Source: a phage. From it: a stretch of DNA of 51,099 nucleotides. Position 1 is the stretch's first letter, and the number at the start of each line of letters is the position of its first letter. The position numbers and the translations under genes were made by a program. The stretch lies in the sequence record NC_129764.1. One strand, written 5' to 3'. This document shows, in pieces, positions 1 through 51,099 of the stretch. The notes beneath the pieces were generated by a model, which searched no databases, was not told where the DNA came from, and saw nothing but the letters and a program-made list of their open reading frames with translations.

Positions 1-530
1 ATTGCATGGTGTGCAACAGTTGGTTGATTTGTTGCTGAGATTGCAATGATTGTGAGAGGGGGGATTTAGTGTTACCCGGTTCGCCTGGTGGTCATCTCCA
101 TTTTTAGCAAAACGTGCTATTCGTCTATGCGGTAGTTGTAATTGTCGTAATAGTTGTATACCATTAGGGGTGTTACAAAATGGCCCGAGAATCGATAGGC
201 CTATAGATAATAAAATATCTATATATAATAATAAGATAGATAATATATATTTATTTATTTATTATATTATATATTGGTATGTAATCGGCGTAATAGGTGC
301 AACCGCATTTTTTGAGGGTGGCATATATTTCGTGATGCATAGTATAAAAAACATACTATTCCGCGCGCATAAATAGATGTTCTTACTTTTATAGAAAAAG
401 TCGGTTGCATCGGTTGCACTGGTTACAAAAATAAAAAATGCAGCTATAGACATTGACGCGCCTGACGTTGTAGCTGTAACATGTTTTTCGAAGTTGAAAG
501 TTACACCCATAGACAACGAGGTATAGACAA
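1..530. promoter_or_regulatory. AT-rich non-coding control region with GTTACA/GTTGCA-type repeats and (TATAGATAATA)-like tracts
   Basis: No convincing ORF; AT tracts 200-290; repeated gttaca/gttgca/tgtaac words; shares GGTGTTACAAAAT (169-181) with the region at 30868-30881. Confidence 0.5.
103..121 (-). promoter_or_regulatory. dyad motif copy (rc reads AATAGCACGTTTTGCTAAA), minus orientation
   Basis: Direct sequence match to the recurrent motif; points toward window start. Confidence 0.5.
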
Positions 531-1106
531 GTGAAAACTCAGCTTAAAGAAGTGACAGAATTTGAACTCAACCTGCCGGACTATATTCGAAAGGCGATTG
601 AAATCCACCAATCAGGCGGTGAGTTCTCAATCACCGGAAAGCAAATGGTTGAAGTGTACGTCAATGAGCAGGCCGAGATTGTAAAGGCTACTCAGGGCGT
701 GGAACTTAACGATGACCAGATCGATGAGGCAGTCGTTAACGAGTACACATCTCGATCAGCCTGGTTGCTCGAGCGACTCACCGCGTCGTACGTGTCCAAT
801 ATCATCAAGCGCCACATGCTCAAGGCGCACAATAAGGCCGTATCTGTGCGAATCAACCGCGATCAGGTTGACGGGGTGACGATATTCATAACCGAACTCG
901 AAGGCGAGGAAGCAGAGAAGGCCATAGGCGAAGCTAAACAGGGCAAGAGAGGTCGCAAGCGAAAGAGCATAGCCGACACGTTCAATGCTAAGGTTGAGGC
1001 GTTCAGAATCGATTTGAGGGATTTTGAAGGTAGCAATATCTCGGTATCCGATCTCAATAAGCTGGTCGAGCAATTCCGCTCGCATTTACTGGATGAGGAG
1101 AAATAA
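531..1106 (+). CDS. hypothetical early protein (191 aa), GTG start
   Basis: Long ORF, GAGG 10 nt upstream, acidic with KRGRKRK basic patch. Confidence 0.55.
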   Translation: MKTQLKEVTEFELNLPDYIRKAIEIHQSGGEFSITGKQMVEVYVNEQAEIVKATQGVELNDDQIDEAVVNEYTSRSAWLLERLTASYVSNIIKRHMLKAHNKAVSVRINRDQVDGVTIFITELEGEEAEKAIGEAKQGKRGRKRKSIADTFNAKVEAFRIDLRDFEGSNISVSDLNKLVEQFRSHLLDEEK

Positions 1107-1108
1107 TC

Positions 1109-1348
1109 ATGAGCAAAATTAAGCATGACGACCTGAAAGGTGTATTAATGCAACTCAATCCAGGTCAAGCATTCCAACTTAACCCCGAGACGTTCGGATT
1201 CAATGGGAGCTATCGCACAACATTTGAGTTCATCCGGTATGTAAAGAGGGAGTTAGGAATTGATGTTATTCAAGCTGGGCTTATTAATGGCATTCAAACA
1301 TTCATATTTAAGCCAAGCGAGATTCGTTGCCTCACTCTGATGAAATAG
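1109..1348 (+). CDS. hypothetical protein (79 aa)
   Basis: ORF with RBS ggagaaataatcATG; stop TAG lies inside the dyad motif. Confidence 0.55.
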   Translation: MSKIKHDDLKGVLMQLNPGQAFQLNPETFGFNGSYRTTFEFIRYVKRELGIDVIQAGLINGIQTFIFKPSEIRCLTLMK

Positions 1349-1364
1349 CACTTTTTGTTAAAGC
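1344..1364 (+). promoter_or_regulatory. dyad motif copy AATAGCACTTTTTGTTAAAGC
   Basis: Sequence match; intergenic. Confidence 0.6.
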
Positions 1365-1420
1365 CCGGTCGAGCGGATCGGGTATTATCTTTTCATCGAC
1401 ACGATACAGAGGAAACGAAG

Positions 1421-1615
1421 ATGGAAACGCAAATTGATGCGGTTGTTGTTCAGCGCGACTCAACTCACGAAAAGGGTCTATTCAAGAAAGGAACCGAAAT
1501 CACGATCGACCTTGAGGATATGGTTGCATATCACTCGGGCCTTACCTGGAACGTGGTGCGCGTAGGCAGCGACTACAAACTCAAAGGCTTTAACACTTAC
1601 TTTGCGGAGGTTTAA
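1421..1615 (+). CDS. hypothetical protein (64 aa)
   Basis: ATG with RBS gaggaaacgaagATG; the track ORF at 1355 begins at TTG inside the motif. Confidence 0.5.
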   Translation: METQIDAVVVQRDSTHEKGLFKKGTEITIDLEDMVAYHSGLTWNVVRVGSDYKLKGFNTYFAEV

Positions 1616-1617
1616 TC

Positions 1618-2088
1618 ATGGCGACAATTACCGTATTCCTGGCTAAAGATGAGATTGACGATGAAATGTCATTCTTCGCATTCGAGCACAAAACCGGATC
1701 GCACTGGCACACTTACAGCCATTACACGGTTATCCCAATCGAAGCGTACGACGGCGAACTGCTCACTGATAAACTTAGTAATTTCATTGAAGATGTTAAT
1801 GCTAGCGGTGGCTGCGAGTGGAAAGAAGATCACGAAGTTATTCGAATGCTTGAGATGGTCAACCCGGTCCGTCTTGAGTCGTTCGAGCTTGATGCTGATG
1901 TGTCTATTAAGGTGAGAAAGTCTGGTGAGTTATTGCCAGGGATGCGCGTGCTGACTGGTTACTCGGGCCGTAAAGTGTGGCGCACTGTGTCGAAGGTTCG
2001 CCAGCGTTCAGAAACATGCTACAGCATATTCTTTGAGGATGGCTGGAATGTGATGGCTGGTAGCGAAGTAAAATATCTCACCAAATAG
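1618..2088 (+). CDS. hypothetical protein (156 aa)
   Basis: ORF; stop TAG is part of the motif at 2084. Confidence 0.6.
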   Translation: MATITVFLAKDEIDDEMSFFAFEHKTGSHWHTYSHYTVIPIEAYDGELLTDKLSNFIEDVNASGGCEWKEDHEVIRMLEMVNPVRLESFELDADVSIKVRKSGELLPGMRVLTGYSGRKVWRTVSKVRQRSETCYSIFFEDGWNVMAGSEVKYLTK

Positions 2089-2104
2089 CACGAATTGTTA
2101 AAAC
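2084..2104 (+). promoter_or_regulatory. dyad motif copy AATAGCACGAATTGTTAAAAC
   Basis: Sequence match; followed by hairpin ggggta-N12-tacccc containing TGATATAGT. Confidence 0.65.
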
Positions 2105-2166
2105 CGGATCGGGGTATCTTGATATAGTTACCCCATCGAAAAGAGATACCAATCAGAGGATTCACC

Positions 2167-2397
2167 ATGTCAATCGTCAAGAACCAACAAGCCATCGACT
2201 CAACCAATAACAACCGCTTTGCTATCTTCATCACGTCGATAGGTCGTCGCTTTGCAGTCAAGGCCGTGCCGGGCGGGTGCAAAACCTACATGGAGGATAA
2301 CGGGAAGTGGGTGTGGTGCGAAAACTTGGCAAACTTCCTGGTATGGAATGCAGACCTTCAGGGATTCGACGATATCAGCACTTTAATTGAGGAATAA
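2167..2397 (+). CDS. hypothetical protein (76 aa)
   Basis: ORF with RBS context accaatcagaggattcaccATG. Confidence 0.55.
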   Translation: MSIVKNQQAIDSTNNNRFAIFITSIGRRFAVKAVPGGCKTYMEDNGKWVWCENLANFLVWNADLQGFDDISTLIEE

Positions 2398-2403
2398 ATA
2401 ATT

Positions 2404-2631
2404 ATGCCACGTTACAATAAGCAGACTAAACTAACCCGCGTAAACGGGTGCACGATTCCGGCAGAATCCACTCACTACGCTATGGGCGCAAAGCACGGAG
2501 TCTATTTCAAGTGGCGCGGTCAATGGAACTTCACGGCGGTGAGTAATTTCTACATGCGCGTCCCAGGTGAAGACCCGCAATCGGTAGTCGAGAACTCAAT
2601 CGGAAACAACAAGATCGAGGTGCTAAAATGA
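2404..2631 (+). CDS. hypothetical protein (75 aa)
   Basis: ORF, RBS gaggaataaataattATG. Confidence 0.55.
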   Translation: MPRYNKQTKLTRVNGCTIPAESTHYAMGAKHGVYFKWRGQWNFTAVSNFYMRVPGEDPQSVVENSIGNNKIEVLK

Positions 2632-2738
2632 ACTTCAATACAATAGCGCTATGGTCTGCCGTCTGGTTCTTCTGCATGGGTCACACCATTGTTGGGATCG
2701 TAATAATGTTGTTACTTTGTGCAGGAGCGTTCGAATGA
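2628..2738 (+). CDS. small hydrophobic peptide (36 aa), putative membrane peptide
   Basis: ATGA overlap with upstream stop; hydrophobic translation MNFNTIALWSAVWFFCMGHTIVGIVIMLLLCAGAFE; below track size cutoff. Confidence 0.3.
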   Translation: MNFNTIALWSAVWFFCMGHTIVGIVIMLLLCAGAFE

Positions 2739-2908
2739 TGCGCATTCTGATTTGCATGATGGCGGCGGTCGCCCTGGCTATCCTGGTAGTGTCCGGCTGC
2801 GGCGAGGTCAAAGAGCGATGCCATGAAACTGGGAACCAGGTTACTACTTTCGTGATGGTTGGTAACGTATTGCTACCAATCACATCAAATGAAATCACTT
2901 GCGAATAG
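2735..2908 (+). CDS. small putative lipoprotein (57 aa)
   Basis: ATGA overlap start; N-terminal signal-like segment with lipobox-like VVSGC. Confidence 0.45.
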   Translation: MMRILICMMAAVALAILVVSGCGEVKERCHETGNQVTTFVMVGNVLLPITSNEITCE

Positions 2909-2917
2909 GATGTTAAA

Positions 2918-3109
2918 ATGGCTGATTTTATGCACCAAATGATTGCAGTATTCAAAGGCAGCGATGACCAGGAGGTGAAAGAGTGCTTTACTGTCGATAA
3001 GCCTTATAACGCATCGCTAACCAGCTTCGGGAATATCTCATTGCTTGATGATAATGGCGACCCCTGGATATTCGACGAAGATACTGATTGCTTCGAAATT
3101 AAAGAATAG
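2918..3109 (+). CDS. small acidic protein (63 aa)
   Basis: ORF, RBS ggatgttaaaATG; stop TAG in motif. Confidence 0.5.
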   Translation: MADFMHQMIAVFKGSDDQEVKECFTVDKPYNASLTSFGNISLLDDNGDPWIFDEDTDCFEIKE

Positions 3110-3125
3110 CACTTTTTGTTAAAAC
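3105..3125 (+). promoter_or_regulatory. dyad motif copy AATAGCACTTTTTGTTAAAAC
   Basis: Sequence match; downstream hairpin ggggtt-N-aacccc with TATAGT. Confidence 0.65.
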
Positions 3126-3180
3126 TAAATATAGGGGTTGCGCTATAGTAACCCCATCGACAACGAACGAGGACGATAGC

Positions 3181-3669
3181 ATGAAAATCAAATTACTTTG
3201 CACTGGCGGTTACAAGGGCTTTACCCGAGATCTGGAAGCAGACCCTATCGTGGTTGATGCGGTGAAGTGTGATTCCAGTACCGGAGGCTACCGCGTTAAG
3301 GTTGACGATCTGGTTAAAGCTGGCGTGTACGATCTGGACTATGGACTTTCGGTTAGCCCTGTATTTGGTCCGGCTGACTTTAACGAGAATGACGGAACGA
3401 TGTTCTTCTTCGAATGGGAAGTCCAAGCAAATCCTAAGCCGCGCAAGGTTCGACTTCTCAGTAATGGCGGCTACCCGCTGCGACAAGGCTATGAGAACCG
3501 CACATTCCCAGTTATCGTGGACTTTGAAGAAATTACTAGCAATCTGGCATACGTTAACGATGAGCAGTTGCGAGCCGTTGGATTTGTCGGCGGGATGAAT
3601 AAAGAGCCGCTATGCTTCTTCCATTGTAAAGCCGAGCCGTTCGATATTGAGTGCGAGTTAGTATACTAA
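3181..3669 (+). CDS. hypothetical protein (162 aa)
   Basis: ORF, RBS gaggacgatagcATG. Confidence 0.6.
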   Translation: MKIKLLCTGGYKGFTRDLEADPIVVDAVKCDSSTGGYRVKVDDLVKAGVYDLDYGLSVSPVFGPADFNENDGTMFFFEWEVQANPKPRKVRLLSNGGYPLRQGYENRTFPVIVDFEEITSNLAYVNDEQLRAVGFVGGMNKEPLCFFHCKAEPFDIECELVY

Positions 3670-3686
3670 GCACGAATTGTTAAAAT
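3666..3686 (+). promoter_or_regulatory. dyad motif variant CTAAGCACGAATTGTTAAAAT
   Basis: Sequence match; followed 22 nt later by TGGTATAAT. Confidence 0.6.
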
Positions 3687-3740
3687 GGGATTTGTCCTGA
3701 CTGGTATAATCCCCACATCAACCACTAATAGGAAAGCATC

Positions 3741-4226
3741 ATGTTAAAATTAAAAGATATTCAGTTCCCTGTAGTATTTACCACTATTAGCTGCGGTAAA
3801 ATAACCTGCCACAGCAAAGATCGCGCAACAGATTCATCATTCAATGAGTGCCACCCGTCTATTGTTGGTAATCTTATTGAGCTTCATAACAATCACAATC
3901 CTGATAACATCCCATCTCTTCCATATTATGTTGAGGGGGTCGGGCCTGGTTGGAAGGTTGGTCGCTCCATCTTCCATGCAGCAAAGCCAGAAATCAAGCC
4001 AGCGCTACAATGCACTCAGATCGAGAACATGCCATTGAGCGCGACACTAAAAGGTGTCCAACTTGATAGCGAATCTTGGATCGATATTACCGCCACGCCT
4101 AAAACTATTGAGGTACACGATGATGTGGTGATTCTCCTATTGCATTACGGCAGCTTTAAGCACAAAACGGTATCAGGTGAAATAAGCATTAAGCGCGGAA
4201 CGCTTGTACGCTATGAGGTGAAATAA
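3741..4226 (+). CDS. hypothetical protein (161 aa)
   Basis: ORF, RBS taggaaagcatcATG. Confidence 0.6.
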   Translation: MLKLKDIQFPVVFTTISCGKITCHSKDRATDSSFNECHPSIVGNLIELHNNHNPDNIPSLPYYVEGVGPGWKVGRSIFHAAKPEIKPALQCTQIENMPLSATLKGVQLDSESWIDITATPKTIEVHDDVVILLLHYGSFKHKTVSGEISIKRGTLVRYEVK

Positions 4227-4375
4227 TGACTGCATGGGTTTTGATTATCTTAATGAGTACCGGGCCAGATCACGTATACATGGAAAGCCAACAATCATGC
4301 AACAAGGCACGGGAAGTTATCGCAGAAAATAAGCCGTTCGGATATGAAGTAAAAACTATGTGTGTTAAACGATAG
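4226..4375 (+). CDS. small protein (49 aa)
   Basis: TAATG overlap with upstream stop; hydrophobic N-terminus; stop TAG in motif; below track cutoff. Confidence 0.3.
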   Translation: MTAWVLIILMSTGPDHVYMESQQSCNKAREVIAENKPFGYEVKTMCVKR

Positions 4376-4390
4376 CACGAATTGCTAAAC
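4372..4390 (+). promoter_or_regulatory. dyad motif copy ATAGCACGAATTGCTAAAC
   Basis: Sequence match; downstream hairpin aaggcca-tttgatatag-tggcctt. Confidence 0.65.
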
Positions 4391-4455
4391 CTTCCGCAAG
4401 GCCATTTGATATAGTGGCCTTATTGAAGCAGAGCAACCAATCAGAGGAATCGGCT

Positions 4456-4662
4456 ATGGCTACACGACTAACTCAGTGGCAGATTTACGACAAGGCCTCA
4501 CGCCTTCGTGAATCGCTTCGCGGACTGACGCCGAATGACCGAATGGAGATTATCGGGCACGCATTGCACGAACTAACATCTCAGGACGTAATCTATCATT
4601 CATGCGGCAATAAATTCTGGAACGTGACATTCGAGGTAAAGAAAGATGAGCAAGCGTCATAA
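4456..4662 (+). CDS. hypothetical protein (68 aa)
   Basis: ATG with RBS context aaccaatcagaggaatcggctATG. Confidence 0.5.
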   Translation: MATRLTQWQIYDKASRLRESLRGLTPNDRMEIIGHALHELTSQDVIYHSCGNKFWNVTFEVKKDEQAS

Positions 4663-4933
4663 GTTAAAAATCGCCCCGGTCCATTTCATCGGTGTAATGA
4701 ACGGAACTAAAACGGCTGAGTTCCGCATCAATGACCGCAACTTCCAGCTTGGCGATATCCTGGAGCTATGCGAGTTCGATCGTGGAGAGTTTACCGGATT
4801 GGAAGCGCACGCCAGGGTGTCAGATGTTACCGACGTGACGCCGTACATCAATCGCGGATATGATGAGCAAGAATGCGACTTCACGCAGTACGTCATGTTA
4901 TCAATCAAGGTGTACAGGCTGGTGAAGCCATAA
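4646..4933 (+). CDS. DUF3850/ASCH-like small protein (95 aa)
   Basis: Translation HKLKIAPVHFIGVMNGTKTAEFRINDRNFQLGDILEL resembles the DUF3850 (ASCH-like) signature from memory. Confidence 0.5.
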   Translation: MSKRHKLKIAPVHFIGVMNGTKTAEFRINDRNFQLGDILELCEFDRGEFTGLEAHARVSDVTDVTPYINRGYDEQECDFTQYVMLSIKVYRLVKP

Positions 4934-5023
4934 AAATATATCTTCCATCGAATCGTGGATGGTGTTAAATTTAACGACGTAATTGAAGCAATCAACCAAC
5001 TACATAATAAAGAGGTAAAAACT

Positions 5024-5398
5024 ATGAAATTCGAATGTATCAGTGATAACACAAAAAAATTTACCGTCGGCAAAATTTACGACGTTCCCTCTGAGCACGC
5101 TAAGCACACGGCTGTAATTACCGACGATACAGGCCGCAACCGCATTGCAACCGTAACGCACAACGGCGAGGGTCTTCGCTGGAACAGCGGCGGCACCAAG
5201 TTCGCAACGTTCGGCAAGAAGCGCAAGCGAGCTTTCCGCGTCAATGGCAAGATCAACACCAGCAAGATTAGCAACGTCAAGCCTATTAATGTTGACCGCA
5301 AGCCAGCACTGAAGTTTGAAGAGAAAGCGGATTTGTCTGGCCTAGCTATCGCTCTTGTTCTCCTGGTCGCTTCGATTTCGCTGATGTTCATCATGTAA
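5024..5398 (+). CDS. hypothetical protein with C-terminal transmembrane anchor (124 aa)
   Basis: ATG with RBS aagaggtaaaaactATG; C-terminal LSGLAIALVLLVASISLMFIM. Confidence 0.5.
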   Translation: MKFECISDNTKKFTVGKIYDVPSEHAKHTAVITDDTGRNRIATVTHNGEGLRWNSGGTKFATFGKKRKRAFRVNGKINTSKISNVKPINVDRKPALKFEEKADLSGLAIALVLLVASISLMFIM

Positions 5399-5405
5399 TT
5401 TTAAC

Positions 5406-5439
5406 GGGGAATCGGCTCTGAGCGGTTCCCCTTTCTTTT
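5406..5439 (+). terminator. putative intrinsic terminator or attenuator
   Basis: ggggaa-N14-ttcccc stem followed by tttcttttg. Confidence 0.35.
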
Positions 5440-5546
5440 GGAGAAAACACTATGCCAGACTTTTCCAACTGGAATAACGAGCCGCCATCATTTCAGGAGT
5501 TGCTATTCTGCCTCCTGGTCCTGACATTATCTCTTAAGGGTGTTTT

Positions 5547-5765
5547 ATGGCTACTATCATGACAGCAGAAGATGCAGCGCGTGACGCAGTGGAAGGAATG
5601 CGCCCAAATACCTCCAGAATCGCACACTACTACAAATCTGAGGTGTCGGCAGTGCAATTGGTCCACGAAATTTTAAGGCTCCCACAAGTCGATTCAGCGC
5701 GCGTGGTGACGTGCTTAAAAAATTATTTTTGCATCACTATTAAAACGAATAGCACGAATTGCTAA
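5547..5765 (+). CDS. hypothetical protein (72 aa)
   Basis: ORF; overlaps an alternative 36-aa ORF at 5452-5562. Confidence 0.35.
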   Translation: MATIMTAEDAARDAVEGMRPNTSRIAHYYKSEVSAVQLVHEILRLPQVDSARVVTCLKNYFCITIKTNSTNC

Positions 5766-5768
5766 AAC
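5748..5768 (+). promoter_or_regulatory. dyad motif copy AATAGCACGAATTGCTAAAAC
   Basis: Sequence match; hairpin ggggaatgcgctatgattcccc downstream. Confidence 0.65.
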
Positions 5769-5822
5769 CTATCAAGGGGAATGCGCTATGATTCCCCTAC
5801 ACCAAAAAACGAGGGAACACTC

Positions 5823-6269
5823 ATGAAACATTTGATTTGCATTGAAACGCCTAACGATGAATACACCCTGCACGGCATCGGAATGTTCAAAGGTCACTAC
5901 ATGACAGCAAGTATTTATGATGCGCGTCGCGGCGATGGCGATCTGATGATTACCTCAAAAGAGGTTAATCCGTACATCATGCAGAATCTTGGAAATAACG
6001 AATATATGGCCTACGGCTGCAACGCGGTGTATAAGCATATCAAGATCCGCAAGCGTGTCGTGCGAGCATTCAAGAAAATTGCAATGAAACACTGGAAGAT
6101 GAGCAAGAAAGATGCCGGACATTGGGCGCGTAACGTTGCAGATTCATACTTCTACCGTAACGGCGAGTCATGCTACTTCCTGATCGATGAAATGATGGAA
6201 AATTATAGCGGCACATTCTGCCAAAGTGATTTTGACGCCTGGGCTGACTACGAGGTCGATTGCTGGTAA
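5823..6269 (+). CDS. hypothetical protein (148 aa)
   Basis: ATG with RBS gagggaacactcATG. Confidence 0.55.
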   Translation: MKHLICIETPNDEYTLHGIGMFKGHYMTASIYDARRGDGDLMITSKEVNPYIMQNLGNNEYMAYGCNAVYKHIKIRKRVVRAFKKIAMKHWKMSKKDAGHWARNVADSYFYRNGESCYFLIDEMMENYSGTFCQSDFDAWADYEVDCW

Positions 6270-6288
6270 TAGCACGAATTGCTAAAAC
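6268..6288 (+). promoter_or_regulatory. dyad motif copy AATAGCACGAATTGCTAAAAC
   Basis: Sequence match; hairpin aagggca-tttgttagaa-tgccctt. Confidence 0.65.
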
Positions 6289-6352
6289 TTGCTCAAGGGC
6301 ATTTGTTAGAATGCCCTTCGTTGAGTTAAGCAACCAATCAGAGGAATAAATC

Positions 6353-6886
6353 ATGGATAAAATCACAATTTGGGGCCAGACAATCAACCTGTTTCTCGGC
6401 ACGCGCCGAGTGGCAATCTTTGACTTTGACGGGACACTTAGCGATGGATCTGGTCGACTTCACCTGCTGCCAACAAAGGATTTGCACTTGACTGAAAGCT
6501 GGTCCGAGTTTAACCGCGCGGCAATATTTGACAACCCAATCCAGAGCACGATCGATGTGATGAACTCTATGTTTGCCGCTGGGTATCATGTGATCATTTT
6601 AACCGGGAGAAGTGATGAGGTGCGTTACGCATCTGAGTTATGGCTTAAGCATCACGGCGCTCGATATGATTACTTAGTCATGCGACCGCATACCGACAAC
6701 CGAAAAGACACGGTAATGAAAGAAGAGGCAGTGCGCGCGATCGGCATTGAGAACATTCTGGCGGCATGGGATGACTCACCGCAAATTATTCCATTATTCC
6801 GGTCGCTTGGAATAACCACTTACGCTGTAGTTGACTATGGCGATAAAGTTCACGAACATTTAAAATCTCACGGGGTAGATGAATGA
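6353..6886 (+). CDS. HAD-superfamily phosphatase (177 aa)
   Basis: HAD motif I FDFDGTL, motif II-like ILTGR, C-terminal acidic DD motif. Confidence 0.65.
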   Translation: MDKITIWGQTINLFLGTRRVAIFDFDGTLSDGSGRLHLLPTKDLHLTESWSEFNRAAIFDNPIQSTIDVMNSMFAAGYHVIILTGRSDEVRYASELWLKHHGARYDYLVMRPHTDNRKDTVMKEEAVRAIGIENILAAWDDSPQIIPLFRSLGITTYAVVDYGDKVHEHLKSHGVDE

Positions 6887-6994
6887 ACCTGTACGAATTT
6901 ATTTCAGCACATCCGGTATTAACGGTTATCATCCTGTTAATCATCAATCACACTATCATCAATGTGGCAAAATTATTTTTAGGGAGATGCTAAC

Positions 6995-7567
6995 ATGAAA
7001 ACAGCTATCATTTTAAACGGCGCGCCGGGCGCAGGCAAAGACACTATCGGATGCATCCTGGCCGACACTTACGATCACGTAGCGCTACGCAGCTTCAAGG
7101 CGCCAATGTTTGAGATTGCCCGAGCAATATTGGGTGAGACTAATTTCGAATACTTCATGTTCTTGTATGAGGACCGTCGATATAAAGAAGAGCCAGCATC
7201 AATCCTGAACGGTAAAAGCCCGCGCCAGTTTATGATCTGGATTAGCGAGGAGGTCATCAAGCCGCAGTTCGGAAATCGCTTCTTCGGTATGCGAGCGGAA
7301 AGCAAGGTGAAAGAGTCTCACTCCCTTTCGGTATTTACTGACGGTGGATTCAAAGACGAGATCTTGCAGATGATTGAAGGTGATATCCAGGTAAAGCTAT
7401 GTCGAATCCATCGCAACGGTTGCAACTTTGACAACGACAGCCGCGACTATATCTATCTTGACGATATGATCGGGGTCAACGGTTATCAGGAATGTGACTT
7501 CTTTTCTGTCGAAGGCCATCCAGAAATTACCGCCCAGCACATAGCCGCCACGTTCATCAACAAATAG
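6995..7567 (+). CDS. P-loop kinase (190 aa), possibly polynucleotide or nucleotide kinase
   Basis: Walker A GAPGAGKDT at N-terminus. Confidence 0.6.
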   Translation: MKTAIILNGAPGAGKDTIGCILADTYDHVALRSFKAPMFEIARAILGETNFEYFMFLYEDRRYKEEPASILNGKSPRQFMIWISEEVIKPQFGNRFFGMRAESKVKESHSLSVFTDGGFKDEILQMIEGDIQVKLCRIHRNGCNFDNDSRDYIYLDDMIGVNGYQECDFFSVEGHPEITAQHIAATFINK

Positions 7568-7583
7568 CACGAATTGCTAAAAC
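7563..7583 (+). promoter_or_regulatory. dyad motif copy AATAGCACGAATTGCTAAAAC
   Basis: Sequence match; stop TAG embedded. Confidence 0.65.
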
Positions 7584-7639
7584 GTCGGTGGGGTGATTTG
7601 ATATAGTTACCTCATCGACAACGAAGAGAGAAAATCGAA

Positions 7640-7849
7640 ATGATGGTATCAACTGATAAGTTTTTCACTTGCACTAAAACTTCTGAAGTATTCGAACTGG
7701 TTCATACTGATAATGGTGACTTCATGCATGACGGTTGCGATGTTTTCATTGAAGTGAAAGAAAGCGACTATGACGATGGGGTTTATTATAACCCGGCAGT
7801 GAACACTCAGTTTTTTACCCCGATCGAAGATGAGGGAGAAGAAGCATGA
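7640..7849 (+). CDS. hypothetical acidic protein (69 aa)
   Basis: ORF downstream of motif and leader catcgacaacgaagagag. Confidence 0.5.
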   Translation: MMVSTDKFFTCTKTSEVFELVHTDNGDFMHDGCDVFIEVKESDYDDGVYYNPAVNTQFFTPIEDEGEEA

Positions 7850-8190
7850 TCACGATTAACCTGTCAGATAAACAAGCGCGTGAAATCCTCGACACTATCG
7901 GCGAACAGCTTCACGTAAAAGGCGCTACCGCTGAGATTCTTAACCAGATCGAAAGACAACTTACCCCAGCATCAACCAACCAAGCGGAGTTTGCAGCCTG
8001 GAAAAGTGAGCGAATCCTGCCAAATATCATCAAGGCATGGAAGCGCAAGCATAAAAAAGAAATCAATGTTGAGGATTTATTTTCCGATGAATTAAGTCCT
8101 TCAAAGGTTGCTCAATACCAGTTGCGATACATGGAATCAGTTTGCAAACAGGTTTTAGGTGTTAACGTTTCATTTGGGAGAGGTAAATAA
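7846..8190 (+). CDS. hypothetical protein (114 aa)
   Basis: ATGA overlap with upstream gene. Confidence 0.55.
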   Translation: MITINLSDKQAREILDTIGEQLHVKGATAEILNQIERQLTPASTNQAEFAAWKSERILPNIIKAWKRKHKKEINVEDLFSDELSPSKVAQYQLRYMESVCKQVLGVNVSFGRGK

Positions 8191-8420
8191 TGTTCGGTTT
8201 AAGCGAAGTGGAGTGGAATGTTGTAAAGCGTGCCGCGAAGGAATTGAATAAATTCGTTAGCGGAATGAAGAAAGAAGATCGCAAAAACGAAAAGATTATG
8301 ATTGATGTGATCTCAACTCATCACAAAAAGGTTGAGCTACTCATTGACCGATACAAGTTTGTATGGACCGCCGGATATATTGCAGGGCGCGTAGGTAATA
8401 AAGAGTGGGATTACGAATAA
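8190..8420 (+). CDS. hypothetical protein (76 aa)
   Basis: ORF, RBS gggagaggtaaataATG. Confidence 0.5.
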   Translation: MFGLSEVEWNVVKRAAKELNKFVSGMKKEDRKNEKIMIDVISTHHKKVELLIDRYKFVWTAGYIAGRVGNKEWDYE

Positions 8421-8623
8421 TGGCTAACTTACCGAAGAAAGGCGATCAGGTTCGATGCATTACATCACGCAATAGTGATGCTTTCTCAGCGGGATGCTTG
8501 TATGACGTTGAAAAAGTAAGTAAAGCAAAGAGACTCGTATTTGTATACGGAGACGATGGAAACATTCATGAGATTGATTACCCGCAGGATATGACTAAGG
8601 GACAATTCGAAATTAATGATTGA
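8420..8623 (+). CDS. hypothetical protein (67 aa)
   Basis: TAATG overlap start (MANLPKKG); the track start at 8405 is GTG. Confidence 0.5.
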   Translation: MANLPKKGDQVRCITSRNSDAFSAGCLYDVEKVSKAKRLVFVYGDDGNIHEIDYPQDMTKGQFEIND

Positions 8624-8787
8624 CCTGAATCGCTGAGCGGTGATAGTATTAATCCCGTAGACAGACGAGGCGCAAAGAAGCGCAACGCGTGAGACGATTC
8701 TCACACTTCCAGCTAACAAGCTCGGTTGCATAGTGGTTAAGCAACGCCGCAGACCCGTAAGCGGCAACAATTCCAGAGGATTGCATA

Positions 8788-8949
8788 ATGCAAAATATCA
8801 AAGACGAATCAGTCAAAATCGAAATTAAAGTAACTCGCAACGGCAAAACGACTCGTTATAAAAAGCGGTTAAATCCTGGAGAGGCCGTTATTGGTCGCAT
8901 CGATGGCGTTATGATTAAGGCGCAAGAAGATGAAGCGATTCAAAGTTAA
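8788..8949 (+). CDS. small basic protein (53 aa)
   Basis: ATG with RBS ccagaggattgcataATG; below track cutoff. Confidence 0.4.
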   Translation: MQNIKDESVKIEIKVTRNGKTTRYKKRLNPGEAVIGRIDGVMIKAQEDEAIQS

Positions 8950-9115
8950 GTTAATCATTAGAAAGATGGGGATGTTTTGCCAATCATGCAAACAATCTTT
9001 CGAGACTGAATTATCAGCAACCAGTCAGGCAGAAGCCATCACGAAAGCCAAAAAACTTTCAGGCGCTAACCTCGACACTCACAAAATAAACATTGAATTA
9101 ATTAAGGAGATTTAA
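8930..9115 (+). CDS. hypothetical small protein (61 aa or shorter from internal ATG 8966)
   Basis: ORF overlapping the previous small gene. Confidence 0.35.
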   Translation: MKRFKVKLIIRKMGMFCQSCKQSFETELSATSQAEAITKAKKLSGANLDTHKINIELIKEI

Positions 9116-9116
9116 C

Positions 9117-9344
9117 ATGACAGTTTTTTTATTGATTATCGCTGGTGTCATTATTTTTGGTGCTGGTTTGTTTGCTGGATTCGCGCTTGTTGCGGCTGCA
9201 ATTGCGATGGACGCGAAGGATAAAACTGGTGTATGGCTTACCTACTCACCAAAGAAGGACCAATGGGAAATGATTGGCGATCTTGCTCACTGCTACGCTA
9301 AAGCGCAGACCCACCCTAAAGGCATTAAACGACGATTATCGTGA
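9117..9344 (+). CDS. small membrane protein (75 aa)
   Basis: N-terminal hydrophobic helix LLIIAGVIIFGAGLFAGFALVAAAIA. Confidence 0.5.
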   Translation: MTVFLLIIAGVIIFGAGLFAGFALVAAAIAMDAKDKTGVWLTYSPKKDQWEMIGDLAHCYAKAQTHPKGIKRRLS

Positions 9345-9354
9345 TAAATACTAA

Positions 9355-9376
9355 CCCGCCTCGGCGGGTTTTTTTA
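9355..9376 (+). terminator. intrinsic terminator
   Basis: cccgcc-tcg-gcggg stem followed by T7 run. Confidence 0.7.
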
Positions 9377-9393
9377 TGCCTGCAATATGCTAA

Positions 9394-9413
9394 AATAGCA
9401 CTAAATGTTAAAC
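9394..9413 (+). promoter_or_regulatory. dyad motif variant AATAGCACTAAATGTTAAAC
   Basis: Sequence match upstream of packaging genes. Confidence 0.55.
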
Positions 9414-9428
9414 AAAGAGGATTGATTT

Positions 9429-9953
9429 ATGAGTGAACCTAAGAACGCTCCCGTAGTTCAGGGAGGTAATTTCAAAGAGCTATACAAGAAAAAGTTTGGC
9501 ACTGTTCTTGCGAAGAATCGGGCAATGACTCCTGAGCAATTATTCGATCTGTCAGTGAAGTATTTTGAATGGGCCGAAGATAATGCGATCAAGGCGTCAG
9601 AATCAGCCAGCTTCCAGGGTGGCGTTTACGAGTCACTTGTTCATAAGCCGCGCGTCTTCACTTGGACCGGATACCGACTATTCATAGGAGCAAGCGAGGC
9701 CGCAATCATTAAATGGAAACGAGAGGAAGAATACAGTGAGGTTATGGAGTTCGTGGAATCTGTAATCAACGAGCAAAAATTCCAGCTTGCTGCCAACGGT
9801 GTGATTAACGCTTCCTTTATCGGTAAGGATTTGGGAATCGATAAGCCAGCCTCAATCAATATCGAAAACTCGTCAGCTTCCGCATCGACAGTAGTCGCCA
9901 CTACTGAGGATGCAATGAAAGAGGCAGTAAACAGCATTCTTGATATGCTTTAA
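9429..9953 (+). CDS. putative terminase small subunit (174 aa)
   Basis: Position immediately upstream of the large terminase. Confidence 0.5.
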   Translation: MSEPKNAPVVQGGNFKELYKKKFGTVLAKNRAMTPEQLFDLSVKYFEWAEDNAIKASESASFQGGVYESLVHKPRVFTWTGYRLFIGASEAAIIKWKREEEYSEVMEFVESVINEQKFQLAANGVINASFIGKDLGIDKPASINIENSSASASTVVATTEDAMKEAVNSILDML

Positions 9954-9991
9954 CGTTAGGGGCGCGCAAGCGCCCATACAGGAGAATTGAT

Positions 9992-11560
9992 ATGATTCAA
10001 TGGGAAGAACTCGACGCAACTCAGAAGTTAGCGATCAAGAAAATGAGCGAGGCCAATTTCGAAAAAATGATTCGGATCTGGTTCCAGCTTATGCAGGCGC
10101 AGCAGTTCCAGCCTAACTGGCATCACCTTTACCTATGCCACGAAGTGGAGGAAATTATTGCAGGCCGACGCGGGAATACTATCTTTAACGTCACGCCCGG
10201 TTCCGGTAAGACTGAGGTGTTCTCAATCCACCTTCCGGTTTACGCGATGCTCAAGTGTAAGAAGGTGCGAAACCTTAACGTGTCGTTTGCCGATAGCCTG
10301 GTTAAGCGTAACAGTAAGCGAGTGCGTGAGATTATCAGCAGCAACGAGTTCCAGGAGCTATGGCCCTGTAAGTTCGGCACATCAAAAGACGAAGAGATGC
10401 AAGTCCTTAACAGCGACGGTAAGGTCTGGTTCGAACTAATCTCCGCAGCGGCTGGCGGTCGAATTACAGGTTCGCGTGGCGGCTACATGACGCCAGGATT
10501 CTCCGGGATGGTAATGCTCGACGATATAGACAAGCCTGACGATATGTTCTCAAAGGTTAAGCGTGAGCGTACTCACATGCTATTAAAGAACACCATACGA
10601 TCCCGTCGTATGCACAACGAGACGCCGATTATCGCAATCCAGCAGCGACTGCACGCGCAGGATTCAACTTGGTTTATGATGAATGGAGGTATGGGTATTG
10701 AGTTTGATCAGATCTCGATTCCGGCACTAGTAACTGAGGAATACGGAAAGACGCTTCCTGACTGGTTACAACCATACTTCGAGCGCGACGTTTTGTCGTC
10801 TGAGTATGTGGAATTGGATGGAGTTAAGCATTACTCATTCTGGCCCAGCAAGGAGAGTGTTCACGACCTATTGGCTTTGCGCGAAGCGGACCAGTACACC
10901 TTTGATTCTCAGTATCAACAGAAGCCGATAGCGCTTGGTGGCTCCGTGTTTAACTCGGAGTGGTGGACTTATTACGGAAGCAGCCTTGACGCTGACGAGC
11001 CAGATCCGGGTAAATATGATTACCGTTTTATCACCGCTGATACCGCTCAGAAGACAGGTGAGCTAAACGACTACACAGTCTTTTGTTTATGGGGTAAGAA
11101 AAACGATAAGGTTTACTTTATCGACGGCATTCGCGGAAAGTGGGAAGCGCCTGATATGGAGAAACAATTTACCGCCTTCGTGAATCAGGCATGGAGGCAC
11201 AATAAATCAATGGGTGTGCTTCGCAAAATCTACGTGGAAGATAAGGCGAGCGGGACGGGCTTGATTCAGAACTTAAGGAAAAAGACTCCGATCTCAATCA
11301 CACCATTGCAGCGTAACAAAGATAAAGTTACCCGAGCTATGGATGCTCAGCCAGTAATTAAGGCCGGGCGCGTGGTTCTTCCAGAAGAGCACCCTATGCT
11401 TGCGGAAATCATCGCAGAACATAGCGCCTTCACTTACGATGACACCCATCCGCATGATGATATCGTCGATAACTTCATGGATGCGGCGAACATCGAATTG
11501 CTGACCATTGATGATCCTATCGAGAGAATGAAGCGACTCGCCGGGATGGTTAAGCGGTAA
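9992..11560 (+). CDS. terL: terminase large subunit (522 aa)
   Basis: Walker A-like TPGSGKT; size and position before portal. Confidence 0.85.
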   Translation: MIQWEELDATQKLAIKKMSEANFEKMIRIWFQLMQAQQFQPNWHHLYLCHEVEEIIAGRRGNTIFNVTPGSGKTEVFSIHLPVYAMLKCKKVRNLNVSFADSLVKRNSKRVREIISSNEFQELWPCKFGTSKDEEMQVLNSDGKVWFELISAAAGGRITGSRGGYMTPGFSGMVMLDDIDKPDDMFSKVKRERTHMLLKNTIRSRRMHNETPIIAIQQRLHAQDSTWFMMNGGMGIEFDQISIPALVTEEYGKTLPDWLQPYFERDVLSSEYVELDGVKHYSFWPSKESVHDLLALREADQYTFDSQYQQKPIALGGSVFNSEWWTYYGSSLDADEPDPGKYDYRFITADTAQKTGELNDYTVFCLWGKKNDKVYFIDGIRGKWEAPDMEKQFTAFVNQAWRHNKSMGVLRKIYVEDKASGTGLIQNLRKKTPISITPLQRNKDKVTRAMDAQPVIKAGRVVLPEEHPMLAEIIAEHSAFTYDDTHPHDDIVDNFMDAANIELLTIDDPIERMKRLAGMVKR

Positions 11561-11577
11561 TAAATGAGATATAATCA

Positions 11578-11604
11578 AGGCTGTCAATTGACGGCCTTTT
11601 TTTA
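11578..11604 (+). terminator. hairpin plus T-run between terminase and portal (attenuator-like)
   Basis: ggctgtcaattgacggcc near-palindrome followed by ttttttt. Confidence 0.4.
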
Positions 11605-11617
11605 TTGGAGGGAAAGT

Positions 11618-12901
11618 ATGAAAATTGTTAAGCATGATGGTTATAACGATATCTTTAACGGCGGCGCGGACGGCTCACCTAAACCATTTTTTATGGTTGA
11701 TGCGTCATATAACGTCGGCTCATTCTATAACGATAACGCGACAGCGAAAAGAATTGTAGACGTGATCCCTGAAGAGATGGTTACGGCTGGTTTTAAAATA
11801 TCAGGAGTCAAGGATGAAAAGGAGTTCAAATCTCTGTGGGATAGTTACAAAATTGATCCTAGCTTGGTTGATGTTCTTTGCTGGGAGCGCCTATACGGTG
11901 GAGCGGCTATTGTAGCGATCATTAATGACAACAGAATGTTAACCAGCCCTGTTAAACCTGGAGCTAAACTTGAAGGTGTGCGTGTTTATGATAGATTCGC
12001 AATTACAATCGAAAAAAGAGTAACTAATGCTCGATCGCCTCGCTATGGTGAACCTGAGATCTATAAGGTGTCTCCTGGTGACAATATTCAACCTTACTTA
12101 ATCCACCACACAAGAATTTTTATTGCTGATGGTGAGCGAGTAACACCTCAGATTCGAAAGCAGAATCAAGGGTGGGGTGCTTCAGTTTTGAATAAGTCAC
12201 TGATTGATGCGATCTGCGATTACGACTACTGCGAATCTCTAGCGACTCAGATCCTGAGGCGTAAGCAGCAGGCGGTATGGAAAGTCAAAGGTCTTGCTGA
12301 AATGTGTGATGATGATGATGCTCAGTATGCAGCGCGCTTGAGACTGGCTCAGGTTGACGATAATTCAGGTGTTGGCCGTGCGATCGGTATCGATGCCGAG
12401 ACGGAAGAATACGACGTTTTAAACTCTGATATCAGCGGAGTTCCTGAGTTCCTATCAAGCAAGATGGACCGCATTGTCTCGCTTTCTGGTATCCATGAGA
12501 TTATCATCAAGAATAAGAACGTAGGCGGCGTATCAGCGAGCCAAAACACAGCGCTTGAGACTTTCTATAAGCTAGTCGATCGCAAGCGAGAGGAAGATTA
12601 CAGGCCGCTTCTTGAGTTCTTGTTGCCGTTCATTGTTGACGAAGAAGAGTGGTCCATCGAGTTTGAGCCGCTGTCGGTCCCGAGCAAGAAAGAAGAATCC
12701 GAGATCACGAAGAACAACATTGAGTCGGTAACGAAAGCTATCACCGAGCAAATCATCGATCTGGAAGAAGCTCGCGACACGTTACGATCCATTGCGCCTG
12801 AGTTCAAACTCAAGGATGGTAATAACATCAACATTCGCGAACCGGAAGAAACAACAGAGCCGGAACCGGGATTAGGGGGGAAGTTAGAAGATGAAAATTA
12901 A
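11618..12901 (+). CDS. portal protein (427 aa)
   Basis: ATG with RBS ggagggaaagtATG; large ORF directly after terminase. Confidence 0.75.
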   Translation: MKIVKHDGYNDIFNGGADGSPKPFFMVDASYNVGSFYNDNATAKRIVDVIPEEMVTAGFKISGVKDEKEFKSLWDSYKIDPSLVDVLCWERLYGGAAIVAIINDNRMLTSPVKPGAKLEGVRVYDRFAITIEKRVTNARSPRYGEPEIYKVSPGDNIQPYLIHHTRIFIADGERVTPQIRKQNQGWGASVLNKSLIDAICDYDYCESLATQILRRKQQAVWKVKGLAEMCDDDDAQYAARLRLAQVDDNSGVGRAIGIDAETEEYDVLNSDISGVPEFLSSKMDRIVSLSGIHEIIIKNKNVGGVSASQNTALETFYKLVDRKREEDYRPLLEFLLPFIVDEEEWSIEFEPLSVPSKKEESEITKNNIESVTKAITEQIIDLEEARDTLRSIAPEFKLKDGNNINIREPEETTEPEPGLGGKLEDEN

Positions 12902-13652
12902 TGGCGTTGCAACACAGTGGCGCTATCCTGAAATGAGCGAGCGCGCAATGTCGCGCCCCTTACAGGATGTTGCAGCCAGACTAACAGAAAGAATGCGTGA
13001 CGAATTAAAGCCGATGAAATTTGACGCTACCGACGAAGAGATAGATCAGACAGAAAGGTCATTGCTTGATTACGTCGAATCACTCATCGCTCCGATTATT
13101 GGTTCTCTATCATCCGTTGCGCTCGCGATCTATAAATTCAACTCTAAGCAGTGGCTGCGCATCGCTCGCAATGCTGGAGGTAAGAAGAATCAAGCCGTGA
13201 TGCTACTTGCCCTGATTGGTCCTACCGCTGCCGAAAGCTGGTACTCAGGACAATATAATCTGTGGCGATCGCAGGTGACTACTTCTATCAGGAAATTTGC
13301 CGCCAACATGGTTACTGATTTCACTGATAAACTTCGTGCGGCATCCGGTCAGGGTAAAAGCAAGGATTTTGTTGTTGAACTTGCTAAGGAGCGATTTGGT
13401 ATTTACCGTAGCTGGGCCAAAAATAGAGCGTCGGGAATTGTCGGAACCTGGAACAGTAGACTGATGCGGCAGCGCATAAAAGACGCTGGTGTATCTTACT
13501 ATTTCTGGCGCGGGGTGATGGATTTACGCGAACGTGAAAAACATGTAAGATGGGAAGGTAAGCGCATAGCGGTAGATTCCGATCACGTATTCCCGGGTGA
13601 AGAATACAACTGCCGCTGTTGGGCTGTTCCAGACTTTTCTACAGGAGATTAA
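12891..13652 (+). CDS. minor head / head morphogenesis protein (253 aa)
   Basis: Synteny after portal; overlaps portal stop. Confidence 0.55.
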   Translation: MKINGVATQWRYPEMSERAMSRPLQDVAARLTERMRDELKPMKFDATDEEIDQTERSLLDYVESLIAPIIGSLSSVALAIYKFNSKQWLRIARNAGGKKNQAVMLLALIGPTAAESWYSGQYNLWRSQVTTSIRKFAANMVTDFTDKLRAASGQGKSKDFVVELAKERFGIYRSWAKNRASGIVGTWNSRLMRQRIKDAGVSYYFWRGVMDLREREKHVRWEGKRIAVDSDHVFPGEEYNCRCWAVPDFSTGD

Positions 13653-13654
13653 AA

Positions 13655-14767
13655 ATGAAGGCAAAGCAAAGATTCGATTCAGTAAAAATCAAGGCTCACT
13701 TTGATGATAACGGTTTTTTAGTTGACCGCCCAATCGTGGCGCGAATCGGCGCTCAGGTTTACAAAACGCCGCACGGCGATCGAGTTGAGTTCCGTCCGGC
13801 GTCCGAAGTTTTCAAGCAAGATTCCTTGCAAAGTTTTGCAGGCAAGCCGATCACAGTCGGTCACGTAACTGTGACTCCGCAAAATGCTAAGGACGTTGTT
13901 GTAGGATCGTGCGCTGGCGCTGGTATTGCTTCAGGCGTTGGAGTTGAAGTCCCTTTGAGCATTTACAGCGACTACGCGATCAGCAAGGCTAAAGCAAAAG
14001 AAGCTGGTGAATTATCTGTTGGCTACACGTCAGTAGATATTGATAAGCCGGGATGGGGTTCAAATGAGACTGGAGAATATATCTTCGAAGAGGATATGAA
14101 ACAGGACGAAGCGCCGCCTGAAGGTTGGGTTAAATTCGATGCTGTTCAAACAAACATCAAGGTAAACCACATTGCACTTGTTTTCAAGGGTCGCGCTGGA
14201 ATTGCTAAATTAAACCTTGATGCAGAGCAGGAGTTCCCGTATGATAATAACGTTCAATTAACTAACGAGGACAAGCAAATGAAAAAAATTAAGATCGACT
14301 CAGTTGATGTGGAAGTGACCGAAGATGTTGCGAACCATATCGAAAAATTAACCGCGCAGATTGCCGCCATTCAGGGGAAAGCTGATGGCTTCGAAGCTGA
14401 GCGCGATGCGCTGAAGGTTAAGGTTGACTCCCTGCCGGAACTGGTGAAGGCCGAAGTAGAGAAGCAAAAAGCTGACGCCGCAGCGCGTGCTGAAGTCACC
14501 GCAGTAGCGGAAACCGCAGGCGTTAAGCATGATGGTCTTGATATCAAAGACGTTAAGGTAGCTGTTGTCAAAGCCATGCTTGATAAAGATGTTAGCGAAA
14601 AATCAGACGCATATATCGACGCTATGTTTGATGTTGCTAAGGATTCTGATATTATGGCTATTCAGCGTAAGGCGGTAAAAGGCGATTCTATCGAAGGCGG
14701 TAAGCCGGAAGAGAAAAACGACGCCGCACCTGTTACGCCAAATTCACGTTTAAGCAAAGTAATGTAA
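13655..14767 (+). CDS. putative scaffold or prohead protease-scaffold protein (370 aa)
   Basis: Position before capsid; Ala/Lys/Glu-rich predicted coiled-coil C-terminal half. Confidence 0.5.
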   Translation: MKAKQRFDSVKIKAHFDDNGFLVDRPIVARIGAQVYKTPHGDRVEFRPASEVFKQDSLQSFAGKPITVGHVTVTPQNAKDVVVGSCAGAGIASGVGVEVPLSIYSDYAISKAKAKEAGELSVGYTSVDIDKPGWGSNETGEYIFEEDMKQDEAPPEGWVKFDAVQTNIKVNHIALVFKGRAGIAKLNLDAEQEFPYDNNVQLTNEDKQMKKIKIDSVDVEVTEDVANHIEKLTAQIAAIQGKADGFEAERDALKVKVDSLPELVKAEVEKQKADAAARAEVTAVAETAGVKHDGLDIKDVKVAVVKAMLDKDVSEKSDAYIDAMFDVAKDSDIMAIQRKAVKGDSIEGGKPEEKNDAAPVTPNSRLSKVM

Positions 14768-14778
14768 GGGGAAATATC

Positions 14779-15255
14779 ATGGCACAGATTAATGCATCTT
14801 ATCAGCGAGACATGGCTATTGCGCTTCCGGGTATGGTTGCGGATACTTCGAAGTATAATATTGATGGCGCTTGCGTCGTTAACGAAGGTGATGTTTTTGT
14901 TGGCGCTGCCGTACAGGTTGTTCAAGCCCAAGCCGTTGACGGCCATAAATTGGTTAAGGCTATGGAATCGTCTAAAGTGCCGTATGGCGTAGCTATTCGA
15001 TCTCACTGGCAGACTGTGAACAAAGATAATCAGATGATTTACGAAGATGGCGGTGCTATCAACGTCATGACCTCCGGGCGAGTCTGGATGCTTTCCAAAT
15101 CAGAAGAAGCACCAACTTTCGGGACCGCTGTAAAACTTGACGTTGACGGTCAAGAGAAATCTGATGGTACGATCGAAACAACTTGGACCTACGCTGGCGG
15201 CTGGACCAAATATAAAGACATTCAGCTTGTTGAAGTTCAGTTGCATCAACTGTAA
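14779..15255 (+). CDS. capsid-associated protein, paralogue 1 (158 aa)
   Basis: Paralogous to the next ORF (TSKYNIDGACVV vs TSTYNIDGSCVA; PYGVAIRS vs PYGIAFRS). Confidence 0.5.
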   Translation: MAQINASYQRDMAIALPGMVADTSKYNIDGACVVNEGDVFVGAAVQVVQAQAVDGHKLVKAMESSKVPYGVAIRSHWQTVNKDNQMIYEDGGAINVMTSGRVWMLSKSEEAPTFGTAVKLDVDGQEKSDGTIETTWTYAGGWTKYKDIQLVEVQLHQL

Positions 15256-15270
15256 TTAGTGTTTAATATG

Positions 15271-15300
15271 GGGACTATCCTTTTGGGTAGTCCTTTTTTT
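15271..15300 (+). terminator. intrinsic terminator
   Basis: gggactatcc-tttt-gggtagtcc stem followed by T7. Confidence 0.6.
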
Positions 15301-15314
15301 ATGGAGAAAATACT

Positions 15315-16082
15315 ATGCCTTACGAAAATTTAATGTTACGCCCGGCGTGCCCTGGTAATCTTTCGGATACTTCAACCTACAATATTGATGGATCTTGTGT
15401 TGCCCAAGGCGATATTGAGTTCGGCTCCGCTGTTAAAGTTATCGGTATTGTTGACGGCGTTAAGGTTGTTTCCACGCTTACTGATGGTGAAACACCTTAC
15501 GGAATCGCTTTCCGTTCCCAATATGAACACCTGAGCGGTAAAATCCTCGACGGTGAAGTTTGCAACGTCGTTTCTCATGGTCGCGTGTGGACGCTAACTT
15601 CTCTTGATGAAGCTCCGGCCTTGTTCTCAAAGTTACAATTTGGATCTGGTGGTGTTGTTACTGGTAGCTCTGGTTCCGTAGGTTGGACTTTTGCTGGTGG
15701 ATTTGTTAAGCACGAGGACGGGTACATTATTGAGGTTCAGGTTAAGCAAAATGCCTTTATTGTTCCACCTCCACCCCCTCCCGTGGTTCTTGTTGAGTCT
15801 GCGACGATTACAACTAACAAGGAGAGTCCTCAGCCAAACAATGCACCTGTGCAATTTAACGTTGCTGTAAAACCTGACAATGCCACCGATAAAACTGGCG
15901 TGTGGTCTGTTGATGCTGAAAATATTGCGACAATAGATCCAAAATCTGGCGTTCTTACTCCAATTGGTGGAGATGCGGCAGGTAGCGTAATCGTAAATTG
16001 GACGGCTAACGATGCCAGCAAAACTAAAGAATCGATCACTTATGTTTTTGATGCTGCGCCAACCGAAGAAGAAGAGTCATAA
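15315..16082 (+). CDS. capsid-associated protein, paralogue 2, with poly-Pro linker and Ig-like (Big_2-like) C-terminal domain (255 aa)
   Basis: Paralogue of 14779-15255; PPPPPPVV linker; C-terminal segment resembles bacterial Ig-like domain. Confidence 0.5.
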   Translation: MPYENLMLRPACPGNLSDTSTYNIDGSCVAQGDIEFGSAVKVIGIVDGVKVVSTLTDGETPYGIAFRSQYEHLSGKILDGEVCNVVSHGRVWTLTSLDEAPALFSKLQFGSGGVVTGSSGSVGWTFAGGFVKHEDGYIIEVQVKQNAFIVPPPPPPVVLVESATITTNKESPQPNNAPVQFNVAVKPDNATDKTGVWSVDAENIATIDPKSGVLTPIGGDAAGSVIVNWTANDASKTKESITYVFDAAPTEEEES

Positions 16083-16101
16083 CACAAAAATACTTTGACG
16101 C

Positions 16102-16120
16102 TTTAACAAAAAGTGCTATT
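16102..16120 (-). promoter_or_regulatory. dyad motif copy, reversed (plus strand TTTAACAAAAAGTGCTATT)
   Basis: Sequence match; lies between TTGACG and TATTAT upstream of the capsid gene. Confidence 0.55.
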
Positions 16121-16126
16121 ATTGAA

Positions 16127-16153
16127 GCCGTGAACATAATCACGGCTTTTTTT
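16127..16153 (+). terminator. intrinsic terminator or attenuator in capsid gene leader
   Basis: gccgtgaacataatcacggc stem followed by T7. Confidence 0.6.
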
Positions 16154-16174
16154 ATTAACTAAGGAGAAGTAATC

Positions 16175-17134
16175 ATGACTACTAAAAAATTTGATGAAGC
16201 AGATAAGAGCAATGTTGAAATGTATCTGATCCAGGCTGGCGTAAAACAGGATGCAGCCGCAACGATGGGTATCTGGACCGCTCAGGAACTACACCGCATC
16301 AAAAGCCAGTCCTATGAAGAAGACTACCCGGTAGGCTCCGCACTTCGAGTATTCCCGGTTACTACCGATCTATCTCCGACCGACAAGACGTTTGAGTATA
16401 TGACCTTTGATAAGGTTGGTACTGCGCAGATTATCGCTGACTATACAGATGACCTGCCTCTGGTTGATGCGCTTGGTACTTCTGAGTTCGGTAAGGTGTT
16501 CCGCTTGGGTAACGCGTACCTGATTTCAATCGACGAAATCAAAGCAGGTCAGGCAACTGGCCGACCGCTGTCAACCCGCAAGGCAAGCGCGTGTCAGTTA
16601 GCGCATGACCAACTGGTTAACCGTCTGGTGTTCAAAGGTTCCGCGCCGCACAAGATCGTGTCCGTGTTCAACCATCCGAACATCACCAAAATTACCTCCG
16701 GTAAGTGGATGAATGTCTCAACTCCGAAGCCGGAAACGGCTGAAGCGGAATTGACTCAGGCGATTGAAACCATCGAGACGATTACTCGCGGTCAGCATCG
16801 TGCAACCAACATTCTGATCCCGCCGTCCATGCGTAAGGTTCTGGCGATCCGTATGCCTGAAACTACCATGTCTTACCTGGACTATTTCAAGTCTCAGAAT
16901 GCTGGTATCGAAATCGACTCTATCGCAGAGCTTGAAGATATCGACGGTGCGGGTACTAAAGGCGTACTGGTGTACGAAAAAAATCCGATGAATATGTCCA
17001 TCGAGATCCCGGAAGCATTTAACATGCTGCCAGCGCAGCCGAAAGACCTTCACTTTAAAGTGCCTTGCACCTCCAAGTGTACTGGCCTTACAATTTATCG
17101 TCCGATGACTATTGTCTTAATCACTGGCGTGTAA
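16175..17134 (+). CDS. major capsid protein (319 aa)
   Basis: Strong RBS aaggagaagtaatcATG; flanked by terminators; position in head module. Confidence 0.7.
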   Translation: MTTKKFDEADKSNVEMYLIQAGVKQDAAATMGIWTAQELHRIKSQSYEEDYPVGSALRVFPVTTDLSPTDKTFEYMTFDKVGTAQIIADYTDDLPLVDALGTSEFGKVFRLGNAYLISIDEIKAGQATGRPLSTRKASACQLAHDQLVNRLVFKGSAPHKIVSVFNHPNITKITSGKWMNVSTPKPETAEAELTQAIETIETITRGQHRATNILIPPSMRKVLAIRMPETTMSYLDYFKSQNAGIEIDSIAELEDIDGAGTKGVLVYEKNPMNMSIEIPEAFNMLPAQPKDLHFKVPCTSKCTGLTIYRPMTIVLITGV

Positions 17135-17141
17135 TATTATA

Positions 17142-17168
17142 GGGACTAACTTAGTTGGTCCCTTTTTT
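17142..17168 (+). terminator. intrinsic terminator after capsid gene
   Basis: gggactaac-tta-gttggtccc stem followed by T6. Confidence 0.7.
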
Positions 17169-17183
17169 ATTGGAGAAATCAAA

Positions 17184-17474
17184 ATGGCTAAAGAAAAAAC
17201 TGTTGTTATCGTAAACGTTGGTGTAGCGCTTCAGATGTTCCGTCTTGAAGATGGCTCATTCGCAAAGGTTCTCCCGGATGAAGAGGTGACACTCCCAGCA
17301 TCCGCACTTGAATTGCCCGGGCTGCGTTGCTTGATTGCTCGCGAAGAAATCGAAGTAAAAGACGACAGTGCCACCAACCGGGAAATCCGCGCAGAGATGG
17401 CTAAACTTAAAAAACCTGATCCGTGGGATAAGATGAGCGTAAAAGAGCTTGAAGACGGCGGCGAATACTATTAA
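17184..17474 (+). CDS. hypothetical head-associated protein (96 aa)
   Basis: ORF with RBS ggagaaatcaaaATG. Confidence 0.5.
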   Translation: MAKEKTVVIVNVGVALQMFRLEDGSFAKVLPDEEVTLPASALELPGLRCLIAREEIEVKDDSATNREIRAEMAKLKKPDPWDKMSVKELEDGGEYY

Positions 17475-17481
17475 TCAACAA

Positions 17482-17504
17482 GGCGCTTAATGCGCCTTTT
17501 TTTT
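17482..17504 (+). terminator. intrinsic terminator
   Basis: ggcgcttaatgcgcc stem followed by T8. Confidence 0.7.
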
Positions 17505-17517
17505 ATAGGTGGAAATT

Positions 17518-17931
17518 ATGGATCAAGAAACATTAAACAAAGTGGTCGAGCAAATGAGAAAGCTGGTTCCGGCACTTCGCAAGGTTCCAGACGAAACGCT
17601 TTATGCATGGGTAGAAATGGCTGAGCTATTTGTATGCCAGAAGACCTTTAAAGATGCATACGTCAAGGCGCTTGCTCTTTATGCATTGCACCTTGCTTTC
17701 CTTGATGGGGCGCTAAAAGGTGAAGATGAGGATCTTGAATCGTACTCACGACGCGTTACGTCATTCTCCCTGAGCGGTGAATTTAGCCAGACTTTTGGAG
17801 AGGTGACGAAGAACCAGTCAGAGAACATGATGCTTTCGACGCCGTGGGGTAAGATGTTCGAACAGCTTAAAGTGCGACGCCGTGGTCGATTCGCATTAAT
17901 GACAGGACTCCGTGGAGGATGCCACCAATGA
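17518..17931 (+). CDS. head completion / head-tail connector protein (137 aa)
   Basis: Synteny; ATG with RBS aggtgg. Confidence 0.5.
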   Translation: MDQETLNKVVEQMRKLVPALRKVPDETLYAWVEMAELFVCQKTFKDAYVKALALYALHLAFLDGALKGEDEDLESYSRRVTSFSLSGEFSQTFGEVTKNQSENMMLSTPWGKMFEQLKVRRRGRFALMTGLRGGCHQ

Positions 17932-18299
17932 ACTACTCACAGATCGAAAGGATGGCTCGCAAAGGCGTGGCTTTCTTCACCGATGCATCAAGACCTATGA
18001 ACCTGATAAAGCAAGGTGAATACGGATATGATGAAAACGGATTCGAGATCCCACCGATGGAACAGGTTATTCCAATATCCGGCGCGACGCGAAGACCGAA
18101 CGCGCGTGAGATTGACGGGGAGACTATCCGCGCCTCAGACCTTTTGGGGATCTTCAATAACGACCATGAAATAAACGAAGGTGACTATATAGAGATTGAC
18201 GGCGTTCGTCATGTTGTCGTTGATGCTCGCCCGGTTCAGGCGTCACTGAAACCAGTCGCCTATCGCCCAGTATTGCGGAGGGTATCAGTAGGTGGCTAA
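17919..18299 (+). CDS. head-tail joining protein (126 aa)
   Basis: Synteny; overlapping start. Confidence 0.5.
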   Translation: MPPMNYSQIERMARKGVAFFTDASRPMNLIKQGEYGYDENGFEIPPMEQVIPISGATRRPNAREIDGETIRASDLLGIFNNDHEINEGDYIEIDGVRHVVVDARPVQASLKPVAYRPVLRRVSVGG

Positions 18300-18735
18300 T
18301 TATCAGATTCGTAGATTTCAAGGTGAGATTGATGCGTGGATTAAGGCCGCTGAAAGCACGTTAGAACATTCCATTGAGATATTTGTAAGGGATGTTCACG
18401 ACGCGCTCGTTAGCCGTTCTCCCGTCGACACGGGGCGCTTTAAGGGTAACTGGCAGATAACTTTTAACGAAATCCCTAACTACGCATTAAATCGATACGA
18501 TAAAACTGGCGGCGTCGTCCGTAGTGAGGAGCAAGCCAAAACTTATGGCATGTTCAGCCGTGGGGGCGCGATAACATCCGTTCACTTCTCAAACATGTTG
18601 ATTTATGCAAACTCTCTTGAGTACGGTCATTCACAACAAGCACCAAACGGCGTCGTCGGGCTGGTTGCATTGAGATTGCGATCGTATATGGCAGACGCAA
18701 TAAAGCAAGCAAGGAGACAACAAAATGCACTATGA
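18292..18735 (+). CDS. tail completion protein (147 aa), GTG start
   Basis: Synteny. Confidence 0.5.
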   Translation: MANYQIRRFQGEIDAWIKAAESTLEHSIEIFVRDVHDALVSRSPVDTGRFKGNWQITFNEIPNYALNRYDKTGGVVRSEEQAKTYGMFSRGGAITSVHFSNMLIYANSLEYGHSQQAPNGVVGLVALRLRSYMADAIKQARRQQNAL

Positions 18736-19123
18736 GTTATCAGCGGCGGCGCGAGCCGCCTTTCTGTCGAAGTATAGAGACTTTCCTCACTACATGGAAA
18801 ACAGGAACTTTACACCACCGAAGGATGGCGGCATGTGGCTAAGGTTCAACTACATTGAAGGGGATACGCTTTATCTATCAATTGACAGAAAGTGTAAATC
18901 TTACATTGCAATAGTTCAGATCGGAGTTGTGTTCCCTCCTGGTTCCGGCGTTGATGAGGCAAGATTGAAAGCAAAAGAGATTGCTGATTTTTTCAAAGAT
19001 GGTAAAATGCTTAACGTTGGTTATATTTTCGAAGGTGCAATCGTGCATCAAATTGTTAAACACGAAAGCGGATGGATGATTCCGGTTCGCTTTACAGTAC
19101 GAGTAGATACAAAGGAGACTTAA
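18725..19123 (+). CDS. tail terminator-like protein (132 aa)
   Basis: Synteny directly upstream of major tail gene. Confidence 0.5.
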   Translation: MHYELSAAARAAFLSKYRDFPHYMENRNFTPPKDGGMWLRFNYIEGDTLYLSIDRKCKSYIAIVQIGVVFPPGSGVDEARLKAKEIADFFKDGKMLNVGYIFEGAIVHQIVKHESGWMIPVRFTVRVDTKET

Positions 19124-19124
19124 T

Positions 19125-19793
19125 ATGCACTTACCAAATGGCGCGCAAATTTTCGTGGAAACCTCTCGCGGAGAAGAGATCGAGGCGACCGCTGTCACTA
19201 ACGCAAAAAATCCTGTTGCTACAGTTGCATCTAAGGGCGACTTGGCAAAAGGTGATTACGTTATTGTAACTCAGTCAACTTGGGCTAAGATGGTTAGTCG
19301 AGTACTTATTGTTACCGATGCTCAGGAAACAAGCATTACTCTTGCTGGAATTGACACTACTGATACTCTTGTTTTCCCGGCTGGCGGTACGATGAGCTTT
19401 GCAAAAGTTACTGGCTGGACTGAGATTCCTTGCGTACAGGAGATTGGTCAGGACGGCGGTGAGCAGCAGTACTACACTTATCAGTGTTTGTCAGACGATA
19501 AAGAGCAGCAGATCCCGACGTTTAAATCTGCAATCTCGCTAACTTACACCTTCGCGCACGAATTTGATAACCCGATCTACCCTATTCTGCGTAAGCTGGA
19601 TTCTTCTGGTCAGGTAACTGCGGTTCGTATGTATGTTCCAAAAGCGAACGAGATGCGCATGTGGGCTGGCATCTTGTCTTTTAACGACATTCCGTCTACG
19701 CAAGTAAACGAAATGGAAACGGTACAACTAGCCGTATCCCTGAAGGGTGATTTCACTTTCGTTTCATCCTCTCTGGCATCACCTGGTGCCTAA
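19125..19793 (+). CDS. major tail protein (222 aa)
   Basis: Position before chaperone and tape measure; followed by terminator. Confidence 0.6.
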   Translation: MHLPNGAQIFVETSRGEEIEATAVTNAKNPVATVASKGDLAKGDYVIVTQSTWAKMVSRVLIVTDAQETSITLAGIDTTDTLVFPAGGTMSFAKVTGWTEIPCVQEIGQDGGEQQYYTYQCLSDDKEQQIPTFKSAISLTYTFAHEFDNPIYPILRKLDSSGQVTAVRMYVPKANEMRMWAGILSFNDIPSTQVNEMETVQLAVSLKGDFTFVSSSLASPGA

Positions 19794-19805
19794 ATCATAT
19801 CCACA

Positions 19806-19826
19806 GGGGGCTTGCGCCCCCTTATT
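19806..19826 (+). terminator. intrinsic terminator
   Basis: gggggcttgcgccccc stem followed by ttatt. Confidence 0.6.
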
Positions 19827-19866
19827 CATTTCTGTAAAATCATCGTATCAACTTTTCACTATTCTC

Positions 19867-19886
19867 TTTTAACAAAAAGTGCTATT
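19867..19886 (-). promoter_or_regulatory. dyad motif copy, reversed (plus strand TTTTAACAAAAAGTGCTATT)
   Basis: Sequence match directly abutting the RBS aaccaatcaggag of the tail chaperone gene. Confidence 0.55.
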
Positions 19887-19906
19887 AACCAATCAGGAGA
19901 AATATC

Positions 19907-20224
19907 ATGGCTAAATTTAATTTCGTTCTTGGTCAACTTCCAGACTTCAAACTTCCAGTCACCTTCACCATGCCTAACGGTGAAGATGCAACGATCATTT
20001 TCACTGTACGCCACCTTTCCAGTAAAGAAGTTCAGGATATGTATGCCAACCAGGGAGAAATGAACGATAGCGAGTTCATTACCAAGATCGCGTCAGGATG
20101 GAACCTTGAAGAAGAATTTAACGAAGAAAATGCGCGAAAACTGGTTCAGTATTATCCTTCAGCAGCGTACAATCTGACAGCGACTTACATCAAGGCTCTC
20201 GCCGGACACCGCGCAAAAAACTAA
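19907..20224 (+). CDS. tail assembly chaperone (G-like, 105 aa)
   Basis: Position between major tail and tape measure; ends at slippery site. Confidence 0.65.
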   Translation: MAKFNFVLGQLPDFKLPVTFTMPNGEDATIIFTVRHLSSKEVQDMYANQGEMNDSEFITKIASGWNLEEEFNEENARKLVQYYPSAAYNLTATYIKALAGHRAKN

Positions 20225-20541
20225 AAAGGGCGGTCTATCTGTTATATCAGAAGCCGCCAACAGAGGAACAATTGCGATCGGTTGGCTTAAGTCTTTCCGA
20301 CTATGAAGACGAGGAGCCTGAAACGATAATTGGCGACGCTGAAATGGTGAAGGCTTGGAATGTTTTTACATCAATGCTCACCCAGTGGAGAAGTTCAGGC
20401 GCTGGCGCTTACGGTCTTGATTATAATGTTTTGCCTATGTTGTTTAAAATCTATAAAATAGAAGATGAAGAACTGGCATTGCAGGACGTTAGGATCATGG
20501 AAGCGAAAGCGCTTGAAATGATTGCTAAGCAGAATAACTAA
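19907..20541 (+). CDS. tail assembly chaperone -1 frameshift fusion product (GT-like)
   Basis: The -1 frame is open from 20110 to 20541 and overlaps the G-like ORF; heptamer A_AAA_AAC at 20215-20221. Confidence 0.5.
20215..20221 (+). other. putative -1 programmed ribosomal frameshift slippery heptamer AAAAAAC
   Basis: X_XXY_YYZ pattern in zero frame just before the G-like stop; conserved strategy in tailed phages. Confidence 0.5.
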
Positions 20542-20542
20542 G

Positions 20543-20563
20543 CCGCCGTTTGGCGGTTTTTTT
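20543..20563 (+). terminator. weak intrinsic terminator
   Basis: ccgcc-gttt-ggcgg stem followed by T7. Confidence 0.5.
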
Positions 20564-20580
20564 GTATATAAGGGGGTTAT

Positions 20581-23454
20581 ATGGTTGATAAGGTAGCAGG
20601 TCTATCGCTTGACGTTGATGTGTCGACAGTACAGCGCGCCGTCAAGTCATTGAAAGAGTTTTCAAAAGCTAACGACCAAGCCGCTGACTCTATGGGGTCT
20701 TTAATCAATGAGGCCGAGGTTGCAAAACAGAAGGCTAAAGAACACGCTGAGCAACTTAAGCGCCAGCGCAAAGAGTACGAGGCTGTAGAAAAGGCAATCG
20801 ATCCTACAGTATCAAAAATGGAAAGGCTGAAGATTGCATCTCAGCAGCTTGATAAACTCTGGCAAAAGGGCATTGTTCCAGATGAAACATTTTTCCGTTT
20901 GGGTGAAATGCTGGACATGCAAAATGCAAAACTTGCTCGCAGCCGGGCCATGCTTACTGAAGAGGGGCAGGCAGCATTGCAGGAAGCGAAAGCAAAAGAG
21001 CAGGCAGCAGCGAAAAACAAAGCGTTCATGGATTCCCTTAACAGTCAGGTTAACGCTATTGGCAAAACTCACGCAGAGTTAATGGAACTGAAAGCGGCTC
21101 AGCTTGGGCTATCAAATGAAGCAGCGCCACTGATCGCAAAACTGAAAGAGCAGGGTCGAGCCATGAATGCCGCAGGTATTAGCGCGGGGCAATATAGGCA
21201 GGCAATGCGAATGCTTCCTGCACAGATTACCGACGTCGTTACATCTCTTGCGTCCGGTATGCCAGTTTGGATGGTTGCCATCCAGCAAGGCGGTCAAATT
21301 AAGGACTCGTTCGGAGGGATCGGGAATACGTTTAAGGTATTGCTCAGCTATATTAATCCGGTCACAGTTGGCGTTGGTGTTCTTGTCGGCTCTTTAGGAC
21401 TTCTTGCGAAAGCTGGTTATGACTCTTACAAGTCAATAACTGATATGCAGAAGGCTCTTGTTGAGACTGGAGGTTACGCAGGAGTCACGGCTGAAGAACT
21501 TGATTCTGTTGCTAAAAAGGTGGCTCAGACGAGCAACTCAACAATTTCAAGCATTCGTGAGATTGTTACTGAACTTGCCAGTACGGGGAAGTATACGCGA
21601 GAGCAGATTCAGAACATCACAAAGGCTACCGCTGAGTGGTCGACAGCAACCGGAAAATCAGCAAGTAAAATCATCGCTGAGTTCGATAAAATCGCAAGCG
21701 ATCCTGTAAAGGGTCTGGCTAAACTTAACGAGCAATACAACTTTTTAGAAAAAGGTCAACTGACATATATCGATACGCTAAGCCGTACTAAGGGTGAAAC
21801 GGAGGCAGTGTCTGAAGCAACAAAATTATTCGCCGAAGTTATGGAGAAGCGAATGAAGTCGATCGCAGACAATGCCACTCCTCTTGAAAAAATGTGGAAC
21901 GATATTAAGCAGTGGGCCTCTGATGCGTGGGGGTGGGTTGGGGATCATACTCTCGGAGCATTAAACCTGATTATTGACGTAGTTCAGGGTACGGTAATTC
22001 AGGTAAAAATGATTCTGGCGAAGGGCGATGAGTACATCTCAAACTTTATAGCCTCTGCAATTAAGGCTACGCAGTCTCTGCCTGGAATGAGTGATTTCGG
22101 CGCTGATGTACTAAAGGAACAGGAGAATATTGTAAAAAGTTCTCGTGACAACTACGATCAGTTAGCTTCAGAGCTTGATGCCATCAACGCCCGTGTTGAA
22201 AAAGGTGAGATGGGATACATTGAAGCAATGAAGCAGCGCCGTACTCTTGAAAAGCAGTATAGCCAGGAAACTAAGGACGCTATCAAGGAAGAAGCTGAAG
22301 AGATCGAAAAGCGAAACCGTGAACGAAATAAGCAGTCGAAAATTTTACGCTCACCTACAGAGCAATTCGATAAGGAGTTAATTTCACTCAAAGCACAGCT
22401 TAAGGTTTTGCAGGAGCACAAGGAGATAGGGCAAAAACTATCAGCACAGAGAAAGGCGCTGTTTACGACTGAGGCTACAATTGCCGTTCTTAGAGAAGCT
22501 AGTTCTAAGCGTCAGTTATCTGCGGAAGAAAAAGCACTACTTGCAAACCAGGAGAAAGTTTTAGAGCTTGCGAAACAAAAGGCCGAGATTGGCGATCAGA
22601 TTGTTAAGCAGCAGCAGTTGAACGCTCTTACTGATAAATCACTGAAGTTTGTCAATGATTTGACGGCAGCTACAGAGCAGCTAAACGCGTCTCGCGGGAT
22701 GAGCACCCGAGAAATGGAGCGACAAGCGGAGTTGGCTAAGATCACCACTGACTATATTAATGCGGGTGGCAGCGAAGGGGATGAAAAACTCCAGAACATG
22801 ATCAAGGCGCAAAATGATTACTATGCTGCGGAAGATGCCAAGCGTGCTGACTGGTTGGCAGGTGCTGAAAGCGCATTTGCAGATTACGGCGATTCCGCAA
22901 TGGATATGTATGGTAACGTATATGATATAGCGTCAAGTTCACTTAACGGAATGAGTGATATGATGACCCAATTCCTGACTACAGGTAAGGCAAACTTTGA
23001 GGACTTTGCGAAAAACATCATTAGCATGATTATAAAGATGATTGCTCAGATGGTAATCTTCAATACGATCTCAGGCATGATGGGCGGTAAGACGTGGAGC
23101 TTTGCTGGAGTGGCGTCGTCTGGTGCTTCTGTGGCATCACAGGCAACCCCTACGCCTGCCGCCTCCGGTTTTAGGTCTTTATCATCGGGCGTTGCTGTTA
23201 CCTCGCTTGCTGCCGCGGCTGGTAGTGTGGCAACATCTGGATTTAACGCATCTAAAGCAGCGCCGAAGGCAGTAAACCAATCAGCAGGTGGGACGGTCGT
23301 TGACGTTAGGGGCATGGAGGTTAAAGTTGACAATGGTTCAGATCCGAGAGGAATTTCTCAGGGCGTAGAGATGATGTTCAAAAAAATGATTCGCGAATCT
23401 TGTTCTCAGGGCGGTGAGGTTTACAATTACATTCAGGAAAAAACAGGAGGCTAA
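20581..23454 (+). CDS. tail tape measure protein (957 aa)
   Basis: Very long alpha-helical, coiled-coil-rich ORF with Gly/Ser/Ala-rich C-terminal region. Confidence 0.9.
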
Positions 23455-23456
23455 TA

Positions 23457-23810
23457 ATGGCGGCACTTGATACTTTTAGTTGGTGTACGCAGGTTCAAGG
23501 GGGCGGCGGCTCCCTCACCACTACCAACAATGACAGATCCATACAGTTTGGCAACGGCTACATGCAGCTTGCATCTTCTGGATTTAACACCACGAGACGC
23601 GAGTATTCGGTTGTCTACGCTGGTGATGATTTCATGGCTGTTTACAACTTCTGTGATTCTCATCGAATTAAACCTTTCGCATGGACACCTCCAGACGGGA
23701 AGATCGGGGTATGGGTAGTTAAGCCAAATAGTTTGGGAGCGAAACCTGTATCACGGGACGTGATGGAAATTAACGTAACGTTTATGGAGCAGTTTACATC
23801 TATGCAATAG
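23457..23810 (+). CDS. minor tail protein (M-like, 117 aa)
   Basis: Synteny after tape measure. Confidence 0.65.
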   Translation: MAALDTFSWCTQVQGGGGSLTTTNNDRSIQFGNGYMQLASSGFNTTRREYSVVYAGDDFMAVYNFCDSHRIKPFAWTPPDGKIGVWVVKPNSLGAKPVSRDVMEINVTFMEQFTSMQ

Positions 23811-23826
23811 CACTTAGTGACAAAAG
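23806..23826 (+). promoter_or_regulatory. dyad motif variant AATAGCACTTAGTGACAAAAG
   Basis: Partial match; stop TAG embedded. Confidence 0.4.
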
Positions 23827-23848
23827 CCCGCCTTGCGCGGGTTTTTTT
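23826..23848 (+). terminator. intrinsic terminator (cccgccttgcgcggg family)
   Basis: Perfect stem followed by T7; followed by TAGAATGG. Confidence 0.7.
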
Positions 23849-23889
23849 GTAGCTGTAGAATGGTTGCAACTAAACAAGAGGAAAAGAAA

Positions 23890-24672
23890 ATGAGCGGAAA
23901 CAAAAAACTTTATGATGAAGAAAGCGGAAAGAGCCTGTTTCATAACTGCCTTCAGTCACTGTATCCAGGGGAGATAATCACCCTTATTGAAGTTGATGGT
24001 AGCAAGTTCGGCGCTCAGGTGTATCGATTCCACGGAGAGAACATCCAGTACACTCCAGAGGAAATCATGCAGGCCCAGCAAACTGGAACGCTGCCGCCGA
24101 AAGAAATTACATTCCGTGGCGAGCAATACGGAGCGCGACCGTTCGGTATATCCGGGATCTCGTTCGACAGTTCCGGTAAGGCCACAAAACCACAGTTGAC
24201 GGTGGCGAACATTGATAGCCGAGTATCTGCAATGATTCGATCATATAACGGATTGATGCAAGCTAAGGTGACAATCTGGATCACTCAAAAGGACTTAATT
24301 CAACCTGACGGCTCAATAGCTGACGGCGCTTACCGCAAACTGGTATACTATATCGAACGCCCGAGCTATGTCGATAAGAGCGTCGCCCGATTCGATCTCA
24401 CGTCGCCGTATGATATGGATGGCATCATGATCCCGTCTCGACTAACGCAAAGCGTTTGCTATTGGGCGCAGCGGGGATGGTATAAAACCGGGAAAGGCTG
24501 CGGATACAACGGGCAAAACGGTTATTTTGACAAAGACAACAACAAGGTAGGCGATCCATCCCTAGACTTCTGCCCTGGAACGGTAACTGCGTGCCGACTT
24601 AGATTTGGTGCAAATAATGAATTGGATTTTGGCGGTTGTGCTGTCGCTTCACTACAGAGGAAAAATCAATGA
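23890..24672 (+). CDS. minor tail protein (L-like, 260 aa)
   Basis: Synteny; C-terminal Cys cluster (CYWAQ...GKGCGY...DFCPG...TACR). Confidence 0.7.
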   Translation: MSGNKKLYDEESGKSLFHNCLQSLYPGEIITLIEVDGSKFGAQVYRFHGENIQYTPEEIMQAQQTGTLPPKEITFRGEQYGARPFGISGISFDSSGKATKPQLTVANIDSRVSAMIRSYNGLMQAKVTIWITQKDLIQPDGSIADGAYRKLVYYIERPSYVDKSVARFDLTSPYDMDGIMIPSRLTQSVCYWAQRGWYKTGKGCGYNGQNGYFDKDNNKVGDPSLDFCPGTVTACRLRFGANNELDFGGCAVASLQRKNQ

Positions 24673-25403
24673 TTAATGCAAAAATTAAACTTGAAATCAT
24701 GACTCACGCTCAAGAAGAATACCCCCGAGAATGCTGCGGGGTAGTTACCCAAAAAGGACGCGTGCAAAAATACCATCGCATTGATAACGTGCATCGCGAT
24801 CCTGAGAATCATTTCATGATGGACGCAGTGCAATACGCATGTATTGAGGATGACGCAGACTCAACCACGATTGCGATCGTTCACAGCCACACAGGAGACG
24901 GGGCTACAACTCTTCCCAGTGCTCACGACACATGCATGTGCAACGAGATGGAAGTTACCTGGATTATTGTTAGCGTACCGGAAGGAGATATGCGATTTGT
25001 TAAGCCTGAGAAATTACCTCTGATTGGTCGACCGTGGTCGTTAGGCTCATTTGACTGTTACGGTCTAGTAATGGCGTGGCACAAAGAGCACGGCGTAGAG
25101 TTACGCGATCGCCGATTGAATTTTGAATGGTGGAAACCTGAGTACGGAATTAATCTCTATCAGGATTATTACAAGCAAGATGGATTCGTTGAGATTCCAG
25201 ATCAGAACAACCCATCATTCGGGGATATGGTAATCATGCAGATAGGGCAAAATGTTCCGGTATGGAACCACGCAGGGATTTACCTGGGTGATAATCAGAT
25301 CTTGCATCACGCCTTTGGCAAACTTTCGAGACGTGATATCTATTCCGGCTGGTATCAGGATCATACTGTTTTAATTGTTCGCCATAAGGATCTTAAATTA
25401 TGA
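24669..25403 (+). CDS. tail assembly protein (K-like; MPN/JAB plus NlpC/P60-like, 244 aa)
   Basis: ECCGVV and HSHT segments N-terminally; synteny; ATGA overlap start. Confidence 0.75.
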   Translation: MINAKIKLEIMTHAQEEYPRECCGVVTQKGRVQKYHRIDNVHRDPENHFMMDAVQYACIEDDADSTTIAIVHSHTGDGATTLPSAHDTCMCNEMEVTWIIVSVPEGDMRFVKPEKLPLIGRPWSLGSFDCYGLVMAWHKEHGVELRDRRLNFEWWKPEYGINLYQDYYKQDGFVEIPDQNNPSFGDMVIMQIGQNVPVWNHAGIYLGDNQILHHAFGKLSRRDIYSGWYQDHTVLIVRHKDLKL

Positions 25404-25999
25404 ATGATGTAAAAGTAATCAAATTATCCGGTTCACTTGGAAGGCGCTTCGGCGTCTTCCACCGATTCGCTGTTGACTCTTACCCGGAAGCTATCAGGGC
25501 GTTATCCAGTCAGGTAGATGGATTTAAAGAATACATGCAAAGCGAGGTCGGCTCGCGTAGCAAGTTTGCAATATTTGTGGACGGCGTTAACGTAGGCCAC
25601 CATGAAGAGGAAAAATTCAAGTGTGCTAAAGAGATAAGAATCGTCCCGATCCCGACTGGCTCTAAGTCTGGAGGTCTATTCCAGGTAGTATTGGGCGCGG
25701 CAATAATGGTTGCCGCATTCTATACTGGCGGCGCATCTCTGGCGTTAATGGGTACAATGTCATCATCTCTGTTTATGATGGGCGGCGCTATGGTGCTGGG
25801 AGGTGTAATGCAGATGATTTCACCGCAGCCGGGTGGCGCAAATTTTGAGGTTCAGTCCAGTAAAAACAAGCCTTCGTACGCATTCGGCGGTGCTGTCAAT
25901 ACGACGGCAGCGGGATACCCCCTTCCGGTCCCGTATGGATATCGTGCTGGAGGTGGCGCAACATTCTCGGCAGGTTCTTACGCTGAGGATATGAGTTAA
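25400..25999 (+). CDS. tail assembly protein (I-like, 199 aa)
   Basis: Synteny; Gly/Ala-rich hydrophobic C-terminal half. Confidence 0.65.
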   Translation: MNDVKVIKLSGSLGRRFGVFHRFAVDSYPEAIRALSSQVDGFKEYMQSEVGSRSKFAIFVDGVNVGHHEEEKFKCAKEIRIVPIPTGSKSGGLFQVVLGAAIMVAAFYTGGASLALMGTMSSSLFMMGGAMVLGGVMQMISPQPGGANFEVQSSKNKPSYAFGGAVNTTAAGYPLPVPYGYRAGGGATFSAGSYAEDMS

Positions 26000-26005
26000 A
26001 ACCAA

Positions 26006-26028
26006 CCCGCCTTGCGCGGGTTTTTTTT
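26006..26028 (+). terminator. intrinsic terminator (cccgccttgcgcggg family)
   Basis: Same stem as 23827; T8 run; followed by TATAATGG. Confidence 0.7.
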
Positions 26029-26076
26029 CGCCTGTATAATGGGTTAACCGATAAACAGCACAAAAAGGTAAACATC

Positions 26077-29000
26077 ATGATTCAAAAAGTGATAAGTGGT
26101 TCGAAAGGCGGCTCTCCTAAGCCTCACAATCCAGTTGAAATGGAAGATAACCTGATCTCAATCAACAAAATAAAGATTCTTCTGGCAGTATCTGATGGCG
26201 AGATTGACGAAACATTCAACCTCAAGCAGCTGATGTTTAACTCAGTCCCGGTGCAAAACGAGGATGGCTCTTTCAACTTTGAAGGCGTAACGGCAGAGTT
26301 CAGGTCGGGCACGCAAACTCAGGAATATATCAAGGGGATGGAAGATAGCTCTAGTGAGGTAACTGTAAACCGTGAGGTTACTACAGATAACCCATACACG
26401 ATCTCAGTAACCAACAAAACGCTTTCGGCAATCCGTATCAAAATGTTTATGCCTCGCGGCGTACGAATTGAGAGCAACGGAGACAAAAACGGCGTTCGAG
26501 TTGAGTACGAAGTGCAGCAAGCGGTTGATGGCGGTTCGTTTGAAAAGGTTCTATCTGACGTAATCGAAGGCAAAACAATGTCAGGTTATGATCGAAGCCG
26601 ACGCATAAACCTTCCGAGCTTCAACAATCAGGTGATATTCAGAGTCGTTCGTAAAACTCCAGACTCTAGCGACTCGAACGTTGTTGACGCGATTCAGGTA
26701 AAGAGCTATGCCGAGGTGATTGATGCAAAATTCCGTTACCCTCTGACTGGTCTTCTTTTCGTCGAGTTCGATTCGAAGATGTTCCCAAACCAGTTACCTA
26801 CGATCTCAATTCGTAAGCGATGGAAGATTGTAAACGTTCCTTCGAACTACGATCCAGAATCACGAACTTATAACGGGAATTGGGATGGAACTTTTAAGAA
26901 GGCGTGGACGAATAATCCGGCTTGGGTGCTTTATGACCTGATGATTAATCAGCGTTATGGTCTGGATCAGAAGGAGCTTGGAATATCTGTCGATAAATGG
27001 GCGCTATATGAGGCGGCGCAATATTGCGACCAGATGGTCCCTGACGGCAAAGGCGGCACAGAGCCTCGCTACCTTTGCGACGTGATAATTCAATCTCAGA
27101 CTGATGCGTACAAGGTGATTCGAGATATTTGCTCAATCTTCCGTGGAATGAGTTTTTGGAATGGTGAAAGCATTTCGGTAATCATCGACAGGCCACGTGA
27201 GCCTGCGTACATCTTCACTAACGACAACGTTGTTAACGGTGACTTCTCCTATACTTTCGCAAGCGAGAAAAGTATGTACACGACGTGCAACGTGATGTTT
27301 GATGATGAACAAAACATGTATCAGCAGGACGTTGAGCCAGTATTCGATCGAGAAGCCACTCTACGGTTCGGGAATAACGTAACAAGCATTACAGCGATCG
27401 GTTGCACACGTCGAAGTGAAGCTAACCGTCGCGGACGATGGATTCTGAAAACAAACCTTCGCAGCACTACGGTAAACTTTGCTACCGGGCTTGAGGGTAT
27501 GATTCCGACAATTGGAGATGTTGTAGCGATAGCTGATAACTTCTGGTCAAGTAACTTGACTATGAACCTGTCAGGGCGTTTGCTCGAAGTGTCTGGAAGT
27601 CAGATTTTCCTGCCGTTCCGCGTTGATGCTCGCGCAGGTGACTTTATTATCGTAAATAAGCCCGATGGCAAGCCCGTGAAGCGCACAATCTCAAGTGTTA
27701 GTGCGGATGGTAAGACTATAGAGGTTAACATCGGCTTTGGCTTTCCTGTGAAGCCTAACACGGTATTCGCAATCGACCGTACCGACATTGCGTTGCAGCA
27801 GTACATCGTGACCAAAATCGACAAGGGTGATGATGATGAGGAATTTACCTACAAAATCACGGCAGTGGAGTACGATCCTAACAAGTACGATGAGATTGAT
27901 TACGGAGTTAACATCGACGACCGACCGACGAGCATCGTTGAGCCAGATCAGATCCCTAAACCGGAAAACGTGAAAGTGTCCTCAGAGTCGAGAATCGTTC
28001 AGGGGATGAGCGTAGAAACGATGATTGTTAGCTGGGATAAAGTGCCTTACGCAGTTTTCTATGACGTCCAGTGGCGAAAGGATAACGGCAACTGGCAAAA
28101 TGTACCGCAGACGGCAAATAAAGAGGTATACGTTGAAGGCATTTACGCTGGAAACTATCAGGTTCGCGTGCGATCCGTCGCTGGTTCAGGCACGACTTCA
28201 GGTTGGTCAAATATCGTAGCTGCGACGCTGACGGGTAAACAAGGTGAGCCGGGACGACCGATTAACCTTACAGCTACGGATGATGTTGTTTTTGGTATCC
28301 GTACAAAATGGGGGTTCTCTGATGGTTCTGGAGATACGGCCTACACGGAGTTGCAGCAGTCACCGGATGGAACAGTGGATAGCGCAAGTTTGCTTTCTTT
28401 GATTCCGTATCCGCAGCATGAGTATTATCACTCACCGATGCCTGGAGGGAATATTGTGTGGTATCGGGTAAGGACGGTTGACAGGATCGGTAACGTATCT
28501 CAGTGGACTGATTTTGTCAGAGGCATGGCATCAACAAACGTTGACGATATCATCGGAGAGATTTCTGTCGATATCGAAAACTCGCCGGGTTACGAGTGGC
28601 TTGTTGATAACGCAACAGACAACGCGGCGCAGAACGCAGCTAACGCAGAGGCAGCAATAGAAAACGCGCTCGCCAATGACAAAGATGCGATCTACATGAA
28701 GAAGGAGAACGGAAAACGAAAAGCTGAGTACACGAAATCACTTAAACTTATTGCTGATGAGACGCAGGCGCGAGTGACGTCGATCGAGCAGTTGAAGGCA
28801 AGTTTTGACGATCAGATTAGCGCAAGCAATAGCGAGTTGCGTGAAGTTATAGCGACCGAGACTGGAGCGATATCGCGTGAAATTGACCAACTCAAGGCTC
28901 AGATTGGTGACGATATTCAGGCGAGCTTGACAGATATCCGAGAGGCTATCGCAAACGAGACTGAGGCCAGAACTCAGGCCGACTTAACGTTAAACGCGAG

Positions 29001-29529
29001 GCTTGGAAATAACGAGGCGGCACTTGCTCAAAAACTTGACTCTTGGAGTAATGCGAGTTCTACCGGGGCGATGTACGGCGTTAAGCTGGGGCTGAAATAC
29101 AACGGGCAGGAATACAGCGCAGGAATGGCTATGTCCCTGATTGGTTCCGGCGCGGCTGTTAAGGCTCAGATTCTTTTTGAGGCGTCACGATTTGCAATCA
29201 TGACCGGGATGAATGGAAAGACACAATACCCGTTTGTTGTTGAGAATGGTCAGGTTATTTTAAGTAGCGCGATCATTAAAAACGGATTCATCACTAATGC
29301 TATGATTGGAAACGTTATTCAATCGAATAACTTCTCTTCAGGTAGTGCTGGATGGATGGTTAACAAGAATGGATCGGCTGAGTTTAATGCGGTTACTGTC
29401 AGAGGCAAACTTTACGCAAGTAACGGTGAGTTTGCATTCAACGGAACGGGTAATACCGTTCAGATTAACAATAACGGCATCACGGTAAACTTACCTGGTG
29501 GCGGGAAAGTTGTAGTGGGGAGGTGGTAA
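26077..29529 (+). CDS. tail tip / host specificity protein (J-like, 1150 aa)
   Basis: Size and position after the I-like gene. Confidence 0.85.
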   Translation: MIQKVISGSKGGSPKPHNPVEMEDNLISINKIKILLAVSDGEIDETFNLKQLMFNSVPVQNEDGSFNFEGVTAEFRSGTQTQEYIKGMEDSSSEVTVNREVTTDNPYTISVTNKTLSAIRIKMFMPRGVRIESNGDKNGVRVEYEVQQAVDGGSFEKVLSDVIEGKTMSGYDRSRRINLPSFNNQVIFRVVRKTPDSSDSNVVDAIQVKSYAEVIDAKFRYPLTGLLFVEFDSKMFPNQLPTISIRKRWKIVNVPSNYDPESRTYNGNWDGTFKKAWTNNPAWVLYDLMINQRYGLDQKELGISVDKWALYEAAQYCDQMVPDGKGGTEPRYLCDVIIQSQTDAYKVIRDICSIFRGMSFWNGESISVIIDRPREPAYIFTNDNVVNGDFSYTFASEKSMYTTCNVMFDDEQNMYQQDVEPVFDREATLRFGNNVTSITAIGCTRRSEANRRGRWILKTNLRSTTVNFATGLEGMIPTIGDVVAIADNFWSSNLTMNLSGRLLEVSGSQIFLPFRVDARAGDFIIVNKPDGKPVKRTISSVSADGKTIEVNIGFGFPVKPNTVFAIDRTDIALQQYIVTKIDKGDDDEEFTYKITAVEYDPNKYDEIDYGVNIDDRPTSIVEPDQIPKPENVKVSSESRIVQGMSVETMIVSWDKVPYAVFYDVQWRKDNGNWQNVPQTANKEVYVEGIYAGNYQVRVRSVAGSGTTSGWSNIVAATLTGKQGEPGRPINLTATDDVVFGIRTKWGFSDGSGDTAYTELQQSPDGTVDSASLLSLIPYPQHEYYHSPMPGGNIVWYRVRTVDRIGNVSQWTDFVRGMASTNVDDIIGEISVDIENSPGYEWLVDNATDNAAQNAANAEAAIENALANDKDAIYMKKENGKRKAEYTKSLKLIADETQARVTSIEQLKASFDDQISASNSELREVIATETGAISREIDQLKAQIGDDIQASLTDIREAIANETEARTQADLTLNARLGNNEAALAQKLDSWSNASSTGAMYGVKLGLKYNGQEYSAGMAMSLIGSGAAVKAQILFEASRFAIMTGMNGKTQYPFVVENGQVILSSAIIKNGFITNAMIGNVIQSNNFSSGSAGWMVNKNGSAEFNAVTVRGKLYASNGEFAFNGTGNTVQINNNGITVNLPGGGKVVVGRW

Positions 29530-29536
29530 AATATAA

Positions 29537-29558
29537 GGGGCCGAGTGGCCCCTTTTTT
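29537..29558. terminator. bidirectional intrinsic terminator
   Basis: ggggccgagtggcccc stem with T-run on plus and A-run upstream; sits between convergent genes. Confidence 0.7.
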
Positions 29559-30531
29559 AATACATGTTCGGAAGAACTATCAACGGAGATTGAATTGCTA
29601 TGTTCCTGTTAGGCATCACGAATTGCTGTCGAGAGTAGTTACCAACAACCTTGTTTTTAGCGACTCTTATTTTGTTACCTGCCATTCTGATCCCGTTCAT
29701 CCTTACGTGGTTGTATCCCCCATTGCTTTCAATCAAAGCGCCGCAGTATGATAGCTGAATAAGGCTGTTCCCTATATCCTGATCCCCTGTGCCGATATTG
29801 ATTACGCGGTTGTAAACGAATGGCTTATTTACTGTAGAGAAAGTAACCTGACCTTGCTTGTTGGTCATAGTTATACCGTTACCGCCACGCGGTGGAGTGT
29901 TATTGAATATCACCAAATCCATAGTAACAGAAGCCGTAACGTCATCTCTTCCCCCGTATGATGCATTCCTTACCGTGATGTTTGAACCGTCAAATCCAAC
30001 GCTTACATTAGGATCGTTCCATCTAGCGAAAGGAATGCCGCTTACTGGCAATTTCATGTTTCCATTAACAGTTATTCGATTTGAATATTGGCACGTCATT
30101 AATTTTGCCACGTTTGATATAGCGGTGAAGTCAGTCGAGTTTGCAACAAGTAGACCCTCATTTCTTGTGCCGACTGGTAATATCTCCATGACAGTACCAG
30201 CCCACTGAGGTAGCCCGGTATATGCACTCAATGCATCCTCACCTCTAATTATCACTCCGCTATTGCCATTCCTTGATACCGTCGTCGCATAAAACGGATC
30301 TGGTATTACAAGAGTCTGGTCAAATACCTCAATAACATCAACAGGTTTTGTGAAAACAACAACAACCTGAGATCCTGGCGTCAATGGAGTATTAACAGTC
30401 AACGTTTTATTTGATTGCGCCCTCTGATTAAAGTTAGCGCAGAATGACGGTGCGCGAAGCCCTGCCGTTATTTGCATCGCTGGTCGTCCGTCATTGTAGT
30501 TTACATATATCCCCTCACCCATAATTACCAC
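29557..30531 (-). CDS. hypothetical protein (324 aa), co-transcribed with lipoprotein; possible receptor-binding or exclusion accessory
   Basis: Long minus-strand ORF overlapping the lipoprotein gene end; function unassigned. Confidence 0.5.
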   Translation of the reverse strand: MVIMGEGIYVNYNDGRPAMQITAGLRAPSFCANFNQRAQSNKTLTVNTPLTPGSQVVVVFTKPVDVIEVFDQTLVIPDPFYATTVSRNGNSGVIIRGEDALSAYTGLPQWAGTVMEILPVGTRNEGLLVANSTDFTAISNVAKLMTCQYSNRITVNGNMKLPVSGIPFARWNDPNVSVGFDGSNITVRNASYGGRDDVTASVTMDLVIFNNTPPRGGNGITMTNKQGQVTFSTVNKPFVYNRVINIGTGDQDIGNSLIQLSYCGALIESNGGYNHVRMNGIRMAGNKIRVAKNKVVGNYSRQQFVMPNRNIAIQSPLIVLPNMY

Positions 30532-30755
30532 TCCTTAGTTTTGACTGAGATCTTACCGCTAAAGTTGCCCTGATTGTCGTCTGATGAAAGGCCTTTGAAT
30601 CGCATGTCAACTTCTCCAGCAGGTACTTTCTTACCGTCAACGAATCGCATCATGCAAGATCCGTAAGCGTAAGTAACACAGTCGCCATTCTTAAGATTCT
30701 GAGCGCAACCAGTCAGGATGAACGCAGCGGCGATAATGGTGATTAACTTTTTCAT
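30525..30755 (-). CDS. lipoprotein, Cor/Llp-like superinfection exclusion candidate (76 aa)
   Basis: Signal peptide with lipobox LTGC; small size; location next to tail genes as in FhuA-dependent phages. Confidence 0.55.
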   Translation of the reverse strand: MKKLITIIAAAFILTGCAQNLKNGDCVTYAYGSCMMRFVDGKKVPAGEVDMRFKGLSSDDNQGNFSGKISVKTKEW

Positions 30756-31282
30756 TTGTATGCCCTCGTCGTTAGTGTGTTTGAATTGTATGTCGCATTT
30801 ACTTTTATTGCAATAGTTCGATTACAATTTTTTTCGCGTAACAGGTGTCTATTTTTGTAACTGGAAGTGGTGTTACAAAATCGACCTCATTCGACCGCAG
30901 GTAGATATGATAAAAACTCTATATAATATATATAGATAGATAATATTTAATTTTAGCTTTATATATATAATTATTGCTGTGTAACAGTTGTCTATCATGT
31001 AACAGGTGATTTGATTGATTCGTCAAATTTCTATCATATATGTTCAAAATTTAATCAATCTTGGTTCTATTCATGGATATCTGTGTATTTATAAGAAAAA
31101 GCGGTTACAAGTGTTACACAATATACACCACATAAAATCAGTGTTAATCTATTGATTCCATTGATGCTGGTTGTAACTTGAGCGATATAGACACACGATT
31201 ACACACCAATTACATGTATTCGATTGACTAAACGCTGTTAATGGCTATAATGAATTCATCGTAAACGAAGGAGATAAACGAA
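30756..31282. promoter_or_regulatory. AT-rich divergent control region with GTAACA/GTTACA repeats and TATAGATAATA tracts
   Basis: No ORF; AT tract 30900-30980; repeats gtaacag/gttacaa; GTGGTGTTACAAAAT at 30868-30881 matches 169-181. Confidence 0.55.
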
Positions 31283-32347
31283 ATGTTCCAGGTATTCACA
31301 TCAAACCAGCTTTCTAATGACGAGTATCATAGCAATGAAGGTTGGGCGGCAGAGTATGTAAGCGGATCGAGCCTTGCAGAAATTTATCAGACCTGCCCGG
31401 CTAACTGGCGATTCAAGAAAAACGAGACAACGAAAGCGCTGGAGTTCGGTACTCAGTCTCATACCAACTTCGAGAGTCGCGATCTGTTTACTGCAACTTA
31501 TGCTCGTTGTCCGGCTCCGTCAGAGTTTAAAGATCTCATTACTTCGCAAGCCGCTCTGGCATCGAAATTAAAATCATTCGGCCTGAAAGGTACATCCGGT
31601 AAGCAGTACCCCGATCTCATCAAAATGATGGTTGATTGTGGTGAGGAACTAAACGTTCAATACCTGATTGAACTGATCGCAGAAGCTGAGGCGCGCGCTG
31701 AAGGAAAGAAACTCGTTGACGCTGACAAATACGATGCATGCATGAAAATGAGAGCCATTCTTGAGCAAAACCCGGATCATGAAGCGTGCATCAACAGTGA
31801 AACGGCGCAGCGTGAGATTTCAATCTTCGGTGAGATATCCGGCGTCAAAGTTAAGGTTCGACTCGATCATCTTGACTACAAAGAGAATGTCCCGGGTCGT
31901 GTGCTGACTGGTTATGATGAGAATGGCGATCCGGTTTATGAAGACGTAATTTTCCCGGAAGCGCTGATTATAACTGACTTCAAAACCACGATGAGCGCCA
32001 ACCCGTTAGAGTTCCCGAGACTGGCATACAATCACGGGTATTATCTGAAAATGGCCTTGCAGCATGACCTGCTACGACGCGCAATCCAGGCTGGCGCTTT
32101 TGAGGGTAACTTCCCGGAAGATATCCCGATCGTAGTTCGATTGCTGGCTCAGGAGAAAAAAGAGCCTTACATCGCACTTGCTTACCGTATGACTATGGAG
32201 CAAATCAGGATCGGTCGTAGCCAGTATGTTAGCGTAGTCCACACTTACAAGGCTTGCTCTGAAATGGATGTTTGGCCTGGGTACGCTGGCGACGCAAGCG
32301 AGATTGAACTTGAAACGCCATCATGGGTGCGTTACCAAAATAAGTAA
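31283..32347 (+). CDS. putative recombination exonuclease (PD-(D/E)XK-like, 354 aa)
   Basis: Position upstream of Erf and SSB; D-x-K-like segment ITDFKTT. Confidence 0.5.
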   Translation: MFQVFTSNQLSNDEYHSNEGWAAEYVSGSSLAEIYQTCPANWRFKKNETTKALEFGTQSHTNFESRDLFTATYARCPAPSEFKDLITSQAALASKLKSFGLKGTSGKQYPDLIKMMVDCGEELNVQYLIELIAEAEARAEGKKLVDADKYDACMKMRAILEQNPDHEACINSETAQREISIFGEISGVKVKVRLDHLDYKENVPGRVLTGYDENGDPVYEDVIFPEALIITDFKTTMSANPLEFPRLAYNHGYYLKMALQHDLLRRAIQAGAFEGNFPEDIPIVVRLLAQEKKEPYIALAYRMTMEQIRIGRSQYVSVVHTYKACSEMDVWPGYAGDASEIELETPSWVRYQNK

Positions 32348-32421
32348 ACGGCACAAATAGCTAAACAAATAATTAATGAGGTGTTATAATGCACCTCATA
32401 CACCAATCAGGAGAAGTTAAG

Positions 32422-33069
32422 ATGCAATTATCACCAGAAACAAACGAAATTCTTCCCGCACTGTTCAATGCTCGCAACAAATTTGCTAAAGCAAAGAAGG
32501 ACGCAAAAAACAATCACCTGAAAAATTCATACGCAACCCTTGATGCAATGATGGCGGCCGTTAGCCCGGCGCTCACCGATAACGATATTATGATCCTGCA
32601 ATCAATGCTTGACACCAGCACGGAAACAACCTTCCATCTTGAAACGATGCTGATTCACAAATCCGGGCAATGGGCCAAGTTCTTCATGATGATGCCTATT
32701 GCAAAGCGCGATCCTCAAGGTGTAGGTTCAGCGATGACGTATGCTCGGCGTTACTCATTAGCCGCAGCGCTGGGGATTAGCCAGAGTGATGACGATGCTC
32801 AACTTGCAGTGAAATCTGTCAAGGACTGGAAAAAAGAACTTGATGCGTGCGAAGATATCGAATCACTGAAAGAGGTATGGGCTAACGCTTACCGACAGAC
32901 GGACACGGCAAGCAAGTCAATCATTCAGGATCACTACAACGCACTTAAGGCTAAGTTTGAGATCGGTAAAGCTCGCGGCATTCGCCCGGCGCAACCGGAA
33001 CAGAAAAAACAGGTTGAAGCAACGAGCGCGAAGCCTGTACAATCTCAATCAATCACCAACTTCGAATAA
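32422..33069 (+). CDS. erf: Erf-like single-strand annealing protein (215 aa)
   Basis: ERF-family-like sequence (AMTYARRYSLAAALGI); RBS context caatcaggagaagttaagATG. Confidence 0.6.
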   Translation: MQLSPETNEILPALFNARNKFAKAKKDAKNNHLKNSYATLDAMMAAVSPALTDNDIMILQSMLDTSTETTFHLETMLIHKSGQWAKFFMMMPIAKRDPQGVGSAMTYARRYSLAAALGISQSDDDAQLAVKSVKDWKKELDACEDIESLKEVWANAYRQTDTASKSIIQDHYNALKAKFEIGKARGIRPAQPEQKKQVEATSAKPVQSQSITNFE

Positions 33070-33115
33070 TCATCAGGGCGGCTTCGGTCGCCCATAAATT
33101 TTAGGAGAGAAAATT

Positions 33116-33538
33116 ATGCATATTATAACTGGCGAGATCCGAAAAGAACCTAAGATTCTGGAACGTAACGGCGGCAATACTTACATCATCGAACTGGCAG
33201 AAAGCTACAAGCCTCGTGATGGGGATCGCGAATACACCAACTACACATTCTTTTTCAGCGACGGTGGAAAGCCCGGCCTTGCTGACTGGTATCGTGATGC
33301 GTTCCAGGTTGGTCGAGTCATTTCAGTATCGTGCGAAACGTTGAAGATCTCATCCCGTGAGCACAACGGAACTGTTTACAATTCATTGCAGGCGGCTGAC
33401 TTCCCCAAACTTGTTTTCAGTCAACGAGGTCAAGGTAATCAGCAACAACGAGCGCTGAATCAACAGCAACGCACTCAACAGCAATCACAACCAAAACCAA
33501 ATCCTCAGTCAACTTTCGACGACGATATTCCGTTTTAA
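33116..33538 (+). CDS. ssb: single-stranded DNA-binding protein (140 aa)
   Basis: C-terminal acidic tail DDDIPF preceded by Gln-rich linker. Confidence 0.8.
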   Translation: MHIITGEIRKEPKILERNGGNTYIIELAESYKPRDGDREYTNYTFFFSDGGKPGLADWYRDAFQVGRVISVSCETLKISSREHNGTVYNSLQAADFPKLVFSQRGQGNQQQRALNQQQRTQQQSQPKPNPQSTFDDDIPF

Positions 33539-33540
33539 TA

Positions 33541-33575
33541 AGAAAGCCCCGCATTGCGGGGCTTTCTTTTATTCT
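33541..33575. terminator. bidirectional intrinsic terminator
   Basis: aaagccccgcattgcggggcttt stem with flanking T-run. Confidence 0.7.
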
Positions 33576-35695
33576 TCTTTGCAACCTGTTGCGTGTGCTT
33601 CCTCCCACTCGCTTCTTTTTGCCCCGTTTCTTACTTCTCGCTCCATCCTTTCTAATTCGGTGTTGTAAATGCTGTTAGGTGGCATTTCAACACGGATGCT
33701 AACGAAAACATCATTCGGTATGTCGATCGGATCGCCGTTCGAATAACCTTCCTTATCGTTCCTTGCGAACTTCGGCGCACTCTCATGCGTTCGATGGAAT
33801 GTTTTAAGGATTATTGATCCATCGGCGTTTACTTCATAATCAACCCACAATAGCGGCTGCTTGTTTATGTCAACCGGGATTTCGATTCCACCACTAATGC
33901 CACCCCAAGCAAGATCGGAGTTCAATCCTGTGCATCCTTCAATAAGGTACTCGCCAACCCCGATTCGCTGAACGGTGCAGCCCTCAGATTCGTCGTTGGT
34001 TTCGAAAGAATCCCTCTTAACCCTCACGATCGGTGAAGCTCGCTTGATAAATCCATTGCCATCTACGGTTGTGTTTTTAGTTCCCCATAGAGCATTGACT
34101 TGAACCACGCCACTATTGAGGCCGCTATTGTTCGCGCCGATAGAGTAAACGTTAGCATTCCTGTAGTCAACTGAAAGCAATCCGAATGTATCACCTGCAA
34201 GCATGTAGATAGCTGCGTTATGCTGGAAGTTAGCTCCACCTGCAGAAGCCGCACCAGTATTACGCATAACCCTAGAACCTCCAGTATCGCGCATTCCCTT
34301 AATCCAAGCTCCAATATTTGGTTGATTTATATCCTTACCAGCACCTATTACCATAGTCTTATCACTATCTATTATAACCCTTCCGTCATATGCAACAGAG
34401 CTATCATCTCTCAACTGTAGTGCTCTATTAGACGTTCCGTTTTTAAAATAAACATCATTTCCACCAACACCAATATAACCAGATTGATTTGGCCTTCCCT
34501 GATCGGAACGCTTAATTGTAATTCCGTATTCTACACTTGGGGATGCGCTAGTTAGAACCTCCTTCCACGCACCATAATTACCATTATTCATACATCTGAA
34601 CATCATCCTTCCAGAACTTGAGTAAGATCCAGAGAGTTGAAATTTGTAATTATTGCCCTTAGTGCAATTAAATGTTACAACACCCAAAAACTGACCATCA
34701 CCAATACCGAATGGCTTTCCAAAGTTACCCCCTTCACCAACATAGAATCCATTTGCCAGATTAACAGAATTACCCTCAGATAATGAGTTTACAAGTCCAG
34801 CACTTGATTGAAGGCCAAGCCCAAACTTATCTATATCAAGATTTGTTCTTGCAACGCTTTTGTTTGTCAATCCACTAAGATTACCATCCTTCGTTAACAG
34901 GTTGTCAGCGTTAATGCTATTAGCTGCGTCCTTTGCTTCCTGAGCGCTAACCGATGCCGCATCTTTTGCACTAACAGCATCGTCACGAGCCGCCTGTGCG
35001 TCGTTTTTTGCTGAGGTTGCAGTTTGCGCCGCCGCCTGGGCGTTGTTAACGTAACCTGACAGATCTCCTTTGGCGTCATTGATTGCTTTAATGGCTGCTT
35101 TCTCTTCCGTGTCGATGTGCGTAATCGCCGCTGATTCTTTAGAGCCTACATCTGTGATCGCTTGTTCTTTTGCTGCATTGATGCTACCGACAGCCCCGTC
35201 AACAATTTGCTGAACTTGGCCTTTGGTGGCTTTAGCTTCGTCACGTGCTGCATTCGCTGAGTCGCGAGCAAGTTCCGCTTGATTCTGTGCAGATTCAGCG
35301 GCTGATTTGTTCGCCTTAATTTCTTCAACGATGCGGTTAAGGTTATCCATATCCAGACTCGCAATGATATCCATTGCCCCGGCAATCTCAGTCTCTTTGC
35401 TTTGATAGTATCGAAGCGTCTCAGCGACGTTTTGAGCCAATCCGTTAACAGTCAGTGAATCGTTAAGCAAGATCACATACTTACCGTCAGAGGCAGTCTG
35501 ACCGTCGGTAGAGATAGCCTTTAATTCTGTGTCGCTAACGATATCGCTAATCACCGCCAGCTTAATTGGTTGCTCAAGGAACACGATAGTTGCACCTACG
35601 CGAATAAGAGCAAGCTGATCTTTCCATTTTGTATCGGTTCCGTGAACCGTTCCGTCTGCATCCATTGATGCCGTACCGCGTCTGTATAAAGCCAT
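33569..35695 (-). CDS. tail fibre protein (708 aa)
   Basis: Long ORF with Ala/Lys/Asp-rich coiled-coil N-terminal part and Gly/Asn-rich distal region. Confidence 0.65.
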   Translation of the reverse strand: MALYRRGTASMDADGTVHGTDTKWKDQLALIRVGATIVFLEQPIKLAVISDIVSDTELKAISTDGQTASDGKYVILLNDSLTVNGLAQNVAETLRYYQSKETEIAGAMDIIASLDMDNLNRIVEEIKANKSAAESAQNQAELARDSANAARDEAKATKGQVQQIVDGAVGSINAAKEQAITDVGSKESAAITHIDTEEKAAIKAINDAKGDLSGYVNNAQAAAQTATSAKNDAQAARDDAVSAKDAASVSAQEAKDAANSINADNLLTKDGNLSGLTNKSVARTNLDIDKFGLGLQSSAGLVNSLSEGNSVNLANGFYVGEGGNFGKPFGIGDGQFLGVVTFNCTKGNNYKFQLSGSYSSSGRMMFRCMNNGNYGAWKEVLTSASPSVEYGITIKRSDQGRPNQSGYIGVGGNDVYFKNGTSNRALQLRDDSSVAYDGRVIIDSDKTMVIGAGKDINQPNIGAWIKGMRDTGGSRVMRNTGAASAGGANFQHNAAIYMLAGDTFGLLSVDYRNANVYSIGANNSGLNSGVVQVNALWGTKNTTVDGNGFIKRASPIVRVKRDSFETNDESEGCTVQRIGVGEYLIEGCTGLNSDLAWGGISGGIEIPVDINKQPLLWVDYEVNADGSIILKTFHRTHESAPKFARNDKEGYSNGDPIDIPNDVFVSIRVEMPPNSIYNTELERMEREVRNGAKRSEWEEAHATGCKEE

Positions 35696-35714
35696 AATAT
35701 AAACTCCTTAAGTA

Positions 35715-35734
35715 AATAGCACGAATTGCTAAAT
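35715..35734 (+). promoter_or_regulatory. dyad motif copy AATAGCACGAATTGCTAAAT (reads reversed relative to the tail fibre gene)
   Basis: Sequence match about 20 nt upstream of the tail fibre start; TTGCAA-N17-TAAAAT on minus strand just upstream. Confidence 0.55.
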
Positions 35735-35774
35735 ACAGATTTTATCATTGTGCTATGGGTCTTGCAACGTGCAA

Positions 35775-35796
35775 TAAAAAACCGCCAGAAGGCGGT
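35775..35796 (-). terminator. intrinsic terminator after primase gene
   Basis: accgccagaaggcggt stem with A6 on plus (T-run on minus). Confidence 0.65.
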
Positions 35797-36731
35797 TAGA
35801 GTAGGTCGCTTGCTGAGAATAATTTGGCTTGCATTCCTGAGCGGTATCCTCCCGGATTTGGGATGATTATCTTCAATTGTCGATCGTCTGCCATATACAA
35901 AGTCTCTTTGTCTGAAGGTTCGCACGCCACGCGCATCTCCCGATCCCCTTTGTATCTGTACGCAACCATTTCTAGATTCTCAGGAGTAAAGCAGGCCCAT
36001 ACCTCTTGCTTTGTGTGAAAGGAAATGTGCTGAGCATCAATCCAGTTCAGGCATAAGTAGATCGCCTTTTCTGTTTTACCAGTCACGGCAACCGAGCAAC
36101 TCGTGTATTTCTTCGCGTAAAATGACTCCCTTCCTTCATCATCAATAATCAAAATATTGCAAAACTCGTCATCAAGCCCATCCTCATGCACAAGTTGACA
36201 CGGGATAGTGTGAAATATGCTCTCCCCGCCATCTTCGCGGCGTTTTACACCAACGTCGAATGACTCAGTGGGTAGTGACTCAAACACGCTCAACGGCGTA
36301 TTTACACGCTTCTCTGTGCGCTCCATAACCTTCATCACCGCCTCATGTTCAGCCATCATGACATTGACACCTGACACCGGAGTCCTGCGTGCTTTCTTGT
36401 TTGCCTTAACAATGTATTCCTGAGGAACCTTTCCGAGAAATCTCCCCAGGATGTTTATACATTCACTGTACGGCATACCAGTTAATTTCATCAACCAACC
36501 GATCCCGGAGTCGTTGCCGCATGAGTTGCAGATCGCGCCTCCGTCACCGGGGGCATTAAGTTTATCCGTCCATCGAAAACGGTCTTTCCCACCGCAGTGA
36601 GGGCAAGGTTGGTGCTTCTTATTGAAAACCTCGTTCTGCAATCCGCATATGGACTGTAACGCCTCGCGCCACATCCCTTTCATGTAAGGCAAAACATCCT
36701 CTTTCTGAAACATCATAAACTCTTCGTTCAC
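35796..36731 (-). CDS. putative DNA primase with N-terminal zinc ribbon (311 aa)
   Basis: CPHCGG...CNSCG primase-type zinc ribbon pattern. Confidence 0.55.
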   Translation of the reverse strand: MNEEFMMFQKEDVLPYMKGMWREALQSICGLQNEVFNKKHQPCPHCGGKDRFRWTDKLNAPGDGGAICNSCGNDSGIGWLMKLTGMPYSECINILGRFLGKVPQEYIVKANKKARRTPVSGVNVMMAEHEAVMKVMERTEKRVNTPLSVFESLPTESFDVGVKRREDGGESIFHTIPCQLVHEDGLDDEFCNILIIDDEGRESFYAKKYTSCSVAVTGKTEKAIYLCLNWIDAQHISFHTKQEVWACFTPENLEMVAYRYKGDREMRVACEPSDKETLYMADDRQLKIIIPNPGGYRSGMQAKLFSASDLL

Positions 36732-36788
36732 TTCCAGATCTCCAAATAAAAAACGCGTAGAAGGATGTTAACCCGCTACGCGTCGTTT

Positions 36789-36809
36789 GTTTTAACTAAA
36801 AATGCTATT
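36789..36809 (-). promoter_or_regulatory. dyad motif variant (minus strand AATAGCATTTTTAGTTAAAAC)
   Basis: Sequence match; encodes the C-terminal NSIFS-stop of the upstream gene; followed on minus strand by hairpin acgcgtag/ctacgcgt plus T-run. Confidence 0.55.
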
Positions 36810-37244
36810 GGTCGTTCCGATATCTTCCTTCTTCACAACCCGCATGAATTTCTTGTTCTTGCATCGCTTCTCAAGGCACTTTCCGTTACCATCAAACTTG
36901 AGGTCGAATCTCAGCCATGCTGCGCGGTATCCTTTACACCCCTGTCGGCGGTAAGCGCGATGTGCAGCCTCAGCGCCTTGCCACGAAATCATGTTGCGTT
37001 CTTTCCAGCCTTGCACCGTCTGATTCGTTACTTTTAGTGCCTTTGCGCAGGCCGCAGGGCCACCATAATATTCGATAAGCGCATCAAGTCGTGCTCGCAA
37101 TCCGGCGCGTGTTTCTTCCTTATGAATATAGAACCCGCAGCGCTGTCGTGGCTTTTTGTCTTTACCGCGTCGAGTTCCGTTGTTACCATTGATGTGACGT
37201 TTATCGATTTCACCAGTTGACTCCGCGATGCGTTGAATACTCAT
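36792..37244 (-). CDS. putative DNA-binding protein with Cro/YdaS-like HTH (150 aa)
   Basis: ATG with RBS aggagaattaagATG; segment GGPAACAKALKVTNQTVQGWKERNMISWQGA resembles Cro/YdaS-type HTH. Confidence 0.5.
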   Translation of the reverse strand: MSIQRIAESTGEIDKRHINGNNGTRRGKDKKPRQRCGFYIHKEETRAGLRARLDALIEYYGGPAACAKALKVTNQTVQGWKERNMISWQGAEAAHRAYRRQGCKGYRAAWLRFDLKFDGNGKCLEKRCKNKKFMRVVKKEDIGTTNSIFS

Positions 37245-37256
37245 CTTAATTCTCCT

Positions 37257-37277
37257 ATAGCACTTTTTGCTAAAAAC
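37257..37277 (+). promoter_or_regulatory. dyad motif copy ATAGCACTTTTTGCTAAAAAC
   Basis: Sequence match at the divergent junction between the HTH gene and helicase. Confidence 0.6.
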
Positions 37278-37338
37278 GTTTACTGTATGCCGTGTATTAT
37301 ATCGTAAACGATACAACGATTCAAAGGATTAAATAGCC

Positions 37339-39357
37339 GTGACAATTAACATCAAAAAGCAAATCGCATTACTTGGCGAGGACTATATAAAACGCACTCA
37401 AGAACGATTCACTGTTGGTGAGGTAGTTCCGTATCCGTACCAGGTTGTTGCTTATGCTGAGATCGCAAAACGCCTATCAAATTATGAGCATCCATTCTTT
37501 GTTAAAGCGTCAGTATCGGCGGGTAAGACCATCATTTTTGCTATGGTTGCAAAGCAGTGTCAAAAAATGGGCTTGAAAATGCTCGTGCTGGCACGCCAGG
37601 GTGAGATTGTCGATCAGGATAGTGAAGAGATCGACAATTTCGGAGTGACTAACTCTATATTCTCAGCGTCACTTGGAATCAAGTCTTGCTACTTCCCGAT
37701 CGTGGTAGGCTCTGAGGGCACTGTTGCAAATGGTTTAAATAATGAGTTGGCTGATTTTGTCCCTCACGTAATCGGGATAGATGAATGTCACCAGGTGGAT
37801 TGGGAAGACCTTGCGCAAGCCATAGACGGAAAGGAAACAATGGAACAGATGCGGGGAGAGAAAGGGAAAATTATCATGGACGGTGATACTCCTCTGATTG
37901 GTAATGATGGAAAGCCTCTTCTTGGAACTAAGCGCAGTCAGTACACGATCGTAATCATGGAAATGATGCGACGCTGTAAAGAGGTTCACGGTCACGACCT
38001 TAGAATATTTGGTATGACTGGATCTGAATTTAGGGGTGTAGTTCCTATTCTTGTTGAGAATCCAAAGGCGTTAGGCTTCTGGCGTGAGCGCGTTACTGAT
38101 ATAGACACCAACTACCTTATTGAGTTTGGCTCAGTCGTTCCGACTATATTCGGCTCGACGGACGGAGTTCACTACGATCTTGATAAATTTAAGGCATCAA
38201 GCGAGGATGGGGTACAGGACTTCACAGAGAAAGATATGAAGGCAATGGAAGATGAGATCCTTCATGATAAATCTCTTACCCAGCGAATCATGCAAATGGT
38301 TGCCAAAAAGGCTGAAGAGCGTAACGCAGTTCTGATTACATGCGCCGGGGTGCGTCACTGCAAAGAGGCGGCGGCGGCACTACCACCAGGAAGCACATAT
38401 GCAATTATTACTGGCGACACAGACACTAAAACGCGCAAGAAGATTCTTGATGATGTGAGGGCCGGGAAAATTAAATATACCTTTCAGGTCATGGCGCTAA
38501 CTACTGGAGTTAACGTTCCAAATTGGGATTTTAGTGTAATACTTCGCAAGATAGGATCTCTTACCTTGCTGATTCAGCTTTTGGGTAGGGGTATGCGACT
38601 TCTTAAATCCTGGCAGGTTGCTGAAGGAATGGTTAAGCAAGATCATCTGGTATGGGATTTTGCTGGTACGATGGACGAGTTGGGGCAGCTTTATTTCGAT
38701 CCTATACTTGAGCAGGCTCAGTTCCAGAAGCGATTTGAGAACGGAAAAGACCCGAAAACGTGTCCGAAATGTGGTTGCGTAAATAGCTTCTATGCTCGCC
38801 GATGCGTTAACGTTATCGACGGTGAGCGCTGTGATCATTTCTGGACTTCTCAGATTTGCGAGGACCAGGTTGATGAGCGCACTGGGAAAATTCTTGTTAA
38901 AGGGTGCGGTGCCGAGAATGACGTTGTGGCCAGAGTCTGTCGCTGTTGCGATGTTTCTCTTGTTGATCCTAACCTTAAGTTATCCGGTAAGGCGTACACT
39001 AAGAATGACTGGTACGAGGTCAAGAATTTTGAGGTTACGTTAACCAAAAACCAAAAAGGCGTGATATACAAATACACGCTTATTAACGATGAAGGTGATG
39101 AGTTCAAAGCGTATGAAAAATTCTTCCCTGAGTCAGACTCTAAGATCTGCGGTACTCTATGGAAAACGAAAGGCGTACTTCCTCATGTGTCAGATCCTAA
39201 AATGCGTCGCTACTTTATCGGAATGAAGAATGCTATCAAGATCGTGCAATACTCACATCATATAGCGCATCCGGTACGCGTCACCCATAGACGCAACCAG
39301 AAGAAAGAAGATATTATTTCACGCAAAGACTTCGGTATGGAGGATATCCCGGAATGA
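37339..39357 (+). CDS. SF2 DNA helicase (672 aa), GTG start
   Basis: Walker A SAGKT, DECH box GIDECHQ, C-terminal Cys clusters. Confidence 0.8.
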   Translation: MTINIKKQIALLGEDYIKRTQERFTVGEVVPYPYQVVAYAEIAKRLSNYEHPFFVKASVSAGKTIIFAMVAKQCQKMGLKMLVLARQGEIVDQDSEEIDNFGVTNSIFSASLGIKSCYFPIVVGSEGTVANGLNNELADFVPHVIGIDECHQVDWEDLAQAIDGKETMEQMRGEKGKIIMDGDTPLIGNDGKPLLGTKRSQYTIVIMEMMRRCKEVHGHDLRIFGMTGSEFRGVVPILVENPKALGFWRERVTDIDTNYLIEFGSVVPTIFGSTDGVHYDLDKFKASSEDGVQDFTEKDMKAMEDEILHDKSLTQRIMQMVAKKAEERNAVLITCAGVRHCKEAAAALPPGSTYAIITGDTDTKTRKKILDDVRAGKIKYTFQVMALTTGVNVPNWDFSVILRKIGSLTLLIQLLGRGMRLLKSWQVAEGMVKQDHLVWDFAGTMDELGQLYFDPILEQAQFQKRFENGKDPKTCPKCGCVNSFYARRCVNVIDGERCDHFWTSQICEDQVDERTGKILVKGCGAENDVVARVCRCCDVSLVDPNLKLSGKAYTKNDWYEVKNFEVTLTKNQKGVIYKYTLINDEGDEFKAYEKFFPESDSKICGTLWKTKGVLPHVSDPKMRRYFIGMKNAIKIVQYSHHIAHPVRVTHRRNQKKEDIISRKDFGMEDIPE

Positions 39358-39770
39358 TTACAGACAAAGGCGATTACTTAGAGTTTTACGAGCGAGATCC
39401 TAGCGACACGAGAAAGGAGGACGCTCATCAAGTAGATTGCGTATCCTGGTTGAAATACAATTTTCCTCAGCTTCTATTTTGGCACACAGTTAATGAAGGT
39501 GAAAAAACAATAACGTCGGCGCTAAGGGATGAACAGTCTGGATTACTCAAAGGTGTGTCAGACTTTGTTATTCTGATTGGTATAAACTCACGCTACCCGT
39601 TTGCAGCTATCGAACTAAAGAGGGTTAATAAGTCCGGCAAAGGAAAGGCATCACCAGTCAGCGATAAGCAAAGGGAGTTTCTCAAAAAGGTTCGTGATCG
39701 CGGAGGATTCTCTGCCGTCGCATACGGATTTGAGCAATTCAAGCTGGCAATATACGATTTAACGAAATAG
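39354..39770 (+). CDS. VRR-NUC domain nuclease (138 aa)
   Basis: GVSDFVIL ... AIELKR ... SDKQREFL pattern typical of VRR-NUC. Confidence 0.6.
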   Translation: MITDKGDYLEFYERDPSDTRKEDAHQVDCVSWLKYNFPQLLFWHTVNEGEKTITSALRDEQSGLLKGVSDFVILIGINSRYPFAAIELKRVNKSGKGKASPVSDKQREFLKKVRDRGGFSAVAYGFEQFKLAIYDLTK

Positions 39771-39786
39771 CACTTTTTGTTAAAAC
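39766..39786 (+). promoter_or_regulatory. dyad motif copy AATAGCACTTTTTGTTAAAAC
   Basis: Sequence match; stop TAG embedded; hairpin tgccggaatggaatctggca downstream. Confidence 0.65.
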
Positions 39787-39837
39787 TGCCGGAATGGAAT
39801 CTGGCATTATTATCTCACCGAAACGAGAGGATTAAAA

Positions 39838-40551
39838 ATGAAAGACTTTAATGATATCGAAACAATCGACTTTGCAGAAACTGGGTGCTCATTCACTCGC
39901 GAAGCAATAGCATCAGGAGGTTATTATCAAGCATTGAAAACGCCAACCTGCAAAGAGATTTCAGGACGTCGATACAAGGGAACCAATACACCTGACGCAG
40001 TTCGTGATTTATGGTCAACCCCACGCGAGGTTATCGCATACCTTGAGGGTCGCTACGGAAAATATGATCTCGACGCTGCGGCAAGCGAAGAAAATAAAGT
40101 TTGCGAGAAGTTTTATTCCCAGGAAACAAACTGCTTAAAACGTTGGTGGGGTAAAAATAAGCACGTATGGTTAAATCCTCCTTACAGTCGACCTGATATA
40201 TTCGTCAAGAAAGCGATTGAGCAAATGGAGCACAACAACCAGATCGATATTCTTTTACCTGCCGATAACTCGACGGCGTGGTTTACTGAGGCTCGACAGC
40301 ACGCGGCTGAAATCATCTGGATTGAAGCTGATTTGACTGAGGATATTGACGGCAATGAATACGCACGATCCGGTCGTCTGGCTTTCATATCCGGTGAAAC
40401 TGGAAAAGCTGTAGACGGCAACAACAAAGGTTCGGTTATTTTTATTATGCGCGAACTTAAAGAAGGTGAGACGCAACAGACTCACTACATCCCAATCACA
40501 AGCATTTGTCCTTCCGTTAAAAACAAACGAGCAAAGGTGAGAAAAGTATGA
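39838..40551 (+). CDS. dam: DNA N6-adenine methyltransferase (phage Dam-like, 237 aa)
   Basis: NPPY catalytic motif (WLNPPYS). Confidence 0.75.
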   Translation: MKDFNDIETIDFAETGCSFTREAIASGGYYQALKTPTCKEISGRRYKGTNTPDAVRDLWSTPREVIAYLEGRYGKYDLDAAASEENKVCEKFYSQETNCLKRWWGKNKHVWLNPPYSRPDIFVKKAIEQMEHNNQIDILLPADNSTAWFTEARQHAAEIIWIEADLTEDIDGNEYARSGRLAFISGETGKAVDGNNKGSVIFIMRELKEGETQQTHYIPITSICPSVKNKRAKVRKV

Positions 40552-40799
40552 TGAGCGAAAAAATGGTTCCTGTTAAATTAACTGATCAAGGGTTATGGCT
40601 TCTTTATCGCGCTACGTGCTGCGAAATTATGGAGCGAAACGGATTAACTCAAGATGTTATTGGTTGCGATTTATGGGAGTTTACAAGTTCTCTTGATATG
40701 TCGTTCGATGAGATAAAGAATAAACATATCGAGCATTGGCCTTCAATCATTCAGAAAGACGTAGAAGAACTTAAATCCGACACGATCTTACAGCACTAA
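40548..40799 (+). CDS. hypothetical protein (83 aa)
   Basis: ATGA overlap with methylase gene. Confidence 0.5.
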   Translation: MMSEKMVPVKLTDQGLWLLYRATCCEIMERNGLTQDVIGCDLWEFTSSLDMSFDEIKNKHIEHWPSIIQKDVEELKSDTILQH

Positions 40800-40809
40800 T
40801 TGCTAAAAC
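40791..40809 (+). promoter_or_regulatory. dyad motif variant CAGCACTAATTGCTAAAAC
   Basis: Sequence match; hairpin acccggcgaaagtcgggt followed by TATAGT. Confidence 0.55.
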
Positions 40810-40865
40810 TACCCGGCGAAAGTCGGGTATAGTTATTTCATCAAAACGAAATGAGGAATAAGAAT

Positions 40866-41075
40866 ATGGCCCGCATTAACGCAAACTTTTTCAATATCGC
40901 TCAGCAGTCTGCAAAAATGGCTGTTCATATCACTGACAAGCAAGGCGGCAATTTTGATTGGGATATTGCTATGAACTTCCTTAAAATGGCTTACTATCGC
41001 TGCTCAGTCAAAGATGTTGAGTATTTTATTGAAAGCGTGGAGAAATTAACCAATGTTGATAAAAAAACAAGGTAA
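40866..41075 (+). CDS. hypothetical protein (69 aa)
   Basis: ATG with RBS gaggaataagaatATG. Confidence 0.5.
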   Translation: MARINANFFNIAQQSAKMAVHITDKQGGNFDWDIAMNFLKMAYYRCSVKDVEYFIESVEKLTNVDKKTR

Positions 41076-41325
41076 ACGCGAGGTTTGGGAGCACGCGAAG
41101 GAGTGCGGGATCTCAGGTGATATAGCACTAATAGCCAAATATTTCGATATAAAGGATGTTAGCATTATCTCAAATGGCAAGATTTCATTTATGGAAGATA
41201 TGCCGAGAAAAATGCATAGAGTGCCAGCCACCCCATCACTTGAATTTTATCGTGAAGAAGGAAAGAGAATTGAGAGAGAACGAAAAACAGCAAAGAACAA
41301 TAAGTCTTCCAGGATTAAACATTAA
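41053..41325 (+). CDS. hypothetical protein (90 aa); possibly the 5' part of a frameshifted gene continuing to 41557
   Basis: ORF with RBS; an overlapping ORF in another frame (41156-41557) has a protein-like 3' half without a plausible start. Confidence 0.35.
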   Translation: MLIKKQGKREVWEHAKECGISGDIALIAKYFDIKDVSIISNGKISFMEDMPRKMHRVPATPSLEFYREEGKRIERERKTAKNNKSSRIKH

Positions 41326-41635
41326 CGAAGACGATTACCAGACCATATGGATCGGAAAGAAGCAGGTTAAGAAAATACCTTTCTCTGATTGGTTGCCTCC
41401 TGACTTCGCAAACGTGCTGTGTACCATAGGGATCGATCAGGAGTTGCATATAGGTTATTACTCACCTGGTAGAAACAGTATGATGCTTGAGGTTGACGGA
41501 AAGCTGGTTGAGTTTAAATCGTCAGATCTAGGATTCTGGTTAAAGGCTGTGGCATGAATCTTTATTTTGCTGTAGTATTAACACCGCTAATTTCATTTTC
41601 AGTAATGTATTTCATTATCATGTAAGGATTAAAAT

Positions 41636-42787
41636 ATGTCACAAGCTAAAATCACTACCGAGCAACTTATCGAAGAGCGCATGAGCGGCCTTACACTTCG
41701 CGAGATTGCGGAAAAGTACGGTATGCACATCCGCACTGTTGAAGCTCGTCACGCAAAACTTGCAAAGGAAGGTCACTTCCACGGTAACGAGCATGTTGCT
41801 AAGAACGTACCGGAAGGATTCATGGTAAAAGGCACATCAACGATGATTCGCGGCGATGGGACCGAGGTAGTGCGATGGGTTAAGACCGATCAGGACCGTG
41901 AGAAGATTGCGGCAATGATGGAAGCAGCGCGTATTGCATTCTGTGAAGACTTGCCGCGAGCAAAACCAACTGAGCTACTCACATCGCAAGGGCTTACAAC
42001 CGCTATTGGCAAGCTGGCACTCTACCCGGTGTTCGATCTTCACATTGGCGCGCTTGCTCACAAGCATGAATGCGGAGAGAACTACTCTACAGACGTAGCG
42101 GAAAAAGTGCTGAATGACTTCTTTAACTACGCGATCGATATTGCCCCGAACGCAGAGAAGGCTGTTCTGTTAATCGGCGGCGACTTCCTTCACTCAGACG
42201 GTCTTGATGCTGTTACCCCGGCAAGCGGTCACGTTCTGGATCAGGATTCACGATATGCGAAATTGGTGCATGTGGCTATTCGATCGGTGCGACGAGCTAT
42301 CGACAAAATGCTGACTAAACACAAAGAGGTCGAAGTTCAGGTTATCGAAGGGAACCACGACCAGGCCGGAATGATTTGGCTACGCGCTGCAATGGCTGCA
42401 TACTATGAGGACGAGCCGCGAGTATTCGTTGACGTTAGTCCTATGATTCTGCATAAGACCCGCTGGGGAAATACCTTGTTGGGATACACTCACGGTCACA
42501 CGATGAAAAAGGCAGACACGCGACTTGCAGCGATGGCGGCAGACTTCCGTGCAGACTTCGGTGAAAGCAAATACGTGTATACTCACAGTGGACACTGGCA
42601 CCATCAAACAATCACAGAACACTCGTTAGGTATTGATGAGGTTCACGGGCAGTTAGGCGCGAAAGATGCATACGCCGCGCGAGGCGGGTGGCGCTCATAT
42701 CGCCAGGCGGCGGTAATCGTTTACGATAAACAGTTTGGTGAAATCGGTCGATTCATCTATCGTCCAGAAATGACAGGATCGCACTAA
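41636..42787 (+). CDS. metallophosphoesterase (calcineurin-like) with N-terminal HTH-like segment (383 aa)
   Basis: Motifs GDFLHSDG, GNHD, GH; N-terminal LTLREIAEKYGMHIRTVEA. Confidence 0.55.
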   Translation: MSQAKITTEQLIEERMSGLTLREIAEKYGMHIRTVEARHAKLAKEGHFHGNEHVAKNVPEGFMVKGTSTMIRGDGTEVVRWVKTDQDREKIAAMMEAARIAFCEDLPRAKPTELLTSQGLTTAIGKLALYPVFDLHIGALAHKHECGENYSTDVAEKVLNDFFNYAIDIAPNAEKAVLLIGGDFLHSDGLDAVTPASGHVLDQDSRYAKLVHVAIRSVRRAIDKMLTKHKEVEVQVIEGNHDQAGMIWLRAAMAAYYEDEPRVFVDVSPMILHKTRWGNTLLGYTHGHTMKKADTRLAAMAADFRADFGESKYVYTHSGHWHHQTITEHSLGIDEVHGQLGAKDAYAARGGWRSYRQAAVIVYDKQFGEIGRFIYRPEMTGSH

Positions 42788-42798
42788 TCGCAAAAAAC
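42778..42798 (+). promoter_or_regulatory. degenerate dyad motif ATCGCACTAATCGCAAAAAAC
   Basis: About 14 of 21 positions match; followed by hairpin cccgaagggattcggg and TATATT. Confidence 0.3.
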
Positions 42799-42850
42799 TC
42801 CCGAAGGGATTCGGGTATATTGACCACATAGAAAACAAAGAGGGTATTTC

Positions 42851-43027
42851 ATGAAACGAGTTAAGTGCATCCGAAATGATTCCAAAACGCTTCCATTCCG
42901 CGTAAATCAGATCTATAGTGTTGGTTATGATTTCGGAGGTGGATTGTTTGAGATTTACGATGGTAGAGGTTCAACAATCCAAGCTCCTCTGAACGGTCAT
43001 TACCTGGAATTTATTGAGCTAGATTAA
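42851..43027 (+). CDS. small protein (58 aa)
   Basis: ATG with RBS aagagggtatttcATG; below track cutoff. Confidence 0.4.
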   Translation: MKRVKCIRNDSKTLPFRVNQIYSVGYDFGGGLFEIYDGRGSTIQAPLNGHYLEFIELD

Positions 43028-43145
43028 CAATATCATTCATAACCTTACGGGCTGGCATGGTTTACATGCTGGCCTTTTTGCGTTGTATCAAGTAAATTTG
43101 AAGGTTAAAATCAACTCACTTGTTCAAAAAATATATGGTGAGATT

Positions 43146-43361
43146 ATGAAAGAATTTTTAACAGCGGCTACGTCCAGCACGGGCGGCGCTTCATTGGTAG
43201 GGGCGGCGACAGGGCAACTTTATATTGCTGGCGCTACATTCATTTGCTTTCTGCTTTTTGGTGCATGGGGCGCATACTGGAAGTATCGTGATAGTAAGGC
43301 AATTCAGGAAGCGTTAAACGATGGCGATCTAAATAAGGCGCTTAAGATTAGGGGGAGATAA
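43146..43361 (+). CDS. holin (71 aa)
   Basis: Small hydrophobic protein with charged C-terminus directly upstream of endolysin. Confidence 0.6.
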
Positions 43362-43849
43362 TGAGTTTAAAAAATAACGTTATAGGCGCATCGATCGGGG
43401 CCGCTTTGACGTTGACGCCTACTCTACTGGAACGAATCGAAGGTATAGAGTACGAGGTGTATTACGATATCGCCGGAGTACCTACCGTATGCAGCGGAAT
43501 AACCGGGCCTGACGTAATACTTGGTAAGAAATACACTAAGCGAGAATGCGATGCATTGCTGATAAAACATATCGGAGTCGCTCAGCGATACGTTGACAAA
43601 AAGGTGAATGTTGATATTCCGGTAACGATGCGCGCGTCACTGTACAGCTTCACTTTCAACGTTGGTACTGGCGCGTTCGGATCTTCTACAATGCTTAAGC
43701 TAATAAATCAGAGTAAGCACAAGGAAGCGTGCAATCAGTTATGGCGATGGGTATACTACTACAACCCAAAAACCAAAAGGCGCGAAGTGTCTAGAGGACT
43801 CAAGAATCGACGCGCTGAAGAATACGCGTATTGCGTTAAGGAATTATGA
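43361..43849 (+). CDS. SAR endolysin (GH24-type lysozyme, 162 aa)
   Basis: N-terminal Gly/Ala-rich weakly hydrophobic segment; catalytic E-x8-D-x5-T ([16 protein letters not shown]). Confidence 0.8.
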
Positions 43850-44250
43850 TGAAACTGAAGAAAACGTGCATTGCGATTGCAGTGGCTGTTGGTGTTATTT
43901 CTCTATCCGGTTGCTCGACGGCATCTGCTCTGAGCGGTTTACTTTCTGACTCCCCGGATGTTACTGCGCAGGTTGGCGCTGAGAACACGAAGCAACTGGC
44001 GGGAGTTACTGCAAAGGCCGACGATAAGCGAGAAGTGAAGGTGAGTGATTCAAATATTGGCAAGATTGACTCATCCGTCAAGAAGTCTGTAGAAGTGTCA
44101 ACCATTCAGGCTAACACGGTTAACGCTGAAAGCATCACGGTAACAAAACCGGGGAACTGGTACGATGCAATTGTAGGGTGGACTCTCGTTTTTATTGGCC
44201 TGTTGATGGTTTATTTTTCAATTCGTAAGTACGAAAAAAAGGAGGCGTAA
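43846..44250 (+). CDS. unimolecular spanin (134 aa)
   Basis: Lipoprotein signal with lipobox LSGC plus C-terminal transmembrane helix [13 protein letters not shown]. Confidence 0.7.
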
Positions 44251-44262
44251 GCCTCCATTCTT

Positions 44263-44478
44263 TTATGCATCAGCCCACATGTAACTTTCGTTCGTGAGTT
44301 TTGCGTATTCTCGAACTTCAATCTCGCAGGTGTCGCCGTACATCTCAGCGACCTTCTTCTCGTTCGCTACCGCCGTTTCTTCAGTCCATCCATCGGCCTT
44401 GCTGTAAAGGGTGGGAATCTCACTGCTAGTGCCGTTAGAGTGGTTGTAAACGCGAACTACTAAAAATTTGTTAGCCAT
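44263..44478 (-). CDS. hypothetical protein (71 aa)
   Basis: ATG (MANKF) with RBS aaggaaagcattATG downstream of a motif copy. Confidence 0.5.
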   Translation of the reverse strand: MANKFLVVRVYNHSNGTSSEIPTLYSKADGWTEETAVANEKKVAEMYGDTCEIEVREYAKLTNESYMWADA

Positions 44479-44539
44479 AATGCTTTCCTTCGGGTCGCCT
44501 CGTTTCGATGAAACAAATATACCCGATACGAGATCGGGT

Positions 44540-44560
44540 GTTTTAACAAAAAGTGCTATT
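44540..44560 (-). promoter_or_regulatory. dyad motif copy (minus strand AATAGCACTTTTTGTTAAAAC)
   Basis: Sequence match; hairpin acccgatctcgtatcgggt followed by TATATT. Confidence 0.65.
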
Positions 44561-44667
44561 TGTACCTTTTTACGTGAAGGAGTAACTCCCCCTCCTTGTC
44601 GCAAAGATTATGCTCGCTTTCGTTACTGGCCCTCATTGAAGTGAGTAACAGACTCAACAACCCTTGC

Positions 44668-45075
44668 TCAAATTCTTCTTTCGTAAGATGGAGCCTTGCG
44701 CACAATTCGACGTTCCGATCTATCAATGTTTCTACGTTCGCCAAACAAATCTTCATCACTCATCTCTCCAATGTGCATCATTTCCCACGTATACCGATTG
44801 TTGTAGCCATCAATACACATCAGCTTCATCATTACCGGGCGCTTAATCTTTCCCTTGCACCAGTAAACTCCATCCTTGCGATCTAAGTAACCCTCAGTCA
44901 CGCAACGAGCGCAAAACTCCTTAGATAGCGCGCTTGTAAATTCACGGCGAGTCATTCCAGCAGCCTTAGCAAATCGCTCACTTTCCTTGTGGGCGTATAT
45001 AAATTTCGCTATGTGCTGTCGAGTGTATTTATCGTAACCTTCGCAGAACCTGAACAGATCTAAAAGAAGAAGCAT
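44668..45075 (-). CDS. hypothetical protein (135 aa)
   Basis: ORF; weak RBS, start uncertain. Confidence 0.45.
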   Translation of the reverse strand: MLLLLDLFRFCEGYDKYTRQHIAKFIYAHKESERFAKAAGMTRREFTSALSKEFCARCVTEGYLDRKDGVYWCKGKIKRPVMMKLMCIDGYNNRYTWEMMHIGEMSDEDLFGERRNIDRSERRIVRKAPSYERRI

Positions 45076-45079
45076 GTTG

Positions 45080-46648
45080 TTAACCCATTAGTCGAGGATT
45101 GATGAAAACAATATCATCAATGCGGCAAGTGTAGTTCATCTCTTCGAGCGTGATCAGTAGGCTATCGATTCGCTCAGATACTTTCTGTTGACCGTTGAAC
45201 GGAGTAACGTTCCGGCACTTTGCAACAATACTATGAATAGGCGCGCGCCCTTTGTTCTTCTTTGCGATCTCAGTGATAACATCAATCAGCTTACGAGATT
45301 CAGCCTCATCACCTGCATACCCGGCAGCGCTGGCAGATGACAGGTAAGTCCTGGAAAGCTCATTGAAAATCATGATCGCTTCTTGCATTGTTTCAAGGTC
45401 AATCTCACGGTTGGATCGGTTCGGTGATTCGCCTTCCCAATTCTTGATCGTGTGTAGAACTGAAGCAATACGCAAAGCGTGCTTATCGAACTTGCCGAGA
45501 TGACCGCGAAGCATTGAGTGAGAGTATTTTCCCCCGGCGGCGAAATCAGGCTCCATCGCCTGGCGTGCAAGGTTTAATTCACGCATAGCATTACGGCTCA
45601 CAGAGAGAACAACGTTGTCCTCCTTCATGATGTTGTGCACGAGTCTGTAATATTTGCTAACCAGTCCGCGATCGACTTCTTTATACAGTGCATCACCATT
45701 TTCATCACAAAGAATACGAGTACCTAAAAGCGGTTCCTCTCGAACCAGGAGGAAACGCTCAGATACACCGATACCGCGCTGGCCTGCGTCCATGATACCC
45801 TTGATTGTTTCATCCTGAGCAATTACGCAGATTGAACCGACCGGGCATAGAGATAAGTTGTTATCCTGGTTGGAACGAGCGACCTCCATATGGTTTTTAT
45901 CCCACGCCTTAAGGATAAGCTCACTGTTAGATTTCTTATCTGAACCGCCATACGTAAGCCCGAGCAATGTATTGATTGCCGTTGCCTCGTCAGATATTAC
46001 GGAAAAGTGACCTTGCACTGCCGCCACTTTCGCAAGACCTTCAGGTGTAGGATCTGATACCGCGAAAACAATATCAGCCATCTTCTTGATCTTCTCTTCC
46101 AGTTTTTCTTTGTCCTCGTACAGTGCCGCCGTAGTGTTGCCTTTAGGATCATTCTTGATTTCCTTCTCAACCTGGCGTAGCTGACTGGTTAAACGGATAC
46201 GTTCCTTTTTGCGCTCTTCATTCAGTCGCTGAATCTCCGCACGCATAGGTGTAATCGCCGCTGAGTTAATCGCGGACTTACCTGTTGATGGTGGCTGGCT
46301 GATTACCATGTAAAGCGCGGTCGGCTGTTCCTCTCCGTGATATTGCACCCAAAACTTCCCTAGCATCGCGGCTGAGATGCAACCGATAAAATGAGCATAC
46401 GCGGATGAAACCGGGAACTGGACTGATTCAGCTTTTGCTTTTGCATATTCGAATACCAGGTTATCGCCACCTAACGAAATCAGAGGGAACTTATCGTTGC
46501 CGCTATTAATATCGATCGGGTCTTGCCAAAACGAAACGGAATCACCGTAGCTGTTTTCACGAATTGCGATCGCCACCGGGTTAACTCCAGTGCTATTGGC
46601 GATCTCAATAATCTGTTGGTAATTCAGTTTTGGCTTAATGTTAAACAT
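45080..46648 (-). CDS. putative P-loop NTPase (522 aa)
   Basis: ATG with RBS aaggagtttattgtgATG; Walker A-like PPSTGKS; central coiled-coil. Confidence 0.55.
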   Translation of the reverse strand: MFNIKPKLNYQQIIEIANSTGVNPVAIAIRENSYGDSVSFWQDPIDINSGNDKFPLISLGGDNLVFEYAKAKAESVQFPVSSAYAHFIGCISAAMLGKFWVQYHGEEQPTALYMVISQPPSTGKSAINSAAITPMRAEIQRLNEERKKERIRLTSQLRQVEKEIKNDPKGNTTAALYEDKEKLEEKIKKMADIVFAVSDPTPEGLAKVAAVQGHFSVISDEATAINTLLGLTYGGSDKKSNSELILKAWDKNHMEVARSNQDNNLSLCPVGSICVIAQDETIKGIMDAGQRGIGVSERFLLVREEPLLGTRILCDENGDALYKEVDRGLVSKYYRLVHNIMKEDNVVLSVSRNAMRELNLARQAMEPDFAAGGKYSHSMLRGHLGKFDKHALRIASVLHTIKNWEGESPNRSNREIDLETMQEAIMIFNELSRTYLSSASAAGYAGDEAESRKLIDVITEIAKKNKGRAPIHSIVAKCRNVTPFNGQQKVSERIDSLLITLEEMNYTCRIDDIVFINPRLMG

Positions 46649-46702
46649 CACAATAAACTCCTTAGTTGACGGTGTGAATGATACACCGCCAATGTTACAC
46701 GC

Positions 46703-46722
46703 GTTTTGCAAAAAGTGCTATT
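46703..46722 (-). promoter_or_regulatory. dyad motif variant (minus strand AATAGCACTTTTTGCAAAAC)
   Basis: Sequence match about 55 nt upstream of the P-loop gene. Confidence 0.55.
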
Positions 46723-46724
46723 GG

Positions 46725-47141
46725 TTATAAGTATTTGGCCTCAAAGGTTGTGCCGTCAGCAATACTAAAACCAACCTCTTCGCGGAATAATGTCCAGCGG
46801 CAACCGTCCTCATCAAAGATGTAACCAGCCACTCCACCGAGAGCGCGACCGCTTTCCACCTGGTAACGCTTGCCAACTTTGAATGATTTTTTCATTGGGT
46901 TGCGATGGTCAAGCCCTGTACACTTGAGTGTTTTGGTTTTAAGTTCAGTGAATTTTGCGAAGAAGATTTCATCAGATCCGTGAATCTGTAATTCATCGTG
47001 CTTTTCAAGTTTTAAATACTTACCACACTTTAACTTAACCTCGCGAGTACCATCGTATCGCTCTCGACCTTTGTACAGGTTGTTAACTTCAAATCCTGTG
47101 ATTTTGTCTGCGGAAGTACACTTAAGTTTGATGGATTTCAT
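46725..47141 (-). CDS. hypothetical protein (138 aa)
   Basis: RBS context aaccaatcaggagttaacgcaATG. Confidence 0.55.
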   Translation of the reverse strand: MKSIKLKCTSADKITGFEVNNLYKGRERYDGTREVKLKCGKYLKLEKHDELQIHGSDEIFFAKFTELKTKTLKCTGLDHRNPMKKSFKVGKRYQVESGRALGGVAGYIFDEDGCRWTLFREEVGFSIADGTTFEAKYL

Positions 47142-47200
47142 TGCGTTAACTCCTGATTGGTTATCTTGAATAAGGTCACTTTATCAAATGACCTTACGGC

Positions 47201-47223
47201 AATATTAACAAATCGTGCTATTT
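47201..47223 (-). promoter_or_regulatory. dyad motif variant (minus strand AAATAGCACGATTTGTTAATATT)
   Basis: Sequence match; hairpin aaggtca-tttgataaag-tgacctt. Confidence 0.6.
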
Positions 47224-47434
47224 ACCAGGGAATATAATCGTCGTCGTCATTATCACCAATATCATCGTCTGGTATCTCGAAGTCGGGATTATATTCACTT
47301 TCTGCGTCCATATCCATATTCCCTAGTGCTTCGTCAAGCGTAATTTCTTTATATGCAACCTTGATACACCATTCCGCACTAAGCCCGGCATCGAGCGCGG
47401 CAAAATAACGGGTCCAGAAATTATCCTGTTCCAT
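47222..47434 (-). CDS. small acidic protein (70 aa)
   Basis: ORF; highly acidic C-terminus. Confidence 0.5.
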   Translation of the reverse strand: MEQDNFWTRYFAALDAGLSAEWCIKVAYKEITLDEALGNMDMDAESEYNPDFEIPDDDIGDNDDDDYIPW

Positions 47435-47437
47435 TAA

Positions 47438-47662
47438 TTAGCTCCATGAATTAATGTAAATCGAGTTAGCCTCAAGCGTTGCGCGAACATCCGCATCTGT
47501 TGCATTTACTAAGCGCGATCCTGGTGTGCTGCCAATAACATTATTACCGTTCCGAGCCTTAGTTACCGTCATTGAAATAAAACCGGAAGACTTATCCATT
47601 TTGATAACTACACGCCCTTTCGCGTTCAGATGCTTGATGATATTCTCAACTTTAATGCTCAT
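47438..47662 (-). CDS. hypothetical protein (74 aa)
   Basis: ORF. Confidence 0.5.
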   Translation of the reverse strand: MSIKVENIIKHLNAKGRVVIKMDKSSGFISMTVTKARNGNNVIGSTPGSRLVNATDADVRATLEANSIYINSWS

Positions 47663-47879
47663 TTTTAATTCCTTTGTTTCGTTTGGTGTGGGAGTAATAT
47701 ACCTTACTCCATATTTATTGTCTTTAGCAATTGGTGCTATCAGTATTCTGAAATTACTTTACACTCTTTGATTGTTCCACCTAGCACTACTTTCTGCATC
47801 ATTGCTTTTTGGTGGCTATCATAAACGCGAACATTTTTTACGCTGTTAAATTTGCCAGTATAGAAAGTGTGAATATAAA

Positions 47880-48200
47880 TCATTTTTTACCGTCCCATGT
47901 TTGATATGCCGTCACAAGGTTAATGCTATGGTCGAACTCGTCAATGCTAAGCGATCCGATTCGAACCAGTTCTTTATCATGCTTAATATCGATCATCCGG
48001 CTATATGGATGACCTGGCACATATTTGAATAGTCGCTTGCTGTCAGCAATGTCTGCGTTGATTCCATAGAATCTTCCTACTGCCGCCTTCACGCGCTCCA
48101 TGATGTTTTTTTCGTGGATTGCTGCCGCGTTATTCAATGCCGCGACCGTGCTTCCGTTAATCTTCGGTGATTTCGTTGTGATTTTATAAGTGTGGATCAT
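47880..48200 (-). CDS. hypothetical protein (106 aa)
   Basis: ATG (MIHTYK) with RBS agggggaataATG. Confidence 0.5.
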   Translation of the reverse strand: MIHTYKITTKSPKINGSTVAALNNAAAIHEKNIMERVKAAVGRFYGINADIADSKRLFKYVPGHPYSRMIDIKHDKELVRIGSLSIDEFDHSINLVTAYQTWDGKK

Positions 48201-48216
48201 TATTCCCCCTAACCAG

Positions 48217-48417
48217 TCAGGATAGCTTTCTCGCTTCATCAATGATAACAGGTTCGAGACGCTCAAGTCTAACTCGGAACGTGTTCATAAATCCTTCGTT
48301 ATTCTTCAGTAGCTCGAATGCGTCTGTTGCCTCAATTGCGCTATTTCCCATGTAGGCAACTACTCTCTTTTGCGTCTTGCGTGAGATCGCAACCACGCGG
48401 TAGATATTATCACTCAT
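48217..48417 (-). CDS. hypothetical protein (66 aa)
   Basis: ATG (MSDNIYR) with RBS aaggaggcattgtATG. Confidence 0.5.
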   Translation of the reverse strand: MSDNIYRVVAISRKTQKRVVAYMGNSAIEATDAFELLKNNEGFMNTFRVRLERLEPVIIDEARKLS

Positions 48418-48781
48418 ACAATGCCTCCTTAACACGATCGGCAATGCAGGAGTTTACAGTGATTGAGTAGTTAGCCACGCCCCATAATGCAATATTGCCA
48501 AGCTCGGTACGCATTGATGGATTGTTTAGCTGAATGATTGTCTCGCCAGTATCTTTATCGACGAAGCGAGACACGCCAGAATGGTCCATCACGCGCGTTA
48601 CTAGGTTCACGCACTCCATTACATCACTTACACCATAATAGGCGGTTAGAGCGGCTCTCACGGCCTTCTCTTGCTTATTGTAAATCTTGCGCGCGATGTT
48701 CTCGATCGCTACGCTTTCTTTCTCGTCAGTCTGGATTGCTGTGCTGGCTGAGAAGTCCAGATCTGTGAAATGCTTAAACAT
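48410..48781 (-). CDS. hypothetical protein (123 aa)
   Basis: ATG (MFKHF) with RBS gaggaaagagttATG. Confidence 0.55.
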   Translation of the reverse strand: MFKHFTDLDFSASTAIQTDEKESVAIENIARKIYNKQEKAVRAALTAYYGVSDVMECVNLVTRVMDHSGVSRFVDKDTGETIIQLNNPSMRTELGNIALWGVANYSITVNSCIADRVKEALYE

Positions 48782-48838
48782 AACTCTTTCCTCGCTTGCT
48801 GTTGATGGGATGACTATACCAGCCATCCCGGATGAGCG

Positions 48839-48857
48839 TTTAGCAAAAAGTGCTATT
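48839..48857 (-). promoter_or_regulatory. dyad motif copy (minus strand AATAGCACTTTTTGCTAAA)
   Basis: Sequence match; hairpin gggatggctggtatagtcatccc. Confidence 0.65.
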
Positions 48858-49026
48858 CGGTAATTTCCTTCTCAACAATCGTCGTGTAGTCGTACATGCT
48901 TTTTCCGGCGCGAATCTGTTCCTTCATTCTGTTTTCGTACTGCTTCGCCTTCTTCTCATCAAGGTGAACAGTCTCTACATATTCACCCTCATATGTAACG
49001 CCGCCCATAACGATATATACGATCAT
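48853..49026 (-). CDS. small protein (57 aa)
   Basis: ATGA overlap with upstream gene; RBS ggaggaaagattATG; below track cutoff. Confidence 0.4.
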   Translation of the reverse strand: MIVYIVMGGVTYEGEYVETVHLDEKKAKQYENRMKEQIRAGKSMYDYTTIVEKEITE

Positions 49027-49403
49027 AATCTTTCCTCCAGGATTTCACGGATACGGTTGATTGCGTCCATCTTGTCGCAATCCCAACGAGTCGTTCCGTT
49101 ATCCGGTCGCTCTTCGAACGCGAGACTCACCTCTTCGAGAAGGTTGTCAATGATAGCCTCCTTCTCGTCACCGTCCAGCCTTCCGAACTCAACCGATCCT
49201 ACGTAACGATTGATATAAGAAATCATGCTTTTATGCTCTTCAATGGTAAAGATATCCGTGATACTGATCCCGGTATCGCGTTGCGTGATAACAACCCGGT
49301 TGCTGGGGTGGATTATCCCGCCCACCAGGCGATTGCAAATCTCAACTGTGAATCCCTTCTCATTTGCGCGGTCAATTGCTGACTGAAGTTTTGAATCTGT
49401 CAT
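49023..49403 (-). CDS. hypothetical protein (126 aa)
   Basis: RBS context aaccaatcaggagaatgactagATG. Confidence 0.55.
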   Translation of the reverse strand: MTDSKLQSAIDRANEKGFTVEICNRLVGGIIHPSNRVVITQRDTGISITDIFTIEEHKSMISYINRYVGSVEFGRLDGDEKEAIIDNLLEEVSLAFEERPDNGTTRWDCDKMDAINRIREILEERL

Positions 49404-49458
49404 CTAGTCATTCTCCTGATTGGTTTATGTTGGAGTTATACCCTGATTAACCGGGCGT

Positions 49459-49479
49459 GTTTTAACAAAAAGTGCTATT
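49459..49479 (-). promoter_or_regulatory. dyad motif copy (minus strand AATAGCACTTTTTGTTAAAAC)
   Basis: Sequence match. Confidence 0.65.
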
Positions 49480-49664
49480 TAGAATTTTACATCCTCAACA
49501 AGCTCGACAAATTTGTATCCCAGGCGATATGAGTCGCCGAACAACAACAGACCCATAAATTCATCTCTGCTTATTGACTGCTTATCAACCGTCCTTAACT
49601 CTCCGTTGTGAATCACAGTATCGCCGATCTTGATTTCTGATTTATGCACTAATTTCGTTTTCAT
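49479..49664 (-). CDS. hypothetical protein (61 aa)
   Basis: ORF. Confidence 0.45.
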   Translation of the reverse strand: MKTKLVHKSEIKIGDTVIHNGELRTVDKQSISRDEFMGLLLFGDSYRLGYKFVELVEDVKF

Positions 49665-49679
49665 TTGTTAGCCCGTTAA

Positions 49680-49865
49680 TTAGAAGAATGCTACATAGTT
49701 TGCAATGCCTTTGGCATCGTCGTTAGGCATCGCCTTGACAGCAAGGTCGTAACCCGCCTCTACCTTTTGCTTTGCTGATTCTTCGTTGTATCCCCAAATA
49801 ACCAGGATTTTAACTACGTTTTCTTTATTCAGAACTTTAAGGTCTTTAGTGATGCGACGTGCCAT
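49680..49865 (-). CDS. hypothetical protein (61 aa)
   Basis: ATG (MARRITK) with RBS gaggaaaacaaaATG. Confidence 0.5.
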   Translation of the reverse strand: MARRITKDLKVLNKENVVKILVIWGYNEESAKQKVEAGYDLAVKAMPNDDAKGIANYVAFF

Positions 49866-49922
49866 TTTGTTTTTCCTCAATCTCGTTTCGATGAGGTAAT
49901 TATGCCAAATCACACCGATCGA

Positions 49923-49943
49923 GTTTTAACAAAAAGTGCTATT
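49923..49943 (-). promoter_or_regulatory. dyad motif copy (minus strand AATAGCACTTTTTGTTAAAAC)
   Basis: Sequence match; downstream hairpin and leader catcgaaacgag. Confidence 0.65.
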
Positions 49944-50630
49944 TGCGATTGCTTTGAAAAATCCACGCGGCGACAGCGATCGTATCAACTTCGTTTTGGC
50001 AGACTTGCCGCCCAGCTTGTTTTGCTGCGCAGAGTACCCGTCAGGCAGGCTTACTGGCTTTCTCTCCGGCATGACAAAATCGTCCGAGGTCCAAAGACAC
50101 GTCTTTTTCGGGTAAGCATCGCGCGGCGCAATATACATCGGGAACCAGGGATGCGCGTCATTCTCAGGAAGATAGCCGCCATACTCCCAGGGATTGAATG
50201 AGTGATCTGGTTTTCTCCAGGCAGATGACAGGACGCTAACCGGATTCTCAATGATGTAAGTCACGCCCAGGGCGTCGCCAATATTCGCAGCAATCCGTGC
50301 GGTGGCAACGGCCTTCTCCTGGAATAACGGATCACGTTCACGCTTGCTGGCAAAGTGGCGAGCACCACTAACAGCCAGGTCAGTACACGGAGGGAAGGCC
50401 ATAATAAAATCCGGCTTGCCATACACGCCAGCGATAGCATCACGCTCAAACGCTGCGTCAATGAAGACGTTCACATACTCAATGTTCGGATGCTCAACCC
50501 TGGCGTTATACTTTGCGTAATCTCCGTGATCGGCTCCGTCAAAGTTGAAGCACATCACCTTATGACCTTGCTTTGCCAGTTCATGACCAGCAAGGCCGGA
50601 ACCGTCGAATAGTGACCAAATTAATTTCAT
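49926..50630 (-). CDS. minimal C5-cytosine methyltransferase-like protein (234 aa)
   Basis: Motif I-like LFDGSG, motif IV PC (FPPCTDLAVSG), motif VI ENV-like (IENPVSVL); no obvious target recognition domain. Confidence 0.6.
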   Translation of the reverse strand: MKLIWSLFDGSGLAGHELAKQGHKVMCFNFDGADHGDYAKYNARVEHPNIEYVNVFIDAAFERDAIAGVYGKPDFIMAFPPCTDLAVSGARHFASKRERDPLFQEKAVATARIAANIGDALGVTYIIENPVSVLSSAWRKPDHSFNPWEYGGYLPENDAHPWFPMYIAPRDAYPKKTCLWTSDDFVMPERKPVSLPDGYSAQQNKLGGKSAKTKLIRSLSPRGFFKAIANSTFC

Positions 50631-50633
50631 TGC

Positions 50634-50798
50634 TTATTCCTCGCATCCTAATTGCTTGCAGTAGTGTCGCATTTTGCACCAGATCAAAAAGCTATGCCAT
50701 CCTGTGTATGATTGCGCACGTTTCTTTTTCTCGTTCACCACAGCACGCAAGAGAGACTTGCACTCCCCCTTGTTTGTGAATCGACGCATCAATTTCAT
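50634..50798 (-). CDS. small basic Cys-rich protein (54 aa)
   Basis: ATGA overlap with upstream gene; RBS ggagatcgcaaaATG; C-x-x-C-like spacing (WCKMRHYC, GC); below track cutoff. Confidence 0.45.
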   Translation of the reverse strand: MKLMRRFTNKGECKSLLRAVVNEKKKRAQSYTGWHSFLIWCKMRHYCKQLGCEE

Positions 50799-50938
50799 TT
50801 TGCGATCTCCTTTTTGTAGTGATTCAGTTTGTCGATGATTGACTTCGCCTTGTTAGCTAATGCCATGTCAGAGAACAGCGCTACGCGATAGATGTGTTCG
50901 TAACGACTAATGGTTGCGTTGATGTTTGCAGTTGTCAT
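50795..50938 (-). CDS. hypothetical protein (47 aa)
   Basis: ATG (MTTANI) with RBS context ccaatcaggagcaatcgacATG. Confidence 0.45.
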   Translation of the reverse strand: MTTANINATISRYEHIYRVALFSDMALANKAKSIIDKLNHYKKEIAK

Positions 50939-51006
50939 GTCGATTGCTCCTGATTGGTTGATGTGATGAATCATACCTAGTCGACATGGATGAGTCGTTA
51001 GCAAAA

Positions 51007-51025
51007 AATGCTATTCCAATAATTG
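51007..51025 (-). promoter_or_regulatory. dyad motif variant (minus strand AATAGCATTTTTTGCTAAC)
   Basis: Sequence match about 70 nt upstream of the 50938 start. Confidence 0.55.
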
Positions 51026-51099
51026 CTCATTATTCCATCAATACTGGAATAGGTGTAATAATCTTGATTGTTATTGATTACGAATGATGAAACGTGATT

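What the first reader, a model, noticed from the sequence alone, without database searches (positions are those of the whole stretch)
30756..31282. AT-rich divergent intergenic region with GTAACA-type iterons: candidate origin or early control region
A 527-bp non-coding stretch separates the minus-strand lipoprotein operon from the plus-strand recombination genes. It contains an AT tract (30900-30980: tatataatatatatagatagataatat), repeated gtaacag/gttacaa/tgtaac words in both orientations, and a 15-mer GTGGTGTTACAAAAT (30868-30881) that recurs at 169-181 in the window's first non-coding region. Iteron-like repeats next to an AT-rich unwinding tract, beside the replication and recombination genes, fit a replication origin. 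Strong divergent early promoters are an equally plausible reading.
Basis: partly seen in the sequence, partly recalled or inferred. Interest (0 to 1): 0.6.

Follow-up and report, generated by a model that had tools for sequence, protein, structure and literature searches.

The report
Twin origin-like control regions in T1-type phage
The non-coding stretch upstream of the recE recombination genes of this T1-like phage is one of two co-evolving copies of a conserved protein-assembly site (an easily melted AT tract flanked by short repeated words, plus an IHF site and a promoter); this makes it the first concrete, testable candidate for the unknown replication origin of the T1 phage family, though a transcription-control role is not excluded.

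Summary
The window is a complete T1-like (Tunavirus) genome. Positions 30756-31282 are truly non-coding. GTAAC words are clustered there (8 in 336 bp, about 0.8 expected). The AT tract (30908-30977) is the second least stable duplex segment of the genome. The least stable one lies in the window's first non-coding region, which shares a colinear ~125-bp core with this region. This twin layout recurs in T1, SRT8 and TLS. In 45 of 46 related loci the AT tract sits 328-387 nt upstream of recE. The two copies within a genome resemble each other more than the same copy does between genera. The repeated word differs by lineage (GTAACA, GTAATC, GAACA, TAAACA and others). A cross-genus alignment shows word triplets phased at 9-10 bp, an IHF consensus (31145-31157) and a sigma-70 recE promoter (31224-31251). 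No tool could show function. GC skew only follows gene orientation. My best reading is an iteron + unwinding-element replication origin or organiser, paired like SPP1 oriL/oriR (about 45%). The main rival is a transcription-control hub (about 30%). A winged-helix protein next to the DUF3987 helicase is the best candidate binder.

The parts
30525..30755 (-). Flanking gene: Cor-type lipoprotein (superinfection exclusion), first gene of the leftward two-gene unit.
   Evidence: PHROG 4281/1119. T1 annotation calls it Cor.
30785..30813 (-). Weak sigma-70-like match TTGCAA-17-TACAAT, the proximal candidate promoter for cor.
   Evidence: 9 of 12 matches, which is the chance level. The segment 30756-30830 has 21% variable columns. 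Its role is inferred.
30838..30881 (+). Left word module: GTAACAGGTG (30838-47), TGTCTAT (30846-52), and the inverted pair TTTTGTAAC (30853-61) / GTTACAAAA (30872-80) with a 10-nt spacer.
   Evidence: In 15 Tunavirus sequences the words are invariant while the spacer CTGGAAGT varies. Other genera carry a different word at the homologous position.
30865..30984 (+). Core element, paralogous to and colinear with window 165-284 in the same orientation.
   Evidence: Local alignment score 78 against shuffles 22-23 +/- 3. Within-genome A-B scores are 78/66/77/63 in the window, T1, SRT8 and TLS. Between-genus A-A scores are 44/36/26.
30908..30977 (.). AT tract (87% A+T), a candidate DNA-unwinding element. 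It contains TATAAT at 30922-27 and 30966-71.
   Evidence: Second least stable 60-mer of the genome, z = 5.5. It is the least stable site of each of the 46 recE loci, and lies at -328..-387 from the recE ATG in 45 of them. T1, SRT8 and TLS each show the same two standout minima.
30907..31060 (.). Hyper-conserved non-coding block: the AT tract, the right module and about 50 further nt.
   Evidence: 10% variable columns across 15 Tunavirus sequences, against 16% in recE coding sequence and 33-41% in the flanking spacers.
30978..31008 (+). Right word module: TGTGTAACAGTTG / TGTCTATCA / TGTAACAGGTG, with TGT phased at 9-11 bp. It includes two direct GTAACAG(G/T)TG 10-mers at 30981-90 and 30999-31008.
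   Evidence: Homologous triplets in other genera carry other words.
31103..31129 (+). Distal word triplet with a 9-bp period: GGTTACAAG TGTTACACA ATATACACC.
   Evidence: Counterparts are GTGAACAATG GAACACAAA AACAACAAT in TLS and GATTACAAGC TTACATCT TATACATGC in SRT8. Region B has GGTTGCATC GGTTGCACT GGTTACAAA at 403-429.
31120..31147 (-). Leftward sigma-70-like match TTAACA-16-TATATT. If active, it would transcribe through the words and the AT tract toward cor.
   Evidence: 10 of 12. It is annotated as a promoter in SA12KD. The sequence is rather variable within the genus, so its function is doubtful.
31145..31157 (-). IHF consensus site AATCAATAGATTA (WATCAANNNNTTR).
   Evidence: One of only 3 perfect matches in the genome. 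A perfect consensus lies at -138/-142 from the recE ATG in 21 of 46 loci (24 within -260..-100), against 0.029 expected per locus. In Tunavirus the four N positions vary while the consensus bases stay fixed. The orientation flips between subfamilies.
31171..31214 (+). Proximal word module TTGTAACTTG, TATAGACAC, GATTACA, AATTACA, ending 10 nt before the -35 hexamer.
   Evidence: The words are invariant within the genus.
31224..31251 (+). P_recE, a sigma-70 promoter TTGACT-16-TATAAT. The RBS GGAG is at 31270-73 and the recE ATG at 31283.
   Evidence: 11 of 12. TTGACN-N15-18-TANNNT is found at -58..-73 in 43 of 46 loci, down to about 60% RecE identity. It is annotated in T1 and SA12KD.
1..530 (.). 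Region B, the second copy (together with 50940-51099 across the circular junction). The core is 165-284 and the AT tract about 190-284. GYAAYAGKTG occurs at 13, 147 and 290. The region lies between the two divergent early arms.
   Evidence: (junction spanned in relatives). At least three alleles with different words and a different first gene exist within Tunavirus.
44668..45075 (-). Candidate trans factor: a 135-aa winged-helix protein encoded directly downstream of the helicase gene.
45080..46711 (-). Candidate trans factor: a 543-aa DUF3987 helicase, a predicted replicative SF6/MCM-like helicase with a C-terminal winged helix.
   Evidence: Pfam PF13148, E = 3e-42, and PHROG 2373. The family's properties come from PMC4889955 and PMC11724360. 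Its C-terminal 90 aa diverge faster than the core.

Best explanation
Region A (30830-31220) is one of two paralogous cis-acting nucleoprotein assembly sites of the phage. It most likely acts as a replication origin or replisome-organiser element.

Proposed mechanism, all steps inferred:
1. A phage-encoded sequence-specific protein binds the lineage-specific words. These are arranged as triplets phased at 9-10 bp on both sides of the AT tract. The best candidate is the 135-aa winged-helix protein encoded next to the DUF3987 helicase; the helicase's own C-terminal winged helix is another.
2. Host IHF bends the DNA at 31145-57.
3. The AT tract, the easiest place in the genome to melt apart from its twin at 215-274, opens.
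4. The MCM-like DUF3987 helicase and the phage primase are loaded, and host Pol III is recruited.

The two copies (A upstream of recE-erf-ssb, B between the early arms) would work like SPP1 oriL/oriR. Either both fire, or one serves as a bound barrier that helps switch to recombination-dependent concatemer synthesis. The right-hand 60 bp is a separate and well-supported feature, the sigma-70 promoter of recE. The word array reaches this promoter, so occupancy of the element probably also tunes recE-operon transcription.

Shown here: the anatomy, the statistics, the conservation, the paralogy and the co-evolution. Inferred: protein binding, melting and replication initiation.
For: 1. The words are clustered far above chance.
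2. The two AT tracts are the two least stable duplex segments in this genome (z = 6.3 and 5.5, next 3.3). The same holds in T1, SRT8 and TLS.
3. The position is fixed at -328..-387 from recE in 45 of 46 loci.
4. The region is non-coding yet more conserved than recE coding sequence. The words are invariant and the spacers variable.
5. A and B share a colinear core and co-evolve within each genome.
6. Homologous word positions carry lineage-specific words across genera. This is the pattern expected for an initiator and its iterons.
7. A conserved IHF consensus is present.
8. The element persists where no divergent promoter is needed.
9. The core holds only chance-level sigma-70 matches.
10. The phage encodes a DUF3987 replicative-type helicase with a winged helix and an adjacent winged-helix protein. 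That protein's recognition helix follows the word type in the one informative contrast: T1 = IME347, SRT8 different.
11. A paired-origin precedent exists in SPP1.
12. No origin is known for this family.
Against: 1. There is no functional data of any kind.
2. GC skew is fully explained by gene orientation.
3. The element is not next to a helicase or initiator gene. The DUF3987 gene is about 14 kb from A and about 4.3 kb from B.
4. The words are short (6-10 nt) and heterogeneous.
5. In some lineages A and B favour different words, for example ATAACA x12 in B against AGAACA in A.
6. Region B has at least three alleles within Tunavirus, although the replication proteins are about 99% identical. 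So not all words can be sites for one conserved initiator.
7. The proximal words abut the -35 of P_recE, and an IHF site about 100 nt upstream of a promoter is also classic promoter architecture.
8. The AT tract is conserved in sequence (CTATATAAT...), not only in composition. This could mean recognition as a promoter element.
9. The covariation with the winged-helix protein rests on a single independent contrast.
Confidence: 0.45

Rival explanations
1. Transcription-control hub. The words are operator or activator sites for a phage regulator that times early and middle expression at two places: the recE operon with cor, and the two divergent early arms. IHF loops the upstream sites onto the promoter. 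The AT tract serves as curved or RNAP-attracting DNA, or as a weak promoter. The twin regions would be analogous to lambda OL/OR or the Mu O1-O3/IHF region.
For: P_recE is conserved. The proximal word triplet ends 10 nt from its -35, and the IHF site lies about 100 nt upstream. Both copies keep the same orientation, about 250-350 nt upstream of a rightward operon. TATAAT occurs in the tract in many lineages. There is an inverted pair with conserved arms and a free spacer. Word sets in region B change together with the adjacent early genes. The phage encodes a Cro/C2-like HTH protein and winged-helix proteins.
Against: The most conserved part, the AT tract and right module, lies 250-370 nt from the recE start. 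It contains only chance-level sigma-70 matches. The element is retained upstream of recE in TLS-type phages that lack a divergent gene. The HTH regulator's helix-turn-helix is identical in SRT8 and IME347, which use different words. An operator model gives no reason for the two sites to be the two least stable duplexes of the genome in three genera.
Confidence: 0.3
2. A different DNA-level cis element, used for packaging, recombination or genome organisation. Examples are a terminase or accessory-protein assembly site, a recombination hotspot feeding RecE/Erf-dependent replication, or a nucleoid-protein (IHF/H-NS/Fis) structuring site.
For: Region B lies about 200 nt from coordinate 1. In T1 and TLS records coordinate 1 appears to be set at the pac end (inference). 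Region A sits directly upstream of recE-erf-ssb in all 46 loci. An IHF consensus is present. SPP1 pac and lambda cos also combine repeats, bent DNA and IHF (general knowledge).
Against: Headful phages use a single pac site, so a second copy 30 kb away has no obvious packaging role. The lineage-specific words point to a sequence-specific phage protein rather than general nucleoid proteins. No perfect IHF consensus was found in region B of this window.
Confidence: 0.12
3. A hidden gene: a small protein (the 46-aa ORF annotated in T1 as CPTT1_049) or a structured small RNA encoded in the conserved block.
For: The 46-aa ORF stays open in 15 Tunavirus sequences and is annotated in T1 and ULIM2. RNA folding z-scores are slightly negative, -2.4 and -1.95.
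Against: The substitutions show no third-position bias, [9,17,12] against [1,1,17] in recE. The ORF starts with TTG and its changes are largely non-synonymous. The minus-strand ORFs are disrupted in relatives. Rfam gave no hit. No terminator or good promoter frames an RNA. The modest fold scores come from the inverted words.
Confidence: 0.03

Closest known systems
Bacillus phage SPP1 oriL / oriR (bound by gp38; PMC6316719)
   Same: A pac-type siphovirus with two similarly organised sites in one genome. Each site has direct repeats plus an AT-rich unwinding element, and both are bound by one phage protein. The second site is proposed to stall forks and trigger a switch to concatemer synthesis that depends on an exonuclease, an annealase, SSB and a resolvase. 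T1-like phages encode the same recombination set, and region A lies directly upstream of it.
   Different: SPP1 uses a DnaB-type helicase with a loader, and oriL lies inside the initiator gene. Here the helicase is DUF3987/MCM-like and neither copy lies in a replication gene. The words are shorter and lineage-variable. An IHF consensus and a promoter are integrated in the element. Function is untested.
Satellite phage P4 ori + crr (type I iterons TGTTCACC bound by the winged-helix C-terminus of the alpha primase-helicase; from my own knowledge, not checked in a paper here)
   Same: Short octamer-type words occur at two separated cis sites. They are recognised by a winged helix attached to the replicative helicase. 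TLS-type relatives even use TGTTCAC(A/G)A words at the homologous position.
   Different: The helicase family differs. P4 crr has no prominent unwinding tract. The resemblance of the word is probably coincidental. No binding data exist here.
Iteron origins with IHF (lambda ori, pSC101, R6K gamma, SaPI ori; general knowledge)
   Same: Clustered repeats flank or adjoin an AT-rich tract. Specificity co-evolves with the element's own initiator. A host bending-protein site is present.
   Different: Classical iterons are 17-22 bp and uniform, and usually sit in or beside the initiator gene. DnaA boxes are common there, whereas this genome has none (0 against about 5 expected).
Paired operator regions of temperate phages (lambda OL/OR; Mu O1-O3 with IHF; general knowledge)
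   Same: Two regions carry the same lineage-specific sites and control divergent early transcription. An IHF bend lies between site clusters, and some sites abut a promoter.
   Different: The phage is virulent. The most conserved part is an AT tract far from any good promoter. The Cro/C2-like protein does not track the word change.
21-nt intergenic repeat of T1-like phages, aaATAGCACnnnTTGnTAAAA (PMC11447400)
   Same: It is the only repeat family so far described for these genomes, and it is also intergenic.
   Different: It is a different element. The window has 28 copies (2.3 expected), mostly co-directional with genes. None lies in region A and two flank region B.

Membership tests
Iteron-type replication origin | Cluster of repeated short protein-binding words | tested here: met
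   GTAAC occurs 8 times in 336 bp. GTTACA occurs 7 times here against 13 elsewhere (p = 2e-10). GYAAYAGKTG has 6 of its 8 copies in the two regions. The words are conserved and the spacers variable.
Iteron-type replication origin | Adjacent AT-rich unwinding element of low duplex stability | tested here: met
   The two lowest-stability 60-mers of the genome are 215-274 and 30915-30974. The same is seen in T1, SRT8 and TLS and in the 46 recE loci.
Iteron-type replication origin | Uniform iterons of about 17-22 bp in helical phase | tested here: inconclusive
   The words are 6-10 nt, of several sub-types and in both orientations. They do form triplets phased at 9-10 bp at conserved positions.
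Iteron-type replication origin | Location within or beside the initiator or helicase gene | tested here: not met
   The neighbours are cor and recE-erf-ssb. The DUF3987 helicase gene (45080-46711) is about 14 kb from A and about 4.3 kb from B.
Iteron-type replication origin | Word specificity co-varies with a cognate DNA-binding protein | tested here: inconclusive
   The words are lineage-specific. The recognition helix of the 135-aa winged-helix protein, and more weakly the helicase C-terminus, follow the T1 = IME347 / SRT8-different pattern. This is only one independent contrast. Elsewhere phylogeny confounds the comparison.
Iteron-type replication origin | Supports initiation in vivo (copy-number peak, autonomous or phage-dependent plasmid replication) | not testable with these tools
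   No experimental data were found in the literature. GC skew is confounded by transcription direction.
SPP1-like paired origins | Two similarly organised repeat + AT-rich elements in one genome | tested here: met
   A colinear core is shared by A and B in four genomes, with scores of 63-78 against a null of 20-24.
Sigma-70 promoter / operator control region | Conserved -35/-10 promoter for the downstream operon | tested here: met
   TTGACT-16-TATAAT lies at 31224-51 and is conserved in 43 of 46 loci.
Sigma-70 promoter / operator control region | Regulator sites overlapping or adjoining the promoter | tested here: inconclusive
   The proximal words end at 31214, 10 nt before the -35, and do not overlap the hexamers. 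The bulk of the words and the AT tract lie 100-390 nt upstream.
Sigma-70 promoter / operator control region | Divergent strong promoters inside the AT/word core | tested here: not met
   Only 9-10 of 12 matches were found, at a frequency equal to shuffled sequence: 6 found against 4.0 +/- 2.3, and 3 against 2.9. The core is retained in TLS without a divergent gene.
DnaA-dependent origin (oriC-like) | DnaA boxes TTWTNCACA | tested here: not met
   No matches in the whole genome, against about 5 expected.
Known RNA family | Match to an Rfam covariance model | tested here: not met
   No hit at E <= 1.
T1/TLS 21-nt intergenic repeat | ATAGCACnnnTTGnTAAAA | tested here: not met
   Of the 28 copies in the genome, none lies in 30756-31282.

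The most novel reading that the evidence does not exclude
Drexlerviridae (T1-like phages) carry a pair of co-evolving origin or organiser elements. A small winged-helix protein encoded beside the MCM-like DUF3987 helicase reads them. If so, this would be the first origin-recognition system defined for DUF3987-helicase phages. In this reading the recE-proximal copy acts as a programmed, IHF-shaped protein barrier or secondary origin. It would couple initiation to the RecE/Erf/SSB-driven switch to concatemer replication and, at the same time, gate transcription of those genes.
Probability: 0.15. Interest if true: 0.75.

Novelty: new member of a known kind. Interest (0 to 1): 0.55.

Why it matters
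T1 is one of the seven classical T phages, and T1-like phages are notorious contaminants of laboratories and fermentations. Their replication origin and early regulatory logic are nevertheless unknown. Recent re-annotations state that no origin-like repeats could be found (PMC11447400, PMC7718038).

This analysis points to two precise elements of about 450 bp, with defined sub-sites and candidate binding proteins. That turns the question into a few direct experiments.

If confirmed, it would also show how an MCM-like DUF3987 helicase, a family widespread in phages and mobile elements, is targeted to DNA. It would further supply parts for T1-based vectors and targets for anti-contamination strategies.

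Tried and rejected
GC skew. Cumulative and block-wise skew follows the coding strand at every strand switch. The minimum is at position 1 and the maximum at 44251, and region A gives only a notch. The test is uninformative, not refuting.

Rfam search. No hit.

RNA folding of both strands. The z-scores are only -2.4 and -1.95.

Small-ORF coding test. Negative.

DnaA boxes. None in the genome.

Cro/C2-like regulator (36792-37247, minus strand) as the word binder. Rejected, because its HTH is identical in SRT8 and IME347 although their words differ.

138-aa protein upstream of the helicase. Its N-terminal half tracks the word type. However, the model (pLDDT 92) is a tandem small beta-barrel closest to Bas11 Gp54, a CapRel trigger of unknown function. 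There is no sign of DNA binding, so the covariation may reflect an arms race.

Sequence searches of the helicase and the 138-aa protein against PDB. Nothing useful.

Search for the helicase in plasmids, hoping for a replicon context. The only hit was one 49.6-kb Paraclostridium 'plasmid' that is probably a phage.

Literature searches for T1 origin mapping or transcriptomes. Nothing relevant.

The 13-mer recurrence as evidence on its own. Rejected, because repeated 13-mers are common in this genome.

Simple 'one word shared by A and B' model. Rejected in part, because some lineages favour different words in A and B.

Full report
Identity and context. The window is a complete, circularly closed genome of a T1-like phage (Tunavirus, Drexlerviridae). 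In this region it is 98-99.6% identical to phage vB_EcoS_SA12KD and about 91% identical to T1. Relatives read straight across the window's ends. The finding lies between the leftward cor lipoprotein gene (30525-30755) and the rightward recE-erf-ssb genes.

The stretch is non-coding by evolutionary criteria. The 46-aa ORF that T1's record annotates here shows no third-codon-position bias, [9,17,12] against [1,1,17] for recE. Other small ORFs are broken in relatives. Rfam finds nothing. GTAAC-type words are strongly clustered: 8 in 336 bp, and GTTACA occurs 7 times here against 13 in the rest of the genome. The genome-wide count is ordinary, so the signal is clustering. A longer 10-mer, GYAAYAGKTG, occurs 8 times (0.47 expected). 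Six of these copies are in this region and in the window's first non-coding region, all on the + strand. The AT tract (30908-30977, 87% A+T) is the second least stable 60-bp duplex of the genome (z = 5.5). The least stable is at 215-274 (z = 6.3) and the third reaches only 3.3. Alone it means little, because 171 13-mers are repeated in this genome.

A second copy. The 13-mer is the tip of a colinear ~125-bp homology between 30865-30984 and 165-284, in the same orientation. It scores 78 against 22-23 +/- 3 for shuffles. Further shared pieces follow, for example TTATA(A)GAAAAAG-GGTT(A/G)CA repeats. Region B (50940-51099 plus 1-530) is the gap between the two divergent early gene arms.

Comparative anatomy. 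RecE homologues brought in 46 loci spanning several subfamilies. In each locus the least stable 60-mer of the 7-kb stretch lies upstream of recE, and in 45 of the 46 it sits 328-387 nt from the recE start. T1, SRT8 and TLS each have exactly two standout minima, at the A and B positions. Within Tunavirus the region is about 90% conserved. The words are invariant and the spacers between them variable. The block 30907-31060 has fewer variable columns (10%) than recE coding sequence (16%).

Across genera the whole ~450 bp can be aligned. The order is a left word module, the AT tract, a right module, a distal triplet, an IHF consensus, a proximal triplet and the promoter. Words sit at homologous positions, mostly as triplets phased at 9-10 bp. 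Their identity is lineage-specific: GTAACA in T1, GTAATC/ATTACA in SRT8, GAACA in TLS, and TAAACA, GAAACA and ATAACA elsewhere.

The IHF consensus WATCAANNNNTTR is perfect in 24 of 46 loci within -260..-100 of the recE start, 21 of them at exactly -138/-142 (0.029 expected per locus). In Tunavirus its four free positions vary while the consensus bases stay fixed. The recE promoter TTGACT-16-TATAAT is conserved in 43 of 46 loci.

In each of four genomes, core A is more similar to core B of the same genome (78, 66, 77, 63) than to core A of another genus (44, 36, 26). The two copies therefore co-evolve. This is expected if one lineage-specific factor reads both, or if they are homogenised by gene conversion.

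What it is not. It is not just a pair of divergent promoters. The core carries only chance-level sigma-70 matches and lies about 250 nt from P_recE. It is also kept in TLS-type phages, where the upstream gene (tail protein J) is co-directional. It is not the 21-nt ATAGCAC repeat described for T1-like phages, which has 28 copies in the window and none here. It is not a DnaA-type origin. GC skew cannot decide anything, since it changes sign at each strand switch.

Candidate trans factors. The phage has a DnaG-like primase, an SF2 helicase and a DUF3987 protein. DUF3987 proteins are regarded as MCM-related replicative helicases with a C-terminal winged helix, and one has been shown to unwind DNA. 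Two small genes flank the DUF3987 gene.

- The upstream 138-aa protein models as tandem beta-barrels resembling Bas11 Gp54, with no DNA-binding hint.
- The downstream 135-aa protein models as a winged helix. Its recognition helix has invariant scaffold residues and variable positions 45, 47, 49 and 50.

SRT8 and IME347 are sister lineages. Their helicase cores are 89% identical, against 83% for each to T1. IME347 shares GTAAC words and the helix FTSALSKEF with T1, while SRT8 has GTAAT words and FVSLMSKEF. The helicase C-terminal 90 residues show a weaker version of the same pattern. The Cro/C2-like regulator does not follow it. This is one contrast only, so it is suggestive and no more.

Interpretation. 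The anatomy matches origin-type nucleoprotein sites: phased lineage-specific words on both sides of the genome's most meltable DNA, a host bending site, twin co-evolving copies, and a phage with its own helicase and primase but no polymerase. The nearest precedent is SPP1. Its oriL and oriR share repeats plus an AT-rich unwinding element, and both bind gp38. The second site is thought to stall forks and trigger recombination-dependent concatemer synthesis. Here copy A sits directly upstream of the analogous exonuclease-annealase-SSB genes. I put this reading at about 45%.

The main rival (about 30%) is a transcription-control hub. In its favour, the proximal words abut P_recE and the IHF site is at a classic upstream position. 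Both copies lie upstream of rightward operons. Region B's word sets change together with the adjacent early genes, while the replication proteins stay about 99% identical. The two roles are not exclusive. Packaging, recombination or structural roles (about 12%) and a hidden gene (about 3%) are less likely.

Novelty. Recent papers on this family report that no origin or origin-like repeats could be found, and I found no description of the twin elements. The element belongs to a known kind, but it supplies the first defined candidate for the T1 family's origin.

Noticed in passing
window, 28 sites (e.g. 102-120 -, 2085-2103 +, 37257-37275 +, 49924-49942 -): The 21-nt element ATAGCACnnnTTGnTAAAA, described for TLS and T1, occurs 28 times with up to 3 mismatches (2.3 expected). 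Most copies are intergenic in the early arms and co-directional with the genes. None lies in region A. Its function is unknown; it may be a phage-specific promoter or regulatory signal.
   Followed up: partly
whole window: The DnaA-box consensus TTWTNCACA is completely absent on both strands, against about 5 expected (sd 2.7). This may be avoidance of host DnaA binding.
   Followed up: no
window 1-530 and loci L054, L055, L059, L062, L065: Region B exists in at least three alleles within the genus Tunavirus. The left part and the AT tract are kept. The flanking words differ (GGTTGCA x3, GATTAACA x3, TAGACA/GTGACA) and so does the first rightward gene, so this is a mosaic junction at the AT tract.
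   Followed up: partly
[not shown]
   Followed up: partly
window 33569-35695 (-): A 708-aa tail-fibre gene sits on the minus strand between ssb and the primase gene. It is thus inside the replication/recombination block and away from the main tail module.
   Followed up: no
window 50940-51099 / 1-120: The window, T1 and TLS records all start at the same place inside region B, about 200 nt left of the AT tract. TLS coordinate 1 coincides with an AGATTT motif that its authors propose as pac. Region B may therefore also hold the packaging start.
   Followed up: partly
PLSDB record CP124687.1 (Paraclostridium bifermentans, 49,647 bp): This was the only 'plasmid' with a DUF3987 homologue of the phage helicase (47.5% identity). 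It has the size of a Drexlerviridae-like genome and may be a phage or phage-plasmid rather than a plasmid.
   Followed up: no
window 30978-30991 and 31107-31120: A 14-nt inverted repeat (93% complementary) pairs the first right-hand word with the distal triplet, 115 nt apart. The second arm is variable within the genus, so the repeat is probably incidental.
   Followed up: partly

What the first reader, a model, noticed from the sequence alone, without database searches (positions are those of the whole stretch)
36792..37244. Candidate cognate regulator: Cro/YdaS-like HTH protein adjacent to a motif copy at a divergent junction
The minus-strand gene 36792-37244 has a strong RBS and contains a segment (GGPAACAKALKVTNQTVQGWKERNMISWQGA) resembling Cro/YdaS-type helix-turn-helix domains. 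Its start lies about 15 bp from the motif copy at 37257-37277, which also precedes the divergent helicase gene, and its last codons are themselves encoded by another motif copy (36789-36809). That arrangement is typical of autoregulated transcription factors. Other candidates for the dyad-binding factor are the HTH-bearing N-terminus of the metallophosphoesterase (41636-42787) and the small protein at 41053-41325.
Basis: inference. Interest (0 to 1): 0.6.

Follow-up and report, generated by a model that had tools for sequence, protein, structure and literature searches.

The report
Cro-like protein beside phage marbox promoters
The gene is a real, conserved Cro-type DNA-binding protein of T1-like phages, but the repeated motif beside it is an oriented promoter element that matches the binding site of the host stress activators MarA/SoxS/Rob, so this protein is probably not what reads it.

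Summary
The window is a T1-like phage genome (Tunavirus, Drexlerviridae). Gene 36792-37244(-) is real: 150 aa, AGGAG ribosome-binding site, PHROG 2856, and a Cro-type helix-turn-helix fold.

The motif is not a symmetric operator. It is an oriented 20-mer, aATAGCACnnnTTGYTAAAAC, about 26 copies. In about 20 copies it lies exactly 18 nt upstream of a -10 hexamer, and there is no -35. It matches two published marbox consensuses: 24 hits against 0.95 expected, and 22 against 0.08. The 18-nt spacing equals that of the E. coli micF class II MarA/SoxS/Rob promoter, read directly.

The motif is invariant across the family. Helix 3 of the Cro-like protein has no invariant residue. The conserved parts are an N-terminal basic arm and a C-terminal RPDL segment.

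The gene has its own canonical sigma-70 promoter, conserved across genera. Its -10 overlaps the -10 of the helicase promoter.

Best reading (0.5): an early Cro-fold protein of unknown target, next to host-activator-type promoters. Rival (0.25): it binds the dyad core, activating from about -42 and repressing itself.

Evidence against the host reading: a Keio screen found no rob requirement, and one relative reportedly grows on Pseudomonas.

The parts
36792..37244 (-). CDS, 150 aa: Cro-fold HTH protein (PHROG 2856). Disordered but highly conserved basic N-arm (aa 5-33), HTH helices aa 63-70 and 74-83, C-terminal extension with an RPDL segment
37252..37256 (-). Shine-Dalgarno AGGAG of the regulator gene, 7 nt before the ATG
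   Evidence: read directly
37296..37324 (-). Canonical sigma-70 promoter of the regulator gene: -35 TTGAAT (37319-37324), 17-nt spacer, -10 TATAAT (37296-37301). Conserved in other genera and annotated independently as P57 in TLS and as a promoter in AKS96
37257..37276 (+). Motif copy ATAGCACTTTTTGCTAAAAA, forward for the helicase promoter. It also lies at about +14 to +33 of the predicted regulator transcript
37295..37300 (+). -10 hexamer TATTAT of the helicase promoter, 18 nt after the motif. It overlaps the regulator's -10 on the other strand
37277..37310 (.). Inverted repeat CGTTTACTGTAT / ATATCGTAAACG enclosing both -10 hexamers
37339..39357 (+). Helicase gene, divergent from the regulator
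36789..36808 (-). Degenerate motif copy ATAGCATTTTTAGTTAAAAC overlapping the regulator's last codons and stop codon; forward for the primase gene
   Evidence: the same layout is DR10 in TLS
36765..36770 (-). -10-like TAACAT, 18 nt after the degenerate motif, about 27 nt before the primase start
36744..36792 (-). Terminator-like hairpin (ACGCGTAG...CTACGCG followed by TTTTTTAT) after the regulator gene, enclosing that -10
35796..36731 (-). Primase gene, downstream of the regulator on the same strand
35716..35735 (+). Motif copy lying in reverse over the predicted start site of the tail-fibre promoter TTGCAA-17-TGaTAAAAT (35767..35739, minus strand)
16100..16119 (-). Motif copy in reverse inside the spacer of the canonical promoter TTGACG-16-TATTAT (16095-16122, plus strand) ahead of the major capsid gene
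   Evidence: the same placement occurs in Vc1 and Motto and is DR7 in TLS
1345..1364 (+). Motif copy, 18 nt before TATTAT
2085..2104 (+). Motif copy, 18 nt before TATAGT
3106..3125 (+). Motif copy, 18 nt before TATAGT
3667..3686 (+). Motif copy (TAAGCAC...), 18 nt before TATAAT
4372..4391 (+). Motif copy, 18 nt before TATAGT
5749..5768 (+). Motif copy, 18 nt before TATGAT
6269..6288 (+). Motif copy, 18 nt before TAGAAT (the same -10 hexamer as micF)
7564..7583 (+). Motif copy, 18 nt before TATAGT
9395..9414 (+). Motif copy 15 nt before the small-terminase start codon; no -10 at 18 nt
19866..19885 (-). Motif copy in reverse orientation within the plus-strand tail gene cluster
39767..39786 (+). 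Motif copy, 18 nt before CATTAT
40790..40809 (+). Motif copy (ACAGCAC...), 18 nt before TATAGT
44540..44559 (-). Motif copy, 18 nt before TATATT
46702..46721 (-). Motif copy, 18 nt before TATCAT
47202..47221 (-). Motif copy, 18 nt before TAAAGT
47721..47740 (-). Motif copy, 19 nt before TATATT
48837..48856 (-). Motif copy, 18 nt before TATAGT
49459..49478 (-). Motif copy, 18 nt before TATAAC
49923..49942 (-). Motif copy, 18 nt before CATAAT
50995..51014 (-). Degenerate motif copy, 19 nt before TATGAT
101..120 (-). Motif copy ATAGCACGTTTTGCTAAAAA. It shares 14 contiguous nt with the E. coli mar marbox. No -10 at 18 nt

Best explanation
The gene encodes an early, family-specific DNA-binding protein with a Cro-type HTH. 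Host RNA polymerase transcribes it from its own canonical sigma-70 promoter.

The motif copies around it are promoter elements of the neighbouring helicase and primase genes. They are not a symmetric operator dedicated to this protein.

Each forward copy is a 20-bp marbox-type site placed as in class II MarA/SoxS/Rob promoters. Position 1 is at about -50 and position 20 at about -31. An 18-nt gap separates it from an often extended -10, and there is no -35. The most likely direct reader is therefore a host MarA/SoxS/Rob(/RamA)-type activator together with RNA polymerase. Rob is constitutive and abundant.

At the divergent junction the two -10 hexamers overlap, so polymerase recruited to the helicase promoter excludes the regulator's promoter.

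The DNA target of the Cro-like protein is unknown. I infer that it acts locally at this junction, or modulates the system through its conserved N-arm and RPDL surface, and that its helix 3 does not read the motif.

Shown here: the sequence match, the geometry, the conservation patterns and the fold. Inferred: who binds, and the direction of regulation.
For: Match to published marbox definitions, derived independently of this phage:
- GCANNWWNTGNNAAA (PMC12052159) has 24 hits against 0.95 in shuffles.
- AYNGCACNNWNNRYYAAA, recalled from Martin et al. 1999 and not checked in a held paper, has 22 hits against 0.08.
- Copy 101-120 shares 14 contiguous nt with the mar site. The consensus shares 14-15 of 20 positions with the micF site (sequences from PMC8279559).

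Orientation and spacing:
- About 20 of 26 window copies have a -10 exactly 18 nt (two at 19 nt) after the 20-mer, in the direction of the downstream gene.
- In 254 unique contexts from viral contigs, 225 have the -10 at 18 nt, and G at -14 occurs in 86%.
- E. coli K-12 micF, read directly, is ACAGCACTGAATGTCAAAAC, then 18 nt, then TAGAAT, then 7 nt, then +1.
- Class II means a forward marbox overlapping the -35, centred near -41.5. Rob contacts the G and A of GCAC at -47 and -45.

Asymmetry: the conserved C7, T11 and A16-A18 have no dyad partners. Position 14 varies C/T, as the marbox RYY allows.

Motif invariance against helix 3 variability:
- The same motif and spacing occur in Vc1, Motto, L129 and L130.
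- Helix 3 has entropy 1.54 bits against 0.51 for the N-arm. It has no invariant residue in alignment A2.

Other points:
- No AraC-type protein is encoded in the window.
- Sigma-70 promoters are not enriched, 34 against 36 in shuffles. TLS has only three.
- Rob is constitutive and abundant.
- Hosts named in the 824 phage records that hold the gene are almost all Enterobacterales.
Against: - No binding data exist for any candidate.
- A Keio screen of the T1-like phage LL5 found no requirement for rob, marA or soxS (PMC7229145). Redundancy among the three, and basal activity of extended -10 promoters, could hide a partial effect.
- Phage Motto carries 17 motif promoters. It is reported to grow on P. 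aeruginosa and not on E. coli (PMC10978715). To my knowledge P. aeruginosa has no MarA/SoxS/Rob orthologues. Vc1 is labelled a Vibrio phage. T1-like phages are notorious laboratory contaminants, so these host labels may not apply to the sequenced genomes.
- The regulator is one of very few genes with a motif-independent canonical promoter. That is what one expects of a phage-encoded activator made first.
- TAGCA-N5-TGCTA is the only over-represented 5-N-5 dyad in the genome. Its centre, at about -42, is where lambda cI activates PRM (own knowledge).
- The conserved N-arm could contribute to DNA recognition independently of helix 3.
Confidence: 0.5

Rival explanations
1. The Cro-like protein, as a dimer, binds the dyad core TAGCA-N5-TGCTA. 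Made first from its canonical promoter, it activates about 20 motif promoters from a site centred near -42, as lambda cI does at OR2 for PRM. It represses its own promoter and the late promoters that carry a reversed copy.
For: - Cro fold.
- It is the only profile-recognised regulator among the 20 other ORFs scanned.
- Its own canonical promoter is conserved across genera and is one of only three in TLS.
- The motif lies between its -10 and its ribosome-binding site in all genera.
- TAGCA-N5-TGCTA is the only enriched dyad.
- The gene and the motif co-occur in every genome examined.
- No rob requirement was found for LL5, and Motto is reported on Pseudomonas.
Against: - Helix 3 has no invariant residue while the motif is invariant.
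- The conserved asymmetric positions and the AAAAC flank are not explained by a symmetric dimer.
- An arbitrary phage-specific site would match about 18-21 bits of marbox consensus, plus its orientation and spacing, only with very low probability.
Confidence: 0.25
2. The protein belongs to the replication module. It would be an origin-binding or adaptor protein working with the flanking primase and helicase. The motif copies at its ends are only the promoters of its neighbours.
For: - Strict synteny between primase and helicase in all genera.
- The conserved parts are the N-arm NGNNGTRRG and the RPDL segment, not the HTH reading helix. That fits a conserved protein partner.
- No origin or initiator is known for these phages (TLS paper).
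Against: - No iterons or other repeats lie in or near the gene.
- No similarity to known initiators or helicase loaders in Pfam, PHROGs or the PDB.
Confidence: 0.15
3. No activator reads the motif. It would be an RNA polymerase-contacting element, UP-like or a displaced -35-like TTGYTA, that boosts extended -10 promoters. The Cro-like protein would then be unrelated to it.
For: - The TLS authors proposed UP-element or enhancer roles.
- G at -14 occurs in 86% of sites.
- TTGYTA resembles TTGACA.
Against: - The TTGYTA to -10 distance is 22 nt, too long for sigma region 4 (established promoter geometry).
- The invariant GCAC block is not A/T-rich like UP elements.
- The marbox match would be left unexplained.
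Confidence: 0.1

Closest known systems
Class II MarA/SoxS/Rob promoters of E. coli (micF type)
   Same: - A 20-bp asymmetric site with an A-box GCAC and a B-box TG..AAA.
- Forward orientation.
- 18 nt to the -10 hexamer, with no usable -35.
- Sequence 14-16 of 20 identical to the micF and mar sites.
   Different: - About 20 near-identical, near-consensus copies in one 51-kb virulent phage, whereas host sites are few and degenerate.
- Extra invariant positions A3, T11 and T15.
- A shared downstream leader.
- Binding by host activators is not demonstrated.
All-alpha Cro proteins (P22 Cro, N15 Cro, Xfaso-1 Cro; Pfam P22_Cro and YdaS)
   Same: - The Q-W-x-x-R-G-x-I-[SP] signature after helix 3.
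- Encoded at a divergent promoter junction.
   Different: - 150 aa instead of about 60-70.
- A conserved 33-aa basic N-arm and a 40-aa C-terminal extension with RPDL.
- Found in a virulent phage with no repressor partner.
- Pfam scores below gathering for this sequence.
- Operator unknown.
Lambda cI at OR2 activating PRM (own knowledge)
   Same: An HTH dimer site centred at about -42 can activate by touching sigma region 4. The same protein represses a divergent promoter.
   Different: Here the site is asymmetric and repeated about 25 times genome-wide. There is no evidence that the protein is a dimer or binds the site.
T4 MotA and the mot box of middle promoters (own knowledge)
   Same: A virulent phage replaces the -35 of many promoters with a phage-specific box read by an early protein.
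   Different: The mot box is centred at -30, and MotA has a different fold and needs AsiA. Here the box equals a host activator site.
The 21-nt direct repeats of phage TLS (PMC11447400)
   Same: The same element, aaATAGCACnnnTTGnTAAAA. [quoted passage not shown] DR10 and DR11 flank the TLS homologue gp57.
   Different: The paper proposed stoperators, enhancer sites or UP elements. It did not note the marbox match, the fixed 18-nt spacing to the -10, or any reader.

Membership tests
Cro/YdaS-type HTH proteins (Pfam PF14549, PF15943) | Profile HMM match at or above the gathering score | tested here: not met
   Scores of 24.4 against a 30.2 cut-off and 19.7 against 30. Several homologues carry precomputed PF14549 and PF15943 hits.
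Cro/YdaS-type HTH proteins (Pfam PF14549, PF15943) | All-alpha Cro fold containing a helix-turn-helix | tested here: met
   [not shown]
Cro/YdaS-type HTH proteins (Pfam PF14549, PF15943) | Dimer binding to a dyad-symmetric operator | not testable with these tools
   No multimer or protein-DNA prediction is available, and no experiment exists.
PHROG 2856 (Drexlerviridae 'transcriptional regulator') | Full-length profile match and conserved synteny | tested here: met
   E 2.7e-76 over aa 4-145. 824 phage records hold the gene. The helicase/regulator/primase order holds in 8 genera or contigs.
Marbox (MarA/SoxS/Rob binding site), for the DNA motif | Match to the asymmetric consensus (GCAnnWWnTGnnAAA; AYnGCACnnWnnRYYAAA) | tested here: met
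   24 and 22 exact matches against 0.95 and 0.08 expected.
Marbox (MarA/SoxS/Rob binding site), for the DNA motif | Class II geometry: forward orientation, overlapping the -35 position, same distance to the -10 as micF | tested here: met
   18 nt in about 20 of 26 window copies and in 225 of 254 contexts. micF also has 18 nt. Transcription start sites are predicted, not mapped.
Marbox (MarA/SoxS/Rob binding site), for the DNA motif | Bound and activated by MarA, SoxS or Rob | not testable with these tools
   Indirect evidence against a strict requirement: the LL5 Keio screen and the Motto host report.
Autoregulated transcription factor at a divergent junction | Its own binding site overlaps its own promoter or leader | tested here: inconclusive
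   The motif lies at about +14 to +33 of the predicted transcript in all genera. Whether the protein binds it is unknown, and helix 3 is not conserved.
AraC/XylS family (a phage-encoded MarA-like reader) | A protein with two AraC-type HTH motifs encoded in the window | tested here: not met
   phmmer with MarA and SoxS against all 561 six-frame ORFs gave a best E of 0.6.

The most novel reading that the evidence does not exclude
A whole family of virulent phages (Drexlerviridae) drives nearly all its early and middle promoters through the host's MarA/SoxS/Rob stress activators, using about 20 near-consensus class II marboxes per genome. Reversed copies sit over the canonical promoters of late genes (capsid, tail fibre) and of the Cro-like gene. 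Titration of a fixed activator pool by replicating phage DNA could then time the early-to-late switch. The Cro-like protein would be a phage-side modulator of this circuit.
Probability: 0.4. Interest if true: 0.8.

Novelty: new variant of a known kind. Interest (0 to 1): 0.6.

Why it matters
How T1-like phages are transcribed has stayed unresolved. Published annotation finds only about three sigma-70 promoters and an unexplained 21-nt repeat.

Reading the repeat as a class II marbox gives a concrete, testable model for about 20 promoters per genome in a large phage family. Members of that family are used in therapy and are feared as laboratory contaminants.

If host MarA/SoxS/Rob really drive these promoters, phage gene expression would be coupled to antibiotic, bile-salt and oxidative-stress responses. 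That bears on phage-antibiotic combinations and on phage behaviour in the gut.

For the gene itself, the result redirects effort. Its conserved N-arm and RPDL surface, not its HTH reading helix, are the parts to probe.

Tried and rejected
- Phage-encoded MarA-like protein: none found by phmmer over all six-frame ORFs.
- Other HTH regulators: Pfam and PHROGs on 20 other ORFs found none above threshold. The only lead is a sub-threshold sigma-region-4-like HTH on the phosphoesterase.
- A second operator for the Cro-like protein: no other enriched 5-N-5 dyad genome-wide, and no conserved repeat near the gene apart from the inverted repeat around the -10s.
- TTGYTA as a true -35: no consistent -10 lies 17 nt downstream. 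The real -10 is 22 nt away.
- RNA element: no Rfam match in the window.
- Co-occurrence test outside the family: the motif is multi-copy only in Drexlerviridae-sized contigs in IMG/VR, and the protein family is confined to the same phages. Co-occurrence therefore cannot discriminate between hypotheses.
- Covariation test: not possible, because the motif does not vary.
- Literature: no paper in the held library links the marbox or Rob with T1-like phages, and none reports a T1-like transcriptome.
- Solved structure: none exists for this family.

Full report
**What the window is.** Region 35700-39400 is 90-94.5% identical to many T1-like phages: Escherichia phage EF3-1, Shigella phages Sfin-1 and Shfl1, and others in Tunavirus and related Drexlerviridae genera. 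In those records the gene under study is annotated 'transcriptional regulator' or 'hypothetical protein', between a DNA primase and a helicase.

**Checking the observation.** The ORF 36792-37244(-) encodes 150 aa. AGGAG lies at 37252-37256, 7 nt before the ATG.
- Pfam gives sub-threshold hits to P22_Cro (E 2.5e-5) and YdaS (E 7.8e-4) over aa 54-83.
- PHROG 2856 matches at E 2.7e-76.
- An AlphaFold2 model built on 26 homologues has pLDDT >90 for aa 37-140. The N-terminus, aa 1-36, is disordered.
- A family profile finds the same Cro chains by sequence.
- The motif copy at 37257-37276 is 12 nt from the start codon and precedes the helicase gene.
- A degenerate copy at 36789-36808(-) encodes the last codons and the stop.

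The description is confirmed.

**What the motif is.** TAGCA-N5-TGCTA with at most one mismatch occurs 24 times, against 1.5 in shuffles. Aligning the copies shows an oriented, asymmetric 20-mer, aATAGCACnnnTTGYTAAAAC.
- In about 20 of 26 copies it is followed, after exactly 18 nt (two at 19 nt), by a -10-like hexamer such as TATAGT, TATTAT or TATAAT. About 25-35 nt further on is the start codon of a gene in the same direction.
- The TTGYTA inside the motif is 22 nt from the -10, so it cannot act as a -35. No hexamer at the proper -35 position resembles TTGACA.
- Across 254 unique site contexts from IMG/VR viral contigs, 225 have the -10 at 18 nt. G at -14 is present in 86%, which marks an extended -10.
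- Canonical sigma-70 promoters are not enriched in the window, 34 against 36 in shuffles.

[quoted passage not shown] It was said to occur also in T1, Rtp and Rogue1. The authors suggested stoperators, enhancer sites or UP elements, and found only three sigma-70-like promoters (PMC11447400).

**The marbox match.** The 20-mer satisfies marbox definitions that were derived independently of this phage.
- GCANNWWNTGNNAAA (PMC12052159) gives 24 exact hits against 0.95 expected.
- AYNGCACNNWNNRYYAAA gives 22 against 0.08. This second consensus is from my memory of Martin et al. 1999 and was not checked in a held paper.
- The crystallised sites are mar GATGCCACGTTTTGCTAAATC and micF ACAGCACTGAATGTCAAAAC (PMC8279559).
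- Window copy 101-120, ATAGCACGTTTTGCTAAAAA, shares 14 contiguous bases with mar.
- Class II marbox promoters carry the box in forward orientation, overlapping the -35 and centred near -41.5. In the Rob-micF activation complex, Rob contacts the G and A of GCAC at -47 and -45.
- I read the E. coli K-12 micF promoter directly. The 20-mer is followed by 18 nt, then TAGAAT, then 7 nt, then the first base of micF. The spacing is the same as in the phage promoters, and the promoter at 6269 even has the same -10 hexamer.
- The positions conserved in the phage motif are G4 C5 A6 C7 and T12 G13 A16-A18. These are the A-box and B-box. Position 14 varies C/T, as the marbox RYY allows. The conserved C7, T11 and A17-A18 have no dyad partners.

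Sequence, asymmetry, orientation and distance all fit a site for a monomeric protein with two HTH motifs. No such AraC-type protein is encoded in the window.

- Conservation is concentrated in the disordered basic N-arm, GEIDKR..NGNNGTRRGKDKKPRKR. Its entropy is 0.51 bits, and 15 of 29 positions are invariant.
- A second conserved stretch is a C-terminal A..R.DL segment.
- Helix 3, the presumed reading helix, has entropy 1.54 bits.
- In an alignment with the most distant members (33-44% identity) no residue of helix 3 is invariant. Examples are TNQTVQGWKER, CCVRLTNAYRL, KRHRVARWVEK and NPLEYREMIRI.
- Yet the genomes or contigs encoding those proteins (Vc1, Motto, L129, L130) carry the same 20-mer at the same 18-nt spacing. 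They also keep the copy between the regulator and the helicase.

An invariant site read by a freely varying reading helix is unlikely. If this protein reads the motif, the N-arm would have to do it.

- The gene has its own near-consensus promoter on the minus strand, TTGAAT-17-TATAAT at 37324..37296. It is one of about five intergenic sites scoring at least 10 of 12 in the whole window.
- A TATAAT at the same place is conserved in Webervirus, Rogunavirus, Kyungwonvirus, Hanrivervirus, Changchunvirus and a Yersinia phage.
- In TLS the three sigma-70 promoters are P01, P51 (exonuclease) and P57, which is this gene. DR11 and DR10 flank gp57 exactly as the two copies flank the gene here. Such a gene could be made first and then switch on the rest.
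- The reversed motif lies between its -10 and its ribosome-binding site, and the two divergent -10 hexamers overlap. Whatever binds the motif and recruits polymerase to the helicase promoter should therefore shut off the regulator's promoter.
- TAGCA-N5-TGCTA is the only enriched dyad in the genome.
- A Keio screen of the T1-like phage LL5 found only receptor, LPS, secB and ppiB genes, and not rob, marA or soxS.
- Motto, with 17 motif promoters, is reported to plate on P. aeruginosa and not on E. coli.

I weigh the last two as moderate. The three host activators are redundant, and extended -10 promoters have basal activity. T1-like phages are also classic contaminants, and three close relatives are labelled as infecting Vibrio, Pseudomonas and Citrobacter.

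**Wider pattern (inference).** Forward copies sit in the early and middle regions, 1.3-9.4 kb, 36.8-40.8 kb and 44.5-51 kb.
- In the late region a reversed copy fills the spacer of a canonical promoter, TTGACG-16-TATTAT at 16095-16122, ahead of the major capsid gene. The same placement occurs in Vc1 and Motto and is DR7 in TLS.
- Another reversed copy covers the predicted start site of the tail-fibre promoter, TTGCAA-17-TGaTAAAAT at 35767..35739.

One factor could therefore activate early promoters and hold late ones down. Replication would multiply the sites and could titrate it. This is speculation consistent with either reader.

**Verdict.**
- Observation: confirmed.
- Interpretation: partly supported. 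The Cro-type DNA-binding fold and an autoregulation-compatible layout are real. The cognate link is unlikely.
- Best explanation, 0.5: the motif is a class II marbox-type promoter element read by host MarA/SoxS/Rob-type activators, and the protein is an early Cro-fold factor whose target is unknown.
- Rival, 0.25: the protein binds the dyad core.
- Rival, 0.15: the protein is a replication-module partner.
- Rival, 0.1: the motif contacts polymerase without any activator.

The gene family and the repeat are known. The marbox reading and its exact micF geometry were not found in the literature I could search.

Noticed in passing
window 2105-2135, 3125-3150, 4391-4420, 36744-36792, 44505-44540 and most other motif promoters: GC-rich inverted repeats enclose or abut the -10 hexamer of most motif promoters. 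Each repeat has a different sequence, and several are followed by T-runs. They look like terminators for upstream transcripts, overlapped with the next promoter so that new transcripts start inside or after the hairpin.
   Followed up: partly
window, about 7 nt after each -10 (e.g. 2134-2146, 3155-3166, 7613-7624, 44500-44509, 49883-49892): Predicted transcripts from motif promoters share a conserved start, (C)AUCGAAACGA. In 254 IMG/VR contexts the consensus is CAtcgAAAcgAA. Function unknown.
   Followed up: partly
window 2148, 4436, 6333, 19888, 32402 (+); 47161, 49424, 50958 (-): At least 8 genes share a leader and ribosome-binding block, ACCAATCAG(A/G)GGA(G), 8-10 nt before the ATG.
   Followed up: partly
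window 1951(-), 9019(+), 10758(-), 17812(+), 22847(-), 30707(+), 31904(-), 46181(-), 48211(+): The exact 10-mer AACCAGTCAG occurs 9 times inside coding regions on both strands, against about 0.1 expected, with no flanking conservation. The 9-mer ACCAGTCAG occurs 7-8 times in Vc1 and Motto. Unexplained.
   Followed up: partly
window 16095-16122 (+) and 35739-35767 (-): The canonical sigma-70 promoters of the major capsid and tail-fibre genes each carry a reversed motif copy, over the spacer or over the start site. This is a repression-type geometry. The capsid case is conserved in Vc1 and Motto and is DR7 in TLS.
   Followed up: partly
window 41636-41815 (N-terminus of the 383-aa phrog_704 phosphoesterase): There are sub-threshold Sigma70_r4_2, HTH_28 and HTH_23 hits, E 5e-4 to 3e-3. 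Its helix 3, MHIRTVEARHAKL, keeps R33, E36, R38 and L42 invariant across the window, Vc1, Motto and L129. By the conservation criterion it is a better phage-encoded candidate reader than the Cro-like protein.
   Followed up: partly
window 36792-37244, aa 5-33 and 108-115 of the protein: The most conserved parts of the regulator family are a disordered basic arm, NGNNGTRRGxDKKxRKR, and an A-x3-R-x-D-L segment that reads ASFCRPDL in most members. The latter also occurs in short Cro-like relatives that lack the arm. This suggests a conserved partner other than a base-specific helix 3 contact.
   Followed up: partly
phage records MG0656xx ('Campylobacter phage'), NC_054898.2 (Vibrio phage Vc1), ON843697.1 (Pseudomonas phage Motto): T1-like genomes with the same gene and motif are deposited under non-enterobacterial host names. 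Some of these host labels may be wrong, which matters for any host-factor argument.
   Followed up: partly
window 32348-32366 and 41122-41140 (+): Two further sites match the longer marbox consensus but not the phage-specific consensus: ACGGCACAAATAGCTAAAC, just before the erf-like gene and next to a TAAACA-17-TATAAT promoter, and ATAGCACTAATAGCCAAAT.
   Followed up: no

What the first reader, a model, noticed from the sequence alone, without database searches (positions are those of the whole stretch)
41636..42787. Calcineurin-like metallophosphoesterase with an N-terminal HTH-like segment
The 383-aa protein carries phosphoesterase motifs (GDFLHSDG, GNHD, GH) after an N-terminal segment that looks like a helix-turn-helix (LTLREIAEKYGMHIRTVEA). 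A DNA-binding module fused to a phosphoesterase is unusual. It could be a nuclease targeted to specific sites, a protein phosphatase acting on host factors, or a cyclic nucleotide phosphodiesterase that degrades host defence signalling molecules.
Basis: inference. Interest (0 to 1): 0.45.

Follow-up and report, generated by a model that had tools for sequence, protein, structure and literature searches.

The report
Phage HTH-fused metallophosphoesterase, probable nuclease
This gene of a T1-like phage really encodes a DNA-binding helix-turn-helix joined to a metal-dependent phosphoesterase that most resembles DNA nucleases, but it belongs to a very common, already catalogued phage family whose biochemical role has never been tested.

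Summary
Window 41636-42787 (+) is a 383-aa gene with a good ribosome-binding site. It has an N-terminal three-helix HTH (aa 8-44), a conserved beta-hairpin plus helix (aa 62-104), and a complete calcineurin-type metallophosphoesterase core (aa 123-383). All five metal-binding motifs are invariant across the family.

The window is a Tunavirus, 99% identical to Shigella phage Sfin-3. The protein is the ortholog of phage T1 ST16 and a full-length member of PHROG 704 ("DNA repair exonuclease"). Relatives occur in about 2,000 deposited phage genomes, in 4,633 clusters at 50% identity, and in lambdoid prophages. The fusion is therefore not unusual.

The closest structures to the predicted model are nucleases: PolD DP1, Mre11 and SbcD. 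Generic phosphodiesterases score almost as well. Sequence similarity to Mre11/SbcD, T4 gp47 and T5 A1 is not significant, and no Rad50/SbcC partner is present.

Best reading: a DNA-tethered nuclease of phage DNA metabolism. It is a candidate for the still unassigned host-chromosome degradation activity of T1-like phages. A role as a protein phosphatase is not supported. A role as a signal-nucleotide phosphodiesterase is not excluded. Overall this is an ordinary, catalogued but uncharacterised gene of modest interest.

The parts
41636..42787 (+). Complete CDS for the 383-aa HTH-metallophosphoesterase, the ortholog of phage T1 ST16 and a member of PHROG 704
   Evidence: ORF list. PHROG 704 match over the full length, E 5e-157. 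99.3% DNA identity to Sfin-3 gp55, annotated 'DNA repair exonuclease'. T1 ST16.
41624..41628 (+). Shine-Dalgarno-like AAGGA, 7 nt before the ATG
   Evidence: Read directly from the sequence.
41657..41767 (+). N-terminal three-helix helix-turn-helix domain (aa 8-44; helices 8-16, 21-28, 32-44)
41819..41947 (+). Conserved beta-hairpin (aa 62-71, 77-86) plus helix (aa 88-104). Carries the family motif KG-S...WVKT with invariant W81. Role unknown.
42002..42784 (+). Calcineurin-like metallophosphoesterase catalytic domain (aa 123-383)
42035..42049 (+). Motif I, D134-L-H136-I-G138 (metal ligands)
   Evidence: Invariant. Aligned to the DwHLG motif of T. maritima Mre11.
42179..42193 (+). Motif II, G182-D183-F-L-H186 (bridging Asp, then a His as in Mre11 GDLLH/GDLFH)
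   Evidence: Invariant. Alignment to the T. maritima Mre11 motif GDLLHS.
42350..42361 (+). Motif III, G239-N240-H241-D242
   Evidence: G239, N240 and H241 are invariant; N240 and H241 are also at least 95% conserved.
42491..42496 (+). Motif IV, H286-G287
   Evidence: H286 is invariant.
42590..42601 (+). Motif V, G319-H320-W-H322
   Evidence: Invariant.
41122..41139 (+). Nearest upstream copy (2 mismatches) of the phage's repeated promoter-like element ATAGCAC-N3-TTGYTAAA. Another copy lies at 40790-40807.
   Evidence: 26 copies in the window against 0.25 expected by chance. Most copies point the way the local genes are transcribed; three minus-strand copies (103, 16102, 19868) lie in regions whose transcription direction was not checked.
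42800..42815 (.). Hairpin CCCGAAGGGATTCGGG just after the stop codon, at the position where T1 has an annotated terminator after ST16
   Evidence: T1 terminator annotation at 41980-42007.
43049..43075 (+). Strong intrinsic-terminator-like hairpin that closes the transcription unit after the 58-aa ORF (42851-43027) and before the lysis cassette
   Evidence: 11-bp stem with 6 GC pairs, followed by a T run.

Best explanation
The gene encodes a divalent-metal-dependent phosphodiesterase that acts on DNA, that is, a nuclease. Its catalytic core is of the Mre11/SbcD/PolD-DP1 type. An N-terminal three-helix HTH brings it to DNA, possibly with help from the conserved beta-hairpin module.

It lies in the same transcription direction as the phage's DNA-metabolism genes (helicase, VRR-NUC-like protein, Dam methylase), behind the same promoter-like elements that precede the early genes.

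The most likely job is processing DNA during phage replication and recombination. In virulent T1-like phages it may also break down the host chromosome to feed nucleotide salvage.

Shown here: the ORF, the domain architecture, the intact active-site motifs, the fold and the family distribution. Inferred: DNA as the substrate, nuclease activity and the biological role.
For: - Fold and catalytic motifs: all five metallophosphoesterase motifs are invariant. The AF2 model has mean pLDDT 89.7.
- Sequence hints: the only sequence-level PDB hits of the catalytic-domain profile are T. maritima Mre11/SbcD over motifs I-II, DxHLG...GDxxH, at E about 1. H186 in motif II is invariant in the family. From my own knowledge, the corresponding His in Mre11 (P. 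furiosus H52, human H63) is needed for exonuclease activity.
- Gene context is DNA and nucleotide metabolism in several lineages. The window has helicase, VRR-NUC-like protein and Dam upstream. The Vibrio phage has SSB at -1. DnaB-like helicase is at +1 in 10 loci, and a HAD 3'-phosphatase plus dNMP kinase pair is at +1/+2 in 17 loci from 3 lineages. Prophages carry a MazG-like pyrophosphohydrolase at -1 together with replication genes.
- Precedents: mycobacteriophage A10ZJ24 gp48, a stand-alone metallophosphoesterase, degrades DNA in vitro and host DNA in vivo (PMC12287305). The predicted metallophosphatase A1 of T5 is necessary and sufficient for host chromosome digestion, and A2, a separate DNA-binding protein, is also essential (bioRxiv 10.64898/2026.04.02.716235).
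- Open niche: T1 and TLS degrade the host genome and reuse the nucleotides, and the responsible gene has not been identified (PMC11447400).
Against: - No biochemical data exist for any member that I could find.
- Sequence similarity to Mre11/SbcD is not significant (E about 1). hhalign gives under 1% probability against T4 gp47 and T5 A1.
- There is no capping domain, and no Rad50/SbcC-like partner is annotated in the Sfin-3 region or in T1.
- The family also occurs in lambdoid prophages with CI-like repressors. Wholesale host-DNA destruction therefore cannot be the function common to the whole family.
- The neighbouring genes would fit a nucleotide-directed enzyme equally well.
Confidence: 0.55

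Rival explanations
1. It is a small-molecule phosphodiesterase or pyrophosphatase acting on nucleotides. Candidate substrates are cyclic or linear signalling nucleotides of host defence systems, 2',3'-cNMPs, Ap4A or dNTP-related compounds. The HTH would serve only to localise or regulate it.
Against: A fused DNA-binding HTH conserved across the whole family is hard to explain for a soluble-nucleotide enzyme. Motif II carries the Mre11-type His. From my own knowledge, the characterised phage enzymes that destroy immune signals use other folds (Acb1 is 2H, Apyc1 is metallo-beta-lactamase). No PADLOC family matches, though PADLOC covers defence rather than counter-defence proteins.
Confidence: 0.2
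2. It is a nucleic-acid end-healing enzyme (2',3'-cyclic phosphodiesterase and/or 3'-phosphatase). It would work with the HAD-type polynucleotide 3'-phosphatase and kinase genes to repair DNA or RNA ends damaged by host nucleases.
For: A HAD 'polynucleotide kinase' (PHROG 415, with the DxDGT motif) lies immediately downstream of the gene in 17 loci from three lineages. A homolog of that gene is present in the window at 6416-6919. From my own knowledge, the phosphoesterase domain of Clostridium thermocellum Pnkp is a calcineurin-type enzyme with this activity.
Confidence: 0.1
3. It is primarily a transcription regulator. The HTH would bind phage promoters, for example the repeated ATAGCAC-N3-TTGYTAAA element, and the phosphoesterase domain would act as a sensor or accessory.
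For: The HTH is of the sigma-70 region 4, LuxR or Lrp-like type. The window has 26 copies of a promoter-associated element containing a short palindrome that could be an operator. In prophages the gene lies between the replication genes and the late genes.
Against: All catalytic residues are under strict conservation across thousands of clusters, which points to an active enzyme. The recognition helix is poorly conserved. The phage has a separate dedicated regulator, the ST23 homolog. The promoter element is specific to T1-like phages, whereas the protein family is far broader.
Confidence: 0.05
4. It is a protein Ser/Thr/Tyr phosphatase acting on host factors, like lambda phosphatase (NinI).
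For: It belongs to the same superfamily. In lambdoid prophages it occupies a nin-like position between replication and late genes.
Confidence: 0.03

Closest known systems
PHROG 704 / phage T1 ST16 (YP_003929) / TLS gp66 / Sfin-3 gp55, catalogued as 'DNA repair exonuclease', 'phosphoesterase' or 'proof-reading exonuclease'
   Same: Full-length homology: profile positions 2-389 of 390, E 5e-157. Same length, same HTH-hairpin-phosphoesterase architecture and same genomic position just upstream of the lysis cassette.
   Different: Nothing substantive; the window protein is a member. The family's names are automatic annotations, and I found no experimental work on it.
Mre11 / SbcD nucleases (for example T. 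maritima Mre11 3qg5/2q8u, S. aureus SbcD 7dog, T4 gp47)
   Different: No significant sequence similarity: E about 1 and hhalign probability 0.7% against gp47, which belongs to PHROG 100 rather than 704. No capping domain and no Rad50/SbcC-binding helices. No Rad50/SbcC gene is annotated in Sfin-3 or T1. The N-terminal HTH is absent from Mre11.
PolD small subunit DP1 (5ihe), the archaeal 3'-5' proofreading exonuclease
   Different: Only 13% identity. No DP2 catalytic partner, and according to the TLS paper T1-like phages encode no DNA polymerase at all. The N-terminal module is an HTH plus hairpin, not the OB fold of DP1 (the DP1 OB fold is from my own knowledge).
Phage T5 A1 (predicted metallophosphatase) with A2 (DNA-binding protein)
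   Same: It comes from a virulent coliphage that destroys the host chromosome. It combines a metallophosphatase-type nuclease with an HTH-type DNA-binding function (annotation). The window protein would be a single-chain version of that logic.
   Different: No detectable homology: hhalign probability 0.8% for A1 and 0.4% for A2. They fall in different PHROGs, 1745 and 1725. T5 uses two proteins, A1 is 556 aa, both are pre-early genes, and they are also needed for second-step DNA transfer.
Mycobacteriophage A10ZJ24 gp48 (Cluster A metallophosphoesterase)
   Same: A phage-encoded stand-alone metallophosphoesterase with the five motifs. It has demonstrated phosphodiesterase and DNase activity and a counter-defence role through host DNA damage (PMC12287305).
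   Different: Motif I starts at residue 10 (mutant D10G), so there is no N-terminal HTH module. Homology to the window protein beyond the superfamily level was not tested because I did not have the sequence.
Lambda Ser/Thr phosphatase (NinI) and PPP phosphatases
   Same: Same superfamily and a binuclear metal centre.

Membership tests
Calcineurin-like metallophosphoesterase superfamily | Five conserved motifs that bind two metal ions: DxH, GD, GNH[D/E], H, GHxH | tested here: met
   D134/H136, G182/D183, G239/N240/H241/D242, H286 and G319/H320/H322 are all present. They are invariant across the family.
Calcineurin-like metallophosphoesterase superfamily | Beta-alpha-beta-alpha-beta sandwich fold | tested here: met
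Calcineurin-like metallophosphoesterase superfamily | Score above the Pfam gathering threshold for Metallophos or Metallophos_2 | tested here: not met
   16.2 bits against 27, and 15.7 bits against 21.5. Only 6 and 3 of 105 homologs match these models at E <= 0.01. The family is too divergent for these models.
Calcineurin-like metallophosphoesterase superfamily | Metal-dependent phosphoester hydrolysis | not testable with these tools
   Needs enzyme assays.
PHROG 704 (T1 ST16-like HTH-phosphoesterase) | Full-length match to the family profile | tested here: met
   E 5.1e-157; residues 4-380 match profile positions 2-389 of 390. 72% identity to a Tunavirus 'phosphoesterase' cluster.
Helix-turn-helix DNA-binding domains (tri-helical; resolvase, LuxR/GerE, sigma-70 region 4, Lrp types) | Three-helix bundle with helix-turn-helix geometry | tested here: met
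Helix-turn-helix DNA-binding domains (tri-helical; resolvase, LuxR/GerE, sigma-70 region 4, Lrp types) | Significant profile match to an HTH family | tested here: inconclusive
   The window protein gives only sub-threshold hits, E 0.02-0.15. Homologs in the same alignment column block hit HTH_8 at 2.8e-8, Sigma70_r4_2 at 5e-7 and HTH_1 at 1.8e-6.
Helix-turn-helix DNA-binding domains (tri-helical; resolvase, LuxR/GerE, sigma-70 region 4, Lrp types) | Binds DNA | not testable with these tools
   Needs EMSA or footprinting.
Mre11/SbcD nuclease family | Significant sequence homology to Mre11/SbcD | tested here: not met
   The best PDB profile hit is T. maritima Mre11 at E about 1. hhalign against T4 gp47 gives probability 0.7%. 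gp47 belongs to PHROG 100.
Mre11/SbcD nuclease family | C-terminal capping domain and Rad50-binding helices | tested here: not met
Mre11/SbcD nuclease family | Partner Rad50/SbcC ATPase encoded alongside | tested here: not met
   No such gene is annotated in the Sfin-3 region or in the full T1 record, nor among the conserved neighbours.
Mre11/SbcD nuclease family | Motif II His (GDxxH) associated with nuclease activity | tested here: met
   H186 is invariant and aligned to the GDLLHS motif of T. maritima Mre11. Its functional meaning comes from my own knowledge, not from a test.
PolD DP1 small subunit | OB-fold plus phosphodiesterase domain, working with the DP2 polymerase subunit | tested here: not met
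T5 A1 host-DNA-degradation protein (PHROG 1745) | Sequence homology to A1 | tested here: not met
   hhalign probability 0.8%, with only 20 columns aligned around GNHD. The PHROGs differ.
PPP-type protein phosphatases (lambda phosphatase) | GDxVDRG and GNHE signatures | tested here: not met
Known anti-phage defence proteins (PADLOC) | Match to any PADLOC model | tested here: not met
   No family matched at E <= 1.

The most novel reading that the evidence does not exclude
The HTH-metallophosphoesterase is the long-unassigned nuclease that T1-like phages use to destroy the host chromosome and recycle its nucleotides. It would be a single-chain functional equivalent of the T5 A1 (nuclease) plus A2 (DNA-binding) pair. 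Loss of it would reproduce the classical T1 mutants that fail to degrade host DNA and transduce at high frequency.
Probability: 0.2. Interest if true: 0.55.

Novelty: already known. Interest (0 to 1): 0.28.

Why it matters
The family sits in about 4% of deposited phage genomes. These include many therapeutic candidates against E. coli, Klebsiella, Salmonella, Vibrio and Campylobacter, yet the family carries only automatic names.

If it is a DNA-tethered nuclease, it would fill a gap stated explicitly in the T1/TLS literature: which gene degrades the host genome. That question bears on the generalised-transduction risk of T1-like therapeutic phages. It would also add an HTH-guided member to the short list of phage metallophosphoesterase nucleases (T5 A1, mycobacteriophage gp48).

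If it instead hydrolyses nucleotides, it would be a new type of nucleotide-pool or counter-defence enzyme.

As it stands, the finding is a correct description of an ordinary, catalogued gene.

Tried and rejected
1. **HNH endonuclease as an obligate partner.** A PHROG 99 HNH gene lies right next to the gene in T1, a Jerseyvirus, a Vibrio phage and three other loci. It is present in only 8-9 of 84 sequences searched, at variable positions, and is absent here. I rejected it as a partner; these look like homing endonucleases.
2. **Homology to T5 A1 and A2.** hhalign probabilities were below 1%. Rejected as family membership and kept only as a functional analogy.
3. **Homology to T4 gp47 (SbcD).** Probability 0.7%, and a different PHROG. 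Rejected.
4. **Direct PDB sequence search with the single protein.** No hits. Profile searches gave only E about 0.5-2.
5. **NCBIfam.** Only noise-level hits, sigma70-ECF at E 0.035 and PdeM at E 0.042. **PADLOC.** Nothing.
6. **afdb50 fold library.** Not available.
7. **Literature searches for experimental work on this family or for defence-escape mutations in it.** Nothing relevant.
8. **Host-DNA degradation as the function of the whole family.** Weakened by finding members in lambdoid prophages with CI-like repressors.
9. **Small flanking ORFs as conserved partners** (41156-41557 and 42851-43027). They were found in only 10 and 14 of 84 sequences searched and are restricted to close relatives.
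10. **tRNAs and terminal repeats in the window.** None.

Full report
**What is there.** The window is a T1-like siphophage genome (Drexlerviridae, Tunavirus). The 2.4 kb around the finding is 99.3% identical to Shigella phage Sfin-3. It has an ATG start and an AAGGA ribosome-binding site 7 nt upstream, and it encodes 383 aa. The encoded protein is 100% identical to one annotated 'DNA repair exonuclease' in Escherichia phage EF3-1. It is the ortholog of Sfin-3 gp55 and of phage T1 ST16.

**Checking the motifs and the fold.** Pfam alone is not convincing. Metallophos_2 and Metallophos score 16.2 and 15.7 bits, below their cut-offs, and several HTH models score about 13-15 bits at aa 10-46. The single protein has no sequence hit in the PDB.

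The family evidence is strong. In a 105-sequence alignment spanning 25-80% identity to the query, the invariant residues include these:
- D134, H136 and G138 (motif I)
- G182, D183 and H186 (motif II)
- G239, N240 and H241 (motif III)
- H286 (motif IV)
- G319, H320 and H322 (motif V)

All of these except G239 are also at least 95% conserved among 138 cluster representatives plus the query.

AlphaFold2 with that alignment gives a confident model, with mean pLDDT 89.7. It has three helices (8-16, 21-28, 32-44), a beta-hairpin (62-71, 77-86) with a following helix (88-104), a lower-confidence linker, and a compact alpha/beta domain from about residue 123 to the end.

The hairpin module carries a family signature, KG-S...WVKT, with invariant W81. 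It has no obvious structural counterpart, and its role is open.

**How common it is.** The protein matches PHROG 704 ('DNA repair exonuclease') over the whole profile, E 5e-157. tblastn finds relatives in 2,021 of 50,697 phage records. By organism name these are Escherichia 559, Klebsiella 468, Salmonella 373, Vibrio 254, Campylobacter 60 and others. An exhaustive HMMER search finds 4,633 clusters at 50% identity, and nearly all of the best 150 are 370-420 aa, so they share the same two-part architecture. NCBI already names members 'winged helix-turn-helix domain-containing protein', 'metallophosphoesterase' or 'DNA repair exonuclease'. The TLS re-annotation calls the syntenic gene gp66, which lies just before the holin gp67, a 'proof-reading exonuclease'. 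The fusion is therefore not unusual among phages. It is catalogued but, as far as my searches show, uncharacterised.

**Context.** In the window the gene lies downstream of, and on the same strand as, an SF2 helicase, a VRR-NUC-like protein, a Dam methylase and small ORFs. Terminator-like hairpins occur within that stretch (window 40810-40829; annotated terminators in T1), so it is not necessarily one transcript. A 58-aa ORF, a strong terminator (43049-43075) and the holin-endolysin-spanin cassette follow the gene.

The window carries 26 copies of a promoter-like element, ATAGCAC-N3-TTGYTAAA, against 0.25 expected by chance. Most copies point the way the local genes are transcribed. Copies at 40790 and 41122 lie upstream of the gene, and the same element precedes the small early genes. 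This suggests early or middle expression by host RNA polymerase, which is an inference.

Across 83 related loci, immediate neighbours vary but repeatedly belong to DNA and nucleotide metabolism:
- DnaB-like helicase at +1 in 10 loci.
- A HAD-type polynucleotide 3'-phosphatase plus dNMP kinase pair at +1/+2 in 17 loci from three lineages. In this window that pair sits at 6416-7543.
- SSB at -1, and a nucleoside deoxyribosyltransferase and a MazG-like enzyme downstream, in a Vibrio phage.

A scan of bacterial genomes found 35 loci, many of them inside large chromosomal contigs. There the gene lies in lambdoid prophages that carry CI-like S24 repressors, an O-like initiator, DnaB, a MazG-like pyrophosphohydrolase at -1, a portal protein and an endolysin. 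The family therefore serves temperate phages too.

**Mechanism.** I commit to a DNA-directed metallophosphodiesterase, that is, a nuclease tethered to DNA by its HTH. The grounds are as follows.
- The nearest structures are nucleases.
- The only PDB sequence hits of the catalytic-domain profile are T. maritima Mre11 over motifs I-II, DxHLG...GDxxH.
- H186 is invariant. From my own knowledge, the equivalent Mre11 His is needed for exonuclease action.
- The DNA-binding module is conserved across the family.
- The genomic company is replication and nucleotide metabolism.

Two precedents exist for phage metallophosphoesterases acting as DNases. Mycobacteriophage A10ZJ24 gp48 cleaves linear, plasmid and genomic DNA and wrecks the host genome (PMC12287305). 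The 'predicted metallo-phosphatase' A1 of T5 is essential and sufficient for chromosomal digestion, and A2, a separate DNA-binding protein, is also essential.

T1 and TLS degrade the host genome and reuse its nucleotides. The TLS authors state that they could not identify the responsible early gene product (PMC11447400). This protein is a reasonable candidate for that role.

The caveats are real.
- Similarity to Mre11, T4 gp47 and T5 A1 is statistically insignificant.
- No capping domain or Rad50/SbcC partner is present.
- Prophage membership argues that the function shared by the family is gentler than genome destruction, more likely end or intermediate processing during replication and recombination.

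I put about 0.55 on 'nuclease acting on DNA' and about 0.2 on the specific host-chromosome-degradation role in T1-like phages.

**Rivals.**
- An end-healing 2',3'-cyclic phosphodiesterase or 3'-phosphatase working with the HAD enzyme (about 0.1) fits one recurrent adjacency, but that adjacency is not obligatory.
- A regulator role (about 0.05) fits less well, because the catalytic residues are strictly conserved and the recognition helix is variable.
- A PPP-like protein phosphatase role (about 0.03) is contradicted by the motif spelling and the low structural scores.

**Comparison with what is known.** The protein is a member of the calcineurin-like superfamily by motifs and fold, though not by Pfam threshold, and it is a member of PHROG 704. 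It is not a member of the Mre11/SbcD, DP1, T5 A1 or PPP families, because defining features were tested and not met (see the membership table). It may still work like an Mre11- or DP1-type nuclease.

**Verdict.** This is an already catalogued, very widespread phage gene with unknown biochemistry. Interest is modest. Its main value is as a concrete, testable candidate for the unassigned host-DNA degradation function of T1-like phages.

Noticed in passing
window 103-51014 (26 sites, e.g. 2085-2102, 4372-4389, 35716-35733, 39767-39784, 44542-44559): A conserved promoter-like element, ATAGCAC-N3-TTG[CT]TAAA, followed about 17 nt later by a TATAGT-like -10. There are 26 matches against 0.25 expected. 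Most copies point the way the local genes are transcribed. It contains a 5-bp inverted repeat, TAGCA/TGCTA, overlapping the -35, so it could be an operator for a phage HTH protein.
   Followed up: partly
L084 (T1) 42028-42510; L003 7181-7672; L002 7213-7839; also L030, L064, L022: A PHROG 99 HNH endonuclease lies directly beside the phosphoesterase gene in at least six loci, some of them only distantly related. It is absent at that spot in this window (42788-42850 is intergenic). It looks like free-standing homing endonucleases repeatedly inserting next to a conserved gene.
   Followed up: partly
window 6416-6919 and 6995-7543; L010, L056 and 15 other loci at +1/+2 of the phosphoesterase gene: A HAD-type 'polynucleotide kinase' (3'-phosphatase-like, DxDGT motif, PHROG 415) and a dNMP kinase (PHROG 139) always travel as a pair. 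The pair lies immediately downstream of the phosphoesterase gene in 17 loci from three lineages, but 35 kb away in this window.
   Followed up: partly
L087-L112 (bacterial chromosomal contigs, e.g. L092, L094, L100): Family members sit in lambdoid prophages with CI-like S24 repressors, an O-like initiator and DnaB. A MazG-like dATP/dGTP pyrophosphohydrolase often lies just upstream and a PHROG 3412 protein of unknown function just downstream.
   Followed up: partly
window 41156-41557: The ORF upstream of the gene can start at 41156 (133 aa). The RefSeq homologs (Sfin-3 gp54, T1 ST17) are annotated as 95 aa, corresponding to a start near 41270. The PHROG matches cover only the C-terminal 54-83 residues, which favours the shorter start.
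   Followed up: no
window 39354-39770: The 138-aa ORF after the helicase gives a weak match to an endonuclease PHROG (phrog_93, E 3e-5) and a strong one to phrog_824 of unknown function. The TLS paper calls a gene in the same replication region a Holliday-junction resolvase. It is another candidate nuclease in the same gene cluster.
   Followed up: no

Follow-up and report, generated by a model that had tools for sequence, protein, structure and literature searches.

A T1-type lysis cassette with a SAR-type endolysin and a unimolecular spanin in a Tunavirus genome

The closest described counterpart of the locus considered here is the three-gene lysis module of phage T1 (NC_005833, 42878-43982), made up of genes 13, 12 and 11, which encode proteins of 71, 162 and 133 aa and are joined by overlapping junctions. 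The product of the last gene, gp11, is the prototype of the unimolecular spanins (u-spanins). It complements lambda RzRz1, its LSGC lipobox was shown to be functional by substitution, and no sequence similarity to any o-spanin was reported for it (PMC6139136). Phage lambda itself carries out the last step of lysis with two proteins, Rz and Rz1, that connect a transmembrane domain (TMD) in the inner membrane to a lipoylated cysteine in the outer membrane. Phage 21 and DLP12 likewise have an embedded Rz/Rz1 pair (rzpD and rzoD in DLP12). Their endolysins are homologous to the one described below.

The window analyzed here is a stretch of phage DNA of 51,099 nucleotides (NC_129764.1). Between positions 43146 and 44250, the ORF list and the sequence give three consecutive plus-strand ORFs in the order holin, endolysin and spanin (Table 1), which is also the gene order of T1, with the same three protein lengths. 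The original prediction had called this stretch a cassette of holin, endolysin with a signal-anchor-release (SAR) N-terminus and unimolecular spanin, in a T1-like phage, and both the ORFs and their orthology to T1 bear this out. The holin is 100% identical to T1 gp13, the endolysin 97% identical to gp12 and the spanin 91% identical to gp11, and the locus is syntenic with T1 genes 16-14-13-12-11-10-9. The predicted overlaps between stops and starts are present as well. The holin and endolysin genes meet in a TAATG junction, in which stop and start overlap by 1 nt, and the endolysin and spanin genes meet in ATGATGA, where the overlap is 4 nt if counted from the first ATG (ATG1) and 1 nt from the second (ATG2).

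Across 42814-44262, nucleotide identity to T1 is about 92%, and the remaining 8% or so of divergence in the cassette is mostly synonymous. The codon differences number 12 synonymous and 0 nonsynonymous in the holin gene and 27 and 5 in the endolysin gene, which indicates purifying selection. Phage XJA18-XJ-2024 is closer still, with 99.4% nucleotide identity and genes annotated as SAR-endolysin and U-spanin. PHROG matches were found for the holin (1.9e-38), the endolysin (2.3e-49) and the spanin ("Rz-like spanin", 2.7e-45). Pfam and NCBIfam have no curated model for the T1-type holin or u-spanin, and searching these two proteins against both databases gave only sub-threshold matches, to DUF3262 (15 bits), DUF202 (14 bits) and spanin2_3 (21.5 bits, where the cut-off is 80). 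The assignment of these two proteins therefore rests on PHROGs and on direct identity to T1.

The gene order, the orthology, the sequence signals and the conservation of these signals are all observed at this locus. Together with the lysis steps proposed below, the cassette is almost certainly the lysis module of a Tunavirus (a T1-like siphophage), orthologous to T1 genes 13, 12 and 11. Nothing speaks against this assignment of the cassette, in which the pinholin step is the weak point. As such the cassette is already known, being the well-studied module of T1 as carried by one of its close relatives. The window is thereby confirmed as a Tunavirus genome, and all three genes can be named with confidence, where many relatives in GenBank are labelled "hypothetical protein", "lipoprotein" or "Rz-like spanin". 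Its importance beyond correct annotation is small, as this is a textbook T1 module whose spanin is the prototype of the class.

Table 1. Features of the lysis locus and its flanks, in the coordinates of the window.
Feature	Position	Strand	Basis
DUF7244 (SH3-like) protein, 58 aa, T1 gp14 homolog	42851-43027	+	PF23896, 8.5e-29; phrog_4788, 8.4e-34
Intrinsic-terminator-like hairpin, 11-bp stem, 5-nt loop, then TTTTT	43049-43080	+	Terminator scan
Holin, 71 aa (T1 gp13)	43146-43361	+	100% identity; phrog_2877 (holin), 1.9e-38
SAR-type endolysin, 162 aa (T1 gp12), GH24/T4-lysozyme-like muramidase of the phage 21 R type	43361-43849	+	97% identity
SAR-like segment, endolysin codons 7-23	43379-43429	+	Composition, hydropathy
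Catalytic triad E27, D36, T42	43439-43441, 43466-43468, 43484-43486	+	E-x8-D-x5-T motif
Unimolecular spanin, 133 aa (T1 gp11 ortholog)	43849-44250	+	91% full-length identity; phrog_1804, 2.7e-45
Lipobox L19-S20-G21-C22 (T1 numbering)	43903-43914	+	Regular-expression match
C-terminal TM helix of the spanin, aa 107-125	44167-44223	+	19-mer, mean hydropathy 2.23
Bidirectional terminator hairpin GGAGGC-GTAA-GCCTCC	44241-44256	both	Scan matches on both strands

The third gene had been read as encoding a single protein with a lipoprotein signal at the N-terminus and a TM helix at the C-terminus, on the plan of T1 rather than of Rz/Rz1, and both ends were found as described. The protein starts with MKLKK and a hydrophobic core, which lead into a pattern match for LSGC. 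The Ser at +2 after Cys22 predicts sorting to the outer membrane. At the other end, the TM helix is followed by a basic tail, RKYEKKEA. The lipobox with Ser at +2, the C-terminal TMD and the basic tail occur in 10/10 homologs from siphophages and podophages (34-91% identity), and the G-C of the lipobox is invariant among them. Relatives of the spanin are present in 1165 phage records (tblastn), and the protein is annotated as U-spanin in GenBank record PV584117 and in several relatives.

The periplasmic part of the spanin has no cysteine, the only ones being Cys8 in the signal peptide and Cys23 in the lipobox (ATG1 numbering); such an absence is one of the criteria for T1 gp11-type u-spanins (PMC6139136). 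Compared with T1, the periplasmic domain differs by 16 synonymous and 0 nonsynonymous codons, and 11 of the 12 amino-acid changes from gp11 are in the last 33 residues, in the juxtamembrane region and TMD. For spanins of this type, the periplasmic domain is predicted to consist mainly of beta strands. In a single-sequence AF2 model with a mean pLDDT of 56, the helix at residues 101-132 is the sole part with a pLDDT of 72-82, while residues 21-96 are mostly below 55 and have no strands called. The sequence thus supports the identification of the 43849-44250 product as a T1 gp11-type unimolecular spanin, with complementation known for the 91% identical T1 gp11 itself. Like Rz/Rz1, it would link the two membranes in the last step of lysis, but it carries both anchors on one polypeptide, and it has no coiled-coil i-spanin, no embedded ORF and no periplasmic Cys for disulfide-linked dimers.

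Some records label homologs of this gene as "lipoprotein" or "hypothetical protein", as might be expected if the product were only a lipoprotein, either a superinfection exclusion protein of the Cor/Llp type or a lone o-spanin. This is so improbable as to be negligible, given the identity to the experimentally characterized T1 gp11 (91%), the retention of the C-terminal TMD in 10/10 homologs and the position of the gene, which holds the last place in the lysis cassette. A two-component system, for its part, should include a separate Rz1-like ORF, which the original prediction had named as a finding that would speak against a single-gene spanin. When 43000-44400 was scanned in every frame of both strands for a start, signal and lipobox, embedded and overlapped ORFs included, the spanin gene was the only one to turn up. 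The sole lipoprotein ORF is thus the full-length spanin, with its TMD at the C-terminus, where an i-spanin has it at the N-terminus.

There are two candidate starts for the spanin. ATG1, at 43846, would give a protein of 134 aa. ATG2, at 43849, is the likelier start judging from the sequence, since an AAGGA Shine-Dalgarno sequence (43838-43842) lies 6 nt ahead of it and the T1 and XJA18 annotations both use it. Internal starts were reportedly described for T1 gp11 (J Virol, 2018). In the spanin gene of the window, the in-frame codons GTG 12, 63, 65 and 83, TTG 119 and ATG 120 were inspected, and none has a Shine-Dalgarno-like 4-mer upstream.

The endolysin matches Pfam Phage_lysozyme (PF00959, 1.2e-32), and its best solved relatives are PDB entries 3HDE and 3HDF (6e-35; 6.1e-35 for 3HDE), which we take to be the phage 21 lysozyme, a SAR endolysin, and RrrD (4ZPU, 5e-34), to which it is 46% identical. 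GenBank PV584117 annotates it as "SAR-endolysin". The SAR-like N-terminus and the E-x8-D-x5-T triad that had been predicted for this protein are both there. The motif occurs once, E27, D36 and T42 align without gaps to chain positions 35, 44 and 50 of 3HDE, and the triad is invariant in the family alignment. Residues 7-23 form an uncharged segment of 17 residues with 53% Gly/Ala/Ser/Thr and a mean Kyte-Doolittle hydropathy of 1.68, preceded by K4. The corresponding values for the SAR segment of RrrD are a mean hydropathy of 1.60 and a Gly/Ala/Ser/Thr fraction of 0.65, and the SAR-like character of the N-terminus is kept in 7 family members as well as in RrrD.

The cysteines of the endolysin are at positions 44, 63, 124 and 158 only, so that the SAR segment itself contains none, and this is also the case in 7 relatives. 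SAR endolysins without a cysteine in this segment are activated by refolding, as is phage 21 R, and not by disulfide isomerization of the P1 Lyz type. Judged from sequence, the endolysins of phage 21 and DLP12 appear to share both the triad and an uncleaved, Gly/Ala/Ser/Thr-rich N-terminal anchor that has no cysteine. Unlike them, the endolysin in the window has no TGPSGN linker, the 6 residues that join the SAR segment to the catalytic Glu.

An N-terminus in which a hydrophobic stretch containing small residues comes after a basic residue could also be an ordinary cleavable Sec signal peptide, in which case the endolysin would be a secreted enzyme with no SAR anchor. This is very improbable. 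The hydrophobic stretch ends 3 residues before catalytic Glu27, so that cleavage there would cut away the active site or fall right beside it, and from query residue 11 on, the segment can be aligned with the N-terminal part of chain 3HDE_A. Its composition also matches what is described for SAR segments, in which a basic residue precedes an uncharged stretch of weak hydrophobicity with much Gly/Ala/Ser/Thr (PMC9239132). A SAR-type N-terminus is also consistent with what is known of the T1 endolysin, which lysed E. coli within 2 h when expressed alone, something that the T7 endolysin did not do (PMC10954549). Lysis of E. coli by the endolysin by itself fits with export that is independent of the holin.

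On its upstream side, the cassette is preceded by a gene for a DUF7244 (SH3-like) protein, with which T1 gene 14 is syntenic. Its presence upstream of the lysis cassette is already published, and an accessory place in the lysis module has been suggested for the protein (PMC13164509). A fourth member of the cassette might modulate endolysin activity or cell-wall binding. The DUF7244 match is strong (8.5e-29), the gene lies between the exonuclease and pinholin genes in 188 Drexlerviridae genomes (PMC13164509), and its codon differences from T1, 13 synonymous against 4 nonsynonymous, indicate purifying selection. However, neither a signal sequence nor a hydrophobic segment is present in the protein (the best 19-residue window reaches 0.34), which should thus remain in the cytoplasm until lysis. 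Among the related loci compared, those of phages haarsle, slyngel and Sanco have the trio of lysis genes but nothing annotated in the SH3 slot by the holin. In addition, a strong and positionally conserved terminator-like hairpin separates the DUF7244 gene from the holin gene. A role as a fourth member is therefore unlikely.

This hairpin, at 43049-43080, is conserved in T1. Its predicted folding energy is -19.7 kcal/mol (z = -3.8), and 0 of 200 shuffled sequences folded as well. An equivalent hairpin with a T-run is found 70-83 nt before the holin ATG in 7/7 Drexlerviridae loci, with differing stem sequences, and the Sanco record annotates a terminator at the matching place upstream of its holin. 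T1 also shares the bidirectional terminator at the downstream end, for which it has a terminator annotated at the matching place. The first 10 bases of this second hairpin overlap the last codons and stop of the spanin gene. The hairpin is preceded by an A-run and followed by a T-rich run, and its fold has z-scores of -3.8 on the plus strand and -4.2 on the minus strand. The scan gave no plus-strand sigma-70 promoter for the cassette. A candidate picked out by eye at 43084-43112, TTGTAT-17 nt-TAAAAT, is conserved in T1 but was rejected as too weak, matching at 3/6 and 5/6 positions.

The holin is preceded by a Shine-Dalgarno-like GGTGAG (43137-43142). A longer ORF of 92 aa that would start at TTG 43083 was rejected on the grounds that its start lies in the terminator tail and lacks a Shine-Dalgarno sequence, and that the holins of all relatives begin with MKEF, MKDF or MREF. 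Residues 4-23 make up a weakly hydrophobic segment with 80% Gly/Ala/Ser/Thr and a mean hydropathy of 0.84, followed by a TM segment at residues 25-45 (mean hydropathy 1.5-1.8) and a basic C-terminal tail with a net charge of +3. A similar layout of weak segment, TMD and basic tail is seen in S21/EssD, the holins of phage 21 and DLP12, which also have a length of 71 aa; in EssD, the mean hydropathies are 0.59 for the N-terminal segment and 1.72 for the TMD. In EssD, however, a polar loop of 10 residues lies between the two segments, whereas only Q24 separates them in the holin of the window.

In spite of this likeness, the two holins are not sequence homologs. Against PF04971, the family of the phage 21 holin S, the T1-type holin gave no match at E <= 1, where EssD scores 2e-35, and comparison with EssD of DLP12 gave no BLASTP alignment and an hhalign probability of 1%. 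Homology to the phage 21 pinholin was rejected on these grounds.

The original prediction held that a SAR endolysin implies a pinholin-type holin. A pinholin is indeed the likely reading, but "implies" was too strong a word. Phage Mu has no holin whatever (PMC9239132), and the SAR endolysins of P1 (Lyz) and phage 21 also function with canonical holins, that of phage 21 with the lambda holin (PMC9025707). The holin in the window could accordingly be canonical, with large holes, or belong to some other class of holins that have a single TMD. Either kind would still release the SAR endolysin, since all holins depolarize the membrane. The lack of homology to the S21 family would agree with this, as would the absence of a loop between the hydrophobic segments and the T1 GenBank record, which annotates gp13 with a "single transmembrane domain". 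Against it, the size and composition of the holin closely parallel S21/EssD, u-spanins of the T1gp11 family are reported in cassettes with pinholins and SAR endolysins (PMC6139136), and the holins of T1 and TLS were put forward as class II pinholins (PMC11447400). The T1 holin expressed alone also had no marked lytic activity and low toxicity (PMC10954549). A non-pinholin is thus somewhat unlikely. The holin gene adjoins the SAR endolysin gene with overlapping stop and start, the genetic pairing expected of a pinholin, and the T1-type holin is likely to be a pinholin, the putative label that the literature proposes for it. Among the papers searched, none was an experimental report of T1 gp13 making the nanometre-scale holes, too small to let out a cytoplasmic endolysin, that define a pinholin.

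If the holin is a pinholin, it may represent an independent, non-homologous family that is convergent with S21, in a cassette that the upstream hairpin makes into a timed transcription unit of its own, apart from the SH3-like gene. We put this forward tentatively, as a real possibility that falls short of being probable. In such a holin, the SAR-like segment abuts the hole-forming TMD without a loop, so it would never form a hairpin with it. Instead, the protein would insert directly, with its N-terminus out and its C-terminus in.

A sequence of events during lysis can be proposed from these parts, in which we infer how the SAR segment is released, how large the pinholes are and that the membranes fuse. 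The three genes, bounded by the terminator-like hairpin upstream and the bidirectional terminator downstream, would be translationally coupled through their overlapping stops and starts. The 162-aa lysozyme would be exported by Sec and held inactive at the inner membrane by its N-terminal SAR segment. Meanwhile, the 71-aa holin would build up in the same membrane until, at a programmed time, it triggers and makes the proton motive force collapse, most likely by way of small "pinholes". Depolarization would free the SAR segment from the bilayer, allowing the enzyme to refold into its active form and degrade the peptidoglycan. The 133-aa spanin would already be in place, and once the murein is gone, it would pull the inner and outer membranes together and fuse them, destroying the outer membrane.

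Outside the cassette, the surroundings differ from those in T1 in two respects. T1 has an HNH gene, gene 15, that is absent from the window. Conversely, just past the spanin gene, the window has a 294-bp segment (44263-44556) with a small minus-strand ORF, which T1 does not have.

Three successive plus-strand ORFs (ORF listing and sequence) occupy 43146-44250 and encode a holin, an endolysin and a spanin, with coordinates and overlapping junctions as the original prediction had described them. At the holin/endolysin junction, TAATG, stop and start have one base in common, and the endolysin stop lies within an ATGATGA whose two spanin starts give an overlap of 4 nt (ATG1, 43846) or 1 nt (ATG2, 43849). 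All three genes are preceded by a purine-rich, Shine-Dalgarno-like sequence (holin, GGTGAG; endolysin, GGGGGAG; spanin, AAGGA). The spanin start is taken as 43849, since AAGGA lies 6 nt before ATG2 but only 3 nt before ATG1, and ATG2 is the annotated start in both T1 and Escherichia phage XJA18-XJ-2024 (XJA18). An 89-aa ORF antisense to the spanin gene (43836-44105, minus strand) is unannotated in T1 and XJA18 and is probably spurious.

Features of the lysis cassette and its flanks
Feature	Coordinates	Strand	Description
DUF7244 protein	42851-43027	+	gp14 homolog; DUF7244 8.5e-29
Terminator-like hairpin and T-run	43049-43080	+	between DUF7244 gene and holin; terminator scan
Holin	43146-43361	+	71 aa, MKEFL...IRGR
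Endolysin	43361-43849	+	162 aa
Spanin	43846-44250	+	134 aa from ATG1; 133 aa from second ATG (43849)
GGAGGC-GTAA-GCCTCC hairpin	44241-44256	both	first 10 bases overlap spanin gene end and stop codon
Minus-strand ORF	44263-44604	-	113 aa as listed; phrog_27210 (unknown function) 7.6e-51, aa 43-113 only

The T1-like assignment is borne out. The holin, endolysin and spanin are 100%, 97% and 91% identical to gp13, gp12 and gp11 of T1 (NC_005833), the DNA is about 92% identical over 42814-44262, and the PHROG matches (1.9e-38, 2.3e-49 and, as “Rz-like spanin”, 2.7e-45) agree with these identities. The codons that differ from T1 are mostly synonymous (synonymous/nonsynonymous 12/0 in the holin, 27/5 in the endolysin and 23/12 in the spanin), which indicates that the three genes are real and under purifying selection. 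Essentially all of the 84 phage records that match 43000-44300 by megablast are T1-like; the best, XJA18 (99.4%), has genes annotated “SAR-endolysin” and “U-spanin”. Existing knowledge of the cassette already extends to individual residues. The original observation is confirmed and its interpretation supported; only what was concluded about the holin is overstated.

The spanin does combine a lipobox and a C-terminal transmembrane segment in one protein. Its N-terminus consists of MKLKK, a hydrophobic core and the lipobox L19-S20-G21-C22 (T1 numbering) with Ser at +2, a residue that does not signal retention in the inner membrane; its C-terminus comprises 19 residues with a mean hydropathy of 2.23 and then RKYEKKEA, and the periplasmic part has no Cys. 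In 43000-44400, a scan of every frame of both strands for ORFs with start codon, signal and lipobox yields the spanin gene alone, so that a separate Rz1 equivalent, embedded or overlapped, is absent, unlike in the DLP12 cassette, where rzoD lies within rzpD. This is the unimolecular architecture proposed for it: its T1 homolog gp11 is the prototype u-spanin, belongs to the largest u-spanin family and complements lambda RzRz1, and its LSGC lipobox has been tested, with an AWAC substitution that still complements and an AWAS variant assayed too (PMC6139136). Spanin relatives occur in 1165 phage records (tblastn). Ten homologs (34-91% identity) were aligned, some from siphophages of the Drexlerviridae and others from podophages of Klebsiella, Pectobacterium and Pantoea. 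The G-C of the lipobox does not vary among them, the motif P-[DE]-[IVM]-[TS]-A-Q-x-G-[AT]-E-N is kept, and all ten have the hydrophobic C-terminal 19-mer and basic tail. A single-sequence AlphaFold model is confident for the C-terminal helix 101-132 only; the periplasmic domain of the gp11 type has been reported to be β-rich.

Compared with T1 gp11, spanin codons 101-133 (44149-44247) show 11 nonsynonymous and 2 synonymous differences, with hydrophobicity preserved, and periplasmic codons 23-100 show 0 and 16. The divergence of codons 101-133 may stem from weaker constraint on a TMD that need serve only as an anchor, or from a recombination joint beside the adjacent indel.

The endolysin matches Phage_lysozyme (Pfam, 1.2e-32), and its nearest solved structures are 3HDE/3HDF, which we take to be the two forms of the phage 21 SAR endolysin R, and the E. 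coli RrrD structure 4ZPU (E about 1e-34). E27/D36/T42 is the sole E-x8-D-x5-T occurrence and aligns gap-free (HMMER) with 3HDE positions 35, 44 and 50, the catalytic residues of R. Residues 7-23 (17 aa), preceded by K4, are uncharged and without Cys, with 53% Gly/Ala/Ser/Thr and a mean hydropathy of 1.68, compared to 65% and 1.60 in the RrrD anchor. The SAR-like N-terminus and catalytic triad recognized earlier are both present, and in six relatives (45-97% identity), the triad is invariant and the N-terminal segment of like character. The segment fits the operational description of a SAR domain (PMC9239132). The six-residue TGPSGN linker of phage 21 R and RrrD is lacking, and the hydrophobic segment stops only three residues short of the catalytic Glu. 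When expressed on its own, T1 endolysin caused lysis of E. coli within 2 h, whereas T7 endolysin did not (PMC10954549), as would be expected of a holin-independent exported enzyme; export and release are predicted for the endolysin in the window.

Pinholins occur in most phages with a SAR endolysin, but Mu lacks a holin (PMC9239132), and the SAR endolysins of P1 (Lyz) and phage 21 also work with canonical holins (PMC9025707). The presence of a SAR endolysin is therefore a good prior for a pinholin rather than the implication originally claimed. Residues 25-45 of the holin form a true TM segment (hydropathy 1.5-1.8), and its C-terminal tail is basic (net +3); in the conserved N-terminal segment, residues 4-23, Gly/Ala/Ser/Thr make up 80% and the hydropathy is only 0.84. 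The S21-family pinholin EssD of DLP12 is also 71 aa long with the same layout and segment hydropathies of 0.59 and 1.72. Homology between the two is undetectable (no BLASTP alignment; hhalign 1%), the holin has no Pfam match to PF04971, for which EssD scores 2e-35, and Q24 alone separates the segments of the T1-type holin, compared with a polar loop of 10 residues in EssD. The T1 record labels gp13 a single-TMD holin; Kongari et al. and subsequent papers class it as a pinholin on the basis of context or prediction, and no experimental test was found in the literature searched. We consider the protein a putative pinholin, with fair confidence.

The published pinholin/SAR-endolysin/u-spanin pathway is the best-supported account. 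The lysozyme would be exported by Sec and kept inactive at the inner membrane until holin triggering collapsed the proton motive force; the SAR segment would then leave the membrane, and the enzyme would refold and degrade the murein. The spanin, anchored beforehand by its lipid in the outer membrane and its TMD in the inner membrane, would be released from the meshwork and fuse the two membranes. Our analysis contributes orthology, sequence signals and their conservation; work by others on the T1 proteins contributes spanin complementation and lipobox function (PMC6139136) and holin-independent endolysin lysis (PMC10954549). For the phage in the window, we infer SAR release, pinhole size and membrane fusion.

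The hairpin upstream of the holin (-19.7 kcal/mol, z = -3.8) is conserved in T1. In all seven Drexlerviridae lineages compared (the window and the related lysis loci L003, L004, L005, L007, L010 and L011), a hairpin and then a T-run lie 70-83 nt 5′ of the holin ATG, with stem sequences that differ between lineages, and Sanco has an annotated terminator at the equivalent position. This conservation suggests that the lysis genes are their own transcription unit. The hairpin parts them from the DUF7244/SH3-like gene wherever the latter is present; the gp14-type protein is described as a standalone SH3 domain tied to the Drexlerviridae lysis module (2026 paper, PMC13164509). Since the SH3-like protein also has no export signal, the hairpin argues mildly against its simply being co-expressed or co-localized with the periplasmic endolysin. 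A scan found no convincing sigma-70 promoter for the cassette. Several lineages (window 43115-43145, L004, L005, L010) have a TTGAC(A/T)- or TTGTTC-like hexamer about 24-31 nt 5′ of the holin ATG, which is too near that ATG to serve the holin as a -35 element and may be chance. Downstream, the hairpin overlapping the spanin stop scores as a terminator on either strand and shuts the cassette off from convergent minus-strand genes, as in T1.

The neighborhood differs from that of T1 on both sides. Upstream, the HNH endonuclease gene 15 that T1 has between genes 16 (exonuclease) and 14 is missing (42788-42850 versus T1 42028-42510), and the blastn alignment with T1 starts only at 42814; an association of HNH with the SH3 gene is described as only occasional (PMC13164509). 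Downstream, a 294-bp segment (44263-44556) absent from T1 carries a minus-strand ORF, of which the true gene is probably 44263-44478 (71 aa, MANKFLVV...), given the confinement of its phrog_27210 match.

What the first reader, a model, noticed from the sequence alone, without database searches (positions are those of the whole stretch)
45080..46648. Large P-loop protein in the minus-strand early block
A 522-aa protein with Walker A-like PPSTGKS and a central charged coiled-coil segment is encoded among small early genes, far from the helicase and primase module. It may be a second replication or recombination ATPase, or a host-takeover or anti-defence ATPase. It has its own dyad-motif cassette.
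Basis: inference. Interest (0 to 1): 0.35.

Follow-up and report, generated by a model that had tools for sequence, protein, structure and literature searches.

The report
T1-type phage MCM-like DUF3987 helicase
The flagged gene is the well-conserved, already annotated DUF3987 "DNA helicase" of T1-like phages: a ring-helicase-type ATPase that resembles the archaeal and eukaryotic MCM motor and is most likely the phage's own replication-fork helicase, so the finding is real but ordinary.

Summary
Window 45080..46648 (-) encodes a 522-aa protein with QPPSTGKS (residues 118-125), followed by a highly charged helical-hairpin insert. The gene has its own upstream repeat-plus-dyad cassette.

The window is a Tunavirus, 97.7% identical in DNA to Shigella phage Shfl1. 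The gene is the ortholog of T1p09/Shfl1p74, which RefSeq already calls "DNA helicase". It matches Pfam DUF3987 (E 3e-42) and PHROG 2373 (E 8e-234).

Relatives are fused to DnaG zinc-ribbon, DnaB N-terminal or Prim-Pol domains. In more distant phages the gene sits directly beside the primase, SF2 helicase, exonuclease and SSB genes. Across 12 Tunavirus orthologs, 238 of 255 variable sites are third-codon positions.

Published work already predicted DUF3987 proteins to be phage replicative helicases (2016) and showed 5'->3' helicase activity for one member (2025).

Best reading: this is the phage's replicative helicase, working with the separately encoded primase and host polymerase. There is no support for an anti-defence or host-takeover role. 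Already known; low interest.

The parts
45080..46648 (-). CDS of the 522-aa DUF3987 protein (stop codon TAA at 45080..45082); ortholog of T1p09 / Shfl1p74
   Evidence: Pfam PF13148 E 3e-42, residues 78-432. PHROG 2373 'DNA helicase' E 8e-234.
46355..46648 (-). N-terminal all-helical domain (residues 1-98); variable in the family and replaced by DnaB_N, zinc-ribbon or Prim-Pol modules in relatives. A role as primase or partner adaptor is inferred.
   Evidence: Secondary structure of the model. Low conservation and occupancy of residues 1-60. Fusions in relatives.
45671..46354 (-). AAA+ ATPase core (residues 99-326)
46274..46297 (-). Walker A / P-loop QPPSTGKS (residues 118-125)
   Evidence: K124 is 100% conserved, Q118 and P119 96%.
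46082..46273 (-). Charged helical-hairpin ('coiled-coil') insert in the helix after the P-loop (residues 126-189)
   Evidence: Helices 122-165 and 173-189. 44% charged residues. Present family-wide.
45986..46009 (-). Walker B strand HFSVISDE (residues 214-221). E221 is invariant; D220 is replaced by A in some relatives.
45848..45889 (-). Beta-hairpin just before strand 4 (residues 254-267) carrying invariant R258. Candidate pre-sensor-1 hairpin / DNA pore loop (inferred).
   Evidence: DSSP strands 254-256 and 265-267. R258 100% conserved.
45749..45769 (-). GVSERFL (residues 294-300). R298 is invariant and is the candidate arginine finger, resembling the MCM 'SRF' motif (inferred from established MCM knowledge).
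   Evidence: G294 and R298 100% conserved, E297 93%.
45326..45670 (-). Helical lid region (residues 327-441) with SMLRGHLGKFD. K386 is invariant and is the candidate sensor-2 residue (inferred).
45083..45316 (-). C-terminal winged-helix domain (residues 445-522)
46658..46721 (-). Upstream cassette: repeat box ATAGCACTTTTTGCAAA (46721..46705), -10-like TATCAT (46683..46678), dyad TTGGCGGTGT/ACACCGTCAA (46692..46666), ribosome-binding site AAGGAG (46663..46658)
   Evidence: Conserved upstream of the gene in the 13 related IMG/VR loci examined (L009-L022, which include one 80%-identity relative, L021).
44668..45075 (-). 135-aa gene starting 4 nt after the helicase stop (PHROG 2794, unknown function). 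Conserved in the same position in Tlsvirus LL5 at 54% identity. Probably co-transcribed; candidate accessory factor (inferred).
   Evidence: The next repeat box lies only at 44559..44543.
35796..36731 (-). Stand-alone zinc-ribbon primase, the presumed partner of the helicase (functional link inferred)
   Evidence: Pfam Zn_Ribbon_Prim E 6e-15. Matches only positions 6-321 of the 667-position PHROG 510 primase profile. Adjacent to the DUF3987 gene in relatives.

Best explanation
The gene encodes the DUF3987-family helicase of a T1-like phage. The protein has four parts:
- a variable N-terminal helical domain;
- an MCM-like AAA+ ATPase core, in which a charged helical hairpin is inserted after the P-loop;
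- a helical lid;
- a C-terminal winged helix.

Most likely it assembles into a ring, as the family's nearest structural relatives (MCM) do. It would bind ATP at subunit interfaces (K124 and E221 in cis, R298 in trans) and translocate on single-stranded DNA to unwind the phage replication fork. The separately encoded zinc-ribbon primase would prime, and host DNA polymerase III would synthesise DNA.

Shown here: family membership, fold, conservation of catalytic residues, strong purifying selection, fusion and synteny with primases in relatives, and absence of any other annotated ring helicase in the closest annotated relative.

Inferred: ring assembly, role at the fork, partnership with the primase, possible self-loading through the winged helix, and polarity. 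Polarity was 5'->3' in the one characterised family member.
For: - Family: Pfam DUF3987, 145.6 bits against a cut-off of 27, covering 2-355 of 364 profile positions. PHROG 2373 'DNA helicase' E 8e-234.
- Catalytic residues: K124, E221, R258, R298 and K386 are 100% conserved in 137 members down to about 27% identity.
- Fusions in relatives: DnaG zinc ribbon + DUF3987, DnaB N-terminal domain + DUF3987, Prim-Pol + DUF3987.
- Synteny: the gene is adjacent to the primase, SF2 helicase, exonuclease, ERF and SSB genes in L003. The order is HTH, DUF3987, small gene, primase, SF2 helicase in L005. In Pseudoalteromonas phage TW1 the order is DUF3987, primase, helicase, exonuclease VIII, SSB.
- No competitor: Shfl1 has no annotated DNA polymerase, DnaB-type helicase or initiator. 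The window's own primase is a stand-alone N-terminal half of a primase-helicase-length profile.
- Selection: 12 Tunavirus orthologs show 255 variable nucleotides, 238 of them at third positions, and only 11 variable residues. Against T1 there are 113 synonymous and 2 non-synonymous codon changes.
- Literature: DUF3987 proteins were predicted to be SF6, MCM-related replicative helicases with a C-terminal winged helix (PMC4889955). The PriCT-DUF3987 protein AgaPH unwinds DNA 5'->3', needs its Walker A and B motifs, and binds its primase-polymerase (PMC11724360).
Against: - No experiment exists on this protein or any Drexlerviridae ortholog. I found no essentiality or DNA-synthesis phenotype for it.
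- In this genome the gene is 8.3 kb from the primase, in a block of small genes. Co-regulation with the replication module is therefore not evident.
- From memory only, not verified here: classical work (Bourque & Christensen, Virology 1980) reported that T1 DNA synthesis needs host 'elongation' dna genes. If dnaB is among them, a fork-helicase role would be weakened.
- D220 of the Walker B motif is not universally conserved.
- MCM moves 3'->5', whereas the one characterised DUF3987 helicase moves 5'->3'. The structural analogy therefore cannot be carried over in detail.
Confidence: 0.7

Rival explanations
1. Initiator or loader rather than fork helicase. The protein recognises or melts a phage origin, or a D-loop, through its winged helix and ATPase. 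It then hands the DNA to host DnaB, or only opens DNA for the primase, and host DnaB drives the fork.
For: The C-terminal winged helix resembles those of ORC, Cdc6 and MCM. No other initiator is recognisable in the genome. There is an unverified recollection that T1 needs host elongation genes.
Against: In relatives the ATPase substitutes for the DnaB C-terminal motor (DnaB_N + DUF3987) and is fused to primases. The characterised member is a processive-type 5'->3' helicase. No conserved cis element lies inside the gene: there is no invariant run of 30 nt or more among 12 orthologs.
Confidence: 0.13
2. Recombination or repair motor. It would be a ComM/RuvB-like ring ATPase that drives branch migration during the recombination-dependent replication and concatemer formation typical of T1-like phages.
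Confidence: 0.1
3. Host-takeover or anti-defence ATPase.
For: Only its position among small, mostly unannotated genes on the minus strand.
Against: There is no meaningful match to defence-related families: LmuB at 13.7 bits with no stretch passing. The protein is invariant across Tunavirus phages, with 11 of 522 residues variable. That differs from the expectation, from general knowledge of phage counter-defence genes rather than any test here, that such genes evolve quickly. The family is spread over thousands of clusters and consistently tied to primases.
Confidence: 0.03

Closest known systems
Drexlerviridae DUF3987 'DNA helicase' orthologs (T1p09, Shfl1p74, LL5 gp75, AAS23 gp49)
   Same: Same gene. 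The protein is 99-100% identical in 56 phage records and 53-59% identical across other Drexlerviridae. It has the same length and the same position next to the lysis cassette, with the same small downstream gene. AAS23 gp49 was already called a putative DUF3987 helicase (PMC8004638).
   Different: Nothing of substance. T1 and some relatives carry an HNH endonuclease gene inserted just upstream, which this window lacks.
AgaPH, the PriCT-DUF3987 helicase of a Seonamhaeicola mobile element (PMC11724360)
   Same: Same Pfam family, with a Walker A/B-dependent ATPase, a C-terminal small domain, and partnership with a primase.
   Different: AgaPH has an N-terminal PriCT domain and pairs with an AEP primase-polymerase encoded next to it. 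The phage protein has an unrelated helical N-terminus and would pair with a zinc-ribbon primase (Toprim/DnaG-type inferred; only the zinc ribbon was detected by Pfam) encoded 8 kb away. I did not have the AgaPH sequence, so direct sequence identity was not measured.
MCM replicative helicases of archaea and eukaryotes (SF6, AAA+)
   Different: No sequence-level match to Pfam MCM or to any PDB chain, even with a profile. The N-terminus is all-helical, where MCM has an OB-fold/zinc domain. No helix-2 insert is evident. There is an extra helical hairpin after the P-loop. The family's one measured polarity is opposite to MCM.
Cch (DUF927) self-loading helicase of staphylococcal SCCmec, and the SaPI5 primase-helicase
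   Different: They belong to different Pfam families and match far more weakly than MCM.

Membership tests
DUF3987 (Pfam PF13148) helicase family | Significant full-length match to the family profile | tested here: met
   145.6 bits against a gathering score of 27; residues 78-432 cover 2-355 of 364 profile positions. 2408 related 50%-identity clusters at E<=1e-3.
DUF3987 (Pfam PF13148) helicase family | Conserved Walker A lysine and Walker B glutamate | tested here: met
   K124 and E221 are 100% conserved in 137 members.
DUF3987 (Pfam PF13148) helicase family | C-terminal winged-helix domain | tested here: met
DUF3987 (Pfam PF13148) helicase family | Fusion with, or adjacency to, a primase gene | tested here: inconclusive
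   Not adjacent in this window: the primase is 8.3 kb away. Adjacent or fused in relatives.
DUF3987 (Pfam PF13148) helicase family | ATP-dependent DNA unwinding | not testable with these tools
   Shown only for AgaPH (PMC11724360).
MCM family proper (Pfam PF00493) | Sequence match to the MCM profile or to solved MCM chains | tested here: not met
   Pfam returned only DUF3987 at E<=1. There was no PDB sequence hit with the single sequence or with a profile.
MCM family proper (Pfam PF00493) | N-terminal OB-fold / zinc-binding DNA-binding domain | tested here: not met
   Residues 1-98 are predicted to be all helical.
MCM-like AAA+ fold (SF6 helicases) | AAA+ core and lid closest in structure to MCM | tested here: met
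MCM-like AAA+ fold (SF6 helicases) | Pre-sensor-1 beta-hairpin and helix-2 insert | tested here: inconclusive
   A hairpin at 254-267 precedes strand 270-277 and carries invariant R258. No insert is evident in helix 202-212.
MCM-like AAA+ fold (SF6 helicases) | Hexameric ring assembly | not testable with these tools
   No multimer prediction was available. AgaPH elutes as an oligomer.
Anti-phage defence / counter-defence ATPases (PADLOC families) | Match to a defence-system protein profile | tested here: not met
   Only LmuB at E 0.0032 and 13.7 bits, with no stretch passing.

The most novel reading that the evidence does not exclude
The T1-type DUF3987 protein may be a self-loading initiator-helicase. 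It would find the still unmapped T1 origin through its winged helix, together with the conserved 135-aa downstream protein. It would then use its family-specific charged helical arm to dock the phage primase and/or the host Pol III clamp-loader. That would let the phage bypass DnaA, DnaB and DnaC with only two or three proteins of its own.
Probability: 0.15. Interest if true: 0.4.

Novelty: already known. Interest (0 to 1): 0.12.

Why it matters
It matters little as a discovery. RefSeq already labels the gene "DNA helicase" in the same phage species. The family was predicted to be a phage replicative helicase in 2016, and one member was shown to unwind DNA in 2025.

Its modest value is for annotation and for T1 biology. 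Recent descriptions of T1-like phages (for example the TLS re-annotation) still name only the SF2 enzyme as "the helicase". The evidence here says the DUF3987 protein is the likely fork helicase and that the SF2/VRR-NUC pair is more likely a recombination or repair module.

No DUF3987 structure matched in the sequence searches of the PDB. The highly conserved T1 protein would therefore be a convenient target for the first one.

Tried and rejected
- NCBIfam scan: no family.
- PDB sequence searches with the single protein and with a 33-sequence profile: only chance-level hits.
- PADLOC: nothing meaningful.
- Embedded cis element, such as an origin, inside the gene. The inverted repeat at 46563..46609 with GATC sites prompted a test of synonymous-site variation in 12 Tunavirus orthologs. 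There was no invariant run of 30 nt or more and no clear trough. GATC density in the gene is unremarkable. Rejected.
- Homology between the small genes flanking the DUF3987 gene here and in the 35%-identity relatives: none found. Only the 135-aa downstream gene is conserved, and only within Drexlerviridae. It has no Pfam or PDB match.
- Literature searches for T1 host-gene dependence, T1 amber-mutant phenotypes, escape mutants in this gene and genome-wide essentiality screens covering Drexlerviridae: nothing usable. The supplement of the 2016 replication survey is not held.
- The 543-aa TTG start. Rejected because the extension overlaps the upstream cassette and no homolog carries it.

Full report
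**Identity of the window and the gene**

The 1632-bp stretch 45080..46711 matches 63 phage records. The best match is Shigella phage Shfl1 at 97.7% DNA identity, and T1 itself matches at 92.7%. The window is therefore a Tunavirus (Drexlerviridae).

The ORF list gives a 543-aa frame from a TTG at 46711. The real start is the ATG at 46648:
- AAGGAG lies 9 nt upstream.
- All homologs start M-F/Y at this point.
- An identical 522-aa protein is in public data.

The gene is the ortholog of T1p09 / Shfl1p74. GenBank calls it hypothetical; RefSeq calls it "DNA helicase".

**Check of the observation**

- QPPSTGKS is residues 118-125 (46274..46297).
- Residues 126-189 are 44% charged, against 25% overall. 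They are predicted to form a long helix plus a return helix.
- The primase (35796..36731, Zn_Ribbon_Prim) and the SF2 helicase (37339..39357, ResIII + Helicase_C) lie about 8 kb away across the holin-endolysin-spanin genes.
- Upstream there is a box ATAGCACTTTTTGCAAA (46721..46705) followed by a 10-bp dyad (46692..46666).

**What the protein is**

- *Sequence family.* Pfam gives a single, full-length match to DUF3987 (E 3e-42). PHROGs gives family 2373 "DNA helicase" (E 8e-234), with a separate match of the last 85 residues to PHROG 7327. NCBIfam, PADLOC and PDB sequence searches give nothing meaningful.
- *Family size.* An exhaustive HMMER search finds 2408 clusters at E<=1e-3. tblastn finds the gene in 925 phage records, mostly Klebsiella, Escherichia, Salmonella and Shigella siphoviruses, many already labelled helicase.

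The protein is therefore an MCM-like AAA+ ATPase with a C-terminal winged helix. It is not an MCM proper: there is no sequence match, the N-terminus is all-helical rather than an OB/zinc domain, and a helical hairpin is inserted after the P-loop.

**Is it a working enzyme?**

In an alignment of 137 family members down to about 27% identity:
- K124 (Walker A), E221 (Walker B), R258 (in a beta-hairpin just before strand 4), R298 (in SERF, like the MCM SRF arginine finger) and K386 (in the lid) are 100% conserved.
- Q118, P119, T201, E203, Q278 and E304 are at least 96% conserved.

Assigning R298, R258 and K386 to the arginine finger, pore loop and sensor 2 is an inference from AAA+ and MCM knowledge, not a superposition.

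Selection on the protein is very strong. Among 12 distinct Tunavirus orthologs (92-98% DNA identity) there are 255 variable nucleotides. Of these, 238 are at third codon positions, and only 11 of 522 residues vary. Against T1 there are 113 synonymous and 2 non-synonymous codon changes.

**What it does: context evidence**

- *Fusions.* Longer relatives carry a DnaG-type CHC2 zinc ribbon (P0160), the DnaB N-terminal domain in place of this protein's N-terminus (P0185), or a Prim-Pol domain (P0231) in front of the DUF3987 module.
- *Synteny in L003.* In a 48-kb phage contig with a 35%-identical homolog, the gene sits next to a Zn_Ribbon_Prim primase, the ResIII SF2 helicase, a 138-aa gene in the position that VRR-NUC occupies in this window (no Pfam hit on record), a DUF3799 exonuclease, ERF and SSB.
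- *Synteny in L005.* The order is small HTH gene, DUF3987, 71-aa gene, zinc-ribbon primase, SF2 helicase.
- *Synteny in TW1.* In Pseudoalteromonas phage TW1 the order is DUF3987, primase, helicase, exonuclease VIII, SSB.
- *Drexlerviridae.* In T1 and in Tlsvirus LL5 the gene has moved to the other side of the lysis cassette, together with a small downstream gene.
- *Other replication genes.* Shfl1, the closest annotated relative, has no annotated DNA polymerase, no DnaB-type helicase and no recognisable initiator. Its primase covers only the first half of a 667-position primase profile. Its other helicase is an SF2 enzyme paired with VRR-NUC, a combination I read as a recombination or branch-processing module.

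The DUF3987 protein is therefore the only candidate ring helicase for the fork.

**What is already published**

- Kazlauskas et al. 2016 classed phage DUF3987 proteins as divergent SF6 helicases related to MCM. They noted the C-terminal winged helix and the association with AEP or DnaG primases, and proposed that these are replicative helicases (PMC4889955).
- A 2018 survey listed DUF3987 among the ATPase modules that replace MCM, RepA and DnaB on primases (PMC5862659).
- In 2025 the PriCT-DUF3987 protein AgaPH was shown to be an oligomeric, ATP/dATP-dependent 5'->3' helicase that needs its Walker motifs and binds its primase-polymerase (PMC11724360).
- The AAS23 paper already calls the Drexlerviridae ortholog a putative DUF3987 helicase (PMC8004638).
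- The 2024 TLS re-annotation still discusses only the primase and the SF2 helicase.

**Mechanism and rivals**

| Reading | Confidence |
|---|---|
| Replicative ring helicase working with the stand-alone primase and host polymerase | 0.7 |
| Initiator/loader that hands over to host DnaB | 0.13 |
| ComM/RuvB-like recombination motor | 0.10 |
| Anti-defence or host-takeover ATPase | 0.03 |

The main uncertainty is experimental. I found no phenotype for this gene. I recall, but could not verify, an old report that T1 needs host elongation genes. If dnaB is one of them, the loader reading gains.

An origin inside the gene was tested and not supported.

**The cassette**

The box upstream of the gene is one of 24 copies of ATAGCAC-NN-TTTG-N-TAA in the window, against 0.47 expected. 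Every copy I checked against the ORF lists or the Shfl1 annotation lies on the strand of the local genes.

In 13 of the 22 strict copies, a TAnnnT hexamer follows at exactly 22 nt. Four more copies have CATAAT, CATTAT or TATAAC at that position. The hexamer is often preceded by TGn and usually lies in the loop or arm of a 6-10-bp dyad.

The 21-nt repeat has been reported for TLS, T1, Rtp and Rogue1 with unresolved function (PMC11447400). The cassette upstream of the DUF3987 gene is kept in all 13 related IMG/VR loci examined, even where an HNH gene is inserted upstream. One relative (L021) shows a compensatory arm change.

**Verdict**

The object is a known, already annotated phage helicase family member. 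Interest is low.

Noticed in passing
window, 24 sites, e.g. 1345-1361(+), 4372-4388(+), 37257-37273(+), 44543-44559(-), 46705-46721(-), 48840-48856(-): The intergenic repeat ATAGCAC-NN-TTTG-N-TAA occurs 24 times against 0.47 expected, and every copy checked lies on the strand of the local genes. A -10-like hexamer (TATAGT, TATGAT or TATCAT, often with TGn) follows at a fixed 22-nt spacer and lies inside a 6-10-bp dyad. If the hexamer is a real -10, the partly palindromic box (TAGCA-N5-TGCTA) centres near -42, which is class-II activator geometry, and TTGnTA sits 5 nt too far upstream to be a sigma-70 -35. The repeat itself is published for TLS, T1, Rtp and Rogue1 with unknown function. I did not find the fixed spacing to a -10 within a dyad described.
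   Followed up: partly
window 46649-46724 compared with L012, L016 (T1), L017, L020 and L008:3069-3596: T1, Eco_BIFF and some other Tunavirus genomes carry an HNH endonuclease gene inserted directly upstream of the DUF3987 gene; this window and Shfl1 do not. The repeat/dyad cassette is retained in both cases.
   Followed up: partly
window 44668-45075 (-): A 135-aa gene of unknown function (PHROG 2794) starts 4 nt after the helicase stop. It keeps this position in Tlsvirus LL5 at 54% identity, similar to the helicase's own divergence, so it is a candidate accessory factor. It has no Pfam or PDB match and no counterpart in the 35%-identity relatives.
   Followed up: partly
L005:5822-6004 and L006:5837-6001: In distant relatives a 54-60-aa helix-turn-helix-like protein (…SERT[VI][RT]R[YW]…) ends at, or overlaps, the start of the DUF3987 gene, which suggests translational coupling with a small DNA-binding protein. 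No equivalent lies upstream of the gene in this window.
   Followed up: no
window 35796-36731 (-): The phage primase matches only positions 6-321 of the 667-position PHROG 510 primase profile. It is a stand-alone primase lacking the C-terminal half that the longer profile contains.
   Followed up: partly
window 37339-39770 (+): An SF2 helicase (ResIII/Helicase_C, 672 aa) is followed, with a 4-nt overlap, by a VRR-NUC nuclease (138 aa). The pair recurs next to the DUF3987 gene in distant relatives and looks like a recombination or branch-processing module rather than a fork helicase.
   Followed up: no
window 46563-46609: A 13-nt inverted repeat (ATTGCGATCGCCA / TGGCGATCTCAAT, 21 nt apart) with GATC sites lies near the 5' end of the helicase gene. 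Synonymous sites there vary as elsewhere among 12 orthologs, so there is no sign of a conserved DNA element.
   Followed up: yes
L020:1674-3238; MT360681 (Shigella phage 2019SD1): One IMG/VR ortholog is 1 nt short and therefore frameshifted. The 2019SD1 record (flagged as an unverified assembly) has the gene broken into five pieces. These are probably assembly errors rather than pseudogenes.
   Followed up: no
window 39838-40551 (+) and 49926-50630 (-): The phage carries two DNA methyltransferase genes: the T1 Dam-like one in the replication block, and a second at the far end of the minus-strand block, which is annotated in Shfl1 as similar to a Phi1 gene.
   Followed up: no
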